The position numbers and the translations under genes are program-made. Positions 1 through 64,000 of a stretch of DNA of 64,000 bases are shown piece after piece. The notes under the pieces were generated by a model. It was not told the origin of the DNA. It did not search any database and saw nothing but the letters and a program-made list of their open reading frames with translations. Source of the stretch: Candidatus Eiseniibacteriota bacterium. Lineage in GTDB: Bacteria > Eisenbacteria > RBG-16-71-46 > JABDJR01. The stretch is from the NCBI GenBank assembly GCA_963783375.1, contig CAWANH010000029.1, forward strand, positions 160,001 through 224,000. The letters run 5' to 3'. Each line of letters opens with the position of its first letter. Within the stretch, counting starts at the first letter, position 1.

Positions 1-2
1 CG

Positions 3-365
3 ATCGTGATCGGGCGCGACCACCTCGACACCGGCTCGGTGGCCAGCCCCTACCGCGAGACCGAGGCCATGAAGGACGGCACCGACGCGGTGGCCGACTG
101 GCCGATCCTGAACGCCCTCCTCAACACCGCTTCCGGAGCGACCTGGGTGTCGTTCCACCATGGCGGGGGGGTGGGGATGGGGCTCTCCCTTCACGCCGGA
201 ATGGTGATCGTGGCCGACGGCACCCCCGAGGCGGCGGCGCGCCTCGAGCGGGTGCTCACCAACGACCCCGGGACCGGGGTGGTGCGCCACGCCGACGCCG
301 GCTACGAGGAGGCGCGCGAAGTGGCCCGGGCCAAGGGCATCCGCATGCCGATGGCGGAGGGGTAG
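3..365 (+). CDS. hutU: Urocanate hydratase, C-terminal part (runs off the left edge)
   Basis: [37 protein letters not shown] and RHADAGY motifs; adjacent to hutI. Confidence 0.97.
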
Positions 366-369
366 GGCC

Positions 370-1632
370 TTGGCCGCCGACCTCCTCGTCACCGGCATCG
401 GCGAGCTCTGCCGGATGGGTCCCGGTCCCGGCCCCCAGGCCGGCCCCGCCCAACGGGACGTGGGCGCGGTTTCCGACGCCGCGCTGGCCGTGGCCGGCGG
501 GACGATCGTCGCCGCGGGGTCTCGGGACGACGTGCTTCGGGCCGCGGGAAGACCCGATCGCACCCTGGACGTCGGCGGGGCCGTGGTTCTCCCCGGCTGG
601 GTGGACGCCCACACCCACCTGCTCTTCGCGGGCACGCGCGAGGACGAGTTCGCCATGCGGATCCAGGGCCGGACCTACCAGGAGATCGCCGCGGCGGGGG
701 GGGGGATCCACGCCAGCGTCCGTCACTTCCGCGAAGCCACGGACGAGGCGATCCTCGACCGGGCCCGGAAGAACCTGGACCTGGCCCTGGCCCTCGGCAC
801 CACCACCATGGAGGTGAAGAGCGGGTACGGCCTGGATGTCGAGCAGGAGCTCCGCGCCCTTCGCCTCATCCGCCGGCTGAAGGACGAGCACCCCGTGGAC
901 GTCGTTTCCACCTTTCTCGGCGCTCACGAGATCCCCGCCGAGTGGAAACACGACCGGGCGGGGTACGTGAAGCTGGTGGCCGGGACCATGATCCCCCGGG
1001 TGGCCGGGGAGGGGCTGGCCGAGTTCTGCGACGTCTTCTGCGAGGAGGGGGTCTTCACCCCCGCGGAGAGCCGGGTGGTGCTCGAAGCGGCCCGGGCCCA
1101 CGGCATGAAGCTCAAGCTCCACGCCGATGAGTTCGGGGACACCGGCGGCTCCCGCCTGGCCGCGGAGCTCGGCGCGGTGAGCGCGGACCATCTCCACGGC
1201 ACGCCCCCCGAGGCGGCCCGGGCCCTGGCCGCGGCGGGGACGGTGGGGGTGCTCCTTCCCGGGACGTCCTTCTTCCTGAACCTGGCCGCGAAGGCTCCGG
1301 CCCGGCAAATGGTCGAGGGCGGGCTCCCCCTGGCGGTGGCCAGCGACTTCAACCCCGGGTCCTCCATGTCCCAGAGCATGCCGCTCATGGTCACCCTGGC
1401 CGCGGTGGCGCTCCGGCTCGACCCCGAGGAGGCGCTGGTGGCGGCCACGGTGAACGGCGCCGCCGCGCTGGCCCGGGGCGACCGCGTCGGCCGCCTCCGG
1501 CCCGGCTATCGGGCCGACTTCCAGGTGCTCGACGTCCCCTCCCACCGGATCCTTCCCTACCACTACGGGGTCTCCCACGTGCGCGCGGTCTTCCGGGAGG
1601 GGAGACAGGTGGCGGGGGTTCCCCTGGTCTGA
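370..1632 (+). CDS. hutI: Imidazolonepropionase
   Basis: DAHTHL, EVKSGYGL, FCDVFCEEG, HADE, SADHL and ASDFNPGS motifs; TTG start. Confidence 0.95.
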   Translation: MAADLLVTGIGELCRMGPGPGPQAGPAQRDVGAVSDAALAVAGGTIVAAGSRDDVLRAAGRPDRTLDVGGAVVLPGWVDAHTHLLFAGTREDEFAMRIQGRTYQEIAAAGGGIHASVRHFREATDEAILDRARKNLDLALALGTTTMEVKSGYGLDVEQELRALRLIRRLKDEHPVDVVSTFLGAHEIPAEWKHDRAGYVKLVAGTMIPRVAGEGLAEFCDVFCEEGVFTPAESRVVLEAARAHGMKLKLHADEFGDTGGSRLAAELGAVSADHLHGTPPEAARALAAAGTVGVLLPGTSFFLNLAAKAPARQMVEGGLPLAVASDFNPGSSMSQSMPLMVTLAAVALRLDPEEALVAATVNGAAALARGDRVGRLRPGYRADFQVLDVPSHRILPYHYGVSHVRAVFREGRQVAGVPLV

Positions 1633-1738
1633 CCCCGGCCGGTCCGGTGGCTGACCCCAGCCGGCCGGCCTCCTCAGGTGCTCGCCAAATGCCCCCCCCG
1701 CACCGGATTCGGGCAGAAAAAAACTTGGTCCTCGGGGG

Positions 1739-1765
1739 TAACGTTCCGCCCCGGTCCGACGATAA
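1739..1765 (+). promoter_or_regulatory. Sigma28 (FliA/WhiG)-like promoter upstream of the TPR gene
   Basis: TAACGTTC-N11-GACGATAA against consensus TAAAGTTT-N11-GCCGATAA; similar motifs precede pilB, the pilus ABC gene and pilM. Confidence 0.55.
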
Positions 1766-1874
1766 AGAATGAGGGCGAGCGCTCCTCCGCGAGGGTGGTG
1801 GTGTGCGCCCGCGAGCAGCGTCGATCTGTCCACCCGGCAATGGCCGCCGGAGATCGGGATAGGGGGCTTCCTCC

Positions 1875-3804
1875 TTGGATCAGAACGCCAGTATCAAGCG
1901 AAGGGTCCAGAGCCTGATCAAGAAGGGTTCCTACGCCGAGGCCGCCGCCACCTACGAACAGTTGGCGGAGGCCGGCGATATGGATCCCTACGATTATGTG
2001 GTTCTGGGGGATCTGCTTATCCGGACCGGGCGCCGGCGGGAAGCGGTGGGCCGGTACGTGGAGGCGCTCAACAGCTACGCCGAAGCCGGGTTGAATCGGA
2101 ACGCCATCGCCCTGGCCAAGAAGGTGCGGCGCCTGGCCGCGGACAAAACCGTGATCCAGCGGCGGCTCGGCGATCTGTACGCCGCCGAGAGCCTGGAGAG
2201 CGAAGCGGCCCTGCACTACCTGGAATTCCTGGAGAGAGTGGACATCGAGGCCGAAGATGCCCCCGAGGAAGTCGAGCACGTTTGCCACCGGCTCCTGGAC
2301 CTGGCCCTGCCCTCCTTCGACGTGGTGGAGCGGGTGGTGGAGGCGGGGAAGCGGGTGGACCGGGAATCCCGGCTCGCCGCGGGGGTTCTGGAACAGGCCC
2401 GGCGGGCCGCCGCCCTCGACGAACCCGAGGTGGAGAAGCGGCTCACGGCGCTGGCGCTCTCCCTGGACGCCGAGCTCGACACCACCGCTCCCCCGTCGCT
2501 TCCCGCGGCGCCCGGGCGGGAAGAGACCGAAGACGCCCCCGGACCGGAGTTCATGGACCCCGGTGCGGTCCATCTCACGCCTTCCTCCCCCGATCCGCAG
2601 CCGGAATCCCCGGCGGAGCCCGCGCAACCGGCCGGGCCGCCGGTGCTCTCCCTGGACGATTTCTCCTACGACGATCCTCATACCGTGCACCTCGAGGCCT
2701 CGCCCGGGTCGGGGAACGGCGCCGGGGCGGAGATCGAGGATTCCGAAGCCCCGTCGAACCTGGCTCCCGACCTGGAGCTGGAGTCCCCGCGGCAGGAGTA
2801 GCGAACCGATCACGGAACCCTCCCCTGGCGCTCCCGCCGCGATATCCCACGGCTTCGGCGGAGCCTCGGAGGACGAAGCGGAAGAGGAGGAGGATCCCGC
2901 CGCGCTGCGCGCACGCGCCCTGGAATTCCTGGAAAAGAACGACCCACTCCGGGCCCAGCGGGAGCTCATGCGGGCGGCCCGCGCCTACTTCCAGATCGGG
3001 CACAGCCACGACGCCGAGGAACTCTACCGGCGGGTGGTTCAGCTCGACCCCAACCATCTGGACGCCCTGCGCGGCCTGGTGGAGCTCGCCCACATCAACG
3101 GCGAGAGCGGGAAGATGGCCCACTGGGGATGCGAGCTCGGCGACGTGCTCCTGGCCCGCGAGATGTATCCCGAGGCCAAGTTCCAGTTCGAGCGGGTTCT
3201 CGCCTTCGACGCGGAGAACGTGAAGGCCCGATCCCGGGTGAACCGGCTGAACACCATCGCCGGGGTGGAGGGGTCGTCCTTCGGCGCCCTGGCCCCGGAC
3301 GCCAGCGAGGTGGCCGGCGCCCAGGTCACCGTCCGGAACGATCCCCAGAACGAGAGCCAGAGCGCCTTCGATCTGTCCCAGATCCTGGACGAGTTCCGCA
3401 GCAAGGTCGAGGAGCAGATCCCCCGGGACGACCATCAGGGCCACTACGACCTCGGCGTCTCCTACAAGGAGATGGGGCTTTTCGCCGAAGCGGCCCAGGC
3501 CTTCGAGACCGCGGCCGAGGGGGGAGACAACCCTTCCCGGTCGCTGGAGATGCTGGCGGAATGCTATCTTCTTCTGGATCGGCATTCCGAGGCGCGCGAA
3601 GTTCTCGAGCGCATTCTCCCCGAGGCCGAGGGCGAGACCGAAGCGCGCCACCGCCTCCAACTGGGCCGGGCTCTCGAAGGCATGGGTGAATGGGACAAGG
3701 CAGAAGACGCATACTTCCAGGCCCTCGAACTGAACGAGGACCTGGTGGAAGCCGTGGAGCTCCTGGAGAGCATGGAGCAGCGGCGTGAGCGGGGAGCCGC
3801 GTAG
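1875..3804 (+). CDS. TPR-repeat protein, SgmX-like, split by a +1 frameshift near 2785-2790
   Basis: ORF 1875-2801 has N-terminal TPRs and an acidic Pro-rich linker; the 2257-3804 frame continues with TPRs and EFRSKVEEQI..GHYDLGVSYKEMGL. Removing one base (for example from the C4 run at 2785-2788) joins them. Confidence 0.75.
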
Positions 3805-4633
3805 CCCGGCTCCCGCCTCCTCCCGGGTCGATCTGCACTGCCACAGCTTCTACTCCGACGGTGAGCATGCCCCCGCCGACGTGGCGGCCATGGCCCGTCG
3901 GGCCGGCCTCTCCGCCCTCGCCCTCACCGATCACGACTGCCTGGAGGGCCTGGCCGAGTTCGTACGCGCCGCCGACGGATTCGAGCCCATCCCCGGGGTC
4001 GAGGTGAGCGCGCGGCGGAACCACACCGACGTCCACGTGGTGGGGCTCTTCGTCGATCCCGGGGACGAGCGGTTGCGCCGCCGCCTCCTGGATCTGGCCG
4101 AGACCCGGGCGGAGCGCACCCGGGCCATGGTGGCGCGGCTCCGGACCGCGGGCATCCGCATCTCCGAGGAGGAGGTCATGCGGTTCTCCACCCGCGGCAC
4201 CGTCGGCCGCCCGCACGTGGCCATGGCCCTGGTGGCTGTCCAGGCCGTGCAGTCGGTGGAGGACGCCTTCCGGAAGTACCTCCGGCCCGGCACCCCCGGA
4301 TACGTGCCCAAGCCGGGGCCGGCGCCCGAGGAGGCGGTGGCCTGGATCCACGAGGCGGGGGGCGTGGCGGTGCTGGCCCACCCCGGGCCCATGCACCACG
4401 ACGACTGGATCGCCCCCCTGGCCCGCGCCGGCCTCGACGGTCTCGAGGTCTGGCACCCCAAGCACAATTCCCGCCAGCAGGAGGTCTATCGGCGCCTGGC
4501 CGCCGATCTCGATCTGGTCCCCTCGGGAGGTTCCGATTATCATGGGGCGAGCGTGGGCGATGCCCTCATCGGTCAGGAACCGGTCCCCGCGGAGACGGTG
4601 GAGCGGTTGCGGCGGCGCCGCCGCCCCCGGTGA
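3785..4633 (+). CDS. PHP-domain phosphoesterase (YciV/TrpH-like)
   Basis: DLHCHSFYSDG, LTDHD, GVEVS, GRPHVA, LAHP and GGSDYHG motifs. Confidence 0.92.
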   Translation: MSGEPRSPAPASSRVDLHCHSFYSDGEHAPADVAAMARRAGLSALALTDHDCLEGLAEFVRAADGFEPIPGVEVSARRNHTDVHVVGLFVDPGDERLRRRLLDLAETRAERTRAMVARLRTAGIRISEEEVMRFSTRGTVGRPHVAMALVAVQAVQSVEDAFRKYLRPGTPGYVPKPGPAPEEAVAWIHEAGGVAVLAHPGPMHHDDWIAPLARAGLDGLEVWHPKHNSRQQEVYRRLAADLDLVPSGGSDYHGASVGDALIGQEPVPAETVERLRRRRRPR

Positions 4634-4705
4634 CCGGGTTGTCCCCCCGGCCCACGGCCCGATGGGTCGCGTTCCCGGAATGACGCCCGCAGTCGATTCA
4701 CCGCC

Positions 4706-7236
4706 ATGACCGAACTCGAACGGCTCACCCTGACGACCGCTTTTCTGGCCGCCGTGGTCGCGGCGGGGCTGGCCCTGTCCTGGGTCCCCCACGTGGAACT
4801 GGTCACCCTTACCGTGTTCGCCGCCGGCATCGCCCTGGGGAGCGCCCGCGGGGCGCTGGTGGGCGCGGTGGGGATGCCGCTGTACGTCTTCGCCCTGAGC
4901 GCGCTCCGGGGTTTCCCGCCCTCTCCGCTCCCCATCCTCGCCGTCCAGGCCGCCGCATTCGCCCTCCCCGGGGTGGCGGGCGGGGTGTGGCGCCGCGTCT
5001 GGCTCGTTCACCCCTCCCGGCGGCGCCTCGGCCACCTGCTGCTCCCCGCCCTGGGGTTTCTCCTGGCGCTCCTCACCCAGGCCGCCCTGAACGTGGCCTA
5101 CGCCTGGTTCCTGAGCCCGGGAGCCGCCTCACGCCTCGCGGTGTTCCTGTCCGGCATGGCCTTCGGGCTGGTGGACATGGCGGTGAACGCGGCGGTGTTC
5201 GCCGCGGCGGGGCCCCCCACCGCGGCCATCCTCCGGCGTACCGCGCGAAGCCGTGGGTGGTGGGGGAGGGCGACCGCCGCGGCCGCTCTGGCGGTTCTGG
5301 CCCTGGCCTGGGGCGCTCCGGTCCGCCTCGCCGAAGCCGCGCCGGCGGACTCCCGGGCCACTCCCGTCGATGCCTTCGCCGCCCCGGTCGACACCTCGAG
5401 CGCTCCCCTCGACACCCTGGCCGCCCCGGTCGATTCTCTCGGCGGCGTGAAAGGGGACGTGGCGCTCCCCGACACCCTGGGACTCCCCGGCCCCGAGGCG
5501 GTGGCCGAGAGCCTGGGCGTTTCCCGGACGGCGGGGGCGCCGCTCCGCCGCCTCCGCCTGCTTCCCGAGCCGGTGTGGCACGGCTTCTCCGCGCTCACCG
5601 TCTCGCCCTCCGGCGCGCCGACCCTCGAGGACGCCGACCTCTGGGACGGCGGGTCGCGGTCCTGGACCACTGCGCCCGCGGTTCCGCGGAGCCTGGACCG
5701 GTGGGGCCTGGGTTGGGGACGGGTGCGGTACAGCTACGACGGGCTTCCCCTGGCCGGACCGGTGCACGACGACGGCGAGCCGCCCGATCTGCCGTTGGCC
5801 TGGCGGGGGGCCTGGCGGGAGCGGTGGACGGCGGCGGGGACGGCGATCGATCTCTCGAGCCCCCGGCCGCTCGCCGTCGAGCCGGTGAGCCAGGTCTCCC
5901 TCACCTCGGGGAGCCTGGGGCGGCGGACCGCGGAGTTCGGGCTCTTTCGGAACCTGGGTCCGGTGAACTTCGGCGGCGATCTCCGGGACCGCCAGGAGCA
6001 GGGCTACACCCTTCTCACCCAGGGGGACCAGAGCCGGCTCTGGCTCCGGCTGGAGTCGGTCCCCGGCCGGCGACCGGACTGGACGCTGGACGTGGCCAGC
6101 GGGAAGGAGAAGGACCGGTACCTCTCCAGCGGAACCCTCATTCGCTCCTCGCGACGGATCCAGGGGAGTTTGAGCGGCCCCTTCGCGGGGGGGAGACCCG
6201 GCTCGCGCTCCAGCTCCGGCGCCGGGCCCTGGCCCTCTACTCGGGCCCCGGGGCCTTCGGCGAGGTCATATTCGACGGCTACACCTTCCAGGCGGACTGG
6301 GCGCCGCCGGGGATCGAGGGGCTCGACGCGCGACTTCGCTTCGACCGCGACCGGCGGCGAAACGTCCTGGCCGACGACCGCACCCTGGACGGGGGGAGCG
6401 CGGGGGTCTCCTGGGGGCGTGCCGGGACGCGCTGGAACCTGGGCGCCGAGGCCTCGGCCGGCGATCAGGAGCCCTACGGGTTCACCTGGAACGGGACCGC
6501 CGCCGCCGAACTCCACCACGAGAGCTGGGGGGGACGGGTCTCGGTGAGCCACGAGGAGGACTTGCCGCCCCTGGTGATCGGGGTGGACCGGCCGACCCCC
6601 GAGGCGGGGTTCGCGAGCTTCCTCGAACTGTACGAGAATGCCCCCGATCCGGAATCGCGGACCGCGATCCGGGTCGAGGGGGGGGTGAGGGGAGAGCGCG
6701 CCGGGGTGAAGCTCGGGGCGTGGGCGGGGCGGATCCGCCACTATCTCCTGGGCTCGAATCCGCTCTGGACCCCATTCACCGATTACACCCCGCTCGTCGT
6801 TCCTTCCACCTCCGCCGATGTCCTGGGGCTCTACGGCTCGGTGCGGCTGAGCGCGGGGCGGGGGATCTACGGCGAGGGCGCGGCGCGGGTGCAGAACCGG
6901 GAGGCGCGCGCGGTGCCCTACCTGCCGGCCTTCGACGCCGACGGGGCGATCCACTGGCGCCGCTACTGGTTCAAGCGCTCGCTCGACCTCGACGCCGCAG
7001 TGGGCGGCGTCCTGATCGGTCCGCGCACCAACCCCGAGGGAGAGCGCTATCCCACCACGGCCCTGGGCTACGCGAAGCTGGTGGGCCGGGTGGACAACGG
7101 GCTCCTCATCCTCATGTTCCAGAACCTGGGGGGCGCGTACATGGAGTCCGACTTCCGCTCCAGCGACACCGTGACCCCGCTTCCCATCGCCGGCCAGACC
7201 TTCGTGATCGGGCTCACCATGTTCCTGGCCCAGTAG
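4706..7236 (+). CDS. ECF S-component-like membrane domain fused to a putative outer-membrane beta-barrel (porin/TonB-receptor-like); -1 frameshift in the G7 run at 6187-6193
   Basis: About six TM helices with PHVELVTLTVFAAGxxxG; then a signal-peptide-like segment (RATAAAALAVLALAWG..AEA), APVD repeats and alternating beta-strands ending FVIGLTMFLAQ. One extra G restores PFAGGETRLAL. Confidence 0.65.
5360..5440 (+). repeat. Four imperfect 21-bp (7-aa) repeats encoding TPVDAFA-APVDTSS-APLDTLA-APVDSL
   Basis: GCCGCCCCGGTCGA recurs 42 bp apart; the periodicity is visible in the translation. Confidence 0.6.
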
Positions 7237-7322
7237 GGGATCGGGCCCCGGCAGTCTCGCTCGGGTGCTAGACTGAACACCGCGGCCCGCCTCCCAGAGC
7301 CCCCGCCGGAAAGGGGGCTTCA

Positions 7323-7760
7323 TTGCGCCTCCTCGATCCCTTCACCCCCGCCGAGCGCCGCCTCGCGCTCCTCTGTTTCGTCCTGGCCGTGCTGGGATCC
7401 GTCGTTCACACCTCGCGCCGGCTCTCGCCGGAGGTGGAGGCATGGCTCGAGCGCGGGCCCGCGCCTCCGGGGGAGCCGCCCCCCCCGGCCGCGGCGGATT
7501 CCGTTCCGATCCCGCGGAAGTCCGTCCCGGCGCCCCCGCCGGCCGCGGCCGGCGCCGCCCCGGCCGGGAAGATCGACCCCAACACCGCCGGCCCGGAGCG
7601 CCTCACGGACCTCCCGGGAATCGGTCCCGCCCTCGCCGGGCGGATCGTGGTCGACCGGGAGCGACACGGCCCCTATCGCCGCGCCGAGGATCTCCTCCGG
7701 GTCCCCGGGATCGGTCCCGCCACCCTGCGGCGGATCCGCGCCGGGTTGAGCCTGCCATGA
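7323..7760 (+). CDS. comEA: ComEA-family helix-hairpin-helix DNA-binding protein
   Basis: N-terminal TM, Pro/Ala linker, IDPNTA..LPGIGPALA..IV..R...G.Y...EDL.RVPGIG. Confidence 0.88.
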   Translation: MRLLDPFTPAERRLALLCFVLAVLGSVVHTSRRLSPEVEAWLERGPAPPGEPPPPAAADSVPIPRKSVPAPPPAAAGAAPAGKIDPNTAGPERLTDLPGIGPALAGRIVVDRERHGPYRRAEDLLRVPGIGPATLRRIRAGLSLP

Positions 7761-7853
7761 GGCAGTTGCCGCCGTGGACCGGAGCCCGGGACCTCCTGTG
7801 GGTCGGTAAACCCACCCCGGCCGGTTCCTGCAAGGCGGACGGTCTTTCTCCCT

Positions 7854-7879
7854 TCAAGTTCCGGCTTCTCCGCCGATAC
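7854..7879 (+). promoter_or_regulatory. Sigma28-like promoter upstream of pilB
   Basis: TCAAGTTCCGGCTTCTCCGCCGATAC (TCAA-N14-GCCGATAC); the first 13 nt are identical to the motif at 16089. Confidence 0.55.
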
Positions 7880-7990
7880 CTACCTTGCAAAAGGCACGAC
7901 CGGGGGGAGCAATCTGCGCAGACGCTTTCCCGACCGCACCCGGTCACTTCGGGGCAGACGGATTCTCATGTCCGTCTGCGGAGGCATCGC

Positions 7991-9674
<1,684 letters not shown>

Positions 9675-9682
<8 letters not shown>

Positions 9683-10907
9683 CCCCGGCTATCCGAACTC
9701 CGGAAACCGTCCCGGCGCCCAGCGCCCTGGCCCCCCCCCCTCGCCCGCGGGGGCGCCCGCCGGTCCCGGCGCCGTCCCCGGCGCTGGCCCGTCCGCTACC
9801 GGCGGTGGACCGTCCGCTCCCGGCAAGGGCGAGACCAACATGCACGACCTCCTGCGGGAGATGATCACGAGGAAGGCCTCGGACCTTCACCTGACCGCCG
9901 GGGTTACCCCCATGTTCCGGGTGGACGGCCAGCTCATGGGCAGCAGCTACAAGGTGCTGAAGCCGGAAGCGTGCGAGCGTCTGTCCTACTCGGTGCTGAC
10001 CGAGGAGCAGCGCAAGGGGTTCGAGATGAAGCGCGAGATGGACGTATCCTTCGGGATTCCCGGCCTCTCCCGCTTCCGCGCCAACCTCTTCCTCCAGCGC
10101 GGAGTGGTCAGCATGGCCATTCGCCAGATCCCTTACAACGTGCAGACGGTGGAGCAGCTCGGTCTCCAGAAGACCATCGTGGATTTCGCCCACAAACCCA
10201 AGGGCCTGGTCCTGGTCACCGGTCCCACCGGCAGCGGCAAGTCCACCACCCTGGCCGCCCTCATCAACCTGATCAACGAGGAGCGCCACGGCCATATCAT
10301 GACCATCGAGGACCCGATCGAGTTCGTGCACCAGCACAAGAGCTGCATCGTGAACCAGCGGGAAGTTCACGCCGACACCGACAGCTTCGCCAACGCGCTC
10401 AAGTACGTCCTCCGGCAGGATCCGGACGTCATCATGTTGGGAGAAATGCGGGACCTGGAGACCATCGCCGCCGCCCTCACCATCGCCGAGACCGGCCACC
10501 TGGTCTTCGCCACCCTCCATACCAACTCCACCTTCGAGGCGGTGAACCGCGTGGTGGACGTGTTCCCTCCCTCCCAGCAGAAGCAGGTGCTGTCCCAGCT
10601 CGCCTTCGTGCTGGAGGGGGTGGTGGCCCAGCAGCTCCTGCCCCGGGCCCGCGGGGCGGGGCGGGTGTTGATCCCGGAGATCCTGGTGTGCACCCCGGCG
10701 GTGAAAGCGGTGGTTCGCGAGGGGAAGACCCATCAGATCTACACCCTCATGCAGGCGGGGAGCAAGCACGGCATGCAGACCATGAATCAGGCCCTATTCT
10801 CGGCTTACGCCAACCGCCTCATCTCCTACGAGGAGGCGATCGGCCGTAGCTTCGATCCCCAGGAGTTCGCCCAGATGACCTCGAAGAGCGGGCTCAGAGC
10901 GGCCTAG
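9675..10907 (+). CDS. pilT: Type IV pilus retraction ATPase with a Pro/Gly-rich N-terminal extension
   Basis: ASDLHL, GPTGSGKSTT, TIEDPIE, LRQDPD, ETGHLVFATLHT and AIRNLIRE-like AVKAVVREGK; ATG overlaps the end of pilB. Confidence 0.95.
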
Positions 10908-10930
10908 GCGGCCAAGGAGAGGAGTGAACC

Positions 10931-12154
10931 GTGCCCACCTACGTATGGAAAGGTAAGACGCTCTCGGGGGAGATCCAGAGCGGGGAGATGACCCTGGGGA
11001 ACCAGGAGGAAGTTCTCTCCCAGCTTCGCCGGAAGCGCATCATCGCCACCTTCGTTCGGGAGAAGCCCAAGCAGGTCTCCTTGAGCCTCCGGCTCAAGGG
11101 ATCGAGCGGGGTGAAGACCAAGGACCTGGCCATCTTCACCCGGCAGTTCGCGACCATGATCAACGCCGGGCTGCCCCTGGTGCAGTGCCTGGACATCCTC
11201 TCCCAGCAGGTGGACAACCCGGCCTTCAAGACCGTGATCGGGAGCGTGATGCACGACGTGGAGTCGGGATCCACCCTGGCCGAGGCCATGCGCCGGCACC
11301 CGAAGGTGTTCGACAAGCTGTTCACCAACATGGTGGAAGCCGGCGAGGCGGGCGGTGTCCTGGACGACATCCTTCTCCGTCTGGCCACCTACATCGAGAA
11401 GGCGGAAGCGCTCAAGCGGAAGATCAAGAGCGCCATGACCTACCCGATGGTGGTCCTGATCGTGGCCGTCGTGGCCACGTCGTTCATGCTGCTCTTCATC
11501 ATTCCCACCTTCGCCAAGATCTTCCTGGAGTTCGGGGGCGACCTGCCCCTGCCCACCAAGATCGTGCTCGGACTGTCGGGATTCCTCCGGGGCTACTGGT
11601 ACATCCTGGTCGGCGGGATCATCGGGGCGGTGGTGGCCTACCGGCGTTACGTGGCCACGGAGGGCGGACGAAGGACCGTGGATCGTCTGAAGCTCCGCCT
11701 GCCGATCCTGGGCGACGTGCTCCGCAAGGGCGCCATCGCCCGCTTCACCCGCACCCTCGGCACCCTGATCTCTTCGGGGGTGCCCATCCTCGACGGCCTG
11801 GAGATCACCGCCCAGACCTCGGGCAACAAGATCATCGAGGAGGCGATCATGTACACCCGGGGCTCCATCCGGGAAGGCGAGACCATCGCCGCGCCCCTGA
11901 AGGAGTCGAAGGTGTTCCCGCCCATGGTGGTGCAGATGATCGGGGTGGGCGAGGAAACCGGCGCCCTGGACGAGATGCTCAACAAGATCGCCACCTTCTA
12001 CGACGACGAGGTGAATACCGCGGTCGACACCCTGACCTCGGTCATCGAACCGGTCATGATCGTGGTCATGGGGCTCATCGTCGGCGGCATGGTCGTCGCC
12101 ATGTACCTGCCGATGTTCAAGCTCGTTTCGGTGGTGGCCGGTGGAGCGAACTAG
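10931..12154 (+). CDS. pilC: Type IV pilus inner-membrane platform protein (GspF family)
   Basis: FTRQFATMINAGLPL, AGEAGGVL, YP and GEETGALDEML motifs. Confidence 0.96.
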   Translation: MPTYVWKGKTLSGEIQSGEMTLGNQEEVLSQLRRKRIIATFVREKPKQVSLSLRLKGSSGVKTKDLAIFTRQFATMINAGLPLVQCLDILSQQVDNPAFKTVIGSVMHDVESGSTLAEAMRRHPKVFDKLFTNMVEAGEAGGVLDDILLRLATYIEKAEALKRKIKSAMTYPMVVLIVAVVATSFMLLFIIPTFAKIFLEFGGDLPLPTKIVLGLSGFLRGYWYILVGGIIGAVVAYRRYVATEGGRRTVDRLKLRLPILGDVLRKGAIARFTRTLGTLISSGVPILDGLEITAQTSGNKIIEEAIMYTRGSIREGETIAAPLKESKVFPPMVVQMIGVGEETGALDEMLNKIATFYDDEVNTAVDTLTSVIEPVMIVVMGLIVGGMVVAMYLPMFKLVSVVAGGAN

Positions 12155-13748
12155 GTCCCGCGTTTCTCCCGGGTACGGTGTGCCGGGCCAGCGCTGGCTG
12201 GCCCCGGCGCGCCTGGCCGCCGCCATCCTGCTCCTGGGGCTGACCCTGTTCGCGGGGGATGGCTACCGGTGGCCGGGGTTGGTCTACCTGGCCGCGGGAA
12301 TAGCGGGAGCGACCGCGCTCCTGGGGGGGTGGGTCCGTGGCGGCAGGAACGTGATCAGCCTGCTGTTCCTGGCCGATCTGGGATGGATCGGCCTGGCGGT
12401 GGTGGCCAGCGGGAGTCCCGAGGTGGGGTTCACCCTCCTCTTTCCCCTGGTGGCGTTCGGGGCGGGTCTTACCGTGGGAGGGAAACGGGCGCTGGGCCTG
12501 AGCCTTCTCGCCGGGGCCGCCCTGGTGGTTTCGGTCACCCGGCTTTCCGTGCCCCCCGCCGACCCGGCGTGGCTGGCCGTGCAGGGGCTCCTGGTCCTGG
12601 TGCTGGGGGTGGTGAGCGACCGCACCCGGGCGCTGTTGCTCTCGAGGGAGCGGGCGCTGGTCCACGCCTCCCGGGCCCTGGAGCGGATGAGGCTGGACAC
12701 CGACACCATCGTCCAGAACCTGGGAAGCGGTCTTCTGAGCCTGGATCGCGTCGGCTGTGTGGGGCACCTCAATCGGGCGGCGGAGGAGACCCTGGCGATT
12801 TCCGCGGAGAAAGTGCGGGGGAAGCGCTGTGTCGAGGCGCTTCCCGACTACCTGGCTCCGCTCCGGGATCTGGTCCTTTCCAGCCTGGCCGAGGGACGGT
12901 CCGCCCTCCGGTGCGAGATGGATCTTCTGGTGGACGGCCGCCGGGTGCCGCTCGGGGTGAGCACCACCATCCTCTACGGCGCCGAGGGCGAGACGACCGG
13001 GGTGGTGGCGCTCTTCCAGGACCTGACCGAGGTGCGCCGCCAGGAGGCCCTGGACCGCCGCCGGGACCGTCTGGCCGCGGTGGGCGAGCTGGCCGCGGGA
13101 ATCGCCCACGAGATCCGGAACAGCGTCCTTCCCCTGGGAGGATCGGTGCAGATCCTGGCCCAGGAGCTGACCCTGGATGCCGAACAGAAGAAGCTTTTCG
13201 AGGTCATCAGCCGGGAAATGGAGAACGTGGAGCGATTCGTCGGCGCGCTCCTCTCCTACACCCGGACCCAGACCCTCCACGCGAACCGGGTGGATCTCCG
13301 CGCCCTGGCCCGGGAAGCCGCGGATGAAATCCGGCTTTCCCGCCCGGACCCACCGGTGGTGGAGACCCGCGAGGGCGAGGCCTGGGCCTGGGGCGACGCC
13401 GACCAGCTTCGCCAGGCGGTACGGAACCTGGCCCTGAACGCCGCCGACGCCGCCGGGGACGCGGGGAAGGTGTTTCTTTCCAGCGGGTCGGCCGCCGATG
13501 GCCGGCCCTGGATCGAGGTGGAGGACGACGGTCCCGGCGTTCCCGCCGCCGACCGGGACAGGGTGTTTCAGCCCTTCTTCACCACCAAGCCGGGGGGGAC
13601 GGGTCTGGGCTTGGCCATAGTCGCCCGGATCACCGAGGACCACGGCGGCCAGCTCCAGCTTCTCGATTCGGCGCTGGGCGGGGCCCGTTTTCGCATGGTG
13701 CTCTCGGAACCGGCCGAAGACCCGTCGCTCCTGACGACGGCGGCCTGA
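12141..13748 (+). CDS. pilS: PilS-like membrane sensor histidine kinase (start uncertain)
   Basis: Multiple TMs, PAS domain, H-box AAGIAHEIRN, NLALNA, DDGPG, FFTTK..GTGLGL; lies between pilC and pilR. Confidence 0.85.
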   Translation: MERTRSRVSPGYGVPGQRWLAPARLAAAILLLGLTLFAGDGYRWPGLVYLAAGIAGATALLGGWVRGGRNVISLLFLADLGWIGLAVVASGSPEVGFTLLFPLVAFGAGLTVGGKRALGLSLLAGAALVVSVTRLSVPPADPAWLAVQGLLVLVLGVVSDRTRALLLSRERALVHASRALERMRLDTDTIVQNLGSGLLSLDRVGCVGHLNRAAEETLAISAEKVRGKRCVEALPDYLAPLRDLVLSSLAEGRSALRCEMDLLVDGRRVPLGVSTTILYGAEGETTGVVALFQDLTEVRRQEALDRRRDRLAAVGELAAGIAHEIRNSVLPLGGSVQILAQELTLDAEQKKLFEVISREMENVERFVGALLSYTRTQTLHANRVDLRALAREAADEIRLSRPDPPVVETREGEAWAWGDADQLRQAVRNLALNAADAAGDAGKVFLSSGSAADGRPWIEVEDDGPGVPAADRDRVFQPFFTTKPGGTGLGLAIVARITEDHGGQLQLLDSALGGARFRMVLSEPAEDPSLLTTAA

Positions 13749-13781
13749 GTGTTGGCTTCGACGACGAAAGGACTCTAGGAG

Positions 13782-15191
13782 ATGGCGCAAGAAAAGATCC
13801 TGGTGGTGGACGACGAACAGAGCATGATCCAGTTCCTCTCCGCCCTGCTCCGGCGCGAGGGGTACGAGGTACTCGCCGCCCGCTCCGGAGCCGAGGCGCT
13901 GGACGTCGCCCGGGAGCACGCGCCCGATGTGGTCATCACCGACATCAAGATGCCCGGTATGGACGGGTTGGCGCTCCTGGAAAGCCTCAAGCAGCAGGAC
14001 GAGAGCCTTCCGGTGATCATCATGACCGCCTACGCGTCCCAGAAGTCGGCCATCGATGCCTTGAACCTGGGGGCGTTCCAGTACATGGAGAAGCACGCCA
14101 AGAACGACGAGATCAAGCTGGCGGTGCGAAACGCCCTGGAGATGCGGAAGGTCCGTTCGGAGAACTCGTACCTCAAGCGCCAGCTCAAGAAGAGCCACGC
14201 CACCAAGGAGATCATCGGGAAGTCGGACCAGATGATGCAGGTGTTCAAGATGGTGGACAAGGTGGCCGAGACCGACTCCACCATCCTCATCTCCGGCGAA
14301 TCCGGCACCGGGAAGGAGCTGATCGCCCGGGAAATCCACTACCGGAGCCGCCGCTCCGGCGGGTCCTTCGTCTCCATCAATTGCGGGGCCCTGCCCAAGG
14401 ATCTCCTGGAGTCCAATCTCTTCGGGCACGTCAAGGGGTCCTTCACCGGTGCGGTGCGCGACCAGTTGGGGCTCTTCCAGGTGGCGGAGGGAGGCACGTT
14501 CTTCCTGGACGAGGTGGGGGAGACGCAGCCGGCCACGCAGGTGAAGCTCCTGCGCGCGCTCCAGGAGCGGGAGATCATACCGGTGGGCGGAACCAAGCCG
14601 ATCAAGATCGACGTGCGCCTGGTGGCCGCGACCAATTCCGACCTGGAGCGGGACGTCCGCGAGGGCCGGTTCCGCACCGACCTCTACTACCGTTTGAACG
14701 TGATCCCGCTCCGCCTGCCGTCGCTCCGCCAGCGGCTGGACGACATCCCGATCCTGGCCGACCACTTTCTCCGGCGGTTCCCGGGCCCCAACGGCCTGAA
14801 GCGCCTCAGCAAGCAGTGCCTGGAGGTTCTGGGCCGGTACAACTGGCCCGGGAACGTCCGTGAGCTGGAGAACGTGATCGAGCGGGCGGTGATCCTCTCC
14901 GAGTCGGACGAGATCGACGTGGAGGACCTTCCGGAGAAGGTGGTGCGTGGGGACGCCACCCGGGGGAGCCTGGTGATCGACCAGCCCGACTTCACCCTCG
15001 AGGAACTGGAACGGGAGTACATCCTCAAGGTGCTGGAGCACACCGGCTGGCAGAAGAAGCGGGCCTCGGACATCCTGGGGATCAACGCCTCCACTCTCTA
15101 CCGGAAGCTCCAGGCCTACAAGGCCCAGGGCCTGATCGCGGAAGGGGCGGATCACGAGGGAGACGACGAGATCCTGGACGCGGCCGCCTAG
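13782..15191 (+). CDS. pilR: Sigma54-dependent response regulator (PilR/NtrC family)
   Basis: REC domain (VVDDE, TDIKMP), GESGTGKE, LFGHVKGSFTGA, WPGNVRELEN and Fis-type HTH. Confidence 0.88.
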   Translation: MAQEKILVVDDEQSMIQFLSALLRREGYEVLAARSGAEALDVAREHAPDVVITDIKMPGMDGLALLESLKQQDESLPVIIMTAYASQKSAIDALNLGAFQYMEKHAKNDEIKLAVRNALEMRKVRSENSYLKRQLKKSHATKEIIGKSDQMMQVFKMVDKVAETDSTILISGESGTGKELIAREIHYRSRRSGGSFVSINCGALPKDLLESNLFGHVKGSFTGAVRDQLGLFQVAEGGTFFLDEVGETQPATQVKLLRALQEREIIPVGGTKPIKIDVRLVAATNSDLERDVREGRFRTDLYYRLNVIPLRLPSLRQRLDDIPILADHFLRRFPGPNGLKRLSKQCLEVLGRYNWPGNVRELENVIERAVILSESDEIDVEDLPEKVVRGDATRGSLVIDQPDFTLEELEREYILKVLEHTGWQKKRASDILGINASTLYRKLQAYKAQGLIAEGADHEGDDEILDAAA

Positions 15192-15223
15192 CCGGGCCGA
15201 TCGCTCCATCGCTCCATCGATTC

Positions 15224-15256
15224 GGCGCCCCGGAAGACCCTTCCGGGGCGCCTTTG
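15224..15256 (+). terminator. Hairpin terminator after pilR
   Basis: 13-bp stem GGCGCCCCGGAAG-ACC-CTTCCGGGGCGCC followed by TTT. Confidence 0.6.
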
Positions 15257-15434
15257 CATGTGAGCCGGACGCTCGCATGCACCCTGCACGATCATGCAAC
15301 CGGCATGCGCGGGATGCACGACGCACGAAAAGACGGGCCCCCGGGGCGTCCGGCGGCGGACGAGCCCGGGTTTGAGGTTCCGCAACCGTCGACCGGACAA
15401 CGAATTGAAAAAAAGAAATTCGGACCGTGACGCT

Positions 15435-15450
15435 TGGCACAGCGAGTGCA
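15435..15450 (+). promoter_or_regulatory. Sigma54 -24/-12 promoter of pilA
   Basis: TGGCAC-AGCGA-GTGCA with GG-N10-GC spacing; A-tract at 15407-15418; several TGCA/GCATG words at 15253-15320 as candidate activator sites. Confidence 0.8.
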
Positions 15451-15561
15451 ATTACCTGGTGCCGTCACTGGTTTCGAGCTCAAGTAGGTCGCTCGGAAGC
15501 CGAAAAACCCAGACAGAGTCAACCACCCGGTTCACAAAGTCTGCTTCAGGAGGTCAAATCC

Positions 15562-15987
15562 ATGCTTCGGAATTCCAAGGGTTTCACCCTGATCGAGCTG
15601 ATGATCGTCGTGGTCATCATCGGGATCCTGGCGGCCATCGCCATCCCGAACTTCATCTCCATGCAGGACCGTGCCCGTGAGGGCAGCGTGAAGGCCAACA
15701 TGCACACCATCCAGCTCGCGACCGAGGACTTCGCGGTCCAGAGCAACGGCGTGTATCCGACCGCGGCCGCCGACGCCACCCCCAACGGCGACACCGTTGT
15801 GGATCTCTGCGCCAACGGCGTGTATCCGAACAACCCCTTCACCGGCGCCGCCACCGCGGTCAGCTGGGGTGCCGCCCCGGCGGCCCAGGGCGAGGTCGGG
15901 TTCAGCACCGCCACCACGACCCAGTACGTGATCCAGGGTTATGGGAAGAGCGCGCTTCTGAGCCTGCAGCTCACCAACGGTTCCTAG
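15562..15987 (+). CDS. pilA: Major type IVa pilin
   Basis: AGGAGG RBS; MLRNSKG|FTLIELMIVVVIIGILAAIAIPNF; own sigma54 promoter and terminator. Confidence 0.93.
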   Translation: MLRNSKGFTLIELMIVVVIIGILAAIAIPNFISMQDRAREGSVKANMHTIQLATEDFAVQSNGVYPTAAADATPNGDTVVDLCANGVYPNNPFTGAATAVSWGAAPAAQGEVGFSTATTTQYVIQGYGKSALLSLQLTNGS

Positions 15988-16004
15988 TCCTGACCTGATC
16001 GTTC

Positions 16005-16045
16005 GAAGCGGCGGCGGGGCCCATCGGGTCCCGCCGCTTCTCTTT
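16005..16045 (+). terminator. Intrinsic terminator after pilA
   Basis: GAAGCGGCGG...CCGCCGCTTC stem followed by TCTTT. Confidence 0.7.
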
Positions 16046-16088
16046 GCCCGGCGGGCGGCGGGAACCGGCGGAGCGATCGGCGCCCGGG

Positions 16089-16116
16089 TCAAGTTCCGGC
16101 TGAGATCAGCCGATAA
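16089..16116 (+). promoter_or_regulatory. Sigma28-like promoter upstream of the pilus ABC-transporter operon
   Basis: TCAAGTTCCGGCTGAGATCAGCCGATAA (TCAA-N16-GCCGATAA). Confidence 0.6.
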
Positions 16117-16153
16117 CCCATCCGGTGACGCTCGTCTCGAAGGGGGAGGATAC

Positions 16154-17158
16154 ATGCCCATGCCCGCGCTCTCCATACACACCGCGCCGGCCCGGGCCGC
16201 GGCGATCTCCGTGGCCCGGCTGGCCAAGACCTATCGCGATTCCTGGGGGCGGCGGATCGTTGCCCTCCGGGACGTGACCTTCTCGGTGGCCCCGGGGGAG
16301 ATCTTCGGTCTCCTCGGTCCCAACGGGGCGGGGAAGTCCACCACCCTCAAGATCATGCTCGGTCTCCTCCCGCCCACCTCCGGGCTGGGTACCCTGCTGG
16401 GCAAGAAGCTCGGGGACGTGGCCACGCGCCGGCGCCTCGGATTTCTGCCCGAAAACCCCTACTTCTACGACTACCTGACCGCCCGGGAATTCCTGGACAC
16501 CTGCGCCGAGCTCACCTCCATGCCCCGGGCCGGCCGGCGGGACCGGATCGAGGGGACCCTCGCCCGGGTGGGGCTCGACCCGGGCGAGAACCGCCGGCTC
16601 CGGAAGTTCTCCAAGGGGATGCTCCAGCGGGTGGGTCTGGCCCAGGCCATCCTTCATGATCCGGAGCTGGTGATCCTGGACGAGCCGATGTCCGGGCTCG
16701 ATCCGGTGGGCCGGCGCCAGGTGCACGATCTCATCCTGGAGCTCAAGGCGCGGGGAAAGACGGTGATCTTCTCCTCCCACGTGCTTCCCGACGTGGAGGC
16801 GGTCTGCGATCGGGTGGGGATCCTGGTGGAGGGCGTCCTCCGCCGGACCGGCTCGGTCCGGGACCTGGTGAGGAGCGACCAGGCCGATTTCGAGATCGAG
16901 GCGCGGGACCTTCCCGCCTCGCTCTGGCAGAGCTGGTCCGCGGAAGGGATCGCCCGGAAGACCGGCGACCGGACGGTGGTGACCGCCCCGGGCCGGGTGG
17001 AGATGGAGGAGCGGGTCCAGCAGGTGATCCGCTCGGGAGCGGCCCTCCTGGCCGTCCGGCCGATGCACGCCTCCCTGGAGGACGTGTTCCTGGCCGAGAT
17101 CCGGGAACCCGCTCCCCCCGCGGACCCGGGGCATCACGAGAGGAGGGGCGCGGCATGA
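16154..17158 (+). CDS. ABC transporter ATP-binding protein, pilus-associated (Myxococcus PilH-like)
   Basis: GPNGAGKST, FSKGMLQR, LDEPMSGLDP and SSH motifs; directly after pilA. Confidence 0.88.
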   Translation: MPMPALSIHTAPARAAAISVARLAKTYRDSWGRRIVALRDVTFSVAPGEIFGLLGPNGAGKSTTLKIMLGLLPPTSGLGTLLGKKLGDVATRRRLGFLPENPYFYDYLTAREFLDTCAELTSMPRAGRRDRIEGTLARVGLDPGENRRLRKFSKGMLQRVGLAQAILHDPELVILDEPMSGLDPVGRRQVHDLILELKARGKTVIFSSHVLPDVEAVCDRVGILVEGVLRRTGSVRDLVRSDQADFEIEARDLPASLWQSWSAEGIARKTGDRTVVTAPGRVEMEERVQQVIRSGAALLAVRPMHASLEDVFLAEIREPAPPADPGHHERRGAA

Positions 17159-17919
17159 GGACCCTGGCCATCGCCCGGAACACCTTTCGAGAGGCCCTGC
17201 GGGACCGGGTCCACTGGATCCTCATTCTCTACGCGGTGGTGGTGGTGGGCGGCGCCTTCGTCCTGAGTCCGCTCTCCATGGGGGAGGGTGGCCGGGTCAC
17301 CCGCGACCTCGGTCTGGCCGCGATCTCGTTGGTGGGGGCGCTCCTCATCATCCTGGTGGGGGCGGGCCTGGTGCAGAAGGAGATCGAGCGCCGGACGGTC
17401 CTCACCGTCCTGGCCAAGCCGCTCCACCGCCCGGAATTCCTGGTGGGAAAATACCTCGGCATGCTGGGGATGGTGGTGGTGGTGTTCGTCCAGATGGTCG
17501 CGCTCCTGGTGGCGGTGATCTGGATCCGGGACCGGACGGTGACCCCGGCGGTCCTGGTCGCGGCCGGGTTCACCCTCGGGGAGCTCACGGTCATGACCGC
17601 GGTGGTGGTGGCGTTCTCGTCCTTCGTCTCGCCGGCGCTCTCCGGCGTCTTCACCCTGGCCGTGTTCGTGTTCGGGCATTTCGCGGGGGATCTTCTCCGG
17701 TTCGCCGACCGGGCCCCGTCCGTGATCCTGGCCGGGGCGGCCAAAGGGGTCTACTTCATCCTTCCCCATCTGAGCCTCTTCAATCTCCGGGCCGAGGCCG
17801 CCTACGGCATTCTCCCCGATCCGGGCCGGGTGGCGGCGGCGGCGATCTACGCGGTGCTCTACAGCGCCAGTCTCCTCGCCGTGGCCTCGGTGATCTTCTC
17901 CCGGAGGGAATTCCGATGA
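17155..17919 (+). CDS. ABC-2-type permease, pilus-associated (Myxococcus PilI-like)
   Basis: IARNTFREALRDR, EIERRT..LAKP..R.EFLVGKY, C-terminal FSRREF; about six TMs. Confidence 0.85.
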   Translation: MRTLAIARNTFREALRDRVHWILILYAVVVVGGAFVLSPLSMGEGGRVTRDLGLAAISLVGALLIILVGAGLVQKEIERRTVLTVLAKPLHRPEFLVGKYLGMLGMVVVVFVQMVALLVAVIWIRDRTVTPAVLVAAGFTLGELTVMTAVVVAFSSFVSPALSGVFTLAVFVFGHFAGDLLRFADRAPSVILAGAAKGVYFILPHLSLFNLRAEAAYGILPDPGRVAAAAIYAVLYSASLLAVASVIFSRREFR

Positions 17920-18656
17920 GGTTCCGGCCCGCCGCGGCGGGGCTCGCCCTGGCCGCCGTTCTCTGGGGCCTGGCGGTGACGGTGTCGCCCCGGGCCGAGG
18001 CCGACCGCGCGCACGGGCAGGAGCTCCTCTACTATCCCAACGGACAGTTCCTGAAGGAGGCCGCTCTCGGGTACGACCAGGCCGCCTCCACGATGGCCTG
18101 GCTGCGCACCGTCCAGTACTATGGCGAGCACAAGCGGGGGGACCAGGAGTTCGACTACATGTATCATCTCTGTGACGTGGTCACGGATCTGGATCCTCAC
18201 TTCGAGGAGCCCTACATCTTCGGGTCCTTCGTCCTCCACTCCGAGGGCGGACGCCCGGCGGAAGGGATGGATCTCCTGGCCAAGGCCCGGCGGGCGAACC
18301 CCGATTCCTGGCGGATCCTGTTCGAGACCGGATTCGAGAACTACATCTTCTGGAACCGCTACGCCGAGGCGACGCGCTACTTCCAGGCCGCCGCGGTCAA
18401 GCCCGGGGCCCCGGAGTACACGACCCGGTTCGCGGCCTACGTGGCGCAGAAGGCCGGAGAGCTCGAGACCTCGGCCCTGCTCTGGAAGGAAATGGCCCAG
18501 CGCACCGACAACCCCAAGCTCCGGGATCTGGCCCTCGAGCGGGCCGGGGAGATCGAGGCCAGGATCGCGGGGCGGGACGCCGGGACGGGCGCCGCGAACC
18601 CCGGCGCGAAGCCCGGCGCGAAGGAGAGCCCGGACACCTTGGGAACCGACCGGTGA
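17916..18656 (+). CDS. Pilus-associated TPR-like accessory protein (PilG/XapA-like)
   Basis: N-terminal TM; LGY....S..WLR.VQYYG and TDLDPHF motifs; helical repeats; in the same operon as the ABC genes. Confidence 0.65.
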   Translation: MRFRPAAAGLALAAVLWGLAVTVSPRAEADRAHGQELLYYPNGQFLKEAALGYDQAASTMAWLRTVQYYGEHKRGDQEFDYMYHLCDVVTDLDPHFEEPYIFGSFVLHSEGGRPAEGMDLLAKARRANPDSWRILFETGFENYIFWNRYAEATRYFQAAAVKPGAPEYTTRFAAYVAQKAGELETSALLWKEMAQRTDNPKLRDLALERAGEIEARIAGRDAGTGAANPGAKPGAKESPDTLGTDR

Positions 18657-19441
18657 CCCTCGCCATGTATCCGATCTGGTTCGTCCTGGCCGCCACCGGT
18701 CTCTTCGGTGCGGTCCTGGGTTCGTTCCTGAACGTCTGTGTCTACCGCATCCCGCGGGGGCTCTCGGTGGTTTCCCCCCCTTCCGCCTGCCCGAGCTGCG
18801 GGAAGAGGATCGCCCCCTACGACAACGTCCCCGTCCTGGCCTGGCTCTGGCTCGGGGGAAAGTGCCGGAGCTGCCGGAGCGCCATCTCTCCGCGCTACCC
18901 GGTGGTGGAGGCGCTCACCGCCGCGGTGTTCCTCGGCCTGGGCTGGCGCTACGGGCTCCGGTGGGAGCTTCTTCCCGCGCTCTACTTCGCCGCGGCCATG
19001 ATCGCGGTCACCCTGATCGACTTCGACGCCCGCATCATCCCCGACGCCATCACCCTTCCCGGTATCCCCCTGGGGATTCTGGCCGCCCTGGTGACCCCGG
19101 TCACCGTGCCGAGCGCGGTGATCGGCGCCGCCCTGGGCTTCGCGCTCCTCTGGGGGCTCGGCTGGGCCTACCGCCGCGCCACCGGGATCGACGGCATGGG
19201 TGGGGGCGACGTCAAGCTCGCGGCCATGCTGGGGGCGTTCCTGGGCTGGCCGGGACTCATCCTCACCGTGTTCGGGGCCTCGTTCCTGGGCACGGTCACC
19301 GGGGTGGCGATGATGGCCCGGGGGCGGGGGGGACGACGCACCGCGCTTCCCTTCGGCACCTTCCTGGCTCCGGTGGGCCTCCTGGTCTACGTCTGGGGCC
19401 CCCAGATCATCCACTGGTACCTCGCCTTCTCCCGGCGATAG
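18653..19441 (+). CDS. pilD: Prepilin peptidase/N-methyltransferase
   Basis: GSFLNVC.YRIP, CPSC..CRSC, IDFD and GMGGGDVKL catalytic aspartates, PFG. Confidence 0.96.
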   Translation: MTLAMYPIWFVLAATGLFGAVLGSFLNVCVYRIPRGLSVVSPPSACPSCGKRIAPYDNVPVLAWLWLGGKCRSCRSAISPRYPVVEALTAAVFLGLGWRYGLRWELLPALYFAAAMIAVTLIDFDARIIPDAITLPGIPLGILAALVTPVTVPSAVIGAALGFALLWGLGWAYRRATGIDGMGGGDVKLAAMLGAFLGWPGLILTVFGASFLGTVTGVAMMARGRGGRRTALPFGTFLAPVGLLVYVWGPQIIHWYLAFSRR

Positions 19442-19645
19442 GGGAGAGGACGCCGAGGCCGCTCCGGGCCTTTCCGGCGCCGTTTCCGGGACCGCGGCGA
19501 CCGGCTGAGACGGGCCGCGGTTGCGCCAAATGACCTCGTCCCTCTCCCCACTCGTCCCGCCTTCCATCAAGACCCTCCCCCCGGACGCCGAAGTCTGGGT
19601 TGCGGATTTCACGGTCGGACCGCGCAGACTGCGCTCCGGGTGACC

Positions 19646-19658
19646 TAACCCATTGATT
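19646..19658 (-). promoter_or_regulatory. IHF binding site
   Basis: Minus strand AATCAA-TGGG-TTA matches WATCAANNNNTTR, about 65 bp upstream of a sigma54 promoter. Confidence 0.6.
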
Positions 19659-19721
19659 CACCGTGGGTCTAACCCTCGCTCTTTGAGACGGTTGGTGGGT
19701 AGGTCGCTCGAACCCGATCGA

Positions 19722-19736
19722 TGGCACTGGTCTTGC
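19722..19736 (+). promoter_or_regulatory. Sigma54 promoter of the minor-pilin operon
   Basis: TGGCAC-TGGTC-TTGC, a perfect -24/-12 consensus. Confidence 0.85.
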
Positions 19737-19790
19737 CTGCTAAGGGGGCGGCAAACCCTGTGCGGAGATCCATGACTCCGGGAGGTCCCT

Positions 19791-20270
19791 ATGCGTACGC
19801 CGAGCCGGGAGGCCGGCTTCTCGATGGTCGAGATTCTGGTGGTGCTCCTGATTCTGGGCATCACCCTGGCCGCGAGCGTCCCCGCGTTCACCCGGTACCT
19901 GGCTTCCAGCACCCTGGACAACGCCGGCTCGGAGTTCGCGGGACGGCTCCGGTTGGCCCGTCAGACCGCGGTGGCCCAGGAAGTGCCCCAGATCGTGTCC
20001 TGGGACACCGTCGCCAAAACCTACACCATCGTCTCCGACACCAACGGCGACGGGATCGTCCAGGGGGGCGAACCGATTCTGGGTCCGTTCACCCTTCCCG
20101 ACGGCATCGACCTGGCCAACGACACCGGCGATCCGTTCGGCGGCACGACCCTGACCTTCAACGCCAACGGGAGCGCCTCCGAATCGGGATCGATGGTTCT
20201 CTCCAACGCCAAGAACGGATCGGTAACTCTTTCGGTCCTGTCGCCCACCGGGCAGGTCCGCCTGCATTGA
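19791..20270 (+). CDS. Minor pilin, FimT/FimU (GspH) type
   Basis: GGAGG RBS; EAG|FSMVEILVVL; LRLARQTAV; TFNANG; C-terminal TGQV. Confidence 0.85.
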   Translation: MRTPSREAGFSMVEILVVLLILGITLAASVPAFTRYLASSTLDNAGSEFAGRLRLARQTAVAQEVPQIVSWDTVAKTYTIVSDTNGDGIVQGGEPILGPFTLPDGIDLANDTGDPFGGTTLTFNANGSASESGSMVLSNAKNGSVTLSVLSPTGQVRLH

Positions 20271-20281
20271 GGGAGATCGTC

Positions 20282-20677
20282 ATGCGGAAATTTCGACGGC
20301 ATCGGCTCGGGTCGAACCGGGAAGGGTTCAGCCTGATCGAGGTGATGATCGCCCTGACCTTCCTGGGCATCGGCCTCCTGGCCATCGCCCAGCTCATCCC
20401 TCTGGGGATGGCGGGGATCAGCGAGGCCCGGGTGCGCACCATCGCCGTGCAATCCGCGCAGCAGCGCATGGACGAGCTCAAGGTGAGCTCGTTCTCCTCG
20501 CCCGCCCTCACCGCCGGCACCTACACCGAGACCGCCGGCCGGTACACCATGAATTGGACGGTCACCGACGACGATCCGGTGCCGGGCAGCAAGCGCATCG
20601 ACATGACCGCAACCTGGCCGCATTTGAGCGGCACCCGGTCGGCCCGGTTGACCACCTACGTGACCGCACGTCGTTAG
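20282..20677 (+). CDS. Minor pilin, PilV type
   Basis: ATG at 20282; REG|FSLIEVMIAL..IGLLAIA; AQQRMDEL. Confidence 0.85.
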   Translation: MRKFRRHRLGSNREGFSLIEVMIALTFLGIGLLAIAQLIPLGMAGISEARVRTIAVQSAQQRMDELKVSSFSSPALTAGTYTETAGRYTMNWTVTDDDPVPGSKRIDMTATWPHLSGTRSARLTTYVTARR

Positions 20678-20693
20678 GGAAGGAGTCATCACC

Positions 20694-22835
20694 ATGGTCT
20701 CCAGGAAACGCTCCCGCGCCCGCCACCCCCGAGGCTTCACCCTGCTCGAGCTGATGGTGGCCCTGGTGGTGTTCGCCATCATCGGGGTGGCCATCTACCA
20801 GATCCTGGTTCACACCACCCACAGCGAATCGGTGGGCTCCAGTGTGGCCGAGGCACAGCAGAACGCCCGCGCCGCCCTGGACGTCATCCTCCGGGACCTC
20901 CGGCAGGCCGGCTACGGCATCTCCAGCGACGACAACCCGCCCATCGAGACGGCCAGCCAGTACCGGGTGACCTTCGTGGTGGACCAGAACGCCGACGGCG
21001 TGGTGGACCCCGGGGAACGGGTCACCTACTTCGTGGACGCCGACCAGAGCGACGCCATGGTCGCCGAGACCGTGAACCCCGACGACTTCGTCATCCGGCG
21101 GATCATCTCCAGCGTGAGCGACTCCCTGGCCAACCCCGGAGCGGGGAAGGGCGACGTGGTGGCCTACGGGGTGACCCAGCGCACCGCCAACCACTCGGGT
21201 TGGAACGTTCCCCTGTTCGACTTCTTCGCCGGCGACGGCACCTCGCTCGTGGGGAGCGGCGACGACCCCTCCGGCGCGACCTACGGAAAAACCGTGGCCG
21301 ACTCCGCCCTGGGGAAGCCCGCCGGATCGGGACTCGAACCCGAGGTCCGGTCGGTCCAGGTGCGGGTGGTGACCGAAACCTCGCAGCGTGACCCCGAGAC
21401 CCACCAGTTCCAGCAGGTCCGGGTCAGCGGCACCATCTTCCCCCGGAACCTGGGGCTCGGCTTCGGAGGCGCGATCGCCAGCGCCGGCACCGGGACGGGC
21501 ACCGGGACCGGCACCGGGACCGGCACCGGTACCGGCACCGGGACCGGCACCGGGACCGGCACCGGGACCGCGACCACCACCACCCTGCCTCCCCAGGAAC
21601 CGCCCATCCGCATTCCCACCGAGAAGGTGCTGAGCCTGGTGGTGGCCGACTTCCACGAGGCCGATTCCCAGGAAGGGTCCGCGGTGACCACCGACCACCA
21701 GCACGACTGGGACCTCGCGGTGGGAACCTCGACCGGCGGCACCAACAACCTTCCGGTGTGGTTCGAAGGATACCCAGACAAGTACTCCGGGGACCGGCTC
21801 TACAACTCGACGCCCAACTACTGGGGAAACAGCTCCCGCGACATCAACAGCCTGGTCGCCGGGAACATCGACGGAAGCGTGGCCAAGTACACCGACCTGG
21901 TGGCCGGGGTCTCGGTGAGCGACGTGTCCGGCGGGTTCGAAACCTGGCTGAACCAGGCGACCGTCCACGAGGGCTGGATCGGGGCCGGAAACCCCACCAC
22001 CTCGGCCAACGGCTTCTACTCCAACGGAAGCGGCAAGGGGAACGCGATCGCTCTCGCCGACCTGGACCTGGACGGCGACTACGACGTGATCCTGGGCACC
22101 CGGACCGGGGCCCAGGCCGGAAAGGTCGAGATCTGGCTCAACAACGGCGCCGGCGGGTTCACCCCGTCCACGGTTCTGAATGCCTCCGGCGAAGTGCTCA
22201 CCGTGGTGACCGGCGACTTCGACTCCGACGGCTGGGCGGACATCGCCGCGGGGACCGTCACCTCCAGCAACAACAAGAACGGTGACGTTCAGGTCTGGCT
22301 CAACAACCATGCCGGAGCCTTCAACCCCCGGGGTCCCTGGACCTCCCGGGGCCGGGTGAACTCCCTGGCGGTGGGGAACATGAACGCGGACTTCTACCCC
22401 GACCTGGTGAGCGGGACCCAGACCAACAACCACAAGGGAGAGGTCGAGCTCTGGCTCAACAACGGGAGCGGGGTCATGTCCCTCTCGGACTATGCCGCGG
22501 CCGACGACGCGGTGCTCTCGGTGGCGGTGGGCCAGCTCGACTTCGGGAACAGCTCACCGGACATCGCCGCCGGAACCGCGGCCCGCTCGGTGCAGGCCTG
22601 GTTCTGCGATCCCTCGGCGTCCCAGCCGAGCGGCATCATTCCATCCAACGAGTCCTGGGCCGACGCCAACACCGGCGGGGTGGTGAACGCGGTGGCCATC
22701 CAGAAGGTCGAGGCTTCGCGAAACGACCCCTACAACGATCCCCTGAACGACATCATCTGCGGGACCGCGGTGAACTCCACCAGCGGCGAGATCGTGATCT
22801 ATCTGAACCCTTACGTCTGGACCCTCACTCCCTAG
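20694..22835 (+). CDS. Minor pilin, PilW type, fused through a (GT)14 linker to an FG-GAP/VCBS repeat beta-propeller
   Basis: PRG|FTLLELMVAL; QQNARAALD..RDLRQAGY; pilin domain ends FPRNL; then repeats DLDLDGDYD, GDFDSDGWAD and GNMNADFYPD, each followed by vWLNN. Confidence 0.85.
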   Translation: MVSRKRSRARHPRGFTLLELMVALVVFAIIGVAIYQILVHTTHSESVGSSVAEAQQNARAALDVILRDLRQAGYGISSDDNPPIETASQYRVTFVVDQNADGVVDPGERVTYFVDADQSDAMVAETVNPDDFVIRRIISSVSDSLANPGAGKGDVVAYGVTQRTANHSGWNVPLFDFFAGDGTSLVGSGDDPSGATYGKTVADSALGKPAGSGLEPEVRSVQVRVVTETSQRDPETHQFQQVRVSGTIFPRNLGLGFGGAIASAGTGTGTGTGTGTGTGTGTGTGTGTGTGTATTTTLPPQEPPIRIPTEKVLSLVVADFHEADSQEGSAVTTDHQHDWDLAVGTSTGGTNNLPVWFEGYPDKYSGDRLYNSTPNYWGNSSRDINSLVAGNIDGSVAKYTDLVAGVSVSDVSGGFETWLNQATVHEGWIGAGNPTTSANGFYSNGSGKGNAIALADLDLDGDYDVILGTRTGAQAGKVEIWLNNGAGGFTPSTVLNASGEVLTVVTGDFDSDGWADIAAGTVTSSNNKNGDVQVWLNNHAGAFNPRGPWTSRGRVNSLAVGNMNADFYPDLVSGTQTNNHKGEVELWLNNGSGVMSLSDYAAADDAVLSVAVGQLDFGNSSPDIAAGTAARSVQAWFCDPSASQPSGIIPSNESWADANTGGVVNAVAIQKVEASRNDPYNDPLNDIICGTAVNSTSGEIVIYLNPYVWTLTP
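21486..21569 (+). repeat. Tandem repeat, 7 x 12 bp (GGCACCGGGACC consensus), encoding (Gly-Thr)14
   Basis: Read directly from the sequence; two units carry synonymous variants. Confidence 0.95.
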
Positions 22836-22846
22836 GAGCGTGAAGC

Positions 22847-24124
22847 ATGCGAGGGATCGAACCGCGAAACGACCAACGTGGAAGCGCCATGGTGATCAGC
22901 CTGTTGGTGCTCCTGGTGCTCACCATGGTGGGCACCTTGTTCCTGGCTCAAACCAAGACCGAGACCCAGATCTCCGGCCATGACATGCGCTCCACCCAGG
23001 CCCTCTACAACGCCGAAGCGGGCTACGGAGAGGCCCTGGCGCGCATGAGCAACATGACCGATTCCACCAACTACATCGGCCAGGCCCAGGGCGCCTGGTC
23101 CACCGAGCCCGGCTGGGGGGCCTACGTGGTGGCGGCCAACGGTGACGCCGCCCTGGACCCCGACTACGCGGCCACCGGGACCGACGGCCTGGACAACGAC
23201 GGGGACGGCCAGGTCGACGAGGCCGGCGAACGCTACCCCGAGGTCGCGTCCAAGCAGGCCGGGAACGATGCCATCGACTACGACTGGATCAAGATCCGCT
23301 ACAAGCTCAACGCGACCAACCAGGTGGTCCTGTTCGGCGACCACGACAGCGACGTGACCACCCCGCCCCGGCTGAACCTCGTCCGGGGGGTTCCGGTCCT
23401 CGTCGTGACTTCCCACGGAGCCCAGGGGTCGGCCAACCGCACGGTCGAAGTCGATGCGGTGAAATACCCGATCGAGGCGGTCGACGCGGCCATCTACACC
23501 GAGGACGACAACTTCAAGTTCAACGGGGTGTCATTCCTGGTGAGCGGGGAGGACTGGGACCCGGACACCGACAGCCGGATCGCCGGCAATCCCGACGTGC
23601 CGGGGATCATGACCACCAAGGATCCCAACAACATCGCCGGCGCGCTCAAGGGAAACCAGCAGAACAACGTCGAAGGTTCGGGGGCCGAGCCCTCGGTGAC
23701 TGCGTCCAGCGTCGACCTCGATCTCCAGGCCATGGCCGACCAGTTCGGAGCCATGGCCGACATCACCATCGGGAGCGGCACCTACTCCAACGTGAGCTAC
23801 GGCGACTACAACGACTACCACGTCGTCCACTGCACCGGGGACATCCACGTCGCCGGCCAGATGGTGGGCGGCGGCATCCTGGTCATCGACGGCGACTTGA
23901 CCTGCACCGGGCAGATGACCTGGTACGGCATGGTGATCGTCCTCGGAGACATCACCTTCTCCGGCGGCGGCGCCGGGACCCACATCTACGGCTCGGTCCT
24001 GGTCCAGGGCGGAATCACCGACCAGACCGTGGGCGGGAACGCCGACATCAAGTACTCGAGCGCGGCCCTGGCCAAGCTGGCCATGCTCTCCCCCTACGTG
24101 GTGGCGAGCTGGCACGAGCTGTAG
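22847..24124 (+). CDS. Minor pilin, PilX type, with a Ca-binding-like insert and a C-terminal beta-helix-like region
   Basis: QRG|SAMVISLLVL (no Glu5); ALYNAEAG; DGLDNDGDGQVDE; GILVIDGDL/GMVIVLG repeats; ends SWHEL. Confidence 0.82.
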   Translation: MRGIEPRNDQRGSAMVISLLVLLVLTMVGTLFLAQTKTETQISGHDMRSTQALYNAEAGYGEALARMSNMTDSTNYIGQAQGAWSTEPGWGAYVVAANGDAALDPDYAATGTDGLDNDGDGQVDEAGERYPEVASKQAGNDAIDYDWIKIRYKLNATNQVVLFGDHDSDVTTPPRLNLVRGVPVLVVTSHGAQGSANRTVEVDAVKYPIEAVDAAIYTEDDNFKFNGVSFLVSGEDWDPDTDSRIAGNPDVPGIMTTKDPNNIAGALKGNQQNNVEGSGAEPSVTASSVDLDLQAMADQFGAMADITIGSGTYSNVSYGDYNDYHVVHCTGDIHVAGQMVGGGILVIDGDLTCTGQMTWYGMVIVLGDITFSGGGAGTHIYGSVLVQGGITDQTVGGNADIKYSSAALAKLAMLSPYVVASWHEL

Positions 24125-24198
24125 ACCGCGGCCGCAGGTACGCAGCCCGGTCCTCGGACGCGCGGCCGCTCTTCCCTCGAGGCGGTTCAACGAGACAG

Positions 24199-24231
24199 GA
24201 GGGCCCTCCCCCCGGGGAGGGCCTTTCCGTT
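24199..24231 (+). terminator. Terminator after the minor-pilin operon
   Basis: GAGGGCCCTCCC-CCCG-GGGAGGGCCTTT hairpin followed by CCGTT. Confidence 0.65.
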
Positions 24232-24295
24232 CCCGGGGGGGCCCGGGTCAAGCCCGGCCGCGGGGCTGCCGACACCAGACCGGGAGGTTCATGAC

Positions 24296-25927
24296 GTGTC
24301 CCGGTCCGTGAAGCGCGCGCTCCAGGTGCTGGTTCCCGCCGCGTTCGCCCTGGCCCTCTATCTTCCCACCTGGTCCCCGGTCATCACCTGGGCCCACGCG
24401 GGGGAGGACGGCCCGGAGCTGGAGGCGGTCGGGAGAACCCTTGGCGTGGCCCATCCCTCCGGGTACCCCCTCCTGACCCTCCTGGTCCGGGCGGTCTCGA
24501 TCCTGGTCCCTCCTCCGGTCTCCGCCCTCAACGTGGTCACCCTGCTGGCGGCGATCGGGGCGGTGGTGGCGGTGGCCGCGGCGGGACGGGCCCTGGCCGC
24601 CCGGCTCCGGCCCGGGGACGGAACCCTGGCCGAGGCGACCGGTCTCCTCGGCGCCGCGCTCTTCGCGGTGTCCCTCACCTGGTGGCGGCAGTCGGTGATC
24701 GGCGAGGTCTACCCGCTCCACCTCGCCCTTGTCGCCTCGGCCCTGGCCCTGGTCTGGGCGGGGGGGACCCGCCGAAGCCTCCTCGCCGCCTGGATCCTGG
24801 GCCTGGGGCTGGCCCACCATCTCCAGACGATCCCGTTCCTGCTGGTGATCGCCGCCTACCTGGTCCTCACCCGGCGATTCAAGCCGAACCTCAGGGTGCT
24901 CGCGTGCCTGACTGCACCCTTGAGCCTCTACCTGGTGCCGTTGATTCGCGCCCGGAGCCGCCCCGCCATGGATTGGGGGGATCCGGCGACCCTTCGCAAC
25001 CTGTGGTGGTCGATTTCGGGGACCCCGTACCGCGGGAACCTCTTCGCCGAGGGCACGGGACCGGCCCTGGCCCGGTGGGCCGACGCCGCGATCAAGGGGC
25101 CGGTGGAGCAGCTGGGCTGGGGGGGCGTGGTCCTGGCTCTGGCCGGTCTGGCCGTCCTGGTTCGGAAGGCTCCGCGGGAGGCAGCGGCCCTGACGCTTCT
25201 CTACGTCGGCACCACCTTCACCGCCGCCGCCTACGCCATTCCCGATTCCGCCGCCTATCATCTGCCCGCCGTCCTCGCCCTGGCCCTGGCCGCGGGGGCG
25301 GGAGGGGGTTGGATGCTCGCCGCGGGCCTCGGCGCCGCCCGTCGCGGGGGAAGGCTGGCCCTGGTCCCGGCGGGGGCGACCCTGGGCGCCCTGGCGGCCA
25401 TCGTGGCCGCCCAGGGGGTCCGGACCGCGCCCCTGGCCGACGCCCGCGCCGACCGGTCGGGATACGAATACGCGAGGCAGTCCGCCGCGATCCTCCCTCC
25501 CGACGCCCTGGTGCTCTCCCACGGCGACGGCCGTACCTTCTCGCTCTGGTACGCGGTCACCGTGCTGGATCCCCGCCCCGATGTGGTGGTCCTCTACGAC
25601 AACCTTCTCGACTGGCCGTGGTACCGGAAGTCCCTCCGGGACCGCTACCCGGACCTCCCCCTGCCTCCGGTCGGGCTCTCCCGCCCGATTCTCCGCGGCG
25701 CGATCTTCGAGCGCTTCCTGGACGAGCGCCCGGTATTCACCACCGAGCTCGAGCCCGAGCTCCAGGATCTCTTCACGGCGGCGCCGGCGGGGCCCTTGTT
25801 CCGGGTCCGGCGGCTTTCCCGGGAGCGCGCCGGGCCGGCTATTGCAGGAGCCAGTAGTGGAACGAGGCGTAGGAGGATTCCGGGTCCCCCAGGGACCTCA
25901 TCTCGAACGAAGCCGAGTTCCCGGTGA
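24296..25927 (+). CDS. DUF2723/TMEM260-like multi-pass GT-C glycosyltransferase (putative protein O-mannosyltransferase)
   Basis: EDGPEL..LGVAHPSGYPL, W.QSVIGEVY, GLAHH, WGDP and DGRTF.LWY motifs; many TMs. Confidence 0.75.
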   Translation: MSRSVKRALQVLVPAAFALALYLPTWSPVITWAHAGEDGPELEAVGRTLGVAHPSGYPLLTLLVRAVSILVPPPVSALNVVTLLAAIGAVVAVAAAGRALAARLRPGDGTLAEATGLLGAALFAVSLTWWRQSVIGEVYPLHLALVASALALVWAGGTRRSLLAAWILGLGLAHHLQTIPFLLVIAAYLVLTRRFKPNLRVLACLTAPLSLYLVPLIRARSRPAMDWGDPATLRNLWWSISGTPYRGNLFAEGTGPALARWADAAIKGPVEQLGWGGVVLALAGLAVLVRKAPREAAALTLLYVGTTFTAAAYAIPDSAAYHLPAVLALALAAGAGGGWMLAAGLGAARRGGRLALVPAGATLGALAAIVAAQGVRTAPLADARADRSGYEYARQSAAILPPDALVLSHGDGRTFSLWYAVTVLDPRPDVVVLYDNLLDWPWYRKSLRDRYPDLPLPPVGLSRPILRGAIFERFLDERPVFTTELEPELQDLFTAAPAGPLFRVRRLSRERAGPAIAGASSGTRRRRIPGPPGTSSRTKPSSR

Positions 25928-27917
25928 ACACCGAGTCGGGGAGCTGGAACATGGCCTCGGTCCACACCTGCGGGGCGCGGGGGATCGTCCAGACGCCCTG
26001 ATCCATCCCGTTCACCCGAACGCCGATCCGGAAGTCGCGGAAGGACTCCGTGCGCAGGATCAACACCCCCGGCCGGTGGGGAACCGCGCGCAGGATGAAC
26101 CGCTCCCCGCGCTCGGGTTGACGGCCGCCGTCGATCACCGTGACCCGCTCGTCGCCGGCGAGGGGAAACTCGCGCAGGGTGTCCCGCCAGGTGTCGAAGG
26201 CCCGGTAGTCGTGGGCCTCTTCGCTCTCCAGGTCCGCCGGATCGACGTCGTCGGATACCCGGAACCCCCACGTGCTCACCAGCTCGCTCTGCTCCAGGAG
26301 CTGGTCGCTCCGATCGGCGGCGCTCCACTCCGCCCGGTATAGCCCCATGGTCTCCGCCCCGCTGATGGTGTTGTTGAGGAGGGTGAAGTGCGTGAGGCGC
26401 GTTCCCAGGAGGCTGGTGTGGCGGATATAGGGGAACCAGGTGGGGAAGACCGCGAAGTAGTCGGGGCGCGCCGCTTCGGGGAGGTCGCTCAACCACTCGA
26501 AGAGCGAGGCCTGTCCGGCGCGGCCGGCCAGCGCCGAGCCGTTGGTGACCAGGCCCACCAGGTCCACCACCCGCCGCTTCCCGTAGTAGGCGATGGCCCC
26601 CGCGTCGTTGATCCCCACCACCGCGTCGGCGGGAAGGTTGGCGTCGATCCACCGTCCCATCGCCACCTGCTGATCGTGGATGTTCCCCGCGTTCAGGGCG
26701 GTGAGCTGGACGTAACGGTGGAGGCCGGGAAGGAGCAGGAGCGCGATCAGCGCCGGGGGAAGGATCCTGAGCCCGGTCGGGATCCGGCGGGGAACGAGGC
26801 GCCACCACCCCGCGGTCACCAGCAGGAGAAAGAGCGGCAGGTAGGGAATCTGGTAGCGGTGGTGATGGGAGTTGAAGCCGGCGGGGATGAGCCCGGCGAG
26901 GAGGCCGGCCATGAGCACCAGCACCAGGACCCGTCCGGCGAGGCCTCGGCGCCGGGCGAAGAGCCCGAAGATCACCCCGGCCGCGGCCCCCGCGATCAGG
27001 AGCCCCTTGAGCACCCAGGCCGTCCCGAATCGGAAGGCGCCGGAGCCGAAATCGGTGAAGAGCGGCATCACGATCTGCCCGAACACCCAGGGGAGGCGCC
27101 GGAAGATGGCGAGGCGCACGTCGGGCCGCTGCTCGCTCCACACCGCCTTCGCGGCCAGGGTATTGGAGCCCGCATGCCCGAGGGCGGCCAGGTCCACCCC
27201 GAAGGTGATGGCCGCGGCCAGGGTGGGGGCGAGGATCAGCGCCCACCGGGCGCGGGCGGAGTTCGGGGCGCTTCGGGCCAGGGCCACCGCCACCGCGATC
27301 ACCCCGGCGATGAGCATGCCCTCGGGGCGGGCGAGGCCGGTGAAGAGGAGCCAGGCGAAGAGCGCGGCCAGGCGGCGCCCACCGCTGCGGGGGTCCGGGG
27401 CGTCCTGGTACCAGGGAACCGCGGCCACCGCCCCGGCCAGGGCCAGGCCGTAGAGCGCGATGTCCATGCCGCTCACCGCACCCCACAGGACGTGGCCGGA
27501 AACGAGGGTCAGGAGTCCGGCGGCGAGGCCCGCGCCCCGTCCCAGCCGGAGGTCCGCCCAGCGGTCGACGGCGAGGGCGGTCAGGGCCCAGCAGAGGACC
27601 CCCAGGCCCCAGGCCGCCCAGACCAGGGCCTCCCGGTCCAGGATCCGGGCCCAGGGGGCCAGGAGGAAGGGATAGAGCAGGCTGGTGGCCCCCCGGGTGG
27701 GGGGGGCTCCCGGCTGGTACTCGAAGGGGTGCCCCGCCGCCGCCGCGCGGGCGTACTGGAGGTAGATGTAGGTGTCGTCCAGGGGGGGGACCAGCTCCCC
27801 GCCGCAGGCCCCACGGGTCTCCCGGACGGCCAGGAGCCCCAGAATCAGGGCCAGGGCGAGATAGCCCAGGGCATGCAGGGTGCAGGTCCGACGCGCGCTT
27901 TTTCCTAAAGCTTCCAT
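25839..27917 (-). CDS. Multi-pass membrane protein, GT-C-fold glycosyltransferase-like, with a C-terminal extracytoplasmic domain
   Basis: LDDTYIYLQYAR, G.TS.LY, SGMD, RPEG, HRY..P, DAGAIAYY and DLVGL motifs; 3' end overlaps the convergent DUF2723 gene. Confidence 0.7.
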   Translation of the reverse strand: MEALGKSARRTCTLHALGYLALALILGLLAVRETRGACGGELVPPLDDTYIYLQYARAAAAGHPFEYQPGAPPTRGATSLLYPFLLAPWARILDREALVWAAWGLGVLCWALTALAVDRWADLRLGRGAGLAAGLLTLVSGHVLWGAVSGMDIALYGLALAGAVAAVPWYQDAPDPRSGGRRLAALFAWLLFTGLARPEGMLIAGVIAVAVALARSAPNSARARWALILAPTLAAAITFGVDLAALGHAGSNTLAAKAVWSEQRPDVRLAIFRRLPWVFGQIVMPLFTDFGSGAFRFGTAWVLKGLLIAGAAAGVIFGLFARRRGLAGRVLVLVLMAGLLAGLIPAGFNSHHHRYQIPYLPLFLLLVTAGWWRLVPRRIPTGLRILPPALIALLLLPGLHRYVQLTALNAGNIHDQQVAMGRWIDANLPADAVVGINDAGAIAYYGKRRVVDLVGLVTNGSALAGRAGQASLFEWLSDLPEAARPDYFAVFPTWFPYIRHTSLLGTRLTHFTLLNNTISGAETMGLYRAEWSAADRSDQLLEQSELVSTWGFRVSDDVDPADLESEEAHDYRAFDTWRDTLREFPLAGDERVTVIDGGRQPERGERFILRAVPHRPGVLILRTESFRDFRIGVRVNGMDQGVWTIPRAPQVWTEAMFQLPDSVFTGNSASFEMRSLGDPESSYASFHYWLLQ

Positions 27918-28093
27918 ACCTCAATCCGATTGTTCAGAGCAGAACCCTGGAGAGGGGACTCGGAACCGCGGGGCGTTCTTCCCGGCTGCCATGCAGGTTG
28001 CACGGGACGTCGGCGCCCGGCCCGATCCGATGAGATCACCACCGGCCGGCTCGTGGCCGGAGGCGGTAAGGATCAGGGGCCACGGGGAACCGG

Positions 28094-28121
28094 TCAAGGA
28101 TCCAGGCCGGATCGACGATAA
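28094..28121 (+). promoter_or_regulatory. Sigma28-like promoter upstream of pilM
   Basis: TCAAGGATCCAGGCCGGATCGACGATAA (TCAA-N16-GACGATAA). Confidence 0.55.
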
Positions 28122-28234
28122 GACGACGGGTGACCGACCGCGGGCGGGACCTCCGACCAGGCGGCATCCGGGTGGGCCGGGGGCGCGACCGGCGCGCACG
28201 GCATCTCGGGACCACAAGAGGGCTGGTGACCAAC

Positions 28235-29282
28235 ATGCTTTTCAATCGGCAGAAACCCATGGTCGGTCTGGACATCGGATCCAGCTCGGTCAAGTTCGTC
28301 CAGGTGGAGCAAGTCGGGAGCGAGGTCCGGCTCAAGGACTTCGGCATCGCCGAACTCCTCCCTGAAGCCATCGTGGACGGCGAGATCATGGACCGTCAGC
28401 TGGTGGTCGAGACCATCCAGAACCTGTTCGAGTCCAAACGCATCAAGATTCGAAACGTGGCCTCCGCGGTATCGGGACGCGCGGTCATCGTGAAGAAGAT
28501 CCAGATGGACCGGATGACCCCCGAGGATGCCCGCGAAGCCATCAACTGGGAGGCGGAGCAGCACGTCCCCTACGACATCAACGAAGTGTGCCTGGACTTC
28601 CAGATCCTCGACGGGAGCTCGGACCCGAAGCACATGGAAGTGCTCCTGGTGGCGGCCAAGCGCGAGATGCTGGTCTCCTACGCCGACCTCGTCCGCGAGG
28701 CGGGGCTCTCGCCCCTGGTCCTGGACGTGGACGCGTTCGCGGTCCAGAACGTGTTGAGCCTGAACTACGACTTCGCTCCGGAGGAAGTCGTGGCCATGGT
28801 CGACATCGGTTCCGAGATCTCCAACATCAACATCGTGAAGAACGGAATTCCGCTCTACACCCAGGACCTGAGCGTCGGTGGCACCAACTTCGTGGACGCG
28901 GTCCAGAAGACCTTCAACCTCAGCCAGGCCGAAGCAGAGGCCGCGGTGCGAGGGCGAGGAGCAGGTCGAGTTCGACCTGGATCAGGCCGTTCGCGCCACC
29001 GCGGAGGAGCTGGCCATGGGGATCGAGCGGTCGATCCTCTACCTCCAGACCTCGGGTGAGACCGAGCCGCTGAGTCGGATTCTCATCACCGGCGGCGGGG
29101 TTCGGATCCCGGGGCTCCTGCAGTTCCTCTCCGAGCGTCATCAGGCCCCGGTGGAGATCGCCGATCCGCTTCGAAGAATCCAGTTCGACCCGTCCCTGTT
29201 CGGAGACAAGAGGCCCGAGGAAGTGGCCCCGAGCCTGTCGGTAGGCTTGGGACTCGCCCTGAGAAAGGTCGATGACCGATGA
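28235..29282 (+). CDS. pilM: Type IV pilus assembly protein PilM; +1 frameshift near 28951-28954
   Basis: VGLDIGSSSVK, EAEQHVPY, LLVAAK and VDIGS in frame 28235; ILITGGG..PGL and VGLGLALR in frame 28878; removing one base gives AVRGEEQVEF. Confidence 0.9.
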
Positions 29283-29893
29283 TCCGGATTAATCTGCTTC
29301 CCAAGGAAGAACGCGTCAGCACGCGCACGTTCGCCTTCCCCAAGGCGGCGTCCTTGGCTCCGCTGGCTGCGCTGGTGGCGGTGGCGGCCATCGTCGGGGT
29401 CACCGCGGCTCTGGAGCATGCCAAGGTCGCGGCACTCCGGAGCGACGTCGGCGATCTGCGCGAGGAAGTGCGTGCCATCCAGCCCCAGGTGGACCGAGTC
29501 AAGAAGCTCACCGCCCAGCGCGAGGAGCTGGAACGCCGGCTCGACGTCATTCGCCAGCTCGACGAGGGCAGGTTCCTCTCGGTACGGGTGATGGACGACA
29601 TGAGTCGCGAGGTCCCCAAGTACATGTGGTTGACCAACGTCAACCAGCAGGGAACGGGCCGGGTGACGGTGAACGGGATCACCTTCTCCAACCTGATCGT
29701 CGCCGACTACATGAAGCGCCTCGAGCGCTCATCCATGTTCACCGGGGTGGATCTGGCCACCGCCGAACGGGGCGAGATCGATGGACGGACGGTGGTGAAG
29801 TTCGCGGTCTCGGCGACTCTCACCCCTGACGAGCTCCCCGATGACTTCAGCGCGGAGGCGATCGCGCCGGTCGCCCGAGAGGAGGAGAACTAG
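29279..29893 (+). CDS. pilN: PilN
   Basis: MIRINLLP motif, TM, coiled coil, P..MWLT. Confidence 0.93.
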   Translation: MIRINLLPKEERVSTRTFAFPKAASLAPLAALVAVAAIVGVTAALEHAKVAALRSDVGDLREEVRAIQPQVDRVKKLTAQREELERRLDVIRQLDEGRFLSVRVMDDMSREVPKYMWLTNVNQQGTGRVTVNGITFSNLIVADYMKRLERSSMFTGVDLATAERGEIDGRTVVKFAVSATLTPDELPDDFSAEAIAPVAREEEN

Positions 29894-29896
29894 GCC

Positions 29897-30544
29897 ATGG
29901 ACTTCCGGGACAAGAAAACCCAGCGAATCCTCCTCTTCGGTATCGGAGCGGCGGCGATCCTGTACCTCTACTTCTTCAGCACGTTCCTCCCGTTCGGTCA
30001 CCGGGCGGTGGCGGCGGAGCGATCGGAGCTGGAAGCGGACTACCGCCAGCTCTCCTCCGACCTCAGCAAGGCCCGCCAGACCCTGAACAACCTGGCCGAG
30101 GTCGAGCGGCAGTACCAGATCCTGAACAAGCGGTGGGACGTGGCGTCCCAACTCCTCCCCGAGGACAAGGAAGTGGCCGAGCTCCTGCGCAAAGTCACCC
30201 TGGTCGGCCAGCAGGCGGGGGTCGAGTTCCTTCTCTTCAAGCCCAAGCCCCAGGTCTCCGGCGACATCTACAACGAGAACCCGGTGGACGTGAAGGTGGC
30301 GGGGGGCTACCACCAGGTCGGCGCGTTCCTGGCCGAGGTCGCCAACCTGGAGCGGATCGTGAACGTGTCCAATCTGTCCCTGGTCACCAACCCGGACGAC
30401 AAGGCGCCGAACGATCAGACGGTGGAGGCGCATTTCATGGCCACCGCCTACACCTTGAACCCCAACCCTCCCGCCCCGGCCTCCGAGGCTTCGGACAAGA
30501 GCGCGGAGACGGCGGGGAAAGGAGAGAAGAAGCATGTGGGCTAG
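29897..30544 (+). CDS. pilO: PilO
   Basis: TM, coiled coil, LP..KEV..LL, G.YH.VG.FL..V..L.RIVNV. Confidence 0.93.
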   Translation: MDFRDKKTQRILLFGIGAAAILYLYFFSTFLPFGHRAVAAERSELEADYRQLSSDLSKARQTLNNLAEVERQYQILNKRWDVASQLLPEDKEVAELLRKVTLVGQQAGVEFLLFKPKPQVSGDIYNENPVDVKVAGGYHQVGAFLAEVANLERIVNVSNLSLVTNPDDKAPNDQTVEAHFMATAYTLNPNPPAPASEASDKSAETAGKGEKKHVG

Positions 30545-31022
30545 GCAACTTCGAGGCGCTTTGACTGTGGTCGGGGTGTGTCTGGCCGCCGGCACCGTCT
30601 TTGCGGCGCCGCCGGCGTCGGACGCGGCCGGAACCGCCGGGAAACCGTCGGTGACCGCGCCCACGCCGCCCGGCGACGATCTCCTGATCAGCCGGGAGCA
30701 CTACTTCTACTCCAGCTTCGCCCGGCGCGACCCTTTCGCCTCCCTCCTGAAGGGGAAGTTCGCCAGCACCGGCGAGGGTGAACTCCTGGACGTGGGAGAG
30801 ATGACCCTGGTTGGGGTGGTCTGGGGTGAGAACGACAAGTTCGCGGTGGTGCAGGACAAGCGGAACAACGTCCATACCATGAGGGTGGGCGACCGGGTCG
30901 TGAACGGCAAGGTGATCGACATCACCCGGACCACTCTGACCGTCCAGCACTATTTCTTCGGAGAGACGGCCAACGTCACGATCCATATCAGCGAAGGAGA
31001 CGGTGACAATGAGACACGGTAA
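30534..31022 (+). CDS. pilP: PilP-like protein
   Basis: RRDPF motif and LVGVVW..AVV..VGD; lies between pilO and pilQ. Confidence 0.8.
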   Translation: MWARQLRGALTVVGVCLAAGTVFAAPPASDAAGTAGKPSVTAPTPPGDDLLISREHYFYSSFARRDPFASLLKGKFASTGEGELLDVGEMTLVGVVWGENDKFAVVQDKRNNVHTMRVGDRVVNGKVIDITRTTLTVQHYFFGETANVTIHISEGDGDNETR

Positions 31023-32805
31023 GTTGAGCGCTGCGGCACGCACCGCCGCCCTCTGTCTGTTCGGAGTGGCGATCTTCGCGGGATGGTCCGCCGCCGCGAC
31101 GTTGACGGGGATGTCGGTGTCCGCCGATGGCGAGGTGACACGGATCCACGTATCGCTCGATGAGCCCGTGGAATTCAGTCACTTCACCGTAAAGGACCCG
31201 GCCCGCCTCTACGTGGATTGCCGCGGGGTGGACCAGATCGGCATGGAAAGCCTGCCCCAGGGCGAAGGCCTGGCCGGCCCGATCGAGGCCAGCATCTGGA
31301 AGGGTGACACCGAGCACACCCTGACCCGGATCGCGATCGACCTCGAGAAGTCGGTGACGTCCGAGGTGCGGCAGGTGGACGACGGTCTCCTCATCACCCT
31401 CCGGCCCAAGTCGGGGGATGAGTGGACCCTGGGGGCGGTCCCCGAGGCCCAGCCGGAGGCGGCCGAGAAGAAAGCCGATCTGACCCCGGCCGAGGAGAAG
31501 TTCGAGTACGCGATGCCCACCCGGCCGGACTACGCGTCCGGCTACGTGCGCACCGAGCCCACGGTGACCAGCTTCGGCGAAGCCGAGACGAAGGGTCTCG
31601 CCGGCCGGGGCGGGGCGCGGGTGAGCCTGGACATCCAGGGCGCCGACATCTACACCGTGCTACGGAGCATTTCCGAGTACGCGGGCGTGAACATCGTCAT
31701 GGGCTACGACGTGAAGCAGAAGGTGAAGGAGCCCCTCTCCTTCCATCTGGAGAGCGTGCCCTGGGGCGAGGCCCTGGAGATGGTGCTCCGGAGCGCCCAC
31801 CTCTGGTACAGCGAGAACAACGGCATCATTCGGGTGGACACCGAAGAGAACCTCCGCAAGGAGGATCTCGACCGGGGAAGCGCCGCCCGTCAGATGGAGC
31901 AGGTGATGCCGCTCACCACCCGCATCGTCCAGGTGGTCTACGCCAACGCGGACGAGCTCAAGGGCGCGGTGGAGAAATCCCTCACCAAGCGGGGGATGAT
32001 CGACGTCGACCAGCGGACGAACTCCCTGGTGGTGACCGACATCGGTCCCCGGGTGGAGTCGGCGGTTGAGATGATCCAGCACCTGGACTCCCAGACTCCG
32101 CAGGTCGAGATCGTGGCCAAGCTGGTTGACGTGGACGCCCGCTTCTCCCGCGACCTGGGAATCCTGTGGTCCGCCGGCGGCATCCACAACAGCGCAGGTG
32201 CCTCCGCCGAGGGGACGGCCGGCTCGAACTCCGTGATCGATCCCGGCGGAGCGGTCCGCTTCGGCCTGGTGAAATCGTGGGGGACGGTCTCGGCGCTCCT
32301 CTCCGCCCTGGAGCAGCAGAACAAGGCCAACATCATCTCCAACCCCCGTATCACCACGGTGAACAACCGCGAGGCGCGGATCCTGGTGGGGAAGAAGATT
32401 CCGTTGATCGTACTCGACGAGGCCGGCAACGCGGTGACCCAGCTCACCACCATCGGCATCGCGCTGCGGGTGACCCCGCACATCAACGACAACAACCGGA
32501 TCACCCTGGACCTCCATCCGGAGGTCTCGGATCTGGCCAGCCAGGCCACCGTCCAGGGCGGCGTCATCATCAATACCAGCGAGGCGGACACCCGGGTGAT
32601 GGTGGACAACGGACAGACCGCGGTCATCGGCGGTCTCATCCGCTCCAACACCACCAGCGTGAACCGCGGCGTGCCGATCCTGAAGGACATCCCGCTTCTG
32701 GGCGGGCTCTTCCGTGGGACCTCGGAGATCAAGGAGAAGCGCGAGCTCCTGATCTTCGTGACGCCGCGGATCATCAATTCCTTCGCGGCCGACAGCGGGA
32801 ACTGA
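31009..32805 (+). CDS. pilQ: Type IV pilus secretin with an N-terminal AMIN domain
   Basis: Signal peptide, DPARLYVD (AMIN), SLDIQGADI, DQRTNSL, QVEIVAKLV, VPILKDIPLLG.LF, ELLIFVTPRI. Confidence 0.95.
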   Translation: MRHGKLSAAARTAALCLFGVAIFAGWSAAATLTGMSVSADGEVTRIHVSLDEPVEFSHFTVKDPARLYVDCRGVDQIGMESLPQGEGLAGPIEASIWKGDTEHTLTRIAIDLEKSVTSEVRQVDDGLLITLRPKSGDEWTLGAVPEAQPEAAEKKADLTPAEEKFEYAMPTRPDYASGYVRTEPTVTSFGEAETKGLAGRGGARVSLDIQGADIYTVLRSISEYAGVNIVMGYDVKQKVKEPLSFHLESVPWGEALEMVLRSAHLWYSENNGIIRVDTEENLRKEDLDRGSAARQMEQVMPLTTRIVQVVYANADELKGAVEKSLTKRGMIDVDQRTNSLVVTDIGPRVESAVEMIQHLDSQTPQVEIVAKLVDVDARFSRDLGILWSAGGIHNSAGASAEGTAGSNSVIDPGGAVRFGLVKSWGTVSALLSALEQQNKANIISNPRITTVNNREARILVGKKIPLIVLDEAGNAVTQLTTIGIALRVTPHINDNNRITLDLHPEVSDLASQATVQGGVIINTSEADTRVMVDNGQTAVIGGLIRSNTTSVNRGVPILKDIPLLGGLFRGTSEIKEKRELLIFVTPRIINSFAADSGN

Positions 32806-32832
32806 TGGCCTGAACGTCCCATTCTGAGGGTG

Positions 32833-32871
32833 CGCCGCCGGTGCTGGAGGGCTCGGCGGCGCTTCCTTTTT
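32833..32871 (+). terminator. Terminator-like hairpin after pilQ
   Basis: GCGCCGCCG...CGGCGGCGC stem followed by TTCCTTTTT. Confidence 0.6.
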
Positions 32872-32901
32872 GGGGGACCCCGGGGCGTCGATCCGGGTAG
32901 C

Positions 32902-33444
32902 ATGAGGCCCATGTTCGCCCAGCCAACCCCGCGCCGGCTGGCCCTGGTGGGCCTCATGGGGGCGGGAAAGACCCGGGTGGGCCGGCTGGTGGCCTCGGCC
33001 CTGGCCTGGCCCTTCCACGACGCCGACCTCGTCCTGGCGGCGGAGGCGGGGCGTTCCGTGCCCGTGGTGTTCGCGGAAGAGGGTGAGGCGGGTTTCCGGC
33101 GCCGGGAGAGCGCGGTGCTGGCCGGATTGGCCGGCCGGGAACCTCCCATGGTGGTGGCGACCGGCGGAGGGGTGGTGGTGCGGCCGGAGAACCGCCGCCG
33201 GTTGTCCGAGGCCTTCCTGGTGGTCTGGCTCCAGGTGACCCCCGAGGAGGCGGCCCGCCGGCTGGCCCGCGGGCGGGGACGGCCGCTCTTGGCCGGGTCG
33301 AATCCGGTCGAGGTGCTCCGGGACCTGGCCGCCGCCCGAAACCCCTTCTACGCTCAGGTGGCCCGGGTGACGCTCAATACCGGCCCGTTGACCCGTCCCG
33401 AGGACATCCGTGACGAGATCCTGGCCGCGGTGGGCGAGTCCTGA
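32902..33444 (+). CDS. aroK: Shikimate kinase
   Basis: GLMGAGKT, DAD, GEAGFRRRE, ATGGG and RPLL; classic pilQ-aroK synteny. Confidence 0.93.
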   Translation: MRPMFAQPTPRRLALVGLMGAGKTRVGRLVASALAWPFHDADLVLAAEAGRSVPVVFAEEGEAGFRRRESAVLAGLAGREPPMVVATGGGVVVRPENRRRLSEAFLVVWLQVTPEEAARRLARGRGRPLLAGSNPVEVLRDLAAARNPFYAQVARVTLNTGPLTRPEDIRDEILAAVGES

Positions 33445-33455
33445 TGCGTGGAGCG

Positions 33456-33484
33456 TTGACGGTCGTCCGGCCTTCTGATAACTT
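33456..33484 (+). promoter_or_regulatory. Sigma70 promoter upstream of rsmD
   Basis: TTGACG-17 bp-TAACTT with extended -10 TG. Confidence 0.6.
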
Positions 33485-33613
33485 CAATCATTCAATGCGA
33501 TTAGCTAGGTTGCTCCCGCGGACCCGCTTCGGGTGGGCGCTTCGGGAGATCCCGGGTGGAGGCCGCATCGGGCAGGGGGCCGAACGGGCTTCGCCCCGGC
33601 TGTGGGGAGGACC

Positions 33614-34246
33614 ATGACGCGAGGGGGGACGTCCCGCACCGGGGTCCGGGTGATCGGGGGTGCGTTTCGGGGCCTTCGCCTGGCCACCCTCCCCGGTCTC
33701 GAGGTTCGACCCACCGCCGATCGGGTGAAGGAAGCGCTCTTTTCCATGCTGGATCCCCGGCTTCCCGGGGCCCGGGTCGTGGATTGCTTTGCCGGAACCG
33801 GAGCTCTGGGGATCGAGGCCCTCAGCCGGGGGGCGGCCCGGGTAGACTTCGTGGAGCAGGATCCGGCGAGCCTCGTTCTGTTGCGCGGTAACCTGGCGCG
33901 GCTCGGCGAAGGGACGGACGCCCGGATCCGGGTCTTCTCCCGCGACGCCCTCGCGGCCGGGACATGGAAGGGGGGTATCCTTCCCCTCGATCTGGTCCTG
34001 GCCGACCCGCCGTACCGGCGCGGGTTGGGAGAGGGGCTCTTGGGCGCTCTGGCCGAGGCGGCTCCCTGGCCGGCCGGCGCGACGGTGGTTCTGGAACACG
34101 AATCGGCGCGATCCCCGGCCCATCCGGCCTGGGTTCGAACCCGGGAGCGCCGGTACGGCGATACCGCGCTCTCGTTCTTCGAGCGGGCGGACCTGGAAGC
34201 GAAAGGGGAGCGTGATGAGAACGGGGATCTTCCCGGGCACCTTTGA
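33614..34246 (+). CDS. rsmD: 16S rRNA (guanine966-N2) methyltransferase
   Basis: RVIGG..RG, RPTADRVKEALF, FAGTGALGIEALSRGA and DPPY. Confidence 0.93.
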   Translation: MTRGGTSRTGVRVIGGAFRGLRLATLPGLEVRPTADRVKEALFSMLDPRLPGARVVDCFAGTGALGIEALSRGAARVDFVEQDPASLVLLRGNLARLGEGTDARIRVFSRDALAAGTWKGGILPLDLVLADPPYRRGLGEGLLGALAEAAPWPAGATVVLEHESARSPAHPAWVRTRERRYGDTALSFFERADLEAKGERDENGDLPGHL

Positions 34247-34694
34247 TCCGGTCACCCAGGGTCATCTGGACATTCTCAAACGGTCGCGCAAGGTGCTCGA
34301 CCGGATGGTGGTGGCGGTGGCCGCGGGCTACCACAAGGACACCCTGTTCAGCCTGGACGAGCGCCTGGACCTCTGGCGGCAATCGGTGGACGACATCGAA
34401 GGGGTGGAGATCATGGCCTTCGAGGGCCTTCTGGCCGACTTCGCCCGCGACCACGGAGCCTCGGCCATCGTGCGGGGACTCCGGTTCGTGAGCGATTTCG
34501 AGTACGAGTTCCAGCTGGCGCTCATGAACCGGCGGCTGGTTCCCGAGGTCGAAACCCTGTTCTTCATGCCCAGCCCGGAGTACTCGTTCCTGAATTCCAG
34601 CGTGATCAAGGAAGTGGCCCGCCTGGGGGGCGACGTTTCCGGGCTCGTGCCCGCGGCGGCCGTCAAGGCCCTCAAAGAGAAGCTCCGCTCATGA
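34215..34694 (+). CDS. coaD: Pantetheine-phosphate adenylyltransferase
   Basis: PGTFDPVTQGH, RGLR..SDFEYE and SS.IKE. Confidence 0.97.
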   Translation: MRTGIFPGTFDPVTQGHLDILKRSRKVLDRMVVAVAAGYHKDTLFSLDERLDLWRQSVDDIEGVEIMAFEGLLADFARDHGASAIVRGLRFVSDFEYEFQLALMNRRLVPEVETLFFMPSPEYSFLNSSVIKEVARLGGDVSGLVPAAAVKALKEKLRS

Positions 34695-35899
34695 AGCCGA
34701 TCAACGTCTCACCGCGTCTCCTCTCGCTGGCCGAGTCCCTCACCCTGGCCGTCGACGTCAAGGTCGCCGAGCGCGTGGCCCGGGGTGAGGACATCGTGAA
34801 CCTCGGAGTGGGCCAACCCGATTTCCCGACCCCCGCGTTCGTCCGCGAAGCGGCGGCCCGGGCGGTGGAGGCGGGGGCCACCCGCTACACGCCTCCCGGG
34901 GGGACGATGGAGCTTCGCGGGGCCGCGGCCGGGTTCTTCCGGGAGCGGAATGGTGTGGCGGGAGCGACCGCCGGAAACACGGTGGTCACCTGCGGAGCCA
35001 AGCATGCCCTCTACGAGGCCATGGCCGCCGTCCTCTGCCCGGGCGACGAGGTCCTCCTGCCGGTGCCCTACTGGGTGAGCTACCCGGAGCAGGTGAAGCT
35101 GGCCGAAGCGGTGCCCCGTCCGGTGGTCCCGGCCGACGGGCTCAAGATCACCCCCGCCGACCTCAGCCGGGTCGCCGGTCCCTCCACCCGGATGCTGGTC
35201 CTGAACAGCCCCAACAACCCCTCGGGACAGGTCTACGAGCGGGCGGAGATCGAGGCGCTGACGGAATGGTGCCTCGGGAACGATGTATTGATCCTGTCCG
35301 ACGAGATCTACGACCGCCTGGTCTTCGACGGCGCGGTCCCGGTGAGCCCGGCCTCCCTCGGACCCGAGGCCGAGGCGCGCACCATCACCGTGAACGGGGT
35401 GTCCAAGTCCCACTCCATGACCGGCTGGCGGATCGGTTTCCTCACCGGTCCGGCCCCGGTGGTGAGCGCCATTCTCCGCTTCCAGGGCCAGACCACCGGG
35501 AACCCGGCCGCCGCCTCCCAGGCCGCGGCCCTGGCCGCCCTGGCCGGTCCCGACGAGGTGGTGGAGGAGATGCGCCGGGCCTACCAGGCGCGGCGGGACC
35601 TGGTGGTGGAGGAGCTTTCGGGGACGGCGGGGCTGGAACTCTCGGTGCCCCGGGGCGCCTTTTATGCTTTTCCCAAGGTGGCCGAGGCGGTGCGGACGGC
35701 CGGGGGCTCGGTGGCCCTGGCCGGGCGCCTGGTGGAGGCCGGGGTGGCGGTGGTGCCCGGGGCGGGGTTCGGGGCCGACGACCACCTGCGATTGTCGTTC
35801 GCGGTGGGGGAGGATCGCTTGCGGGAGGGGATCCGCCGGCTCCGGCGCGGCCTGGAGGCGGCGCTCACCCAAGCGGAGACCGGTTCCAAAGGAGATTGA
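34691..35899 (+). CDS. PLP-dependent class I aminotransferase (aspartate aminotransferase-like)
   Basis: GQPDF, NSPNNPSG, SDEIY and SKSHSMTGWRIG. Confidence 0.92.
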   Translation: MKPINVSPRLLSLAESLTLAVDVKVAERVARGEDIVNLGVGQPDFPTPAFVREAAARAVEAGATRYTPPGGTMELRGAAAGFFRERNGVAGATAGNTVVTCGAKHALYEAMAAVLCPGDEVLLPVPYWVSYPEQVKLAEAVPRPVVPADGLKITPADLSRVAGPSTRMLVLNSPNNPSGQVYERAEIEALTEWCLGNDVLILSDEIYDRLVFDGAVPVSPASLGPEAEARTITVNGVSKSHSMTGWRIGFLTGPAPVVSAILRFQGQTTGNPAAASQAAALAALAGPDEVVEEMRRAYQARRDLVVEELSGTAGLELSVPRGAFYAFPKVAEAVRTAGGSVALAGRLVEAGVAVVPGAGFGADDHLRLSFAVGEDRLREGIRRLRRGLEAALTQAETGSKGD

Positions 35900-35907
35900 A
35901 GCCGACC

Positions 35908-36228
35908 ATGCCGACCTACGATTACGAATGCCGGAAGTGCGGACATCGTTTCGAGAAGTTCCAGGGGATCAACGACCCCGTCCTCAAGACCTGCCCCGAG
36001 TGCCGCTCCCGGAAGCTCAAACGCCTGATCGGGACCGGGGCCGGGATCATCTTCAAGGGGAGCGGGTTCTACGCCACCGACTACCGGAGCCAGGGCTACC
36101 GGGCCGCGGCAAAGTCGGACAACGCGGCAAACAGCGCCTCGGAGAAGACGCCCAAGGCGGAAAAGGGCGCCAAGAGCGAGAAGCCCGCCAAGCAAGCCAA
36201 GGAGACGGGCAAGAACGCCTCCAAGTGA
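35908..36228 (+). CDS. FmdB-family zinc-ribbon protein
   Basis: MPTYDYECRKCGH..CPEC..FKGSGFYATDY, then a Lys/Ala-rich tail. Confidence 0.92.
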   Translation: MPTYDYECRKCGHRFEKFQGINDPVLKTCPECRSRKLKRLIGTGAGIIFKGSGFYATDYRSQGYRAAAKSDNAANSASEKTPKAEKGAKSEKPAKQAKETGKNASK

Positions 36229-36279
36229 TCCCCGTTCATCCGTCCTTTCGCGCCCCCGGGGCGCCGATCCGAGGAAACC

Positions 36280-37308
36280 GTGGCCTACTTCGTCGATGAA
36301 GTCCGTTGTCGCGTGACGGCCGGGAACGGCGGGCACGGCCTCATCGCCTTCCGCCGGGAGAAGTACGTCCCCCGGGGCGGTCCCTGCGGGGGAGACGGCG
36401 GCAAGGGTGGGGACGTGGTGCTCCTGGTGGACCGGAACCTCCACACCCTCCTCGACGTCCGTTACCACCGGGAATACCGGGCGCCCCGCGGGCAGCACGG
36501 AGGCGGCTCGGAGCGGACCGGTCGTTCGGGGGAGGACCGGGTGCTCCGAGTTCCCCCCGGGACCGAGGTGCGGGATGCCGGGACCGGCGAGCTCCTGGCG
36601 GACCTGACCGAGGACGGCCAGCGGCTGGTGGTGGCGCGGGGAGGAAAGGGAGGTCGCGGAAACCAGCACTTCGCCACCCCCACCCTGCGCGCCCCCCAGA
36701 CCGCGGAGGACGGAGGCGTGGGGGAGACCCGGGAGATCGTGCTCACCCTGAAGCTTCTGGCCGACGTGGGGCTGGTGGGCTTCCCCAACGCCGGAAAGTC
36801 CACCCTCCTGGCCTCGATGAGCGCGGCCCGGCCCCGAGTGGCCGACTATCCGTTCACCACCCTGGAGCCGCACCTGGGCATCGTCGCCGCCGGGGAGTAC
36901 GCCTCCTTCGTCATGGCCGACATCCCCGGGCTCATCGAAGGGGCGAGCCGGGGAAAGGGGCTGGGGATCCAGTTCCTCCGCCACCTCGAGCGGACCCGGG
37001 TGCTTCTCTTCCTGGTCGATTGCCTCGACCCCGAGCCCGACGCCGCCCTGGCCGCACTCCGCAAGGAGCTGAGCGCCCATTCCAAGACCCTCGCCGCCAA
37101 GCCTTCCCTGACCGTTCTCACCAAGACCGACGTGCTGCCTCCCGGGGAGGACCCGCCGGGCCTGGCCCGGCTCTCCGCCGTTCCCCGGCTCATTTCATCC
37201 CATTCGAGACGGGGACTGGAGGAGCTGGCCCGGGAGTTGTATCGTTTGGTCCAGGACGCCGCCGACCCGGAAGACGAATCCGATCCGGCCGGCTGGTCGC
37301 CCGAGTGA
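36280..37308 (+). CDS. obgE: GTPase ObgE/CgtA
   Basis: [35 protein letters not shown] and TKTD. Confidence 0.97.
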
Positions 37309-37360
37309 ACCCCTTGACGCGGGATCGAGACCGCCGCCCTCTCCCGTCACCGGAGCGGAA

Positions 37361-37948
37361 ATGGATGACTTGAACAGCGTCTTACCCGATCAGTTCATGG
37401 ACACCCTCAAGCGGCGGAACCTCGAGGGCAAGCGGGCGTTGATCGCCGACCTCCGTCGCCGGAAATCGGAGAAGGCGGCGGAGATCCTGGTGGACATCCT
37501 GGAGGAGGACTCCTGGTACCTGCGCGAGCTGGCGGTGGAGGCCCTGACCGACGTGATCGATACCGCGGCCCCCCGGCTCACCAAGCTCCTCGATTCCGGA
37601 CTCTGGTACACCCGGGCCGCCGCCGCCCGCGCCCTGGGAAAGGGGGGGCACGTGGCCAGCCTCCCGCGGCTGGTGGGCTTGCTGGGCGAGAGCAACAAGA
37701 CGGTTCAGGGAGCGGCCCTGGCCTCGGTGGCCGATCTGGTGCGCGAGGGCCACGCTCCCGAAACCGCCCGGCTCATCTGGGCCCAGGGCGCGCGCCGCGC
37801 CGAGGAGCTGAAGCGGCTCCTCCTGGCCGTCCACCCCGACGCCGGGGGGCCGGTGGCCGAGCTCCTGGCCGACCCCTCCTCGTTCCTGAAGGAGGTTCCG
37901 GTCCGGGAGGAAATCCCTTCCGAGGATACGGCTCGCCGGAACGCCTGA
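37361..37948 (+). CDS. HEAT-repeat protein
   Basis: Repeats WYLRELAVEAL, WYTRAAAARALG and TVQGAALASV. Confidence 0.75.
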   Translation: MDDLNSVLPDQFMDTLKRRNLEGKRALIADLRRRKSEKAAEILVDILEEDSWYLRELAVEALTDVIDTAAPRLTKLLDSGLWYTRAAAARALGKGGHVASLPRLVGLLGESNKTVQGAALASVADLVREGHAPETARLIWAQGARRAEELKRLLLAVHPDAGGPVAELLADPSSFLKEVPVREEIPSEDTARRNA

Positions 37949-38024
37949 CCCGTCCGTTCCCCGCGATCCAGTCCGCGCCTCCCCCCGCGGCCCGAACACA
38001 CCTCTCCGTCCATGGAGTCAATCC

Positions 38025-38915
38025 ATGGAAGACGCCCGCATCCGGCTCCTCGAGGGGGAAGCGATCCCCCCATGCCTTCGCGCCCTGGAACGACCCTGCC
38101 GCCGGCTCCACGCGCTCGGCGCCCTCCCCCCCGCGACCCTGCCCCGGGTGGCCATGGTGGGAAGCCGAAGCCCTTCTCCCGGGGGGCGCCGGACCGCCTA
38201 CGAGATCGCCCGGGGCCTCGCCCGGGCCGGGGTGGTGGTGGTGAGCGGCCTGGCCCGAGGCATCGACGCCGCCTCCCATCGCGGAGCCCTGGACGGTGGG
38301 GGGATCACCGTGGCCTTCCTCGGGAACGGCGTGGACGTGATCTACCCGAAGTCGAGCCGTGATCTCGCCGCCGCCATCCCCGCCCGGGGAGCCCTGGTGA
38401 GCGAGTACCCTCCCGGAACGGCGCCGGTGCCGTGGCGGTTCGTGGCCCGGAACCGATTGGTGGCCGCCTACACCGTGGGGACGGTGGTGGTGGAGGCGGG
38501 GGCCCGGAGCGGCGCGCTGATCACCGCCGGGCTCGCCGCGGGGTTGGGCCGGGAACTGTGGGCGGTGCCCGGTGATCCGGCGCGCCCGGGGACGCGGGGG
38601 AGCAACCGCCTGCTCCGGGACGGGGCCGGGGTGGTCCTGGACGCCCTCGACGTTCTGGCCGGGCTCGGGCTGGCCGGCTCCCCGGATCCGGAAGGGGAAG
38701 GGGCTCCCGGGCCTCCCCCCGGCCTCTCTCCCGCCGAGGACTCGGTGTGGCGCGCGCTGGCGCGGGGGGGTACCGCGGATCCCGAAGCCCTCACCCGGCG
38801 GACGGGGCTCCCCGCCGCCGCGCTGCTCGAGACCCTCTCCATCCTGGAGCTGGCCGGTCACGTGGAGCGGAACGAGGAGGGATACGGCCTGGCTTCCCGT
38901 CCCCCCGGTTTCTGA
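38025..38915 (+). CDS. dprA: DNA-protecting protein DprA (short form with no obvious N-terminal SAM domain)
   Basis: VGSR, VSGLARGIDA, F..RNR, VEAG.RSG.LITA and AVPG; C-terminal winged helix. Confidence 0.93.
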   Translation: MEDARIRLLEGEAIPPCLRALERPCRRLHALGALPPATLPRVAMVGSRSPSPGGRRTAYEIARGLARAGVVVVSGLARGIDAASHRGALDGGGITVAFLGNGVDVIYPKSSRDLAAAIPARGALVSEYPPGTAPVPWRFVARNRLVAAYTVGTVVVEAGARSGALITAGLAAGLGRELWAVPGDPARPGTRGSNRLLRDGAGVVLDALDVLAGLGLAGSPDPEGEGAPGPPPGLSPAEDSVWRALARGGTADPEALTRRTGLPAAALLETLSILELAGHVERNEEGYGLASRPPGF

Positions 38916-38950
38916 GGACGACGTGGCCGGGCCCGTACCTTCCGGGGGTG

Positions 38951-38986
38951 AAAAAAAACGGCGAGACGGCCGGAGCCGTCCCGCCG
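38951..38986 (-). terminator. Intrinsic terminator of the minus-strand secreted-protein genes
   Basis: CGGCGAGACGGC-CGGA-GCCGTCCCGCCG hairpin flanked by A8 (T8 on the minus strand). Confidence 0.8.
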
Positions 38987-39017
38987 AAGAGGCGGGGGAC
39001 GTTCCGCTTCGGCGATG

Positions 39018-39590
39018 CTACCGGTACAGCGCCTTCACGCGGCCCCAGGTGGTGGACTCGGCGGGCACCGGACCCGCGGGCGCCGTCACTCCGGCGTCGG
39101 ATCCCGAAGTGGAAACGGCGTCGTAGTTCTGGGAGCCGGGGAGTGCGGGGCACCCCCAGGTGAAGTCCACCGAGAACGCGGTTTCACAAGAGCTCTGGGC
39201 TACGCGGGCCGCGGTGACCAGGGTGCGGAACCGCATCCGCCAGTTGTTGTCCGGGGCGGTGGGACCCACCTGGGTCGCGGTCCAGCTGGCGGGGGCCGAG
39301 GTTCCGGTGAGACTGGCGCAAAGCACGTTGTTGGAGTTGAAGAAGACGTCGAGCTCGCGGATGCCGGTGGAGAATCCGACATTGCAGAGTTCGTAGGTGT
39401 ATCGCCACTGGTTGGTGCCGGGCTGGTCCCCGCCGGCCGGGAACGGATCGCCGGCACCGTACTCAACCCAGCTGCCGCTCTCGTAGTGGAAGAGATGATA
39501 GGTGACGCCGGTCTGCTGGGCGACGGCCGAAGCGGCCGGGATCGCTCCCAGGGCCATCGCCAGGACCAGGGTCGTTAGCCGGATCTTCAT
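39018..39590 (-). CDS. Secreted beta-rich protein with C-terminal PVPAESTTWGRVKALYR tag
   Basis: GGAGGAGG RBS, Sec signal peptide (ASAVA|QQ), C-terminal TWG motif. Confidence 0.8.
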   Translation of the reverse strand: MKIRLTTLVLAMALGAIPAASAVAQQTGVTYHLFHYESGSWVEYGAGDPFPAGGDQPGTNQWRYTYELCNVGFSTGIRELDVFFNSNNVLCASLTGTSAPASWTATQVGPTAPDNNWRMRFRTLVTAARVAQSSCETAFSVDFTWGCPALPGSQNYDAVSTSGSDAGVTAPAGPVPAESTTWGRVKALYR

Positions 39591-39682
39591 GTTCTGCCTC
39601 CTCCGATTTCTGGGACCCTCGTGCAGCGTGTCGCGCGCGGGGGAGGTGTGGAGGCCGGGCGCGCCGCCCGGCCTCCGTCGAT

Positions 39683-41257
39683 CTATCTGGCCAGGAGCAG
39701 CTTCTGGGTGAAGACGCCGCTCTCCCCGGTCAGGCGATAGAAGTAGAGCCCGTTGGCCAGCGCGCGCCCGTCGGCCGCGGTGCCGTCCCAGCGCACGGTG
39801 GTTTCACCGGCGGACACGATCCCGTCCACCAGGGTTCGCACCCTCCGTCCCTGGACGTCGAAGATGTCCAGGCGCGCCGCGCCCGTCTCAGAGGTCCGGA
39901 ACCGGATCTGGGTGCCGGCGGCCCGCACCGGGTTCGGGAAGTTGGGGAGGAGCTGGGTGTGGTCGGGAAGCCGCGCGATGTCGACTCCCGGGGACCCGTA
40001 GGTGTAGTTGGGGGTCGCGGGCGGGATGAGTCCCGCCGCCACCATGTGGCCGTTGTTGATCTCGTCGGCGATGGTCTTGGCGGTCTCGTCGTTGGCCGAG
40101 TTGCCGTCCGCGATCAGGTCCCAACAGTAGGTGACGGCCTGGGACACCGTGGAACCGTCCGAGCTGATCACCTGGTCCTGGCCGATCCCCAGGGACACCA
40201 CGTTGAGCAACAGGGCCATGAGCTGCTGCCGGGCCCGAAGCTCCATCTTCTTCCCGCCGTGGACGGTGAGGATCTCCTGGGCGGTCTCGAGCTTGGTGGT
40301 GGCGTCGGTGGCCGCGGCGAGGGCGTAGACGCCGACCGGATGGACCGGGTTCTCGGCGAAGTGGGCGGTGATGGCGTCCAGGTAGCCGAGGAACGTGGAG
40401 TAGGGAACCTGGGCCTTTCCCTTGCCGACCAGCCACGCGTTGGCCTGGTGCTTCCAGTAGCCGATGGTTCGGGGTGAGTTCTCGGCCTCCTGGCAGGCCA
40501 GGGCCGCGTCGACCGACTGGCCCTGGGTCGCGGACAGGTCGCCCGGATCCTCGTAGCCGATGGGGGTGGAGAGGCTCACGGAATAGGTGCCGGGGGGCAG
40601 GTTCTCGAAGGAGTAGCTCCCGTCGGCGGCGGTGATGGTGGAGGCCACCAGTTCGTTGAGGGAATCATAGAGGTCCACCACCACCGGGGAGAGCGGCAGG
40701 CCGCTGCAGTCCGAGGTGATCACCCCGCTCACCGGCGGGAAGTTGACCTCGACCACCGTCGAGCGCCCTTCGTGGGCGTAGCCGTCCAGCGCCTCGAAGA
40801 ACTGGTCGCCGGGGATGCCGGATCCCTTCCATAGGAAGGTCACCGAGAATCCGGTCCGGGTCTGCCCGGGAAGGATCGCGCCCGACCCGCTGGCGTTGAA
40901 GAAGTCGACCACCCAGGGGTTGGGATCGGGATCCTCGAACACGTCCGCGGTCCAACCCGAGGGGCCGGCAGCGCTGCCGGAGAACCCGACGGAGTTGTTG
41001 AAGTCGGTGTTGTCGCCCAGAAAGACCACGCCGCTGTCGGGGTCGCTGTCGAAGAAGACGAGGAGCTCGATCACCGACGGGGTCACCGCGTTGTTGGTGA
41101 GGCTGTAGTCGTACCGGTAGATCGAGGTGGACCCGGGTCCGGGGCCGACGTAGGTGAGGGTGGCCTCCAGGGTTGCGTCCTGGGCGGAAGCGATGCAGGG
41201 AAGCGCCACGAAAACCAGCAGGGCAAGCGCGATCCACGCGCCGGGGCGGCGAAGCAT
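39683..41257 (-). CDS. Secreted multidomain protein: N-domain paralogous to 39018-39590, SdrD-B/carboxypeptidase-regulatory-like domain, helical TIGYWK domain, C-terminal FlgD-Ig/T9SS-CTD-like domain
   Basis: AAGGAGG RBS with ATG at 41257; signal peptide ASA|Q; T.ADGSYSF.NL.PGTY; NFPNP..IFDVQGRRVRTL..WDG..G.YFYRL..KLLL. Confidence 0.82.
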   Translation of the reverse strand: MLRRPGAWIALALLVFVALPCIASAQDATLEATLTYVGPGPGSTSIYRYDYSLTNNAVTPSVIELLVFFDSDPDSGVVFLGDNTDFNNSVGFSGSAAGPSGWTADVFEDPDPNPWVVDFFNASGSGAILPGQTRTGFSVTFLWKGSGIPGDQFFEALDGYAHEGRSTVVEVNFPPVSGVITSDCSGLPLSPVVVDLYDSLNELVASTITAADGSYSFENLPPGTYSVSLSTPIGYEDPGDLSATQGQSVDAALACQEAENSPRTIGYWKHQANAWLVGKGKAQVPYSTFLGYLDAITAHFAENPVHPVGVYALAAATDATTKLETAQEILTVHGGKKMELRARQQLMALLLNVVSLGIGQDQVISSDGSTVSQAVTYCWDLIADGNSANDETAKTIADEINNGHMVAAGLIPPATPNYTYGSPGVDIARLPDHTQLLPNFPNPVRAAGTQIRFRTSETGAARLDIFDVQGRRVRTLVDGIVSAGETTVRWDGTAADGRALANGLYFYRLTGESGVFTQKLLLAR

Positions 41258-41331
41258 ACGGGACCTCCTTGGCGAGAAAACAAAGCAGCAGCGCACGAAG
41301 CAATTTCCCGGTGGGGAGACCGGACACATAG

Positions 41332-41360
41332 AGTGTAACATGATTTCAATAAGACAGCAA
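41332..41360 (-). promoter_or_regulatory. Sigma70 promoter for the secreted-protein pair
   Basis: Minus strand TTGCTG-17 bp-TACACT with extended -10 TG, in an AT-rich patch. Confidence 0.6.
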
Positions 41361-41447
41361 GGTTTTGCAATGAGCCGGAAATTGCGGAATACCGCGCCGT
41401 CCGGATCCCGCGGAACGGCGCTGCGGCGCCGGGCCCCGCGGCGGGCT

Positions 41448-41477
41448 TTGACACGACTTTCCAGGGTCGGCTATTCT
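41448..41477 (+). promoter_or_regulatory. Sigma70 promoter for the mqn operon
   Basis: TTGACA-18 bp-TATTCT. Confidence 0.6.
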
Positions 41478-41581
41478 CGTTCGTTCGCCCCCCCGATTCG
41501 CCGCGGGCATGGTCTGGTCGGAAGGTGTTTTTCAGCGGGAGCCGATCCCCCAGGGGGTGCCGGGCCCCGGGAGCTTGGAAC

Positions 41582-42754
41582 GTGTCGTCATTGTCTGCAC
41601 CCCCCGGGGGGCCCACCCCCGGCGCCTCGTCCCGGTCTCTCACCCCCCTCATGCTCCGGCGGCTGGAGCGGGCGGGGCTCGAACGGCTCGGCGGGAAGGT
41701 CCGGGCGGGCGAGCGCCTCGACTTCGAGGACGGGGTGGCCCTCTACGCCGCCCCCGACGCCGCCGCGGTGGGCATGCTGGCCAACCTGGCCCGGGAGCGC
41801 CTCCACGGCGACCGGACCTACTTCGTCCGGAACCGCCACCTGAACCCGACCAACGTCTGCGAGGCCGACTGCCTCTTCTGCGCCTTCAAGGCCGATCCCG
41901 GCGATTCCTCGGGATGGACCCTGGGCAAGGCGGCCATCCAGGAGCGGATCCGGAAGCTCATCACCGACGACGTGCGCGAGGTGCACGTGGTGGGGGGGCA
42001 CAACCCCGAGGTGGGCTACGACTACTTCGTGAACACCATCCGCTGGATCAAGGAGGTCCGTCCCGAGGTCCATGTCAAGGCCTACACCATGGCCGAGATC
42101 TTCTTCTTCTCCCAGATCTCGGGAAAGACGATCGAGGAGGTGGTGGCCGACCTCAAGGCCGCCGGCCTCGACGCCTGCACCGGGGGCGGGGCGGAGATCC
42201 TGGGCGAGAAGATCCGGAAGAAGATCGTCCGCGGAAAGGTGGACGGCGCGGGGTGGCTCGAGACCGCCCGCCGCGTTCACCGGGCCGGGGTGAAGTCCAA
42301 CTGCACCATGCTCTACGGCCACATCGAGAAGTCCGAGGACCGGGTGGATCATCTCCTGAGGCTCCGCGGGGTCCAGGACGAGACGGGGGGGTTCCAGGCC
42401 TTCGTCCCTCTCGCCTTCCACAACCAGAACAACCGCCTCCGCAAGCTCGATCCCCCCACCGGCATCGACGACCTCAAGAACCTCGCGGTGGCGCGGTTGA
42501 TCCTCGACAACGTCCCCCACATCAAGGCCTACTGGCCCATGCACACTCCCAAGCTGGCCCAGACCGCGCTCTGGATGGGGGTGGACGACGTGGACGGAAC
42601 GGTGGTGGAGGAGCACATCTACCACATGGCCGGCGCCCGCACCGACCAGGAGATGTCGGTGGAAGCCCTGGTGGAGATGATCCGCCGGGCCGGCCGGCTG
42701 CCGGTGGAGCGCGACGCCCTGTACGCCACGGTGCGGGAGTACCCCGAGCCGTGA
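41582..42754 (+). CDS. mqnE: Aminofutalosine synthase (radical SAM); start could be 41651
   Basis: NPTNVCEADCLFCAF, EVHVVGG, GGGAEI, TMLYGHIE and HIKAYW. Confidence 0.92.
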   Translation: MSSLSAPPGGPTPGASSRSLTPLMLRRLERAGLERLGGKVRAGERLDFEDGVALYAAPDAAAVGMLANLARERLHGDRTYFVRNRHLNPTNVCEADCLFCAFKADPGDSSGWTLGKAAIQERIRKLITDDVREVHVVGGHNPEVGYDYFVNTIRWIKEVRPEVHVKAYTMAEIFFFSQISGKTIEEVVADLKAAGLDACTGGGAEILGEKIRKKIVRGKVDGAGWLETARRVHRAGVKSNCTMLYGHIEKSEDRVDHLLRLRGVQDETGGFQAFVPLAFHNQNNRLRKLDPPTGIDDLKNLAVARLILDNVPHIKAYWPMHTPKLAQTALWMGVDDVDGTVVEEHIYHMAGARTDQEMSVEALVEMIRRAGRLPVERDALYATVREYPEP

Positions 42755-43551
42755 GCGCGCGGCGACTCCGGGTGGGGGTGGTCCGGTTCACCAACACCCT
42801 TCCCCTGGCCACCGGCCTGGAGGAGCACCTTCCCCAGGCGGAGCTGATCCGCACCACCCCGGCGGAGATCGCCGACCGGCTGGAGTCGGGGGAGATGGGG
42901 GTGGGGCTGGTTCCGGTGGCCTCGGTGGCCGCCCACCCGAGCTGGTCGGTGGTGCCGGGGCTGGGGATTGCCGCCGAGGGCCCGGTCCGCTCGGTGCTCC
43001 TGCTCTCACGGGTTCCGGTGGAGGAGATCCGGGTGCTGGTGGCCGATCCGGCCTCGCGCACCTCCAACGCCCTGGCCCGTCTGTGGCTTCGCCACCGCCT
43101 GGGCCGGGAGGTGGAGATCACCCCGGGAGCGCCCACCCTGGACGAGCGCCTGGCCGGTCACGACGCCACCGTGGCCATCGGCGACGACGCGCTGTTCTGG
43201 GACGGCGAGGCGCGGGAGCGGATCGATCTCGGGGGGGCGTGGACGGCCTGGACCGGGCTTCCCTTCGTGTTCGCGGTGTGGGCGGGGCCCGAAGCGGGAA
43301 CCCCCGAGCTGGCCCGCGCCTTTCACGCCTGCTACGAGGCCAACGCCTCCCGCGCGGCCGAGCTGGCCGGGGGGGCGTCGCCGGACGATCCCGAGCGGGC
43401 GGCGGTGATCGCCTCCTATCTTCGCGAGAGCATTCGCTACCGGCTGGGGGAGCGGGAGCGCGAGGGGCTCCTCAGGTACATTCAACTGGGTCGCGAGGCG
43501 GGGCTGTTCGTCCCGCGGCCCCAGGGGACGCTCAATGCCGACCTCCACTGA
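42751..43551 (+). CDS. mqnA: Chorismate dehydratase
   Basis: GTG at 42751; V.FTNTLPL, GPVRSVLL, SRTS, IGDDAL and TGLPFVFAVW. Confidence 0.92.
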   Translation: MSARRLRVGVVRFTNTLPLATGLEEHLPQAELIRTTPAEIADRLESGEMGVGLVPVASVAAHPSWSVVPGLGIAAEGPVRSVLLLSRVPVEEIRVLVADPASRTSNALARLWLRHRLGREVEITPGAPTLDERLAGHDATVAIGDDALFWDGEARERIDLGGAWTAWTGLPFVFAVWAGPEAGTPELARAFHACYEANASRAAELAGGASPDDPERAAVIASYLRESIRYRLGEREREGLLRYIQLGREAGLFVPRPQGTLNADLH

Positions 43552-44647
43552 AGCCCCGATCCGGGACCTGGACCTCGAGGCGCGCATCACCGCCGGCCGG
43601 CGCATCTCCGAGGAGGACGCGCTCCGGCTCATGGAACGCGCGGAGCTGAACTGGCTCGGCGCCCTGGCCCATGAGGTGCGCTTCCGCATGAACCCCGAGC
43701 CCCGGGTGACCTACAACATCGACCGGAACATCAACTACAGCAACATCTGCACCGCCCGCTGCCGGTTCTGCGCCTTCTACCTTCCCGAGACCTCCCCCCA
43801 CGGTTACGTCCTCACCTGGGAGGAGATGCGGGAGAAGATCGCCGAGCTGAGGGCGATCGGGGGGAACCAGGTCCTCCTCCAGGGCGGGCTCCATCCCGAT
43901 TTCACCGTGGAGTGGTACGAGGGGATGATCCGGCGGATGAAGGCGGAGTTTCCCGGGCTCTGGGTGCACGCGTTCAGCGCCCCGGAGATCGTGGCCATCG
44001 CCGGGCTCTCCGGGCTCTCCTATCGCGAGACCCTGGAGCGGTTGAAAGCGGCCGGGCTCGACTCCATGCCCGGCGGGGGCGCGGAGATCCTGGTTTCCCC
44101 GGTCCGGGACGAGATCGCGGTGGGGAAGTGCAACGGCGAGGAGTGGATCGAGGTGCACCGCCAGTGCCACCTTCTGGAATTGCCCACCACCGCCACCATG
44201 ATGTTCGGGAGCCTCGAGTCGACCGCCGACCGGATCGGCCATCTGAAGATGCTTCGCGACCTTCAGGACGAAACCGGGGGCTTCACCGCGTTCATCGCAT
44301 GGCCGTTCCAGCCCGACCACACCTCGCTCAGGAAGCGGGTGCCGCGTCCGGCAACCGCGGCGGAGTATCTCCGGGTCCAGGCGGTGGCGCGGATCTATCT
44401 CGACAACGTCCCCCACGTGCAGTCCTCGTGGGTGACCATGGGGGAAAAGATCGGCCAGCTGGCCCTCTTCTACGGGGCCGACGACTTCGGGAGCGTCATG
44501 ATGGAGGAAAACGTGGTCTCCGCCGCCGGCACCACCTACAACCTCGACGAGGAGCGGATCCGGCGGGCGGTGGAGCGGGCGGGCTTCACCCCGGTCCGTC
44601 GGGGCATGCGCTACGACCTCCTGGAGGAGGAGGCGGTCCCCGCGTAG
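43535..44647 (+). CDS. mqnC: Cyclic dehypoxanthine futalosine synthase (radical SAM)
   Basis: DRNINYSNICTARCRFCAFY, LLQGG, TATMMFG, QSSWVT and GSVMMEENVV. Confidence 0.94.
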   Translation: MPTSTEAPIRDLDLEARITAGRRISEEDALRLMERAELNWLGALAHEVRFRMNPEPRVTYNIDRNINYSNICTARCRFCAFYLPETSPHGYVLTWEEMREKIAELRAIGGNQVLLQGGLHPDFTVEWYEGMIRRMKAEFPGLWVHAFSAPEIVAIAGLSGLSYRETLERLKAAGLDSMPGGGAEILVSPVRDEIAVGKCNGEEWIEVHRQCHLLELPTTATMMFGSLESTADRIGHLKMLRDLQDETGGFTAFIAWPFQPDHTSLRKRVPRPATAAEYLRVQAVARIYLDNVPHVQSSWVTMGEKIGQLALFYGADDFGSVMMEENVVSAAGTTYNLDEERIRRAVERAGFTPVRRGMRYDLLEEEAVPA

Positions 44648-44652
44648 GAACC

Positions 44653-45537
44653 ATGGAGACGACCTCCGGCGGGGGGATGGCGGAACGCGTGCTGACCTTC
44701 GGGCACATGGTCCGCTTTTCCCATTCGGTCTTCGCCCTTCCTTTCGCGCTCTCCGGAGTGCTCTTCGCCATCCACCGGATCGGCTTCTGTCCCGGCCCCA
44801 TGGTCTGGCTCTGGGTGGTGGTGGCCATGGTAAGCGCCCGCTCGGCGGCCATGGCCTTCAACCGGATCGCGGACCGCCGGCTCGACGCGGCCAACCCCCG
44901 CACCCGGAACCGGGAGATCCCCCGCGGGGCCATGAGCCTTCCCACCGCGTGGGCGTTTACCCTCGGCGCCGGCGCGGTCTTCGTCTTCGCCTGCGCCATG
45001 CTGAACCCCCTCGCCCTGGCCCTCTCCCCGGCGGCCCTGGCCATCGTGGCGTTCTACTCCTTCACAAAACGCTTTACGTGGTCCAGTCATCTCTTTTTGG
45101 GTCTTGGGCTTGGGGTTGCTCCGGTCGGGGGGTGGGTGGCGGTGGCCGGCCGCCTCGACGCGGCCCCGTTCCTGGTCGCGGCGGGGGTGATCGGGTGGGT
45201 GGCCGGGTTCGACGTGTTCTACGCCCTCCAGGACCTGGAGTTCGACCGGCGGAGCGGCCTCCACTCCATTCCCGCTCGATTCGGCCCCCGCGGCGCGGTC
45301 ATCGCGGCGCGGATCCTCCACGCCGTCGCGGTGATCGCCCTGGCCTCGGTCTACCTCGCGCTGGACCTTTCTCCCTGGTACCTTGTCGGGATGGCGGTCA
45401 TCGCGGGGTTGCTCTTCTACGAACACCGGCTGGTCCGGACCGACGACCTGAGCCGGATCGACAAGGCGTTCTTCGACATGAACGCGGTGATCAGCGTGGT
45501 GTATCTCGTCACCGCGGTGGCGGGGACCCGGCTGTGA
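44653..45537 (+). CDS. UbiA-like polyprenyltransferase of the futalosine pathway
   Basis: HSVFALPFA, RSAAMAFNRIADRRLDAANPRT, YSFTKRFT and FD..YALQD. Confidence 0.92.
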   Translation: METTSGGGMAERVLTFGHMVRFSHSVFALPFALSGVLFAIHRIGFCPGPMVWLWVVVAMVSARSAAMAFNRIADRRLDAANPRTRNREIPRGAMSLPTAWAFTLGAGAVFVFACAMLNPLALALSPAALAIVAFYSFTKRFTWSSHLFLGLGLGVAPVGGWVAVAGRLDAAPFLVAAGVIGWVAGFDVFYALQDLEFDRRSGLHSIPARFGPRGAVIAARILHAVAVIALASVYLALDLSPWYLVGMAVIAGLLFYEHRLVRTDDLSRIDKAFFDMNAVISVVYLVTAVAGTRL

Positions 45538-45580
45538 TCCGGGCGTCTCGCGCCCCCCGGCGGGAAGACGGGAGCCCACG

Positions 45581-46199
45581 GTGAGCGCCCGGCGCATCGT
45601 GCTCGCGGTGACCGGAGCCAGCGGCGCGGTCTACGCCGAGCGTCTTCTCCGGGCCCTTCTCGTCGACGGCCACGCCGTGGACCTCGTGGTCTCGGCCTAC
45701 GGGGCGCGGCTCCTGAAGGAGGAGCGCGGTCTCCCCGGGGAGCCGCGGAAACTCGCCGAGGCGGTGTGCGCGCGCTACGACCTCGGGGAGGCCGCCGGCC
45801 GGGTGACCGGGCACGGTAACCAGGACCTGGGGGCCGGAATCTCCAGCGGCTCCTTCCCGGTTCACGGGATGGCGGTGGTGCCGGCCAGCATGCGCACCAT
45901 CGGCGCGACGGCGGCGGGGCTCGGCGCGACCCTGATCGACCGCGCGGCCATGGTGACCTTGAAGGAAGCGGCGCCCTCTGGTGCTGGTCCCCCGGGAGAC
46001 GCCCCTGAGCCGCATCCACCTCGAGAACCTCCTCCGCCTCCACGACGCCGGCGCGGTCATCCTCCCCGCCGACCCCGCGTTCTACCAGCGGCCGAAGACC
46101 TTCGAGGACCTGGGGGACTTCATCGCCGCCCGGGTCATGGAGCAGCTGGGCATCCCCCCCTCCCGGGACCTCTTCCCCCGGTGGGGGTTGGGGGAGTGA
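45581..46199 (+). CDS. ubiX: Flavin prenyltransferase UbiX; +1 frameshift near 45964-45969
   Basis: [19 protein letters not shown] and RAA.VTLKE in frame 45581; LVPRETP and P.FY.RP in frame 45981; removing one A gives [12 protein letters not shown]. Confidence 0.9.
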
Positions 46200-46206
46200 C
46201 CCCGGG

Positions 46207-46941
46207 GTGGCGGGCGCGTTGAGCGCGGAACGGCCGGGGGGAGAAAGCGCCGAGGCCTCGGCGCAGAAGCGGCGGGTCCGGGGGATGTTCGACGCCGTCG
46301 CCCCCCGATACGACCTCCTGAACCATCTCCTGAGCCTGGGGATCGACCGGCGGTGGCGGAAGCGCGCGATCGCCGCCCTCGAGCTTCGCCCCGGCGCGCT
46401 GGTGCTCGACCTCTGCGCCGGGACCGGCGACCTGGCCCTGGCCGCGCTGGCCGGGGCGCCGGGGGTGCGGGTGATCGGGGTGGACCTGGCCCGGGAGATG
46501 CTCGCGCGCGGGAGCCTGAAGCGCGCGGGAGGGCCGTTGCTCTTCGTCCAGGGGGACGCGGAGCAGCTGCCCCTGGCCGACCGCTCGGTGGATGCGGCCT
46601 CGGTGGGGTTCGGGATCCGGAACGTGGCCTCCCTCGGCGCCGCCTTCGCGGAAACCGCCCGTGTGCTCCGGCCGGGCGGGCGCTTCGCGGTGCTGGAGTT
46701 CACCACCCCGCCGAACCCGGTGTTTCGCGGGCTCTACCACGCCTACTTCCACCGGGTGCTGCCGGCGGTGGGGGGCATGGTGAGCGGACGGCCCGAGGCC
46801 TACGCCTACCTGCCCGAGTCGGTGGCGCGGTTTCCGGACCCGCCGGCCCTGGCCCGTCTGGCCCGGGAATCCGGCTTCCGGGAAGCGACCTGGGAACTCC
46901 TGAGCGGCGGGATCGCCGCGCTCCACGTGTGCCGGCGGTGA
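46207..46941 (+). CDS. menG: Demethylmenaquinone methyltransferase (UbiE/MenG)
   Basis: MFDAVAPRYDLLN, DLCAGTGD, FGIRNV, LEF and AY.YLPESV. Confidence 0.92.
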   Translation: MAGALSAERPGGESAEASAQKRRVRGMFDAVAPRYDLLNHLLSLGIDRRWRKRAIAALELRPGALVLDLCAGTGDLALAALAGAPGVRVIGVDLAREMLARGSLKRAGGPLLFVQGDAEQLPLADRSVDAASVGFGIRNVASLGAAFAETARVLRPGGRFAVLEFTTPPNPVFRGLYHAYFHRVLPAVGGMVSGRPEAYAYLPESVARFPDPPALARLARESGFREATWELLSGGIAALHVCRR

Positions 46942-46942
46942 C

Positions 46943-47875
46943 ATGGCGCGTCACGAAACCCCCGATCTGAACGATCGCCTGGAGTTCGCGGCCCTCTGCG
47001 CGCTCCTGGCCGCGCTCCGCCTCCCGTCGCCGGCCCGCGCCCGGCGCCTCGGGCGGGGGATCGGCCGCCTCGCCGCCCGGTTCGTGCCCCTCCGCCGCGA
47101 GGTGGCGCTCGAGAACCTCCAGGCGGCGTTTCCGGAGATGGACGCGGCGGCGCGGGCCGCGGTCTACGCCTCCATGGTCGAGAACCTGGGCGAGGTGCTG
47201 GCCGGGTTCGCGCGTTTCGGAAAGCGGCGCCCCGAGCCCATCACCGAAACCCTACGGGTGGCCAACCCCGAGGTCTTCGCCGAGGCCCGCCGCGCCGGCC
47301 GGGGGGCGATTTTCCTCACCGCCCACTACGGAAACTGGGAAGCGTTCGGCGCAGCGGCGGCCGCCGCCGGCTATCCGGTGACCGTTCTGGGCGGGCGCCA
47401 GCGGAATCCCCTGGTGGAGTCGCTCTTCGCCCGGTACCGGGGGAACATGGGACTCGGGACGCTCACCGTGGGGAAGAGCCTCAAGCCGTTGGTGAAGGCG
47501 CTCCGCGAGGGCTCCTTCGTGGCGTCCCTGGCCGACCAGGACGGCGGCCGCGACGGGTTCTTCCTGGACTTTCTGGGCCGGAAGGCCTCGGTGCAGCCGG
47601 GCCTGTTCCGGCTTCTGGCGCGAAGCGGGGTGCCCCTGGTCACCGGGTTCGCGGTCCGGGACGGCGCCGGTTGGCAGGGGGAGCTTCAGTCGCCGGTGTG
47701 GCCCCGACGCGCGCGGGACGAGGCCTCGGTGGACGCCGAAGCGAGGCGCCTGGCCGCGCTCTACACCCTGCGGGTGGAGCAATACGTGCGCGCCCGCCCC
47801 GATCACTGGTTCTGGGTCCACCGCCGCTGGCGCACCCGGCCGCCGGAGGGATCCGCGGGGACGGTTCGCGGCTGA
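46943..47875 (+). CDS. Lipid A late acyltransferase (LpxL/HtrB family)
   Basis: AHYGNWE, LADQ, FLG and PDHWFWVHRRW. Confidence 0.88.
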   Translation: MARHETPDLNDRLEFAALCALLAALRLPSPARARRLGRGIGRLAARFVPLRREVALENLQAAFPEMDAAARAAVYASMVENLGEVLAGFARFGKRRPEPITETLRVANPEVFAEARRAGRGAIFLTAHYGNWEAFGAAAAAAGYPVTVLGGRQRNPLVESLFARYRGNMGLGTLTVGKSLKPLVKALREGSFVASLADQDGGRDGFFLDFLGRKASVQPGLFRLLARSGVPLVTGFAVRDGAGWQGELQSPVWPRRARDEASVDAEARRLAALYTLRVEQYVRARPDHWFWVHRRWRTRPPEGSAGTVRG

Positions 47876-47911
47876 GTCCCGGACGAATTGACGGGACCGG
47901 CCGGGCTCCGG

Positions 47912-49333
47912 CTAACGCGCCGCCGGTTCTTCGTACACCACCCCGTCCTTGATCACCGTCCTTCGGCTGAGCAGGTTCTGCGGGTCCTCGATCGGGCTCC
48001 GGTCGAAGAGCACCAGGTCCGCCTTCATCCCGGGTTCGATCGCCCCCACCGAATCCTGGATTCCCATCGTCTCCGCGGTGTTCCAGGTGGCGATGGTGAG
48101 CACCGCGGCCATGGGAATCCCCGCCTGGTGGAGGAGCAGCATCTCCGAGAGGGCGGACTTTCCGGGTTCGGCGCTGTCGGTGCCCAGGTTGAGCCGCACC
48201 CCGTCGTCGTACATCCGCTTCACGGTGCCGAGCATCACCCGGAAGCCTTCCCGTCCCTGGGCCATCAAGGTGTCCGAGTATGCGGAGAGGTCGTCGAAGT
48301 TCCCCACCGGTGGCGGCGCGAAGTAGGTGAATCCGTAGAGCCGGCCGAAGACGTGAAGGGTGGGGGTGACCGAGGTGCCGGTCGCGGCGAGCCGCTCGAT
48401 GAGGGCGTTCATGCGCGGGTCGTCGGGGCCGAGGTGGGCGAGGTAGCCCATGGTCTGGGCGAAGAAGAGCCCGTTCCGGCTCTCGCCGGCCAGGGGCTTC
48501 ACCTCGTGGAGCCACACCGCTTCCTGCTCTTCGGGGGTCAGCACCTCCTTGACCAGGGTATAGGCGTGTTCCACGTCCCGAAGCCCCAGATCCAGCGCCT
48601 TCCCGATCGAGAACACGTTGAAGTCGATGTGGGCGAAGGGAATCATGCCGAGCGACTGGGCCTCGTGGATGGCCGCGGTGAACTCGGGCTCCCGAAGACG
48701 CCAGTAGAGCTTCACGAACCGGAACCCCAGCTCGTGGTACTGGCGGACCTTGGCCGCGGCCGCCTCGGGACTCGCCACCTCCACGTGGCCGGGATAGGGA
48801 ACACGCCCCTCCTCGTGGGAGACCAGGGCCCCGCCGCAGGGATAGAAGTCGGGGGCCCAGGGAACGGAGCGCATCCAGGCCACGAGCATGGGTAGGTCGC
48901 GTTCGTCGTCCCCGGCCGACCGGACCGAGGTCACCCCGTAGGGGAGATAGGCGCGGGCCCACCGGTGGCGATAAACGGCGATCGAATCGGGGTCCATGCT
49001 GAGGTTGACGACCGGCCCCCCGGTGGCGGTGACCGAATCGGCGAGGACGAACGCGGTGTGGTGGTGGCCGTCGATCAGGCCGGGAGTGAGAAGTCGGCCT
49101 TCGGCGTCGATCACCCGGCGGGCCCGGGGGGCCTTCTCCGAACCGGAACGCACCGCGGCGATCCGCCCGTCATCGACGATCACCGTCCGGTCGGGAAGCA
49201 CGGCCCCGGTCCGGGCGTCGAAGACGTCGGCGTGAATCACTGCGAGCTGGGCCGGGGGAGAGCCTCCGCAGGCGGCGAGGGCGGCGGCCAGGAAGAGAGC
49301 GGTCGGGAGTTTCGGACGAGAACTCTGGGTCAC
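47912..49333 (-). CDS. Amidohydrolase-family lipoprotein
   Basis: Lipobox LAAC, PGLIDGHHH, VK.Y, GTDS and G.IEPGMKADLVL. Confidence 0.88.
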   Translation of the reverse strand: MTQSSRPKLPTALFLAAALAACGGSPPAQLAVIHADVFDARTGAVLPDRTVIVDDGRIAAVRSGSEKAPRARRVIDAEGRLLTPGLIDGHHHTAFVLADSVTATGGPVVNLSMDPDSIAVYRHRWARAYLPYGVTSVRSAGDDERDLPMLVAWMRSVPWAPDFYPCGGALVSHEEGRVPYPGHVEVASPEAAAAKVRQYHELGFRFVKLYWRLREPEFTAAIHEAQSLGMIPFAHIDFNVFSIGKALDLGLRDVEHAYTLVKEVLTPEEQEAVWLHEVKPLAGESRNGLFFAQTMGYLAHLGPDDPRMNALIERLAATGTSVTPTLHVFGRLYGFTYFAPPPVGNFDDLSAYSDTLMAQGREGFRVMLGTVKRMYDDGVRLNLGTDSAEPGKSALSEMLLLHQAGIPMAAVLTIATWNTAETMGIQDSVGAIEPGMKADLVLFDRSPIEDPQNLLSRRTVIKDGVVYEEPAAR

Positions 49334-49455
49334 GGCTTCCTCCCCCGGGGAACCCGGCCGGAGCGCGGAAACGGCCCGCCGGCGGCCGATACGGGGCCCG
49401 GAGGGGTTCCCCGGGCCCCCAGCTCAGATCCGGGCGTCCATCCGCCGATAACGGG

Positions 49456-49779
49456 TCAGCTCTTGAAGCCGATTCCCTTTCCCGCTTCCGGCTGGCCGGT
49501 GGTGTCGATCGGGCCGTACTGCGCCTCGAACTTGGCCAGGTTCTCGCCCAGGGCCCGATGGAGCGCCTTGGCGTTGGGGGCGGTGAGGATGATGCGGGCG
49601 TGCACCTTGGCCTTGGTGATGCCGGGCAGGGTTCGCGCGAAGTCGACGATGACCTCGGAGTTGGAGTGGGAGATGAGGGCGAGGTTGGAGTAGATCCCCT
49701 GGGCCTCGGCCTCGTCGATGCTGAGCTGAAGCCCCGGGCCGGAGGCGGGTCTCCGCTCCGGCGATTTGTCCTCGGACAT
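49456..49779 (-). CDS. DUF3467-family protein
   Basis: GIYSNLALISHS.SE..VDF, RIIL.P..AK.L..AL.EN..KFE..YG. Confidence 0.85.
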   Translation of the reverse strand: MSEDKSPERRPASGPGLQLSIDEAEAQGIYSNLALISHSNSEVIVDFARTLPGITKAKVHARIILTAPNAKALHRALGENLAKFEAQYGPIDTTGQPEAGKGIGFKS

Positions 49780-49829
49780 GGATAGGTTGCTCCCGTCTCC
49801 GGCCCCGCGACCGGTGAAGTGGACGACGC

Positions 49830-51176
49830 ATGAATGCGAACGATGAAAGTCTAGAACCCGCTTCCGGGAGCGTCAACGCGGACGCCCTCCCGGGAGGGAA
49901 ATCCGGCGCCTCCCCCGAGATCGCCGCGATCACCGAGGGGCTCCTGGCGTGGCTCACCCGGCCCGAGGACGCGCGTCGGATCGCCGAGCGCGTCACCCGG
50001 GCCGCGGTCGAGGCGGGCGGAGCGGAGCGCGCGGTGATCCTGGTGCGGGATCCCGACCGCGACGAGCTTCTGGCCCTGGGGGCGGTCGGCTTCGAGGACC
50101 CGGCGGTCCGCGCCGAGCTCCTCCGGTTCGCCCGGCGCCTCGGGCGATGGTTGGAGCGCGCCGGAACCCCGCTCACCGTGCTCCACCCCGCCGACGATCC
50201 CCGCTTCCCCCCCGCGCCGGCGGATGAGGGCTCCGCCCACGGGCTCCCGCTACTCGCTTCGGGACGGTATCTGGGGGCCATGGTGGTGTTCGAGCACCGG
50301 GACCTCGATCCCGGTACCCCGGTGGAGAGCCGCGTCGCCCGCTTCGCCCCCCTGGCCTCGGTCTTCGCCCTCGCCCTTTCCCGCGAGCGCATGCAGGAAC
50401 GGATCGAGCGGCTCGCCCGGGACCTGGAGGCCGGCGAGCGCCGCCGGCTCCAGGCCGAGCGCCTGGCCGCGGTGGGAAGGCTGGCCGCGGACATGGCCGG
50501 CGAAGTGCAGGCCCCCCTGGCCTCCCTGGGTGGCCTGGCCGCCCGGCTGGCCGGAGAACTCCCCGAGGACCACCCCCATCGCGCGCTCCTCGAGGTCATG
50601 ATCGTCGAGGTCGCGCGCCTGGAGCGCCTGTTGGGGGACCAGGTGGAGCTGGCCCGCGCGCACGAGGAAGGTCCCCGGCCCGACGACCTGAACCGGATCC
50701 TGGCCGAGTGCGTCATGCTCCTGGAGCGGGAGACCCGGGCCCGGAAGGTCCGGGTCACCCGGCGCCTGGCCATGAGCCTTCCCACCCTGCTCCTCAACGC
50801 CGGGTTGCTCCGCCGCATTCTCCTGAACCTCCTCCGCGGAGCCCTGGAAAGCACCGAACCCGGGGGACGGATCAAGGTCGAGACCAAGCGCAAGGGCGAG
50901 ATGGTGGAGATCCTGGTGGCCGCGGAGAGCCGGCGGGAGCCGGGAGGCTCCCTCGACGCGATGTGGAAGCCGTTCGCCGCCGAGGCGGGGGACCAGGCGG
51001 GAACCAGCGCCGCGGCGGTCCAGCAGATGCTGAAGGAGCACGGCGCCACCTTGCGCGTCGCCGCCACCCGGGACTGGCCCGTCGTCTACTCCCTGACCCT
51101 CCCCATCCCCGGGAACCAGGATCGCCGGCGGATCCACCGCGACCGCCGCTCCGGGGGCGATCGCCGGATCGCCTGA
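49830..51176 (+). CDS. GAF-domain histidine-kinase-like protein with degenerate catalytic motifs (pseudokinase)
   Basis: GAF domain, AERLAAVGRLAADMAGEVQAPL (His replaced by Gly), no DxGxG or GxGLGL; C-terminal DRR repeats. Confidence 0.75.
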   Translation: MNANDESLEPASGSVNADALPGGKSGASPEIAAITEGLLAWLTRPEDARRIAERVTRAAVEAGGAERAVILVRDPDRDELLALGAVGFEDPAVRAELLRFARRLGRWLERAGTPLTVLHPADDPRFPPAPADEGSAHGLPLLASGRYLGAMVVFEHRDLDPGTPVESRVARFAPLASVFALALSRERMQERIERLARDLEAGERRRLQAERLAAVGRLAADMAGEVQAPLASLGGLAARLAGELPEDHPHRALLEVMIVEVARLERLLGDQVELARAHEEGPRPDDLNRILAECVMLLERETRARKVRVTRRLAMSLPTLLLNAGLLRRILLNLLRGALESTEPGGRIKVETKRKGEMVEILVAAESRREPGGSLDAMWKPFAAEAGDQAGTSAAAVQQMLKEHGATLRVAATRDWPVVYSLTLPIPGNQDRRRIHRDRRSGGDRRIA

Positions 51177-51348
51177 GTCGATCGCCGCCGCCCGCGCCGG
51201 GCCTTCGTGCCGGCCGTCCCGACAAATCATGATTGATATTGTCCCACTTCCACGTCGCCGCGCGGGCGCCATGCGTGGAGTATTGCAAGAAAAAGTGATA
51301 AAATGCCATCGGACAGCCTCTCTCACCAACCGGGACCAAGGAGGCGTC

Positions 51349-52200
51349 ATGATGACACGCTACATGTTTCTCCTCGCCACGTTGATCCTGGGCAGCGTCG
51401 TGCTTGGGGTGATCGCCCCCCCCGCGGCGGCCCAAACCTGCAACGTCAGCGGCGTCAAGATCGTCGCCCACATCTCGAGCACCGTGACCAAGTCCCCCTG
51501 CATCTACCCCGCGTCCGGAGTCACCGGGTTCGGGTGCTCCCCGACCCAGGCCTCCAGCCTGGTCACCTCCGGCGACCTGAACACGGAGTACCAGGTGTAC
51601 CTCATGGCGGTCGACGTCCCGGTACTCCAGGGTCTGGCCCGGATCGAGGTCGGCCTGGACTACGACGGGGTGGACAACCAGGGGGTGGACATCCTGAGCT
51701 GGACGCTCTGCGCCGATCAGGGCCAGGACCTGAACGGCTGGCCGGCCAGCGGGAGCGGCATGGAGTTCTCGTATCAGGGTTGCGCGGACACCACCGCGGA
51801 TCCCACCGATCCGGAGGGGGACGCCGGGGCGCTCCTGGGAGTGTTCAACCTGATCGCCTACTCCCCGGACCGACTTGCCGTTCACCGGCTGGACTACCGG
51901 TCCATGCCGCTCCTCAGGTACACCGATTGTACCGCCACCGAGTACTACCTCCTGGACGGCAACTTCGGGTACGCCTCGTTCTCCGCGTCGGCGAGCGCCT
52001 ACGGGTCCGACCCCTGCAGGGTCGTGGTGGACTACATTCCCGGGATCTGCTGCTATCCCGACGGGTCCTCCGGATCGGCCTACGAGTTCTGCTGCACCGC
52101 CGCGGGAGGCGTCTTCATTCCCATGGGGAGCGGTGAGACCTGCGCCACCCCGGTGGAGCGCGACACCTGGAGCCGGCTGAAGGACCGCTACCGGGACTGA
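51349..52200 (+). CDS. Secreted Cys-rich protein with C-terminal TPVERDTWSRLKDRYRD tag
   Basis: AAGGAGG RBS, signal peptide AAA|Q, GICCYPDG..CCTAAGG Cys module, TW.R.K tail. Confidence 0.8.
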   Translation: MMTRYMFLLATLILGSVVLGVIAPPAAAQTCNVSGVKIVAHISSTVTKSPCIYPASGVTGFGCSPTQASSLVTSGDLNTEYQVYLMAVDVPVLQGLARIEVGLDYDGVDNQGVDILSWTLCADQGQDLNGWPASGSGMEFSYQGCADTTADPTDPEGDAGALLGVFNLIAYSPDRLAVHRLDYRSMPLLRYTDCTATEYYLLDGNFGYASFSASASAYGSDPCRVVVDYIPGICCYPDGSSGSAYEFCCTAAGGVFIPMGSGETCATPVERDTWSRLKDRYRD

Positions 52201-52261
52201 GCGGGGTCCGGGCTTGCGGGCGGTTTTGCGCCCGTGGTAACCTCCGCGGCCTGTTTCCGGT

Positions 52262-52337
52262 GCGACCCTAGCTCAGTTGGTAGAGCACGTGACTGAAAAT
52301 CACGGTGTCCCCAGTTCAATTCTGGGGGGTCGCACCA
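52262..52337 (+). tRNA. tRNA-Phe (GAA)
   Basis: Acceptor stem GCGACCC/GGGTCGC, anticodon arm CGTGA-CTGAAAA-TCACG, TTCAATT T-loop, encoded CCA. Confidence 0.97.
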
Positions 52338-52373
52338 TTTTTTTCCCCTCGCCCCGCGCGGCCCTCCCGCGCC

Positions 52374-53387
52374 TCACCGGACCTCCACCCCCTCCGGCCG
52401 GCCACTCCCGCCGGAAGCCGCCATCCGCCGCCCCAGGACAATGAGAATCGGCGCGGCCAGGAGCGGGACCAGCTCGGCGTGAACCCGCATCTCGTCCAGG
52501 ATGGCCACCGGGAAGAGGACGACGAGATAGAGGGGCACGAGCCACAGGGCCCGGCGGATGAACCGGGGTTGCCCCCGAAGCACGAAGGGAACCACCCAGG
52601 TGAGGCCGCCGAAGGCCAGGATGAGCTTGAGCCAGTCGTGAACGCCGTGACGGGTCAGGAGGAGCATCCCCCGAAGGGTCTGCAGGTTCGTGGCCAGGGC
52701 GAACTCCACCGCCGGATGCCCGCGGCCGACCGCGGCCCACAGGACGACCCGCGTTCCCAGCCAGAGGGCGAGCTGGGCAACGGCGTGGAGCGCCAGGGAC
52801 CGGTCCGGCATGCGGCCGCCCTCGGTCAGGACGAACACCATGGCCAGGAAGAGAATCGTTTCGCGGTTCAGGCACCCCGCGAGGAAGACCGCGTAGTAGA
52901 GCGCCCATCGGCGCCGCTGGAGGAGGCGCAGACCCGCGGTGAAGAAGAGGACCGAGGGGAGATCGAAGGGCTCGTAGAGGGTGGAGAGGAGACAGTAGTT
53001 CCAGAGGAGGGGCCAGAGAATCCCCAGGGTCAGGACGGACGCGGCCGAGCCCCCCACGTACTCGCCCAGAAACCCCCGGTAGGCCAGGAGGAGCAGGACG
53101 ACGGTGACCACCCCGGCCAGGGTGAAGCCCAGGGCCTGGGTCGCGGGGGATACCGCGGTCAGCGCCCGGACCAGCCAGGGGACGAGCATCCGATGGCCGA
53201 AGGGCGGCGGCACCACCTGGCGCATGAACTCGTCCGCGGTGTACGGGCTCCAGATCGTGCGCCGCTCGTAGAGGAGCACGAACAGCACCGCCGCCGCGAG
53301 GTAGACCGCGAGGCGGATCCCCGGACGGGCCAGGAGCCCGGCGGCGCGTTCCACCGGCGATCTCCGCCGGGCGGTGGAAGTGATCAT
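52374..53387 (-). CDS. Multi-pass membrane protein, possibly GT-C-like
   Basis: About 9-10 hydrophobic segments; PF.HR.LVP.L, FDLP and LNRET motifs. Confidence 0.6.
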   Translation of the reverse strand: MITSTARRRSPVERAAGLLARPGIRLAVYLAAAVLFVLLYERRTIWSPYTADEFMRQVVPPPFGHRMLVPWLVRALTAVSPATQALGFTLAGVVTVVLLLLAYRGFLGEYVGGSAASVLTLGILWPLLWNYCLLSTLYEPFDLPSVLFFTAGLRLLQRRRWALYYAVFLAGCLNRETILFLAMVFVLTEGGRMPDRSLALHAVAQLALWLGTRVVLWAAVGRGHPAVEFALATNLQTLRGMLLLTRHGVHDWLKLILAFGGLTWVVPFVLRGQPRFIRRALWLVPLYLVVLFPVAILDEMRVHAELVPLLAAPILIVLGRRMAASGGSGRPEGVEVR

Positions 53388-53596
53388 GGTTCGGTTTCCC
53401 CCGCTCCGGACCGGGCGGTTTCCGCCGGCCCGGGCGGCCGGCGCGGCTCGGGGGAGGATACCGGTCCCCGGGGGCCAGGGGTAGGGCCGGGGCGGGCCGG
53501 TCGCGCTTGCCTTTTCTCCGCGCGGTTGGGTAAGCTATTCGCCCTTTGTGACCGCGTTCCTGGACCGGCGAAACGCGGAATGGAATCGTGATTCGG

Positions 53597-53672
53597 GCTG
53601 GTGTAGCTCAGCCGGTAGAGCAACGCACTCGTAATGCGTAGGTCAGCGGTTCGATTCCGCTCACCAGCTCCA
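53597..53672 (+). tRNA. tRNA-Thr (CGT)
   Basis: Acceptor stem GCTGGTG/CACCAGC, anticodon arm ACGCA-CTCGTAA-TGCGT, TTCGATT T-loop, CCA. Confidence 0.97.
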
Positions 53673-53781
53673 GCTTTCCCATTCCCCGGCCCAGGGGGAC
53701 GCCCGGCCGCCGGCCCCGGGAACCCTTCCCGCCCCGGTTTCTACCGGACGGCCGCCCCGGCCGGCGAGGAGGGAGGACCCC

Positions 53782-55134
53782 TTGGCGTCCCAATCCAAGC
53801 TCATGACCGGGGTTTCCGGCGTTCGTGGTGTGGTGGGGGAGTCCCTGACCGCCGAGATCCTCCTCCGCTACGCCGCCGCCTTCGCCGCCACCCTGGGACC
53901 CGGCCCGGTGGTCTTCGGCCGGGATTCCCGCCCCTCCGGGCCCGCGCTCCGGCACGCGGTCCTGGCCGGGCTCCTGGGCGCCGGCCGAAACGTCCTGGAG
54001 CTGGGGATCGTCCCCACCCCCACCGTCCAGCTGGAGGTCGAGCGCCACCACGCCGCGGGGGGGATCGCCCTCACCGCGAGCCACAACCCGGTGGAGTGGA
54101 ACGCGCTCAAGTTCGTGGGGCCCTCGGGACGGTTCCTGGGGCCGAAGGAGGCCGCCGCCTTCCTGGCCTCGGTGGACCGACCGCTGCCCGCGGTGCGGTG
54201 GGACGCCCTGGGGACGCGCACCGACGTTCCCGACGCCGTCCGCCATCACGTGGATCTGATCCTCGAGCTTCCGGAGGTGGACGCGGAGCGGGTGGCCAAG
54301 GCCCGGCCCCGGGTGGTGCTGGACGCGGTCCACGGCGCCGGGGGGGCGGCCGGCCGCATGCTCCTGGAGCGCCTGGGGTGCGACGTCACCGTGCTCTTCG
54401 AGGAGCCCACCGGCCTCTTTCCGAGGCCGCCGGAGCCCCTGGCCGAGAACCTCACCGCGCTGGCCGCGGAGGTGAAGCGCCGGGGGGCGGACCTCGGCCT
54501 GGCCTTCGATCCCGACGTGGACCGGCTCTCCCTGGTGGACGAGCACGGCACCGCGGTGGGGGAGGAGTGCACCCTGGCCCTGGCCGCCGACCACGTCCTT
54601 TCGGTCCGCCCCGGCCCGGTGGTCACCAATCTCTCCACCAGCGCCCGGCTGGAGGCGGTGGCCGCCCGCCACGGGCAGACGGTGACCCGCACTCCGGTGG
54701 GGGAGGCCAACGTGGTGGAGGGGATCCTGGCGCGGGACGCCCGGATCGGAGGTGAGGGGAACGGGGGGGTCATCCTTCCCGCCCTCCACCTGGGGCGGGA
54801 CGCCCCCGTGGGCGCGGCGCTGATCCTGACCGGGCTGGTCACCCGGGGCACCACCCTCTCCCGCTGGGTGGGCGCCCTGCCGGAGCTTCACATGGTGAAG
54901 GCACGCATCGACCTGACCCGGGAACCGGACTGGGAGGCCGCCGAGGCCGCGGTCCGGGCCCTCCTCCCCGGCGCCGGGGCGGACCGGCGCGACGGTTTGC
55001 GGCTCTCCGAGGGCCCGGAGTGGGTACACTTGAGGAAATCGGGCACGGAGCCGATCATCAGGGTTATCGCCGAGGCCGCCACCCCGGGCCGGGCTGGGGA
55101 GCTGGTCCAGGCGGCGAAGAACGCATTGAGCTGA
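53782..55134 (+). CDS. glmM: Phosphoglucosamine mutase
   Basis: SGVRG, TASHNP, DPDVDR, GGEGNGG and R.SGTEP; directly upstream of glmS. Confidence 0.88.
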   Translation: MASQSKLMTGVSGVRGVVGESLTAEILLRYAAAFAATLGPGPVVFGRDSRPSGPALRHAVLAGLLGAGRNVLELGIVPTPTVQLEVERHHAAGGIALTASHNPVEWNALKFVGPSGRFLGPKEAAAFLASVDRPLPAVRWDALGTRTDVPDAVRHHVDLILELPEVDAERVAKARPRVVLDAVHGAGGAAGRMLLERLGCDVTVLFEEPTGLFPRPPEPLAENLTALAAEVKRRGADLGLAFDPDVDRLSLVDEHGTAVGEECTLALAADHVLSVRPGPVVTNLSTSARLEAVAARHGQTVTRTPVGEANVVEGILARDARIGGEGNGGVILPALHLGRDAPVGAALILTGLVTRGTTLSRWVGALPELHMVKARIDLTREPDWEAAEAAVRALLPGAGADRRDGLRLSEGPEWVHLRKSGTEPIIRVIAEAATPGRAGELVQAAKNALS

Positions 55135-55231
55135 TACGAATCCGTTCGGGGGAAGCCCCGGATCGGTTTCGCGCGCTGGACGGGGCCCGACGGATGTCCG
55201 GCCGGGGTCCAGCCCGGGCAAGGAGGCGACC

Positions 55232-57058
55232 ATGTGCGGCATCGTGGGCTACGTCGGTGGGCGGGAGTGCCAAACCATCCTCATGGATGGCCTCAAGCGC
55301 CTGGAGTATCGGGGCTATGACTCGGCCGGGGTGGCGATCATCAACGGGACCGGCGTCCAGGTGCAGAAGCAGTCGGGAAAGATCTCCGGGCTGGAGACCC
55401 TGCTCCGGGACCATCCGATTTCCGGGACCACCGGGATCGCGCACACCCGATGGGCCACTCACGGCGAGCCCAACACCCTGAACGCCCATCCCCATGTGGA
55501 CGGAAGCGGGGAGATCGCCCTCGCCCACAACGGCATCATCGAGAACTACCGGACCTTGAAGAGCAAGCTTCAGTCGGAGGGACACACCTTCCACACCGAC
55601 ACCGACACCGAGGTCCTCGCCCACCTCATCCAGAAGTACTACACCGGCAGCCTGGAAGAGGCGGTGGCCAAGGCGCTGGCATTGGTGGAGGGGACCTACG
55701 GGATCGCCGTCCTCTCCAGCCGCGAGCCCCGGAAGGTGGTGGGAGCCCGCCACGGAAGCCCCCTGGTGGTGGGGGTGGGGGACGGGGAGTACTGGGTGGC
55801 CAGCGATGTTTCGGCCATCCTCCGTTACACCAAGAACGTGGTGTACCTCGACGACGGCGAGATGGTGGTCATCACCCCCGAGTCCTTTCAGACCACGACC
55901 ATCGACGGCCGCCACATGGACAAGCAGGTCCAGGAGGTGGAGTGGGAGCTGGAGCAGATCGAGAAGGGCGGCTTCGATCACTTCATGCTCAAGGAGATCT
56001 TCGAGCAGCCGCAATCGGTGCAGAACGCATTCCGGGGACGTCTCATGATGGAGGAGGGGACGGGCCGTCTGGCCGGGCTCAACATGGAGAAGAACGCGCT
56101 CCGGTTGGTGGACCGCATCATCATCCTGGGCTGCGGCACCTCCTGGCACTCGGGCCTGATCGGCGAATACATGCTCGAGGAGTACGGCGGCATTCCGGTG
56201 GAGGTGGAGTACGCCTCGGAATTCCGCTACCGGAATCCCATCGTCAAGGCCGGCACGATCTGCCTGGCCATCAGTCAGTCCGGGGAAACCGCGGACACCC
56301 TGGCCGCGATGCGGGAGGCCCGCCGGCGGGGGGCCCCGGTCCTGGGGGTGGTGAACGTGGTGGGAAGCACCATCGCCCGGGAATCCGACGGCGGGGTCTA
56401 CGTCCACGCCGGACCCGAGATCGGGGTGGCATCGACCAAGGCCTTCACCAGCCAGGTGGCGGCGCTGGCCGTGCTCACGTTGAGCCTGGCCCGGCTCCGG
56501 GGCATGAACGAGGAGGACGGCCGCCGGATCGTTCGCGCCCTCATCGAGATTCCCCAGAAGATGGAGCGCATTCTCGAGAACAACGAACCGATCCGCGAGA
56601 TCGCCAAGGCCTACGCCCACCACAACAACTTCCTCTACCTGGGCCGGGGATCCAACTTCCCGGTGGCCCTTGAAGGGGCGCTCAAGCTCAAGGAGATCTC
56701 CTACATTCACGCCGAGGGCTACCCGGCGGCGGAGATGAAGCACGGACCCATCGCGCTGATCGACGACAACATGCCGGTGGTTTTCATCTGCCTCCAGGAT
56801 TCCGCCTACGACAAGGTGCTCTCCAACATGGAAGAGGTGCGGGCTCGGCGGGGCAAGATCATCGCGGTGGCCAGCGAGGGGGATACCCTGGTCCGGGAGA
56901 AGGCCGATCACGTGATCTACATCCCCCACACCGAGGAGATGCTCTCCCCGCTTCTGAGCGTGATCCCCCTCCAGCTTCTGGCGTATCATGTGGCCGTCCT
57001 GCGCGGCTGCGACGTGGATCAGCCCCGCAACCTGGCCAAGAGCGTGACCGTGGAGTGA
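55232..57058 (+). CDS. glmS: Glutamine-fructose-6-phosphate aminotransferase
   Basis: MCGIVG, LEYRGYDSAG, HTRWATHG, SQSGET and PRNLAKSVTVE. Confidence 0.98.
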   Translation: MCGIVGYVGGRECQTILMDGLKRLEYRGYDSAGVAIINGTGVQVQKQSGKISGLETLLRDHPISGTTGIAHTRWATHGEPNTLNAHPHVDGSGEIALAHNGIIENYRTLKSKLQSEGHTFHTDTDTEVLAHLIQKYYTGSLEEAVAKALALVEGTYGIAVLSSREPRKVVGARHGSPLVVGVGDGEYWVASDVSAILRYTKNVVYLDDGEMVVITPESFQTTTIDGRHMDKQVQEVEWELEQIEKGGFDHFMLKEIFEQPQSVQNAFRGRLMMEEGTGRLAGLNMEKNALRLVDRIIILGCGTSWHSGLIGEYMLEEYGGIPVEVEYASEFRYRNPIVKAGTICLAISQSGETADTLAAMREARRRGAPVLGVVNVVGSTIARESDGGVYVHAGPEIGVASTKAFTSQVAALAVLTLSLARLRGMNEEDGRRIVRALIEIPQKMERILENNEPIREIAKAYAHHNNFLYLGRGSNFPVALEGALKLKEISYIHAEGYPAAEMKHGPIALIDDNMPVVFICLQDSAYDKVLSNMEEVRARRGKIIAVASEGDTLVREKADHVIYIPHTEEMLSPLLSVIPLQLLAYHVAVLRGCDVDQPRNLAKSVTVE

Positions 57059-57062
57059 GCCG

Positions 57063-57437
57063 ATGAACCTAGTACAAACCGACGCCGCCCCCGAGGCGGT
57101 GGGTCCCTACAGTCAGGCGGTACGGGCGAACGGGTTCCTGTTCACCGCGGGGCAGGTGGGCCTCGATCCGGCCACCGGGAAACTGGTGGCGGGAGGGGTG
57201 GCCGCCGAGACCCGGCGGGTGCTGGCCAACCTGGCCGCGGTACTCCTGGCCGGAGGGTCAGGCCTGGACCGGGTGGTGAAGACCACGGTGTTCCTGGCCG
57301 ATCTGGCGGATTTCAAGATCGTGAACGAGGTCTACGCCGAGATGTTCGGCGGGCACCGGCCCGCCCGCTCCACCGTCCAGGTCGCGGCCCTTCCCCTCGG
57401 GGCCCAGGTGGAGATCGAAGCTGTCGCCCTGGTCTGA
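57063..57437 (+). CDS. ridA: RidA/YjgF-family reactive-intermediate deaminase
   Basis: GPYSQA, GQ, VVKTTVFL, N.VY and PARS.VQV..LP..VEIE. Confidence 0.93.
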   Translation: MNLVQTDAAPEAVGPYSQAVRANGFLFTAGQVGLDPATGKLVAGGVAAETRRVLANLAAVLLAGGSGLDRVVKTTVFLADLADFKIVNEVYAEMFGGHRPARSTVQVAALPLGAQVEIEAVALV

Positions 57438-57529
57438 CCGCCAGCCGGACGGGTGGCCGGCGGACGCGGGCGATCTCACGGTCGTGGACAGGCCCGGGGC
57501 TTCCCCTCTACACTCTTCCGCTCGTTCGA

Positions 57530-57627
57530 GGAGACGAATGGGTCCTGGTGGGCCCCGAGGACTTCAAATCCTTCAGTCGGGCGCTGATACCGTCCGGGGT
57601 GGGTTCGATTCCCACGCGTCTCCGCCA
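57530..57627 (+). tRNA. selC: tRNA-Sec (UCA)
   Basis: Anticodon arm GAGGA-CTTCAAA-TCCTT; 6-bp D-stem GGGTCC/GGGCCC with 4-nt loop; long variable arm; 8/5 acceptor/T arrangement (8th pair A.G); G73 then CCA. Confidence 0.93.
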
Positions 57628-57645
57628 GCCTGTTTCCGGGTCCTG

Positions 57646-58320
57646 GTGACGATAGGGCTCCTCCTCGCCTTGGGGGGATGGGGGACGGCCCGGGCCGAGG
57701 ACCCGGAAGGGACCCCGGCCGACACCGTGGCCGGAGCCTGGATGGGGATCGCTCCCGCCGATTCGGCGGCGTTCGGAAATCCTCCGGCCCCCGCGGACAC
57801 CGCGGCGGGGGAGGAAGCTTTCCCGCCGCCGGCCCGTATCAGGATGGGAGCAAAGGCCGCGGCCCCCCTCCGCCGGGGGCCCACGCCGGGAGGGTCGGCG
57901 CTGCGCTCCTTCGTTCTTCCCGGGTGGGGCCAGGCCGCGAATCACAAGTGGATCAAGACGGTGGGGTTCCTGGGGGCCTACGCCGGCTTCTGGGCCTGGT
58001 CCATCTCGCTCCACCAGGAGCGGATGGACGCGGTGGGAAGCCTGAACGTGGCTGGGACGGACAGCGCCCGGACTTACTGGACGGCGGAGATCGACCGAGC
58101 CACCAGCGCCAGGAACGGCAAGTACTGGATGGCGGGACTGACCCTGCTGCTCTCGGTGGCCGACGCCTACGTGGACGCGGCCCTGACCAACTTCGACAAG
58201 CGCATGGACGCCGACGTCGGCTTCGTCCCCTCCGGAGAGGATCCCGCCCTGGGAGTCCGGCTCTCGGTGGCCTGGGACGGGCCCGCGGTGAACCGGCAGA
58301 GAAGAGAACCGACCCGATGA
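57646..58320 (+). CDS. DUF5683-like membrane/exported protein (start uncertain)
   Basis: Signal-like segment ending ARA|E; P...ALRS.VLPGWGQ..N..W.K; DAYVDA. Confidence 0.7.
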   Translation: MTIGLLLALGGWGTARAEDPEGTPADTVAGAWMGIAPADSAAFGNPPAPADTAAGEEAFPPPARIRMGAKAAAPLRRGPTPGGSALRSFVLPGWGQAANHKWIKTVGFLGAYAGFWAWSISLHQERMDAVGSLNVAGTDSARTYWTAEIDRATSARNGKYWMAGLTLLLSVADAYVDAALTNFDKRMDADVGFVPSGEDPALGVRLSVAWDGPAVNRQRREPTR

Positions 58321-60113
58321 GGGAGAACGTCCGCAACTTCTGCATCATCGCCCACGTGGACCACGGGAAATCCACCCTGGCCGATCGCCTGCTGGAGCTG
58401 ACCGGCACCCTCACCGCCTACCAGATGAAGGACCAGGTTCTCGACAGCATGGATCTGGAGCGGGAGAAGGGGATCACCATCAAGTCCCACCCGATCACCA
58501 TGGACTATCGGGCGGACGACGGGGTCTCGTACCGGTTGAACCTGATAGACACCCCCGGCCACGTCGATTTCTCCTACGAGGTGTCCCGGAGCCTGGCCGC
58601 CTGCGAGGGCGCGGTCCTGGTGGTGGACGCCGCCCAGGGAATCCAGGCCCAGACCCTGTCCAACCTCATCCTGGCCCGCGAGGCCGGGCTCACCATCATC
58701 CCGGTGCTGAACAAGATCGATCTCCCCGGGGCCCGGCCCGACGCGATCGCCGAGGAGCTGGCGCTCCTCACCGACCGGAATCCAGAGGACATCCTCCGCA
58801 TCTCGGCCAAGACCGGGGAGGGGGCGAAGGCGGTGCTGGCGCGGGTGATCCGCGAGATTCCGCCGCCGTCGCCCGGGGGCGAGAAGACCCGGGCCCTCAT
58901 CTTCGACTCCGTGTTCGACCAGTTCCGGGGGGTGGTGGCCTACGTGCGGGTGGTGGACGGGGAACTCGCGGTGGGCCGGCAGGTGAAGTTCTTCGCCAAC
59001 CAGAGCGAGGTGTACGACGTCCTGGAGGTGGGGATCTTCCGGCTGGACATGATCAAGAAGGACCGCCTCCAGGCCGGCGACGTGGGCTACCTGATCGCCG
59101 GGGTCAGGCAACTGGGCGACGCCAAGGTCGGGGACACGGTGATGGATTTCCGGGATCCCGCCCCCGAGCGGCTTCCGGGTTACAAGCCGATGAAACCGAT
59201 GGTGTTCAGCGGACTCTACCCGGTGGATACCGACGACTACGCCGCCCTCAAGGCCGCGCTGGAGAAGCTCTCCCTGAACGATGCCGCCCTCTCCTTCGAA
59301 CCGGAGAACTCGGAGGCCCTCGGCTTCGGATTCCGCTGCGGCTTCCTGGGCCCCCTCCACCTGGAAATCGTCCAGGAGCGGCTGGAGCGGGAGTACGGGC
59401 TTCACCTCATCGCCACCGTCCCCAACGTGCGCTACCAGGTGCTGCTCACCGACGGCGAGGTGATCATGGTGGAGAACCCGGCCCGGATGCCGGAGCCGGG
59501 GGAGCGGGAGCTGGTGGAGGAGCCCTTCGTCAAGGTGACCGTCCTCGTTCCCGCCGAGTTCGTGGGCAACATCATGAAGCTGGCCCAGGAGCGGCGAGGG
59601 GTCTACCGGGAGATGCACTACCTGGACACCGAGCGGGTCCGCCTGGACTACGAGCTACCCCTGAACGAAATCGTGCTGGATTTTTATGATAGGTTGAAGT
59701 CTTTGTCCAAGGGATACGCCACCCTGGACTACGAGTACATCGGTTACCGGGAATCCGACATCGTCAAGTTGGATATCCTGCTGAACGATCTCCCGGTGGA
59801 CGCGCTCTCGGTTCTGGTGCATCGTGACAAGGCGTTCGAGTGGGGACGGGGCGTGGCCTCGAAGCTCAAGGAGCTGATCCCCCGGCAGATGTTCCAGGTG
59901 GCCATCCAGGCCGCGGTGGGAAGCCGGGTGATCGCCCGCGAGACGGTGGGGGCCATCCGGAAGAACGTCACCGCCAAGTGCTACGGCGGCGACATCACTC
60001 GAAAGCGGAAACTCCTCGAGAAGCAGAAGGAAGGAAAGAAGCGCATGAAGCAGGTCGGGAACGTGAACATTCCCAAGGACGCCTTCCTCGCCGTCCTCAA
60101 GGTGGAACGCTGA
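58317..60113 (+). CDS. lepA: Translation elongation factor 4
   Basis: RNFCIIAHVDHGKSTL, DTPGHVDF, NKID, GFRCGFLG and KCYGGD..RKRKLLEKQK. Confidence 0.98.
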   Translation: MRENVRNFCIIAHVDHGKSTLADRLLELTGTLTAYQMKDQVLDSMDLEREKGITIKSHPITMDYRADDGVSYRLNLIDTPGHVDFSYEVSRSLAACEGAVLVVDAAQGIQAQTLSNLILAREAGLTIIPVLNKIDLPGARPDAIAEELALLTDRNPEDILRISAKTGEGAKAVLARVIREIPPPSPGGEKTRALIFDSVFDQFRGVVAYVRVVDGELAVGRQVKFFANQSEVYDVLEVGIFRLDMIKKDRLQAGDVGYLIAGVRQLGDAKVGDTVMDFRDPAPERLPGYKPMKPMVFSGLYPVDTDDYAALKAALEKLSLNDAALSFEPENSEALGFGFRCGFLGPLHLEIVQERLEREYGLHLIATVPNVRYQVLLTDGEVIMVENPARMPEPGERELVEEPFVKVTVLVPAEFVGNIMKLAQERRGVYREMHYLDTERVRLDYELPLNEIVLDFYDRLKSLSKGYATLDYEYIGYRESDIVKLDILLNDLPVDALSVLVHRDKAFEWGRGVASKLKELIPRQMFQVAIQAAVGSRVIARETVGAIRKNVTAKCYGGDITRKRKLLEKQKEGKKRMKQVGNVNIPKDAFLAVLKVER

Positions 60114-60817
60114 TGTCGGGGGGGACCCGCGCCGGAGAGGCTCTCGGCGGCAAGGAAGAGAAGCGGGGCCGGACCAAGGTCCAGAGGAAGTCGACCGTCC
60201 GCGAGTACGCGGAGGCCATCGTCATCGCGGTGATCCTCACGCTGTTCATCCGAACCTTCGTCATCCAGGCCTTCCGCATCCCCACCGGTTCCATGGAGGA
60301 CACCCTCCTGATCGGGGACTTCCTCTTCGTGAACAAGTTCCTCTACGGAGCCCATGTCCCGTTCACCGACGCGGTCCTTCCCGCGGTGCGCGATCCGAAG
60401 CGGGGGGACGTGATGGTGTTCAAGTTCCCCAAGGACCCGACCCGCGACTTCATCAAGAGGTTGATCGCGGCGCCCGGCGATACCCTGCAGATCATCGACA
60501 AGACGGTCTACCTGAACGGGGAGCCCCAGGACGAGCCGTACGCCCTCTTCTCCAACGCGCGCGTCCGCCCCAGCACCTACAAGAACCCCCAGATCTATCC
60601 CCCCGGCGCGGGGAATCGCGACAACTACGGCCCGATCGTGATTCCTCCCGGGCACTACTTCATGATGGGGGACAACCGGGACAACTCCGACGACAGCCGG
60701 TTCTGGGGATTCCTGAGCCGGGACCTGATCAAGGGGAAGGCCGAGTTCATCTACTGGTCATGGAACAAGGAAAAGACGCGGCCCCGGCTCGGCCGGATCG
60801 GTCGGATCATCCGCTGA
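60113..60817 (+). CDS. lepB: Signal peptidase I
   Basis: IPTGSM, FIKR and MGDNRDNSDDSRFWG. Confidence 0.96.
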   Translation: MSGGTRAGEALGGKEEKRGRTKVQRKSTVREYAEAIVIAVILTLFIRTFVIQAFRIPTGSMEDTLLIGDFLFVNKFLYGAHVPFTDAVLPAVRDPKRGDVMVFKFPKDPTRDFIKRLIAAPGDTLQIIDKTVYLNGEPQDEPYALFSNARVRPSTYKNPQIYPPGAGNRDNYGPIVIPPGHYFMMGDNRDNSDDSRFWGFLSRDLIKGKAEFIYWSWNKEKTRPRLGRIGRIIR

Positions 60818-61983
60818 TCCAGGGTCGCCCGGCTCGTCCCGCCGGCCCGGTCGGGCTCTACGTACACGTTCCCTTCTGCCACGCCATCTGCTCCTACTGC
60901 GCCTTCGCCAAGGGGGAGTACGACGCCGGACGGGCCGATGCCTGGCTCGACGGCCTCGAACGCGAGATCGGGGTTCGGTCCCGCGGAGGCTGGGGGCGCC
61001 CGGAGGTGGACACCGTGTTCCTCGGCGGAGGGACGCCCTCGTCCCTGGGCCCGGCACAGTGGGACCGGCTGGGGACGCTGCTCGCGGGCGGCTTCGAGAT
61101 CCGCCCCGGGGCGGAGTTCACCAGCGAGGCCAACCCCGAGAGTTTCACTCCGGAGATCGCCCGGGCCATGGCCGTGGCCGGGGTGAACCGGGTGAGCCTG
61201 GGGGCTCAGAGCACCGACCCGGAGGAGCTTCGGTTGCTGGGCCGCATCCACGGGTCCGAAGCGCCCGCCCGTGCGGTCCGGATCGCTCGCGAAGCCGGAT
61301 TCGAAAACCTGAACCTGGACCTCATGTACGCCCTTCCCGGCCAGGATGAGGAGACCTTCCGGCGGAGCCTCGGCGCGGTGCTGGACCTGGAGCCGGAGCA
61401 CCTGTCCGCGTACTGCCTGGGGCTCGAGCCGGGGACCGTCCTGGCCGAACGGGTGGCCTCCGGGGCCCTGCCCGCCCCCGAGGACGACCTGGCCCGCCGC
61501 CACTACGATCACCTGGTGGCGGCCTGCGAGGCGCGGGGCTATCCGCTCTACGAGATCTCGAACTTCGCCCGCCCCGGCCGGACCTGCCGACACAACCTGC
61601 GCTACTGGGAGCGCCGCGACTTCCTGGCCCTGGGGCCTTCGGCCCACGGGCTCCTTGACGGCCGCCGCTGGGCCAACCCCGCCACCCTGGAGGGCTGGCT
61701 CGCCGCCTACGCTCCCGGGGGACGGGCCCCGGTCCCGAAGCCGGTGCCCGTGGCCGAGGCCCGGTTCGAGTGGGTGTTCCTGCGACTTCGCCTGCGGGAG
61801 GGGTTCGCCGAAGCCGACTTCGCCGCCGCCTGGGGGGAGCCGGTGGAGGCGGTCTACGGGGAAATCCTGGCCCGGCTCACCGGGGGGGGGCTCCTGGAGC
61901 GGGCCGGGGGACGCGTGCGTCTCGGGGCCGATGCCCGTTTCGTCAGCGATGCGGTCATGGCCGAGTTCGCTCCGGAGCCGTGA
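60760..61983 (+). CDS. hemW: Radical SAM heme chaperone HemW (start uncertain; possibly near 60814)
   Basis: LYVHVPFCHAICSYCAF, GGGTPS, EANP, YEISNFA and HNLRYW. Confidence 0.9.
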   Translation: MEQGKDAAPARPDRSDHPLIQGRPARPAGPVGLYVHVPFCHAICSYCAFAKGEYDAGRADAWLDGLEREIGVRSRGGWGRPEVDTVFLGGGTPSSLGPAQWDRLGTLLAGGFEIRPGAEFTSEANPESFTPEIARAMAVAGVNRVSLGAQSTDPEELRLLGRIHGSEAPARAVRIAREAGFENLNLDLMYALPGQDEETFRRSLGAVLDLEPEHLSAYCLGLEPGTVLAERVASGALPAPEDDLARRHYDHLVAACEARGYPLYEISNFARPGRTCRHNLRYWERRDFLALGPSAHGLLDGRRWANPATLEGWLAAYAPGGRAPVPKPVPVAEARFEWVFLRLRLREGFAEADFAAAWGEPVEAVYGEILARLTGGGLLERAGGRVRLGADARFVSDAVMAEFAPEP

Positions 61984-62591
61984 GCGCGCCCGCCGAGGCC
62001 TCGGAGGGGCGCACGCCGGGGGCCGTGCTCTACCGCCACCGGGGCTGGGTGCCGGTCCTTCCCCTCGCCTTCGCCCTGGCCCTGGCCCGGTTCCGGCCGG
62101 CGGGGCTCGTGGCCGGGCTCGTCCTCATGGCGGCGGGGGAGGCACTCCGGCTCTGGGCGGCGGGGCACCTCGGGCGGACCGCCCGCTCCGCCCGGGTCCG
62201 TGCGGAGAAGCTGGTGACCTGCGGTCCCTACGCTCACACCCGCCACCCCCTCTACGCCGGGAACTTCGCCCTGACGGTGGGCTACGCCACGGCTTCGGGA
62301 GCGGGGTGGCCCTGGTTTCCCCCGGCGGCGGCCCTGGCCTTCATCGCGCTCTACCGGGGCCACGCCCGCCGGGAGGAGGCGGCCCTGGGCGCGGCTCATC
62401 CCGCGGCGTTCGTCGCCTACCGCGCGGCGGTCCCCGGGGTGGGTTGGCGGATCCGGGCCGCGCGGACCCCGGAATCGGGGGAGACCGGGCGGGCCGGCCT
62501 CCGGCGCGCGGTGGGGGTGGAGGCCCTGACCTTGAACGCCGAGCTATGGCTCATCGCGGCTCTCCTCGCCCGATTCACCCTCTTCGGGTGA
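61980..62591 (+). CDS. Isoprenylcysteine carboxyl methyltransferase / phospholipid methyltransferase family membrane protein
   Basis: GTG at 61980; LRLWAAG, LVT.GPYAHTRHPLY.GN and REE..L...Y...VP. Confidence 0.85.
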   Translation: MSAPAEASEGRTPGAVLYRHRGWVPVLPLAFALALARFRPAGLVAGLVLMAAGEALRLWAAGHLGRTARSARVRAEKLVTCGPYAHTRHPLYAGNFALTVGYATASGAGWPWFPPAAALAFIALYRGHARREEAALGAAHPAAFVAYRAAVPGVGWRIRAARTPESGETGRAGLRRAVGVEALTLNAELWLIAALLARFTLFG

Positions 62592-62684
62592 GGGCCTCCC
62601 GGTCGCAATCGTGGAAGTCCGGCCGGGGCGGGCGTTCGAGATGATCGAATCATCAATTCAGGGGTAAATCGGCTCCCCGCCGCC

Positions 62685-62713
62685 TTGTGCGGGGTTTCAC
62701 AAGCCGATATACT
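62685..62713 (+). promoter_or_regulatory. Sigma70 promoter of nuoB overlapped by a Rex-operator-like palindrome
   Basis: TTGTGC-17 bp-TATACT; 62685-62702 reads TTGTGCGGGGTTTCACAA against Rex consensus TTGTGAAnnnnTTCACAA. Confidence 0.6.
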
Positions 62714-62803
62714 GCCTCGCTGATCCGGCGCCCGGACGCCCGCCGCAGCGGGTTCGTGAACAGGTCGGGCTAGAACCTTCAAGGTGCGAAAGAAGGGACC
62801 CGC

Positions 62804-63547
62804 ATGGGACTCGAGAAGGAAGTGCTGAGTCGAATCTTGACTACAAGACTCGATTTTGCCCTGAAGTGGGCCCGAAAGAACTCGGTCTGGCCCATGCCCA
62901 TGGGCATCTCCTGCTGCGCCATCGAGATGATGGCCGTGGCGGCGAGCCGTTACGACATGGCGCGGTTCGGTTCGGAAGTCCTCCGGTTCTCGCCGCGCCA
63001 GGCCGACCTCATGCTCACCGCGGGCACCCTGGTCCACAAGATGGCCCCGGTGGTGAAGAAGGTCTACGAGCAGATGCCCGAGCCCAAGTGGGTGATCGCC
63101 ATGGGCACCTGCCTCTGCACCGGCGGCATGTTCCATTCGTACTCCACCGTGCAGGGGCTGGACCAGGTGATCCCGGTGGACGTGTACGTGCCCGGTTGTC
63201 CGCCGCGCCCGGAAAACCTGATGTCCGCCCTCCAGCACATCCAGAACCTGATCGGTTCCGACGAGCCCCCGAACAAGGCGCGGGCCGCCCACGAGGGGCA
63301 GTGGGAGCTGAGCAAGGTTTTCTACGACAAGTTGTCCGCGGTTCGCGCGAGCCGGCCGGGTCGGGTGATGAAGAGTCCGGGCCGGAGCCTGGAACTGGCC
63401 GAGACCCTGGACGAGACCGGGAACCGGATCCCCCTGGCGAACCCCATGGGAATTCCCGAGGCCGCGGTCAAGGGCGGTTCGGTGGACCTGGCCTCGAGCC
63501 GGTTCCAGCGGCGCCAGGTGGCCGAGCTCCTGAAGAAGGGCGAGTAG
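62804..63547 (+). CDS. nuoB: NADH-quinone oxidoreductase subunit B with a long C-terminal extension
   Basis: [31 protein letters not shown] and [12 protein letters not shown]. Confidence 0.95.
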
Positions 63548-63642
63548 ACGCGAGTGCGGACCCCGCGGCGACGGAGGAGCTTCGTCCGAATCTCCTCCGG
63601 GGTGCCGGCGGCTTCGAAGGGGAAGATCGGAGGACAGGCAAG

Positions 63643-64000
63643 GTGAGCGTCACGGATTTGAGGACCGGACAGGGGCCGGGGACGGGCGGGGGCGGCCTCC
63701 GCACCAAGACCTTCACCCTCAACATGGGTCCCCAGCACCCCAGCACCCACGGGGTGCTTCGACTGGTGCTGGAGCTCGACGGGGAACAGGTGGTGCGCTG
63801 CACCCCCCACTGCGGGTATCTCCACCGGGCCATGGAGAAGCTGGCCGAGGAGAAGACCTTCCACCAGTTCGTCCCCTACACCGACCGCCTGGACTATCTC
63901 TCCCAGCTCTCCAACAACACCGCGTTCATGCTGGCGGTGGAGAAGCTCCTGGGGATCGATGCTCCCCCCGGGCCCAGTACGTGCGCACCATCGGGGTGGA
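63643..64000 (+). CDS. nuoD: NADH-quinone oxidoreductase subunit D, 5' part (runs off the right edge; probable -1 slip in the C6 run at 63964-63969)
   Basis: [23 protein letters not shown] and DRLDY; one extra C restores [11 protein letters not shown]. Confidence 0.93.

Follow-up and report, generated by a model that had tools for sequence, protein, structure and literature searches.

The window, i.e., the whole 64-kb stretch of DNA that was analysed, carries a gene in which a part resembling the S-component of an ECF transporter continues, in one reading frame, into a signal-peptide-like junction, a linker and a β-barrel (Table 1). The frame opens at ATG 4706 and has no stop through the S-component-like part (which contains a PHVE loop at 4787-4801), the junction and the linker, and into the start of the barrel. 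At the junction, RRTARSRGWWGR (residues 177-188, nucleotides 5234-5269) lies in the same frame as the S-component-like part and is followed directly, still in frame, by ATAAAALAVLALAWG (residues 189-203). The segment APVRLAEA/A, where the slash marks a putative cut, then runs to residue 212, and the low-complexity linker and the beginning of the barrel continue the same frame.

The gap between the PHP-family phosphatase gene and the fusion gene is 72 nt, and since a cobalamin riboswitch is about 180 nt long there is no room for one. A search of the whole window with Rfam at gathering score returned tRNAs only and no riboswitch, and there were no ECF genes among the flanking ORFs. An earlier interpretation made from the letters of the window (the sequence-only reading) had reported that no riboswitch or ECF A/T gene was adjacent; this was correct for the locus, but an ECF module was found elsewhere in the genome, as described below. 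By sequence recognition, we take the ORFs after the ComEA-like gene to be pilB-pilT-pilC. The usual order, seen at most of the loci for which neighbours were listed, was TPR, PHP, S-component, barrel, ComEA-like, pilB.

Table 1. Features of the fusion gene and its conserved neighbours (nucleotide positions in the window)
Feature	Position	Strand	Basis or content
PHP-family phosphatase, conserved upstream neighbour	3785..4633	+	
Whole fusion gene	4706..7236	+	843 codons with the missing G; S-component, putative internal signal peptide, linker, plug and barrel
Predicted ECF S-component, six helices, residues 1-180	4706..5245	+	Model, structural matches, profile match to CbrT
Internal signal-peptide-like segment	5234..5338	+	Basic RxRGW part, 18-residue uncharged stretch, matrix
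Low-complexity Ala/Pro/Asp/Thr linker, about 70 residues	5339..5554	+	Predicted disordered
Predicted plug domain, residues about 284-393	5555..5884	+	Structural alignment; model residue 284 corresponds to BtuB residue 10
Predicted TonB-dependent transporter barrel, 22 strands	5885..7233	+	G002 model, matches to BtuB and in Foldseek
G7 run	6187..6193	+	Assembly error for G8 (sequencing runs, G002)
ComEA-like helix-hairpin-helix gene, conserved downstream neighbour	7323..7760	+	

The run of seven G residues shifts the frame, and the second frame ends in FVIGLTMFLAQ with a stop codon at 7234-7236. An extra G behind position 6186 was present in three of the four sequencing runs, the fourth having no long contig there, and the closest related genome, G002, has eight G residues at the same place and encodes a single frame of 843 residues, whose identity to the two window fragments is 91% and 96%. 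Because G8 occurs in three runs and in G002, the G7 is an assembly error, and the same observations rule out a programmed frameshift at this site. The junction had been said not to depend on the frameshift, and this was borne out: in run X2 one contig spans 4883-5346 continuously and without a gap across the junction, and G002 reads as one frame. The same contig and the uninterrupted frame from ATG 4706 bear out the claim of an in-frame fusion with no intervening stop. The statement that no ATG or GTG lies at the junction was accurate for the junction itself, but in-frame ATG/GTG codons do occur about 20-30 codons upstream, within helix 6 (ATG 5177-5179).

One could explain the fusion away as a product of faulty assembly, or as a pseudogene, from the frameshift in the window itself and from a second genome, G001, whose copy is interrupted at a C7 run within the junction, a break that is probably an error as well. 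Against this, G8 was found in three runs and in G002; the gene is intact as one fused frame in four relatives (G003, G004, G006 and G002, an assembly of 440 contigs), as conservation of the fusion would have it; and there are 33 full-length fused proteins from many sources. This explanation, to which we give a negligible probability, is refuted, and it is virtually certain that the fusion is real. Neither fragment of the window was matched by Pfam or NCBIfam, and the G002 protein was not matched by Pfam. Databases label such fused genes by a single domain or as "hypothetical protein".

Residues 1-180 are predicted to form an ECF S-component (group II) fold, in agreement with the sequence-only reading. 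A model of window residues 1-212 had a pLDDT of 93.9 and, among the structural matches listed, rows 1-19 were all S-components. The best was FolT (Z 16.3, rmsd 3.1, 165 residues aligned), the next family reaching Z 8.6; by fold the model lies nearest to FolT/PanT. The Foldseek E-values were weak (0.05 and above), and CbrT and BtuM were absent among the matches listed in the fold searches. A profile of the family compared with PDB sequences gave CbrT (6FNP) as the sole match under E 0.01 (E 7.3e-6), with no match to BtuM. The Pfam models PF12822 and PF07155 did not match the window or G002 proteins, and orthologues that exceeded the Pfam S-component cut-off of 30.7 include G019 (32.9 bits), P0074 (43 bits) and P0148 (42.3 bits). 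S-components dock on EcfT by an AxxxA surface on helix 1; in the sequence of the window such motifs occur in helix 1 at A12/A16 and A15/A19. At positions 29 and 157 the family has an N29/H157 pair in 137 of 175 rows, and this is swapped to H/D in the subclade of the window (11 rows), giving H29/D157 in the window itself.

The C-terminal part was examined in the frameshift-free G002 protein. Its model (pLDDT 75.7, pTM 0.71) had six helices and then a seventh at 189-201, a region of pLDDT under 50 at 214-276, i.e., the linker, and 22 β-strands counted from residue 394. BtuB was the best structural match to residues 284-843 (Z 25.4, rmsd 3.8, 479 residues aligned), PirA and Cir coming within 1 Z of it, and Foldseek matched the same residues to TonB-dependent transporters with an E-value of 7.5e-17. 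These residues are thus predicted to form a BtuB-like plug and 22-stranded barrel, so the C-terminal barrel with plug that had been proposed does appear when the structure is modelled. The plug has a conserved DG at 345-346. The TonB-box position of BtuB aligns to a degenerate LRRLRLLP, with a predicted strand nearby; of the 83 family barrels, 7 have a V-V-T-A-like TonB box, and these are mostly riboswitch-led. The barrels of family f12, G011 and L104 pass the Pfam cut-offs for both Plug and barrel. Across the family of the window, the barrel has an unbroken frame and identities of 44-96%, and the genome of the window (G000) has eight TonB_C matches over cut-off.

The basic-hydrophobic-small segment described at the junction was recovered: the basic RxRGW part is followed by an 18-residue uncharged stretch, and in the model of residues 1-212 there is a separate helix at 185-201. 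To score such segments we used a home-made matrix covering positions -13 to +2, trained only on the N-termini of 50 free barrels, whose starts were picked by hand; each free signal was scored with its own family left out. Median scores were 8.0 for fused junctions (n = 33) and 10.6 for free signals (n = 50), with p = 0.31 in a comparison where kin are not independent. Windows from S-domain helices had a median of 2.5 (n = 519; p = 6e-11 versus junctions, kin again not being independent), and 10% of these control windows reached a score of 8. The best score at the junction of the window itself was 6.2, for ALA/W after residue 201. The cut previously proposed, AEA/A, scored -0.1 and was not upheld. 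A candidate cut lies between residues 201 and 211, the exact site being uncertain.

Other properties of the junctions were also compared with those of free signal peptides. The pattern small-x-small/Q occurred at 17 of 33 fused junctions, as against 3.2 in shuffled sequences (maximum of 9 across 1000 shuffles); among free signals it was seen in 24 of 50. A Gln after the cut is described as a known feature of signal peptidase I products in Bacteroidetes, and as variable elsewhere (PMC5837995). The uncharged stretch comprised 8-24 residues in fused junctions and 9-29 in free signals. The motif R-x(1,2)-G-W was retained in 11 of 11 full-length members of the clade of the window, and such invariance would be unusual for a disposable n-region.

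The distance from the predicted cut to the DG of the plug was 60-167 residues in fused proteins and 72-203 in free barrels, and the medians (110 versus 89, p = 0.09) indicate no significant lengthening. It was 60 residues in P0140, 73 in P0011 and 75 in P0006. About 62-75 residues are needed just to get from the TonB box to the DG, leaving a spare tether of roughly 0-13 residues in these three proteins; P0006 and P0011, which belong to the clade of the window, have about 11-13 linker residues each. The periplasm of E. coli is about 20 nm across. Seven residues are stated to reach 2-3 nm in a source that also cautions that the size of the periplasm is unknown for most species (PMC12528386). A tether is implausible in P0140, P0011 and P0006, because roughly 0-13 spare residues would be too few to cross a periplasm. 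By its length, the linker of about 70 residues in the window could span it.

Of 206 genomes from the phylum, 122 have an S-component of this family. It was fused to a barrel at nine of nine loci of family f17 (five complete, four cut by contig ends), as well as in G011 and G038; in G007 the gene is split over two contigs, yet it reads through the junction. In the other families fetched, the two parts were separate genes. A separate barrel gene with its own signal peptide adjoined the S-component gene at 50 loci, starting between 100 nt before and 80 nt after the S-component stop codon, and at 11 of the 50 the two genes overlapped by 4 nt. Within a single genus, G021 has an ATGA overlap where G038 has a fusion. 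Two separate ORFs do exist in 50 relatives, but the reads across the junction of the window show neither a stop nor a gap. For family f10, a programmed frameshift was considered and rejected in favour of an overlapping start, an explanation that covers f10 and not three f18 loci. G008 and G009 have kept the barrel without an S-component. In a protein library, 127 members with a whole S domain comprised 22 fusions of 776-902 residues, 97 short proteins and 8 of intermediate length, and two clusters of fused proteins (40 and 7 members) included KSB1-labelled members. A metagenome search yielded two loci out of 80 candidate stretches.

A tree was built from 69 S domains (33 fused and 36 verified separate), leaving out the 97 short library proteins, three partial fused proteins, the four truncated f17 loci, G001 and G025. 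It required nine changes between the fused and separate states, four of them forced by starred branches. A single fused clade appeared in 0 of 200 bootstrap trees and had a log-likelihood 198.6 lower (AU test, p = 5e-138), so that one fused clade is ruled out. An earlier tree of 175 rows gave 18 changes, eight of them forced, but included short library proteins that are possibly fragments, and for that reason we rely on the 69-row tree. Fused and separate states have alternated several times in related bacteria, gains being indistinguishable from losses because the tree is unrooted.

Several observations on orthologues point to cobalamin, which the sequence-only reading had hinted at from a motif. 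In addition to the CbrT profile match, a cobalamin riboswitch lies directly upstream of orthologues in seven cases (G011, five f12 genomes and one Zixibacteria locus). In all five f12 genomes and in G011, where the gene is fused, it is the only cobalamin riboswitch of the genome. By count of loci, an upstream cobalamin riboswitch was present at 4 of 16 loci examined and at 0 of 13 further loci. A btuR gene follows the KSB1 fusion. A BtuC-type permease was detected in one of 41 genomes with the S-component versus 13 of 20 without it, and in neither G000 nor seven members of its family; missing BtuC-type permeases were also among the arguments made for CbrT (PMC5997447). In G000, a weak FecCD match adjoins a metal-binding protein and on inspection looks like a metal ABC permease. 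The same genome (97% completeness) has two methylmalonyl-CoA mutase genes and no match to CobS. Against cobalamin for this copy stand the missing riboswitch at the locus, the degenerate TonB box, the swapped N29/H157 pair, the closeness of the S-component model to FolT/PanT by fold, and a canonical BtuB that G000 encodes separately, downstream of the one cobalamin riboswitch in the genome. We consider it quite likely, from these comparisons of sequences, that the substrate in the lineage of the window is a cobamide.

G000 also contains candidates for the rest of an ECF transporter. An EcfT-like gene, over the Pfam CbiQ cut-off, precedes truA about 445 kb away, and tandem EcfA/EcfA'-like ATPase genes follow larB-larC on another contig (C3). 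The profile screen gave no ATPases over cut-off and the pair was recognised by its Q-loop; in NCBIfam, ECF_ATPase_1 and _2 rank as its first or second model, and EcfA, EcfA' and EcfT all score far below the NCBIfam cut-offs. With these candidates present, a solitary S-component of the BtuM type was rejected for G000. Outside family f9, EcfT was present in 74 of 84 S-positive genomes versus 5 of 81 S-negative ones; in f9 an S-component was found in 38 of 41 genomes and EcfT was detected in 0 of 41. A model of the complex of S-component and EcfT scored 0.66, compared with 0.00 for the best control, with runs agreeing in at least 95% of contacts and a partner pLDDT of at least 76; 116 of 157 solved pairs and 2 of 215 mismatched ones attained the mark that it passed. 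The modelled interface uses helix 1, the lowest-error contacts being at S-component residues 8-19, and residues 180-211 are not named in it. Since the two form a textbook pair, the model may have passed because it is like ECF complexes already solved.

The reading that we regard as moderately likely is that the gene encodes a polyprotein that is cut into a BtuB-like barrel and an inner-membrane S-component, the pair importing cobalamin or a related cobamide. It explains the data best because barrels encoded by separate genes have signal peptides of their own, the fused forms do not make up a single clade, the junctions resemble signals, and some linkers are short. Cleavage of the putative precursor by signal peptidase we consider very probable, judging by the sequences. 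The polyprotein had been one of two proposals in the sequence-only reading, and at the level of the family it is supported by the folds, the separate-gene orthologues, the signal scores and the linker lengths. In the proposed mechanism, the six helices would insert co-translationally with both ends inside, and a seventh hydrophobic segment, formerly the signal peptide of the barrel, would thread the remaining chain through SecYEG. Signal peptidase I would then cut between residues 201 and 211, and BAM would fold the released barrel in the outer membrane. The S-component would keep the used signal as helix 7 and work with an EcfA/EcfA'/EcfT module whose genes lie elsewhere in the genome. The two products would be held at 1:1 by the fusion, a ratio that relatives reach by overlapping start and stop codons.

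The chain might be cut as proposed and yet serve another end in this lineage, either by carrying a different micronutrient or with a drifting barrel, the S-component taking its cobamide from the separate BtuB. In f12, G011 and L104 a riboswitch goes together with full Pfam scores for a TonB receptor, and the family of the window has neither. The riboswitch-led BtuB of G000, the swap of the N29/H157 pocket pair and the persistence of the barrel without an S-component in G008 and G009 point the same way. We nevertheless judge this rather unlikely: the barrel has kept its frame and its identity across the family, the pocket histidine is shifted but still there, and a BtuC-type permease was found neither in G000 nor in the seven family members.

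The other proposal of the sequence-only reading was that the chain stays whole, with helix 7 anchoring the barrel linker in the inner membrane as a trans-envelope device. It is disfavoured by the few linker residues of P0006 and P0011, which are members of the same clade, although the linker of the window itself would reach. The score of 6.2 at this junction is modest, and the 18-residue uncharged stretch, the invariant R-x(1,2)-G-W and the degenerate TonB box would all suit an anchor. Fused linkers are, however, not significantly longer than free ones, their uncharged stretches are like those of free signal peptides, small-x-small/Q is enriched at the junctions, and relatives with separate genes manage without a tether although their plugs are equally divergent, all of which makes an uncut chain very unlikely. 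A more specific version for the lineage of the window, in which ATP-driven toppling of the S-component on the ECF module would pull, by way of helix 7 and the 70-residue linker, on a plug without its former TonB box, giving a TonB-independent, single-chain transporter across both membranes, is to our minds a long shot. There is likewise only a slim chance that most of the barrel is supplied by translation from another start codon, inside helix 6, the fusion being a read-through overlap. The separate barrel of f10 does begin about 94 nt inside helix 6, where the codon choice is a rare one (CTA or TTA precedes TGG in 17 of 21 loci versus 1 of 600 other Leu codons), the in-frame ATG 5177 of the window is two codons from the f10 start position, and in G038 and P0090 a Met stands at the junction. 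The helix-6 Met of the window is nevertheless shared by no more than 7 of the 11 full-length members of the clade and, without a stop codon, the S-component could arise only from the long product, which would still need cutting or degradation.

The polyprotein can be compared with several known systems. CbrT of Lactobacillus delbrueckii (6FNP; PMC5997447) resembles it as a six-helix S-component matched by the family profile (E 7.3e-6), whose PN-type loop 1 and F-x-x-x-H-x-x-x-N of helix 6 align to that profile; the source also describes a shared ECF module encoded separately and missing BtuC-type permeases. CbrT differs in standing alone in a one-membrane bacterium, whereas the S-components described here are fused to or lie beside an outer-membrane receptor, and that of the window carries the H29/D157 swap. 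BtuM of Thiobacillus denitrificans is described as a Gram-negative B12 importer of S-component fold, predicted from co-localisation with btuB; btuM also occurs beside btuR, a context shared with the KSB1 fusion (PMC6072759). According to the same source, BtuM homologues bind through a cysteine and are almost confined to genomes that lack an ECF module, whereas here a module is present and co-occurs; the word "fused" is absent from the main text of that paper. BtuB and other TonB-dependent transporters (1NQE, 3RGN) share the plug and 22-stranded barrel and were the best structural match, but the family of the window has 10-12% identity to them, no Pfam match and no recognisable TonB box, and in the window the signal peptide would lie about 180 residues into the chain. 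The FbcH cytochrome b-c1 precursor of Bradyrhizobium japonicum is reportedly a polytopic protein with an internal signal sequence, encoded by one gene and cut into two. It shares the order of an inner-membrane part and then an internal signal, with one reading frame for two proteins; its products both stay in one inner-membrane complex, whereas here the second would reach the outer membrane via BAM. Neither part of the protein in the window appears to have a new fold, and FbcH would be a precedent for cleavage at a signal inside the chain. A structure-wide survey of S-component folds (PMC11109136) never uses the terms barrel, TonB or outer membrane in its main text. In the open-access literature we found no fusion of an S-component with a receptor and no polyprotein spanning inner- and outer-membrane products.

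In the textbook view, a barrel of the outer membrane carries its signal at the N-terminus and travels apart from polytopic inner-membrane proteins. A natural gene in which a barrel forms the tail of a six-helix transporter, and in which fused and separate states have alternated, would be a direct test of whether signal peptidase and BAM can act on an internal signal. The family also points to an unrecognised route for B12, combining a TonB-type receptor with an ECF transporter, in 122 of 206 genomes from this uncultured phylum as well as in genomes labelled KSB1 or Zixibacteria. This putative route would operate mostly where BtuC-type permeases went undetected.

In the ECF S-component of the window gene, the Asn29/His157 pair that characterizes the family is exchanged for His/Asp, as it is in all 11 rows of the window's subclade. 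The paired swap suggests, from sequence, that the two residues are in mutual contact within the pocket.

The TPR gene upstream is read in two overlapping frames; its counterpart in a related genome, G006, is a single 681-aa ORF, and the split is probably a further assembly frameshift. On the other side, the locus is adjoined by a ComEA-like gene together with ORFs interpreted as encoding a type IV pilus, a neighbourhood retained at most related loci across the phylum.

In family f10 (loci L059-L076, L092, L095 and L096), the barrel is a separate gene whose start lies in the -1 frame within the region encoding S-component helix 6, about 94 nt upstream of the S-component stop. At 17 of the 21 loci the Leu-Trp of helix 6 is encoded as CTA-TGG or TTA-TGG, whereas only one such codon occurs among 600 other Leu codons; this choice before TGG creates a hidden ATG, and with it a 31-codon dual-coding overlap. 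In family f18 (L056, L057 and L058), the hydrophobic signal of the barrel also overlaps the S-component 3' end in the -1 frame. At these three loci no ATG or GTG was found within 135 nt for the barrel start, and the nearest TTG lies at -160/-166 in two of them.

Elsewhere in the source genome, an EcfA/EcfA'-like tandem, strongly diverged in sequence, immediately follows larB and larC on contig C3, distant from ecfT-truA on C29. A canonical BtuB-like gene lies downstream of the genome's only cobalamin riboswitch, and no btuFCD was seen among its adjoining genes.

Coordinates of the features discussed and of tRNA genes in the window
Feature	Sequence	Position
TPR gene, first frame	window	1875-2801
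TPR gene, whole	window	1875-3804
Residue pair 29/157 codons	window	4790-4792, 5174-5176
ComEA-like gene and putative pilus ORFs	window	7323-15191
Two additional tRNAs	window	52262, 53597
Selenocysteine tRNA	window	57530-57623
EcfA/EcfA'-like tandem (L137)	C3	235000-238546
Canonical BtuB-like gene (L135)	C28	1655956-1658398
Locus without S-component, G008	L130	1921-4547
Locus without S-component, G009	L131	

At the equivalent locus in genomes G008 and G009, the S-component is missing and PHP abuts the barrel, which retains its own signal peptide; no EcfT was found in either genome. No EcfT was detected in any of the 41 genomes of family f9 (e.g., L077-L091), and no BtuC-type permease was found among the 11 searched. 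The S-component itself is present in 38 of the 41, and may possibly represent a second solitary B12 S-component besides BtuM.

Follow-up and report, generated by a model that had tools for sequence, protein, structure and literature searches.

A 17-residue TWG tail on unrelated signal-peptide proteins of Eisenbacteria: a probable, uncatalogued envelope tag

We identified a short tail, hereafter the TWG tail, that ends 73 reading frames of an Eisenbacteria genome on bodies falling into 46 similarity groups, and that very probably is a real addressing or anchoring tag of the cell envelope of some kind. It is an uncatalogued, phylum-wide tag and a member neither of any CTERM family nor of the T9SS CTDs. 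Its consensus of 17 residues is [VT]-P-[VT]-E-x-[TS]-[TS]-W-[GS]-x-[ILV]-K-x-x-Y-x, with [TS]-W-[GS]-x-[ILVM]-K-x-x-Y as core; the tryptophan stands mostly nine residues from the end, and only 7–8 residues follow it in most proteins. Because three exact assembly-duplicate pairs occur among the 73, the number of distinct tails is 70. Our preferred reading, which we hold tentatively, is that the tail is an uncleaved peptide that would dock non-covalently on a conserved partner in the envelope and so hold small domains at the outer cell surface.

As the original prediction had it, two signal-peptide proteins encoded in the window (the whole 64,000-nucleotide stretch of DNA analysed here) end in the same tail (Table 1) and have dissimilar bodies, which belong to separate similarity groups. 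The PV pair they were said to share was not upheld, as the two pairs are out of register and the aligned upstream element is [VT]-P-[VTA]-E at W-7 to W-4. The body of the 190-aa protein was modelled as all-beta by AlphaFold2 from the single sequence (pLDDT 64.5); it has no Pfam or NCBIfam match and no Foldseek match at E ≤ 1e-3, and its best VIA match (Z 6.0) is generic. Its tail has a pLDDT <50 and lies outside the modelled fold, and the tail W and K are invariant in its 24 homologs. The N-terminal domain of its upstream neighbour is homologous to this body (BLASTP 30%, E 1.5e-6; phmmer E 7.6e-9), and the CTD of that neighbour matches TIGR04183 with 48.4 bits and also PF18962 and PF13860. The start of the 283-aa protein is supported by a database protein identical over 283 aa. 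Its model (pLDDT 72.8) has the cohesin 2vo8 as top Foldseek match (E 2.8e-6), and among the 38 matches at E ≤ 1e-3 every one listed contains a cohesin. This protein is one of ten tailed members of its cohesin-fold family in the genome, which also includes tailless members and one CTD-bearing paralog (C29:1372-2442, E 1.3e-5).

Table 1. Coordinates of the TWG-tail proteins of the window, their parts and the CTD-bearing neighbour.
Feature	Position in window	Strand	Description or basis
190-aa protein	39018..39590	-	Signal peptide, single beta-sandwich domain of no named family, TWG tail
TWG tail and stop codon of the 190-aa protein, PVPAESTTWGRVKALYR	39018..39071	-	Sequence; PSSM 44.5 bits; alignment
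Predicted Sec signal peptide of the 190-aa protein, ~24 aa	39519..39590	-	Sequence inspection and heuristic, not SignalP
524-aa upstream neighbour, same strand as the 190-aa protein gene	39683..41257	-	T9SS type A CTD in place of the tail
T9SS type A sorting domain of the 524-aa neighbour	39695..39940 (C29:199695-199940)	-	TIGR04183 match
283-aa protein	51349..52200	+	Signal peptide, cohesin-fold domain, small Cys-rich segment, TWG tail
Predicted Sec signal peptide of the 283-aa protein, ~28 aa	51349..51432	+	Sequence inspection and heuristic
TWG tail and stop codon of the 283-aa protein, TPVERDTWSRLKDRYRD	52147..52200	+	Sequence; PSSM 37.5 bits

Other genes of the window include a type IV pilus cluster that comprises pilin genes and a secretin gene (7991-32805, +), a gene run that by its sequences looks like the futalosine menaquinone pathway (41651-46941, +), and genes for tRNA-Phe (directly after the gene of the 283-aa protein), tRNA-Thr and tRNA-Sec (52262-52337, 53597-53672 and 57530-57627, all +).

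The genome (4.73 Mb, 69% GC, 97% complete) had 3,675 genes called in our analysis. A profile of 68 seed tails gave 77 matches above 14 bits, 73 of which were retained (at least 16 bits and at most 22 residues from the stop), some of these loci being fragments of frameshifted or cut genes. Two of the four dropped matches lie far from the stop, one of them in the N-terminal case C28:1279421 described below, and two are low-scoring. The pattern [ST]W[GS]x[VILM]K occurs 90 times in 54,368 six-frame segments, 74 times within 22 aa of the stop as compared with 11.9% of positions; in called genes, 66 of 68 matches are this close to the stop (4.8% of positions), and shuffling the last 40 residues left 0–1 matches in each of 20 shuffles. 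The shortness of the motif is the sole point in favour of a chance similarity or of a tail that merely closes a folded domain common to all carriers. Positional enrichment near the stop, the shuffles, the 46 body groups and the position of the tail outside the modelled folds refute this explanation, to which we give practically no weight. Nothing recurrent matched 56 isolated tails in NCBIfam (TIGR02595 included), Pfam or the PDB, whereas a genuine PEP-CTERM protein encoded by this genome was detected, and a whole-protein domain scan of 53 tail proteins (52 of the 73 plus one variant) placed no Pfam or NCBIfam model over the tail itself. No description of the motif was found in full-text searches, most subscription papers and supplements lying outside their scope.

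Tail proteins are enriched in signal-peptide-like starts, which were called with a heuristic and not with SignalP: a lenient rule found them in 60 of 73 tail proteins versus 181 of 600 controls, and a strict rule applied at called starts in 45 of 66 versus 631 of 3,609 others. The motif is neither rare in the genome nor equally common in cytoplasmic proteins or at internal positions, and it is not the end of a known domain, the outcomes that would have refuted a sorting tag. Three tail proteins are lipoproteins. The source names, where given, are 'hypothetical', and the median length is 221 aa versus 692 aa for CTD proteins. Above cut-off, the bodies match choice-of-anchor models E, V, W and X, and matches to PepA- (PEP-CTERM) and ScyE-like models stay below it; lamin-tail, X25, Big_5, beta-helix, cupredoxin and phosphoesterase domains were also found. 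The choice-of-anchor domain CAA is described as a surface domain that takes LPXTG, PEP-CTERM or T9SS anchors (bioRxiv 10.1101/2023.03.06.531300), a meaning that we extend to E, V, W and X from the model names. In composition, tail bodies, with little Arg (2.1%) and an acidic character, follow CTD cargo and depart from the remaining signal-peptide proteins, a control that includes heuristic false positives: 60 of 60, 91 of 93 and 435 of 542 bodies, respectively, are acidic, with median net charges per residue of -0.077, -0.057 and -0.025.

Twelve of the 73 tail bodies, and a thirteenth from BLASTP, have a paralog with a T9SS type A CTD, both window proteins being included. Since the bodies take choice-of-anchor, PepA- and ScyE-like models and have CTD paralogs, the tail appears to take the place of an anchor. 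No phmmer match linked PEP-CTERM bodies to tail bodies in this genome, and in other lineages no swap with PEP-CTERM was seen among the 120 homologs listed, of 227, of one choice-of-anchor W protein. Tail genes near CTD genes (8/67 versus 266/3281) show no real enrichment. A tail preceding a CTD was found neither in 98 CTD-like proteins of this genome (best PSSM score -2.9) nor in 123 metagenome matches of a sister variant, a small and pattern-limited sample, and none of 17 short CTD frames inspected was a stand-alone carrier of signal peptide plus CTD.

The range that had been suggested for the tail, Eisenbacteria, Krumholzibacteria and Latescibacterota, proved accurate. The profile has matches in 147 of 151 genomes of the Eisenbacteria phylum, often at least 54 per genome, and in 76 of 81 genomes of the Krumholzibacteriia/Latescibacterota group. 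In the Gemmatimonadota-titled group it matched 0 of 80 sampled genomes, with one match in the seed genome. One Eisenbacteria family (f5) has just 0–5 tails per genome, on three families labelled by inspection and BLAST to this genome as lamin-tail-like (homolog C3:207447), choice-of-anchor V-like with CxxCH-like motifs, and EF-hand-like. Searched against 1.84 billion representatives, the profile recovered at least 1,260 clusters (50% identity) at E ≤ 0.001. Among the top 150 of these library matches, which include one false positive, the last motif lies within 15 residues of the end in 145, and the 97 bodies of at least 120 aa fall into 42 groups. A stop-free DNA pattern found at least 127 stretches with 125 distinct matches; among the matches listed, all 124 with the stop in view lie 8–17 residues from it, and W is nine residues from the end in 89 of 125. 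A sister variant that lacks the Tyr, AV-x-P-x-[GD]-K-L-x-TTWG-x-[ILM]-K, is near-terminal in 107 of 123 metagenome matches; the others mostly belong to a single methyltransferase-like family or are chance matches. In 120 homologs chosen by body similarity, W is kept in 118, G in 110, K in 120 and Y/F in 107, and W is nine residues from the end in 93. As these four positions are kept while the upstream residues vary, specific recognition of the tail is indicated.

The most informative result, and new here, is that the core also occurs at the N-terminus, at both ends and in tandem. In the protein C28:1279421-1280092 it directly follows the signal peptide, as it does in all eight family members examined (this protein and seven homologs from six other genomes, seven genomes in all; 27–78% identity to the query), 193–221 aa from the end. 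This family has a hydrophobic, Cys-rich C-terminal half and is weakly linked in the Atlas to a C8-like bacteriocin/immunity cluster (score 0.77; all Atlas leads scored <0.9). Among the top 150 library matches, two proteins carry the core at both ends and four carry it in tandem (2, 2, 4 and 5 copies, some degenerate); these six proteins share homology with the lipoproteins at C28:945968-948916 and are thus a single family, not independent cases. The claim of an extreme C-terminal tag accordingly stands for well over 95% of copies, whose spacing is tight, and fails as a strict rule. A signal that is cut and exchanged for an anchor is single-use and C-terminal, whereas a binding motif can be repeated and moved, so the N-terminal, both-end and tandem placements are easier to reconcile with a docking motif that stays uncleaved than with a signal of the sortase type. 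The occurrence of the tail on lipoproteins, which already have a lipid anchor, likewise counts against a single-use cleavage signal. The fixed spacing at the C-terminus, on the other hand, would suit recognition of a free C-terminus.

Under the docking reading, tail proteins would be exported by Sec to the periplasm and would keep the tail on the mature protein, where its near-invariant Trp, Gly, Lys and Tyr might bind one conserved receptor, tandem copies perhaps adding avidity. A surface location of the adhesin-, cohesin- and carbohydrate-binding-type domains is suggested by the cargo types and by the match in composition to T9SS cargo. Least certain are the identity of the partner and the way in which the proteins cross the outer membrane; our leading guess for the partner is a component of a motor-less T9SS (SprA with one of at least eight PorV-like barrels), and a surface-layer protein would be an equally possible partner. 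Several results weigh against docking: no partner emerged from the neighbouring genes, the most recurrent of which as a candidate reader was found at no more than 3 of 96 loci (flanks of ~1.5 kb), the PorV2-like barrel and SprA are also present in tail-free genomes, and the tail start resembles the CTD junction. Of the proposed sorting tag with a dedicated machine, the shared tag on unrelated exported proteins was confirmed and no dedicated machine was found; a processing machine in particular is weakened, as the tail is not strictly C-terminal.

An alternative that we think possible though unlikely takes the tail as a miniature T9SS signal: a PorV-family shuttle would read it, SprA would export the protein, and a PorU-like C25 sortase would cut at [TV]-[PAG]-V-E and transfer the cargo to a glycolipid. 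Besides the direct CTD swaps between paralogs and the small size of tail proteins, the gene content is consistent with this account. This genome encodes SprA, four PorV matches above cut-off (the at least eight PorV-like barrels being counted by inspection), a PorU-like/PorV operon whose PorU-like protein scores 401.7 bits against NF033707, just under the cut-off of 420, six C25 peptidases and 96 CTD matches. The motif [TSV][GA][VI][EPGD] at the CTD junction (42/95 CTD proteins versus 16/358 control windows) resembles the tail start, and the sister variant also starts with AV or PV. Short CTDs of 40–55 aa have been described (PMC11969387), as have paralogous shuttles that read different signals (PMC12618676). 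However, the +1 residue of the would-be cleavage site is Pro in 57 of 68 tails, a position for which a preference for small residues is described, and 17 residues are too short for the three-strand minimum given for PorV binding (both PMC11969387). N-terminal, both-end and tandem copies would moreover make little sense if the tail were cleaved, and SprA, PorV-like and C25 genes occur without tails.

Profiling against T9SS components, as had been proposed, gave a divided picture. SprA and PorV were found in 46/50 and 50/50 Eisenbacteria genomes, SprA in 21/22 genomes of the Krumholzibacteriia/Latescibacterota phylum, and C25 peptidases in 33/33 across both tail-bearing phyla; but tail-free Gemmatimonadota-group genomes also have SprA (27/29), C25 and a PorV2-like barrel (10/15). 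A T9SS link is therefore compatible with the data and may only reflect kinship. For the same reason the PorV2-like barrel C29:452812, one of the at least eight PorV-like paralogs, was rejected as a tail-specific reader. Family f5 was considered as a natural loss and is not discriminating, since it retains SprA (20/24), PorV (24/24) and C25 (6/6). No GldM, GldN or GldL was detected in the genome (97% complete), in a search in which no control genome passed the cut-offs. For Poribacteria, TIGR04183 proteins without detected Por structural genes are described in PMC3909097. A type II export route was also considered; the two secretins of the genome both lie in type IV pilus-like clusters by inspection.

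Several loci stood out in this survey. SprA, PorV-like barrels and C25 peptidases are common outside Bacteroidota, namely in the Gemmatimonadota-titled group and both tail-bearing phyla. The second pilus-like cluster, with its own secretin, is at C28:201061-212116 (-). The run C29:136830-153237 combines the PorU-like and PorV genes with an M6/FG-GAP protein, two unannotated barrel-like proteins of 265–269 aa, an NHL lipoprotein, a 1125-aa barrel with a short SprA-like stretch and an Omp85 gene, and thus holds candidate readers. At C29:824716-834354, a GWxTD-domain gene directly follows a PorV-family gene, together with a CTD-like protein and a TonB-dependent receptor. Both the sprA gene (C29:765039-771319) and a large cohesin/Big_5 tail gene (C28:705482-708056) are split across frames, possibly by assembly frameshifts.

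The physical properties of the tail bear on two further alternatives. The expectation that the tail lacks a membrane helix was borne out: within the last 35 aa, the maximal Kyte-Doolittle mean over 17 residues reaches 1.54 at most and has a median of 0.41 (n = 73). The expected amphipathic helix received no such support. The hydrophobic moment averages 0.34 for an angle of 100 degrees and 0.43 for 170 degrees, and AlphaFold2 made the tail helical in one window protein (residues 272-282 of the 283-aa protein) and not in the other, both with pLDDT <50. A basic Trp/Tyr helix that would bind lipid or LPS directly, without a protein receptor, is in our view improbable. It would accord with the net charge of +1.9 on acidic bodies, with W, I/L/V and Y at i, i+3 and i+7, with the helix in one model and with the flexible position and repeats, and it is at odds with a hydrophobic moment that has no peak at 100 degrees and a mean hydrophobicity of -0.095. 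Lipid binding usually needs less strict residue conservation, and the Lys in 120 of 120 homologs (a selection that allowed Arg at this position) and the near-invariant Gly are stricter than expected for it. Alternatively, a transpeptidase could join this Lys covalently to peptidoglycan or to some other polymer of the envelope, much as Braun's lipoprotein is tied to peptidoglycan through its C-terminal Lys. The invariance of the tail Lys, its near-fixed distance from the C-terminus and the tail on lipoproteins would suit such a linkage, which could work at either end; the cargo, however, is like surface proteins and unlike peptidoglycan-bound periplasmic ones, and we regard this explanation as rather remote.

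That the tail is a truncated, exosortase-processed relative of PEP-CTERM is very improbable and already largely refuted. The first residues are loosely alike (VP-x-EP[ST][ST]W versus VPEP[ST]T), cargo types are shared, and the genome has one exosortase, in an exopolysaccharide-type locus (C29:320442-345000). Against this, no tail contains PEP or a membrane helix, three true PEP-CTERM proteins (C28:184372, 906672 and 2014727, one of them adjoining a tail gene) account for the exosortase, and an exosortase was not found in 9 of 30 tail-rich genomes, several of them 98–100% complete.

Returning to the docking reading, the cohesin-plus-tail proteins may serve as adaptors through which dockerin-like partners are anchored. 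Genes of a cohesin/dockerin-like system, here in a diderm, lie at C29:1372-5139, C29:1341809-1350170, C28:272498-273901 and C29:66876-67433. Three of the four Ig/dockerin-like genes adjoin tail genes; those of the four proteins that were scanned have no Pfam or NCBIfam match, and as Dockerin_1 (PF00404) gave no match above cut-off, the dockerin-like label rests on sequence inspection. In its widest form, which we consider doubtful, the reading would describe a second peptide-addressed route of surface display in Eisenbacteria, Krumholzibacteriia/Latescibacterota and the carriers of the sister variant, in which a ten-residue motif usable at either end or in tandem is read by a dedicated shuttle of a type IX translocon that lacks the motor, and assembles dozens of small proteins per cell into a cohesin-dockerin scaffold at the surface, without a membrane helix or sortase step.

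The tag is carried by ~2% of the proteins of this genome (70 of roughly 3,675 called genes) and by at least 1,260 public clusters, and has no family library entry. With a model of it, a large part of the unannotated proteome of entire uncultured phyla could be given a likely location at the surface. The tag also raises the question of display by a signal without a membrane helix or folded CTD in the presence of SprA, PorV and PorU-like proteins and no detectable Gld motor. Because the tail peptide can be made synthetically, a search for its partner does not require a culture of the organism.

Among known systems, the T9SS type A CTD (TIGR04183/PF18962; FlgD_ig-type here) is similar to the tail in being a C-terminal tag on signal-peptide proteins, in its cargo families, which swap the two between paralogs here, in acidic cargo, in junction residues and in the encoded SprA, PorV and PorU-like genes (the PorU model just under cut-off). 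It differs in being a beta-sheet domain of 40–80 aa, whereas the tail has 17 residues, no TIGR04183 or PF18962 match, no motifs B/D/E, Pro at the junction, a possible N-terminal or repeated position and small cargo, and SprA, PorV and C25 are found without it. Tripartite CTERM signals (LPXTG, PEP-CTERM, GlyGly-CTERM, MYXO-CTERM) are defined by eight attributes in a preprint whose main text contains neither 'TWG' nor 'Latesci' (Haft, bioRxiv 10.1101/2023.06.07.544157). The tail shares six of these (1–3 and 6–8): it is C-terminal (73 loci within 22 aa of the stop), numerous per genome and has at least three near-invariant residues, and it occurs with signal peptides, on unrelated bodies (46 groups) and with homologs that bear another signal (13 CTD swaps). 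Unlike CTERM signals, it has a flexible position, no transmembrane segment and no terminal Arg-rich cluster, since it has a single Lys and its final residue varies (R at W+8 in 19/68); no cognate intramembrane protease was found, exosortase being ruled out. PEP-CTERM in particular has the PEP motif, the TIGR02595 model and an exosortase in every signal-bearing genome, none of which holds for the tail. Non-covalent envelope-binding modules such as SLH, LysM and choline-binding repeats are, like the tail, portable and occur at either terminus and in tandem, and they stay uncleaved, as is predicted for the tail; the latter is a short linear motif in a diderm host and not a folded domain, and has no Pfam, NCBIfam or PDB match. 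The cohesin-bearing members resemble single-cohesin anchoring scaffoldins such as OlpA/OlpC or ScaE, which combine a cohesin with an anchor, as is proposed for these members, and whose cohesins are among the Foldseek matches of the 283-aa protein.
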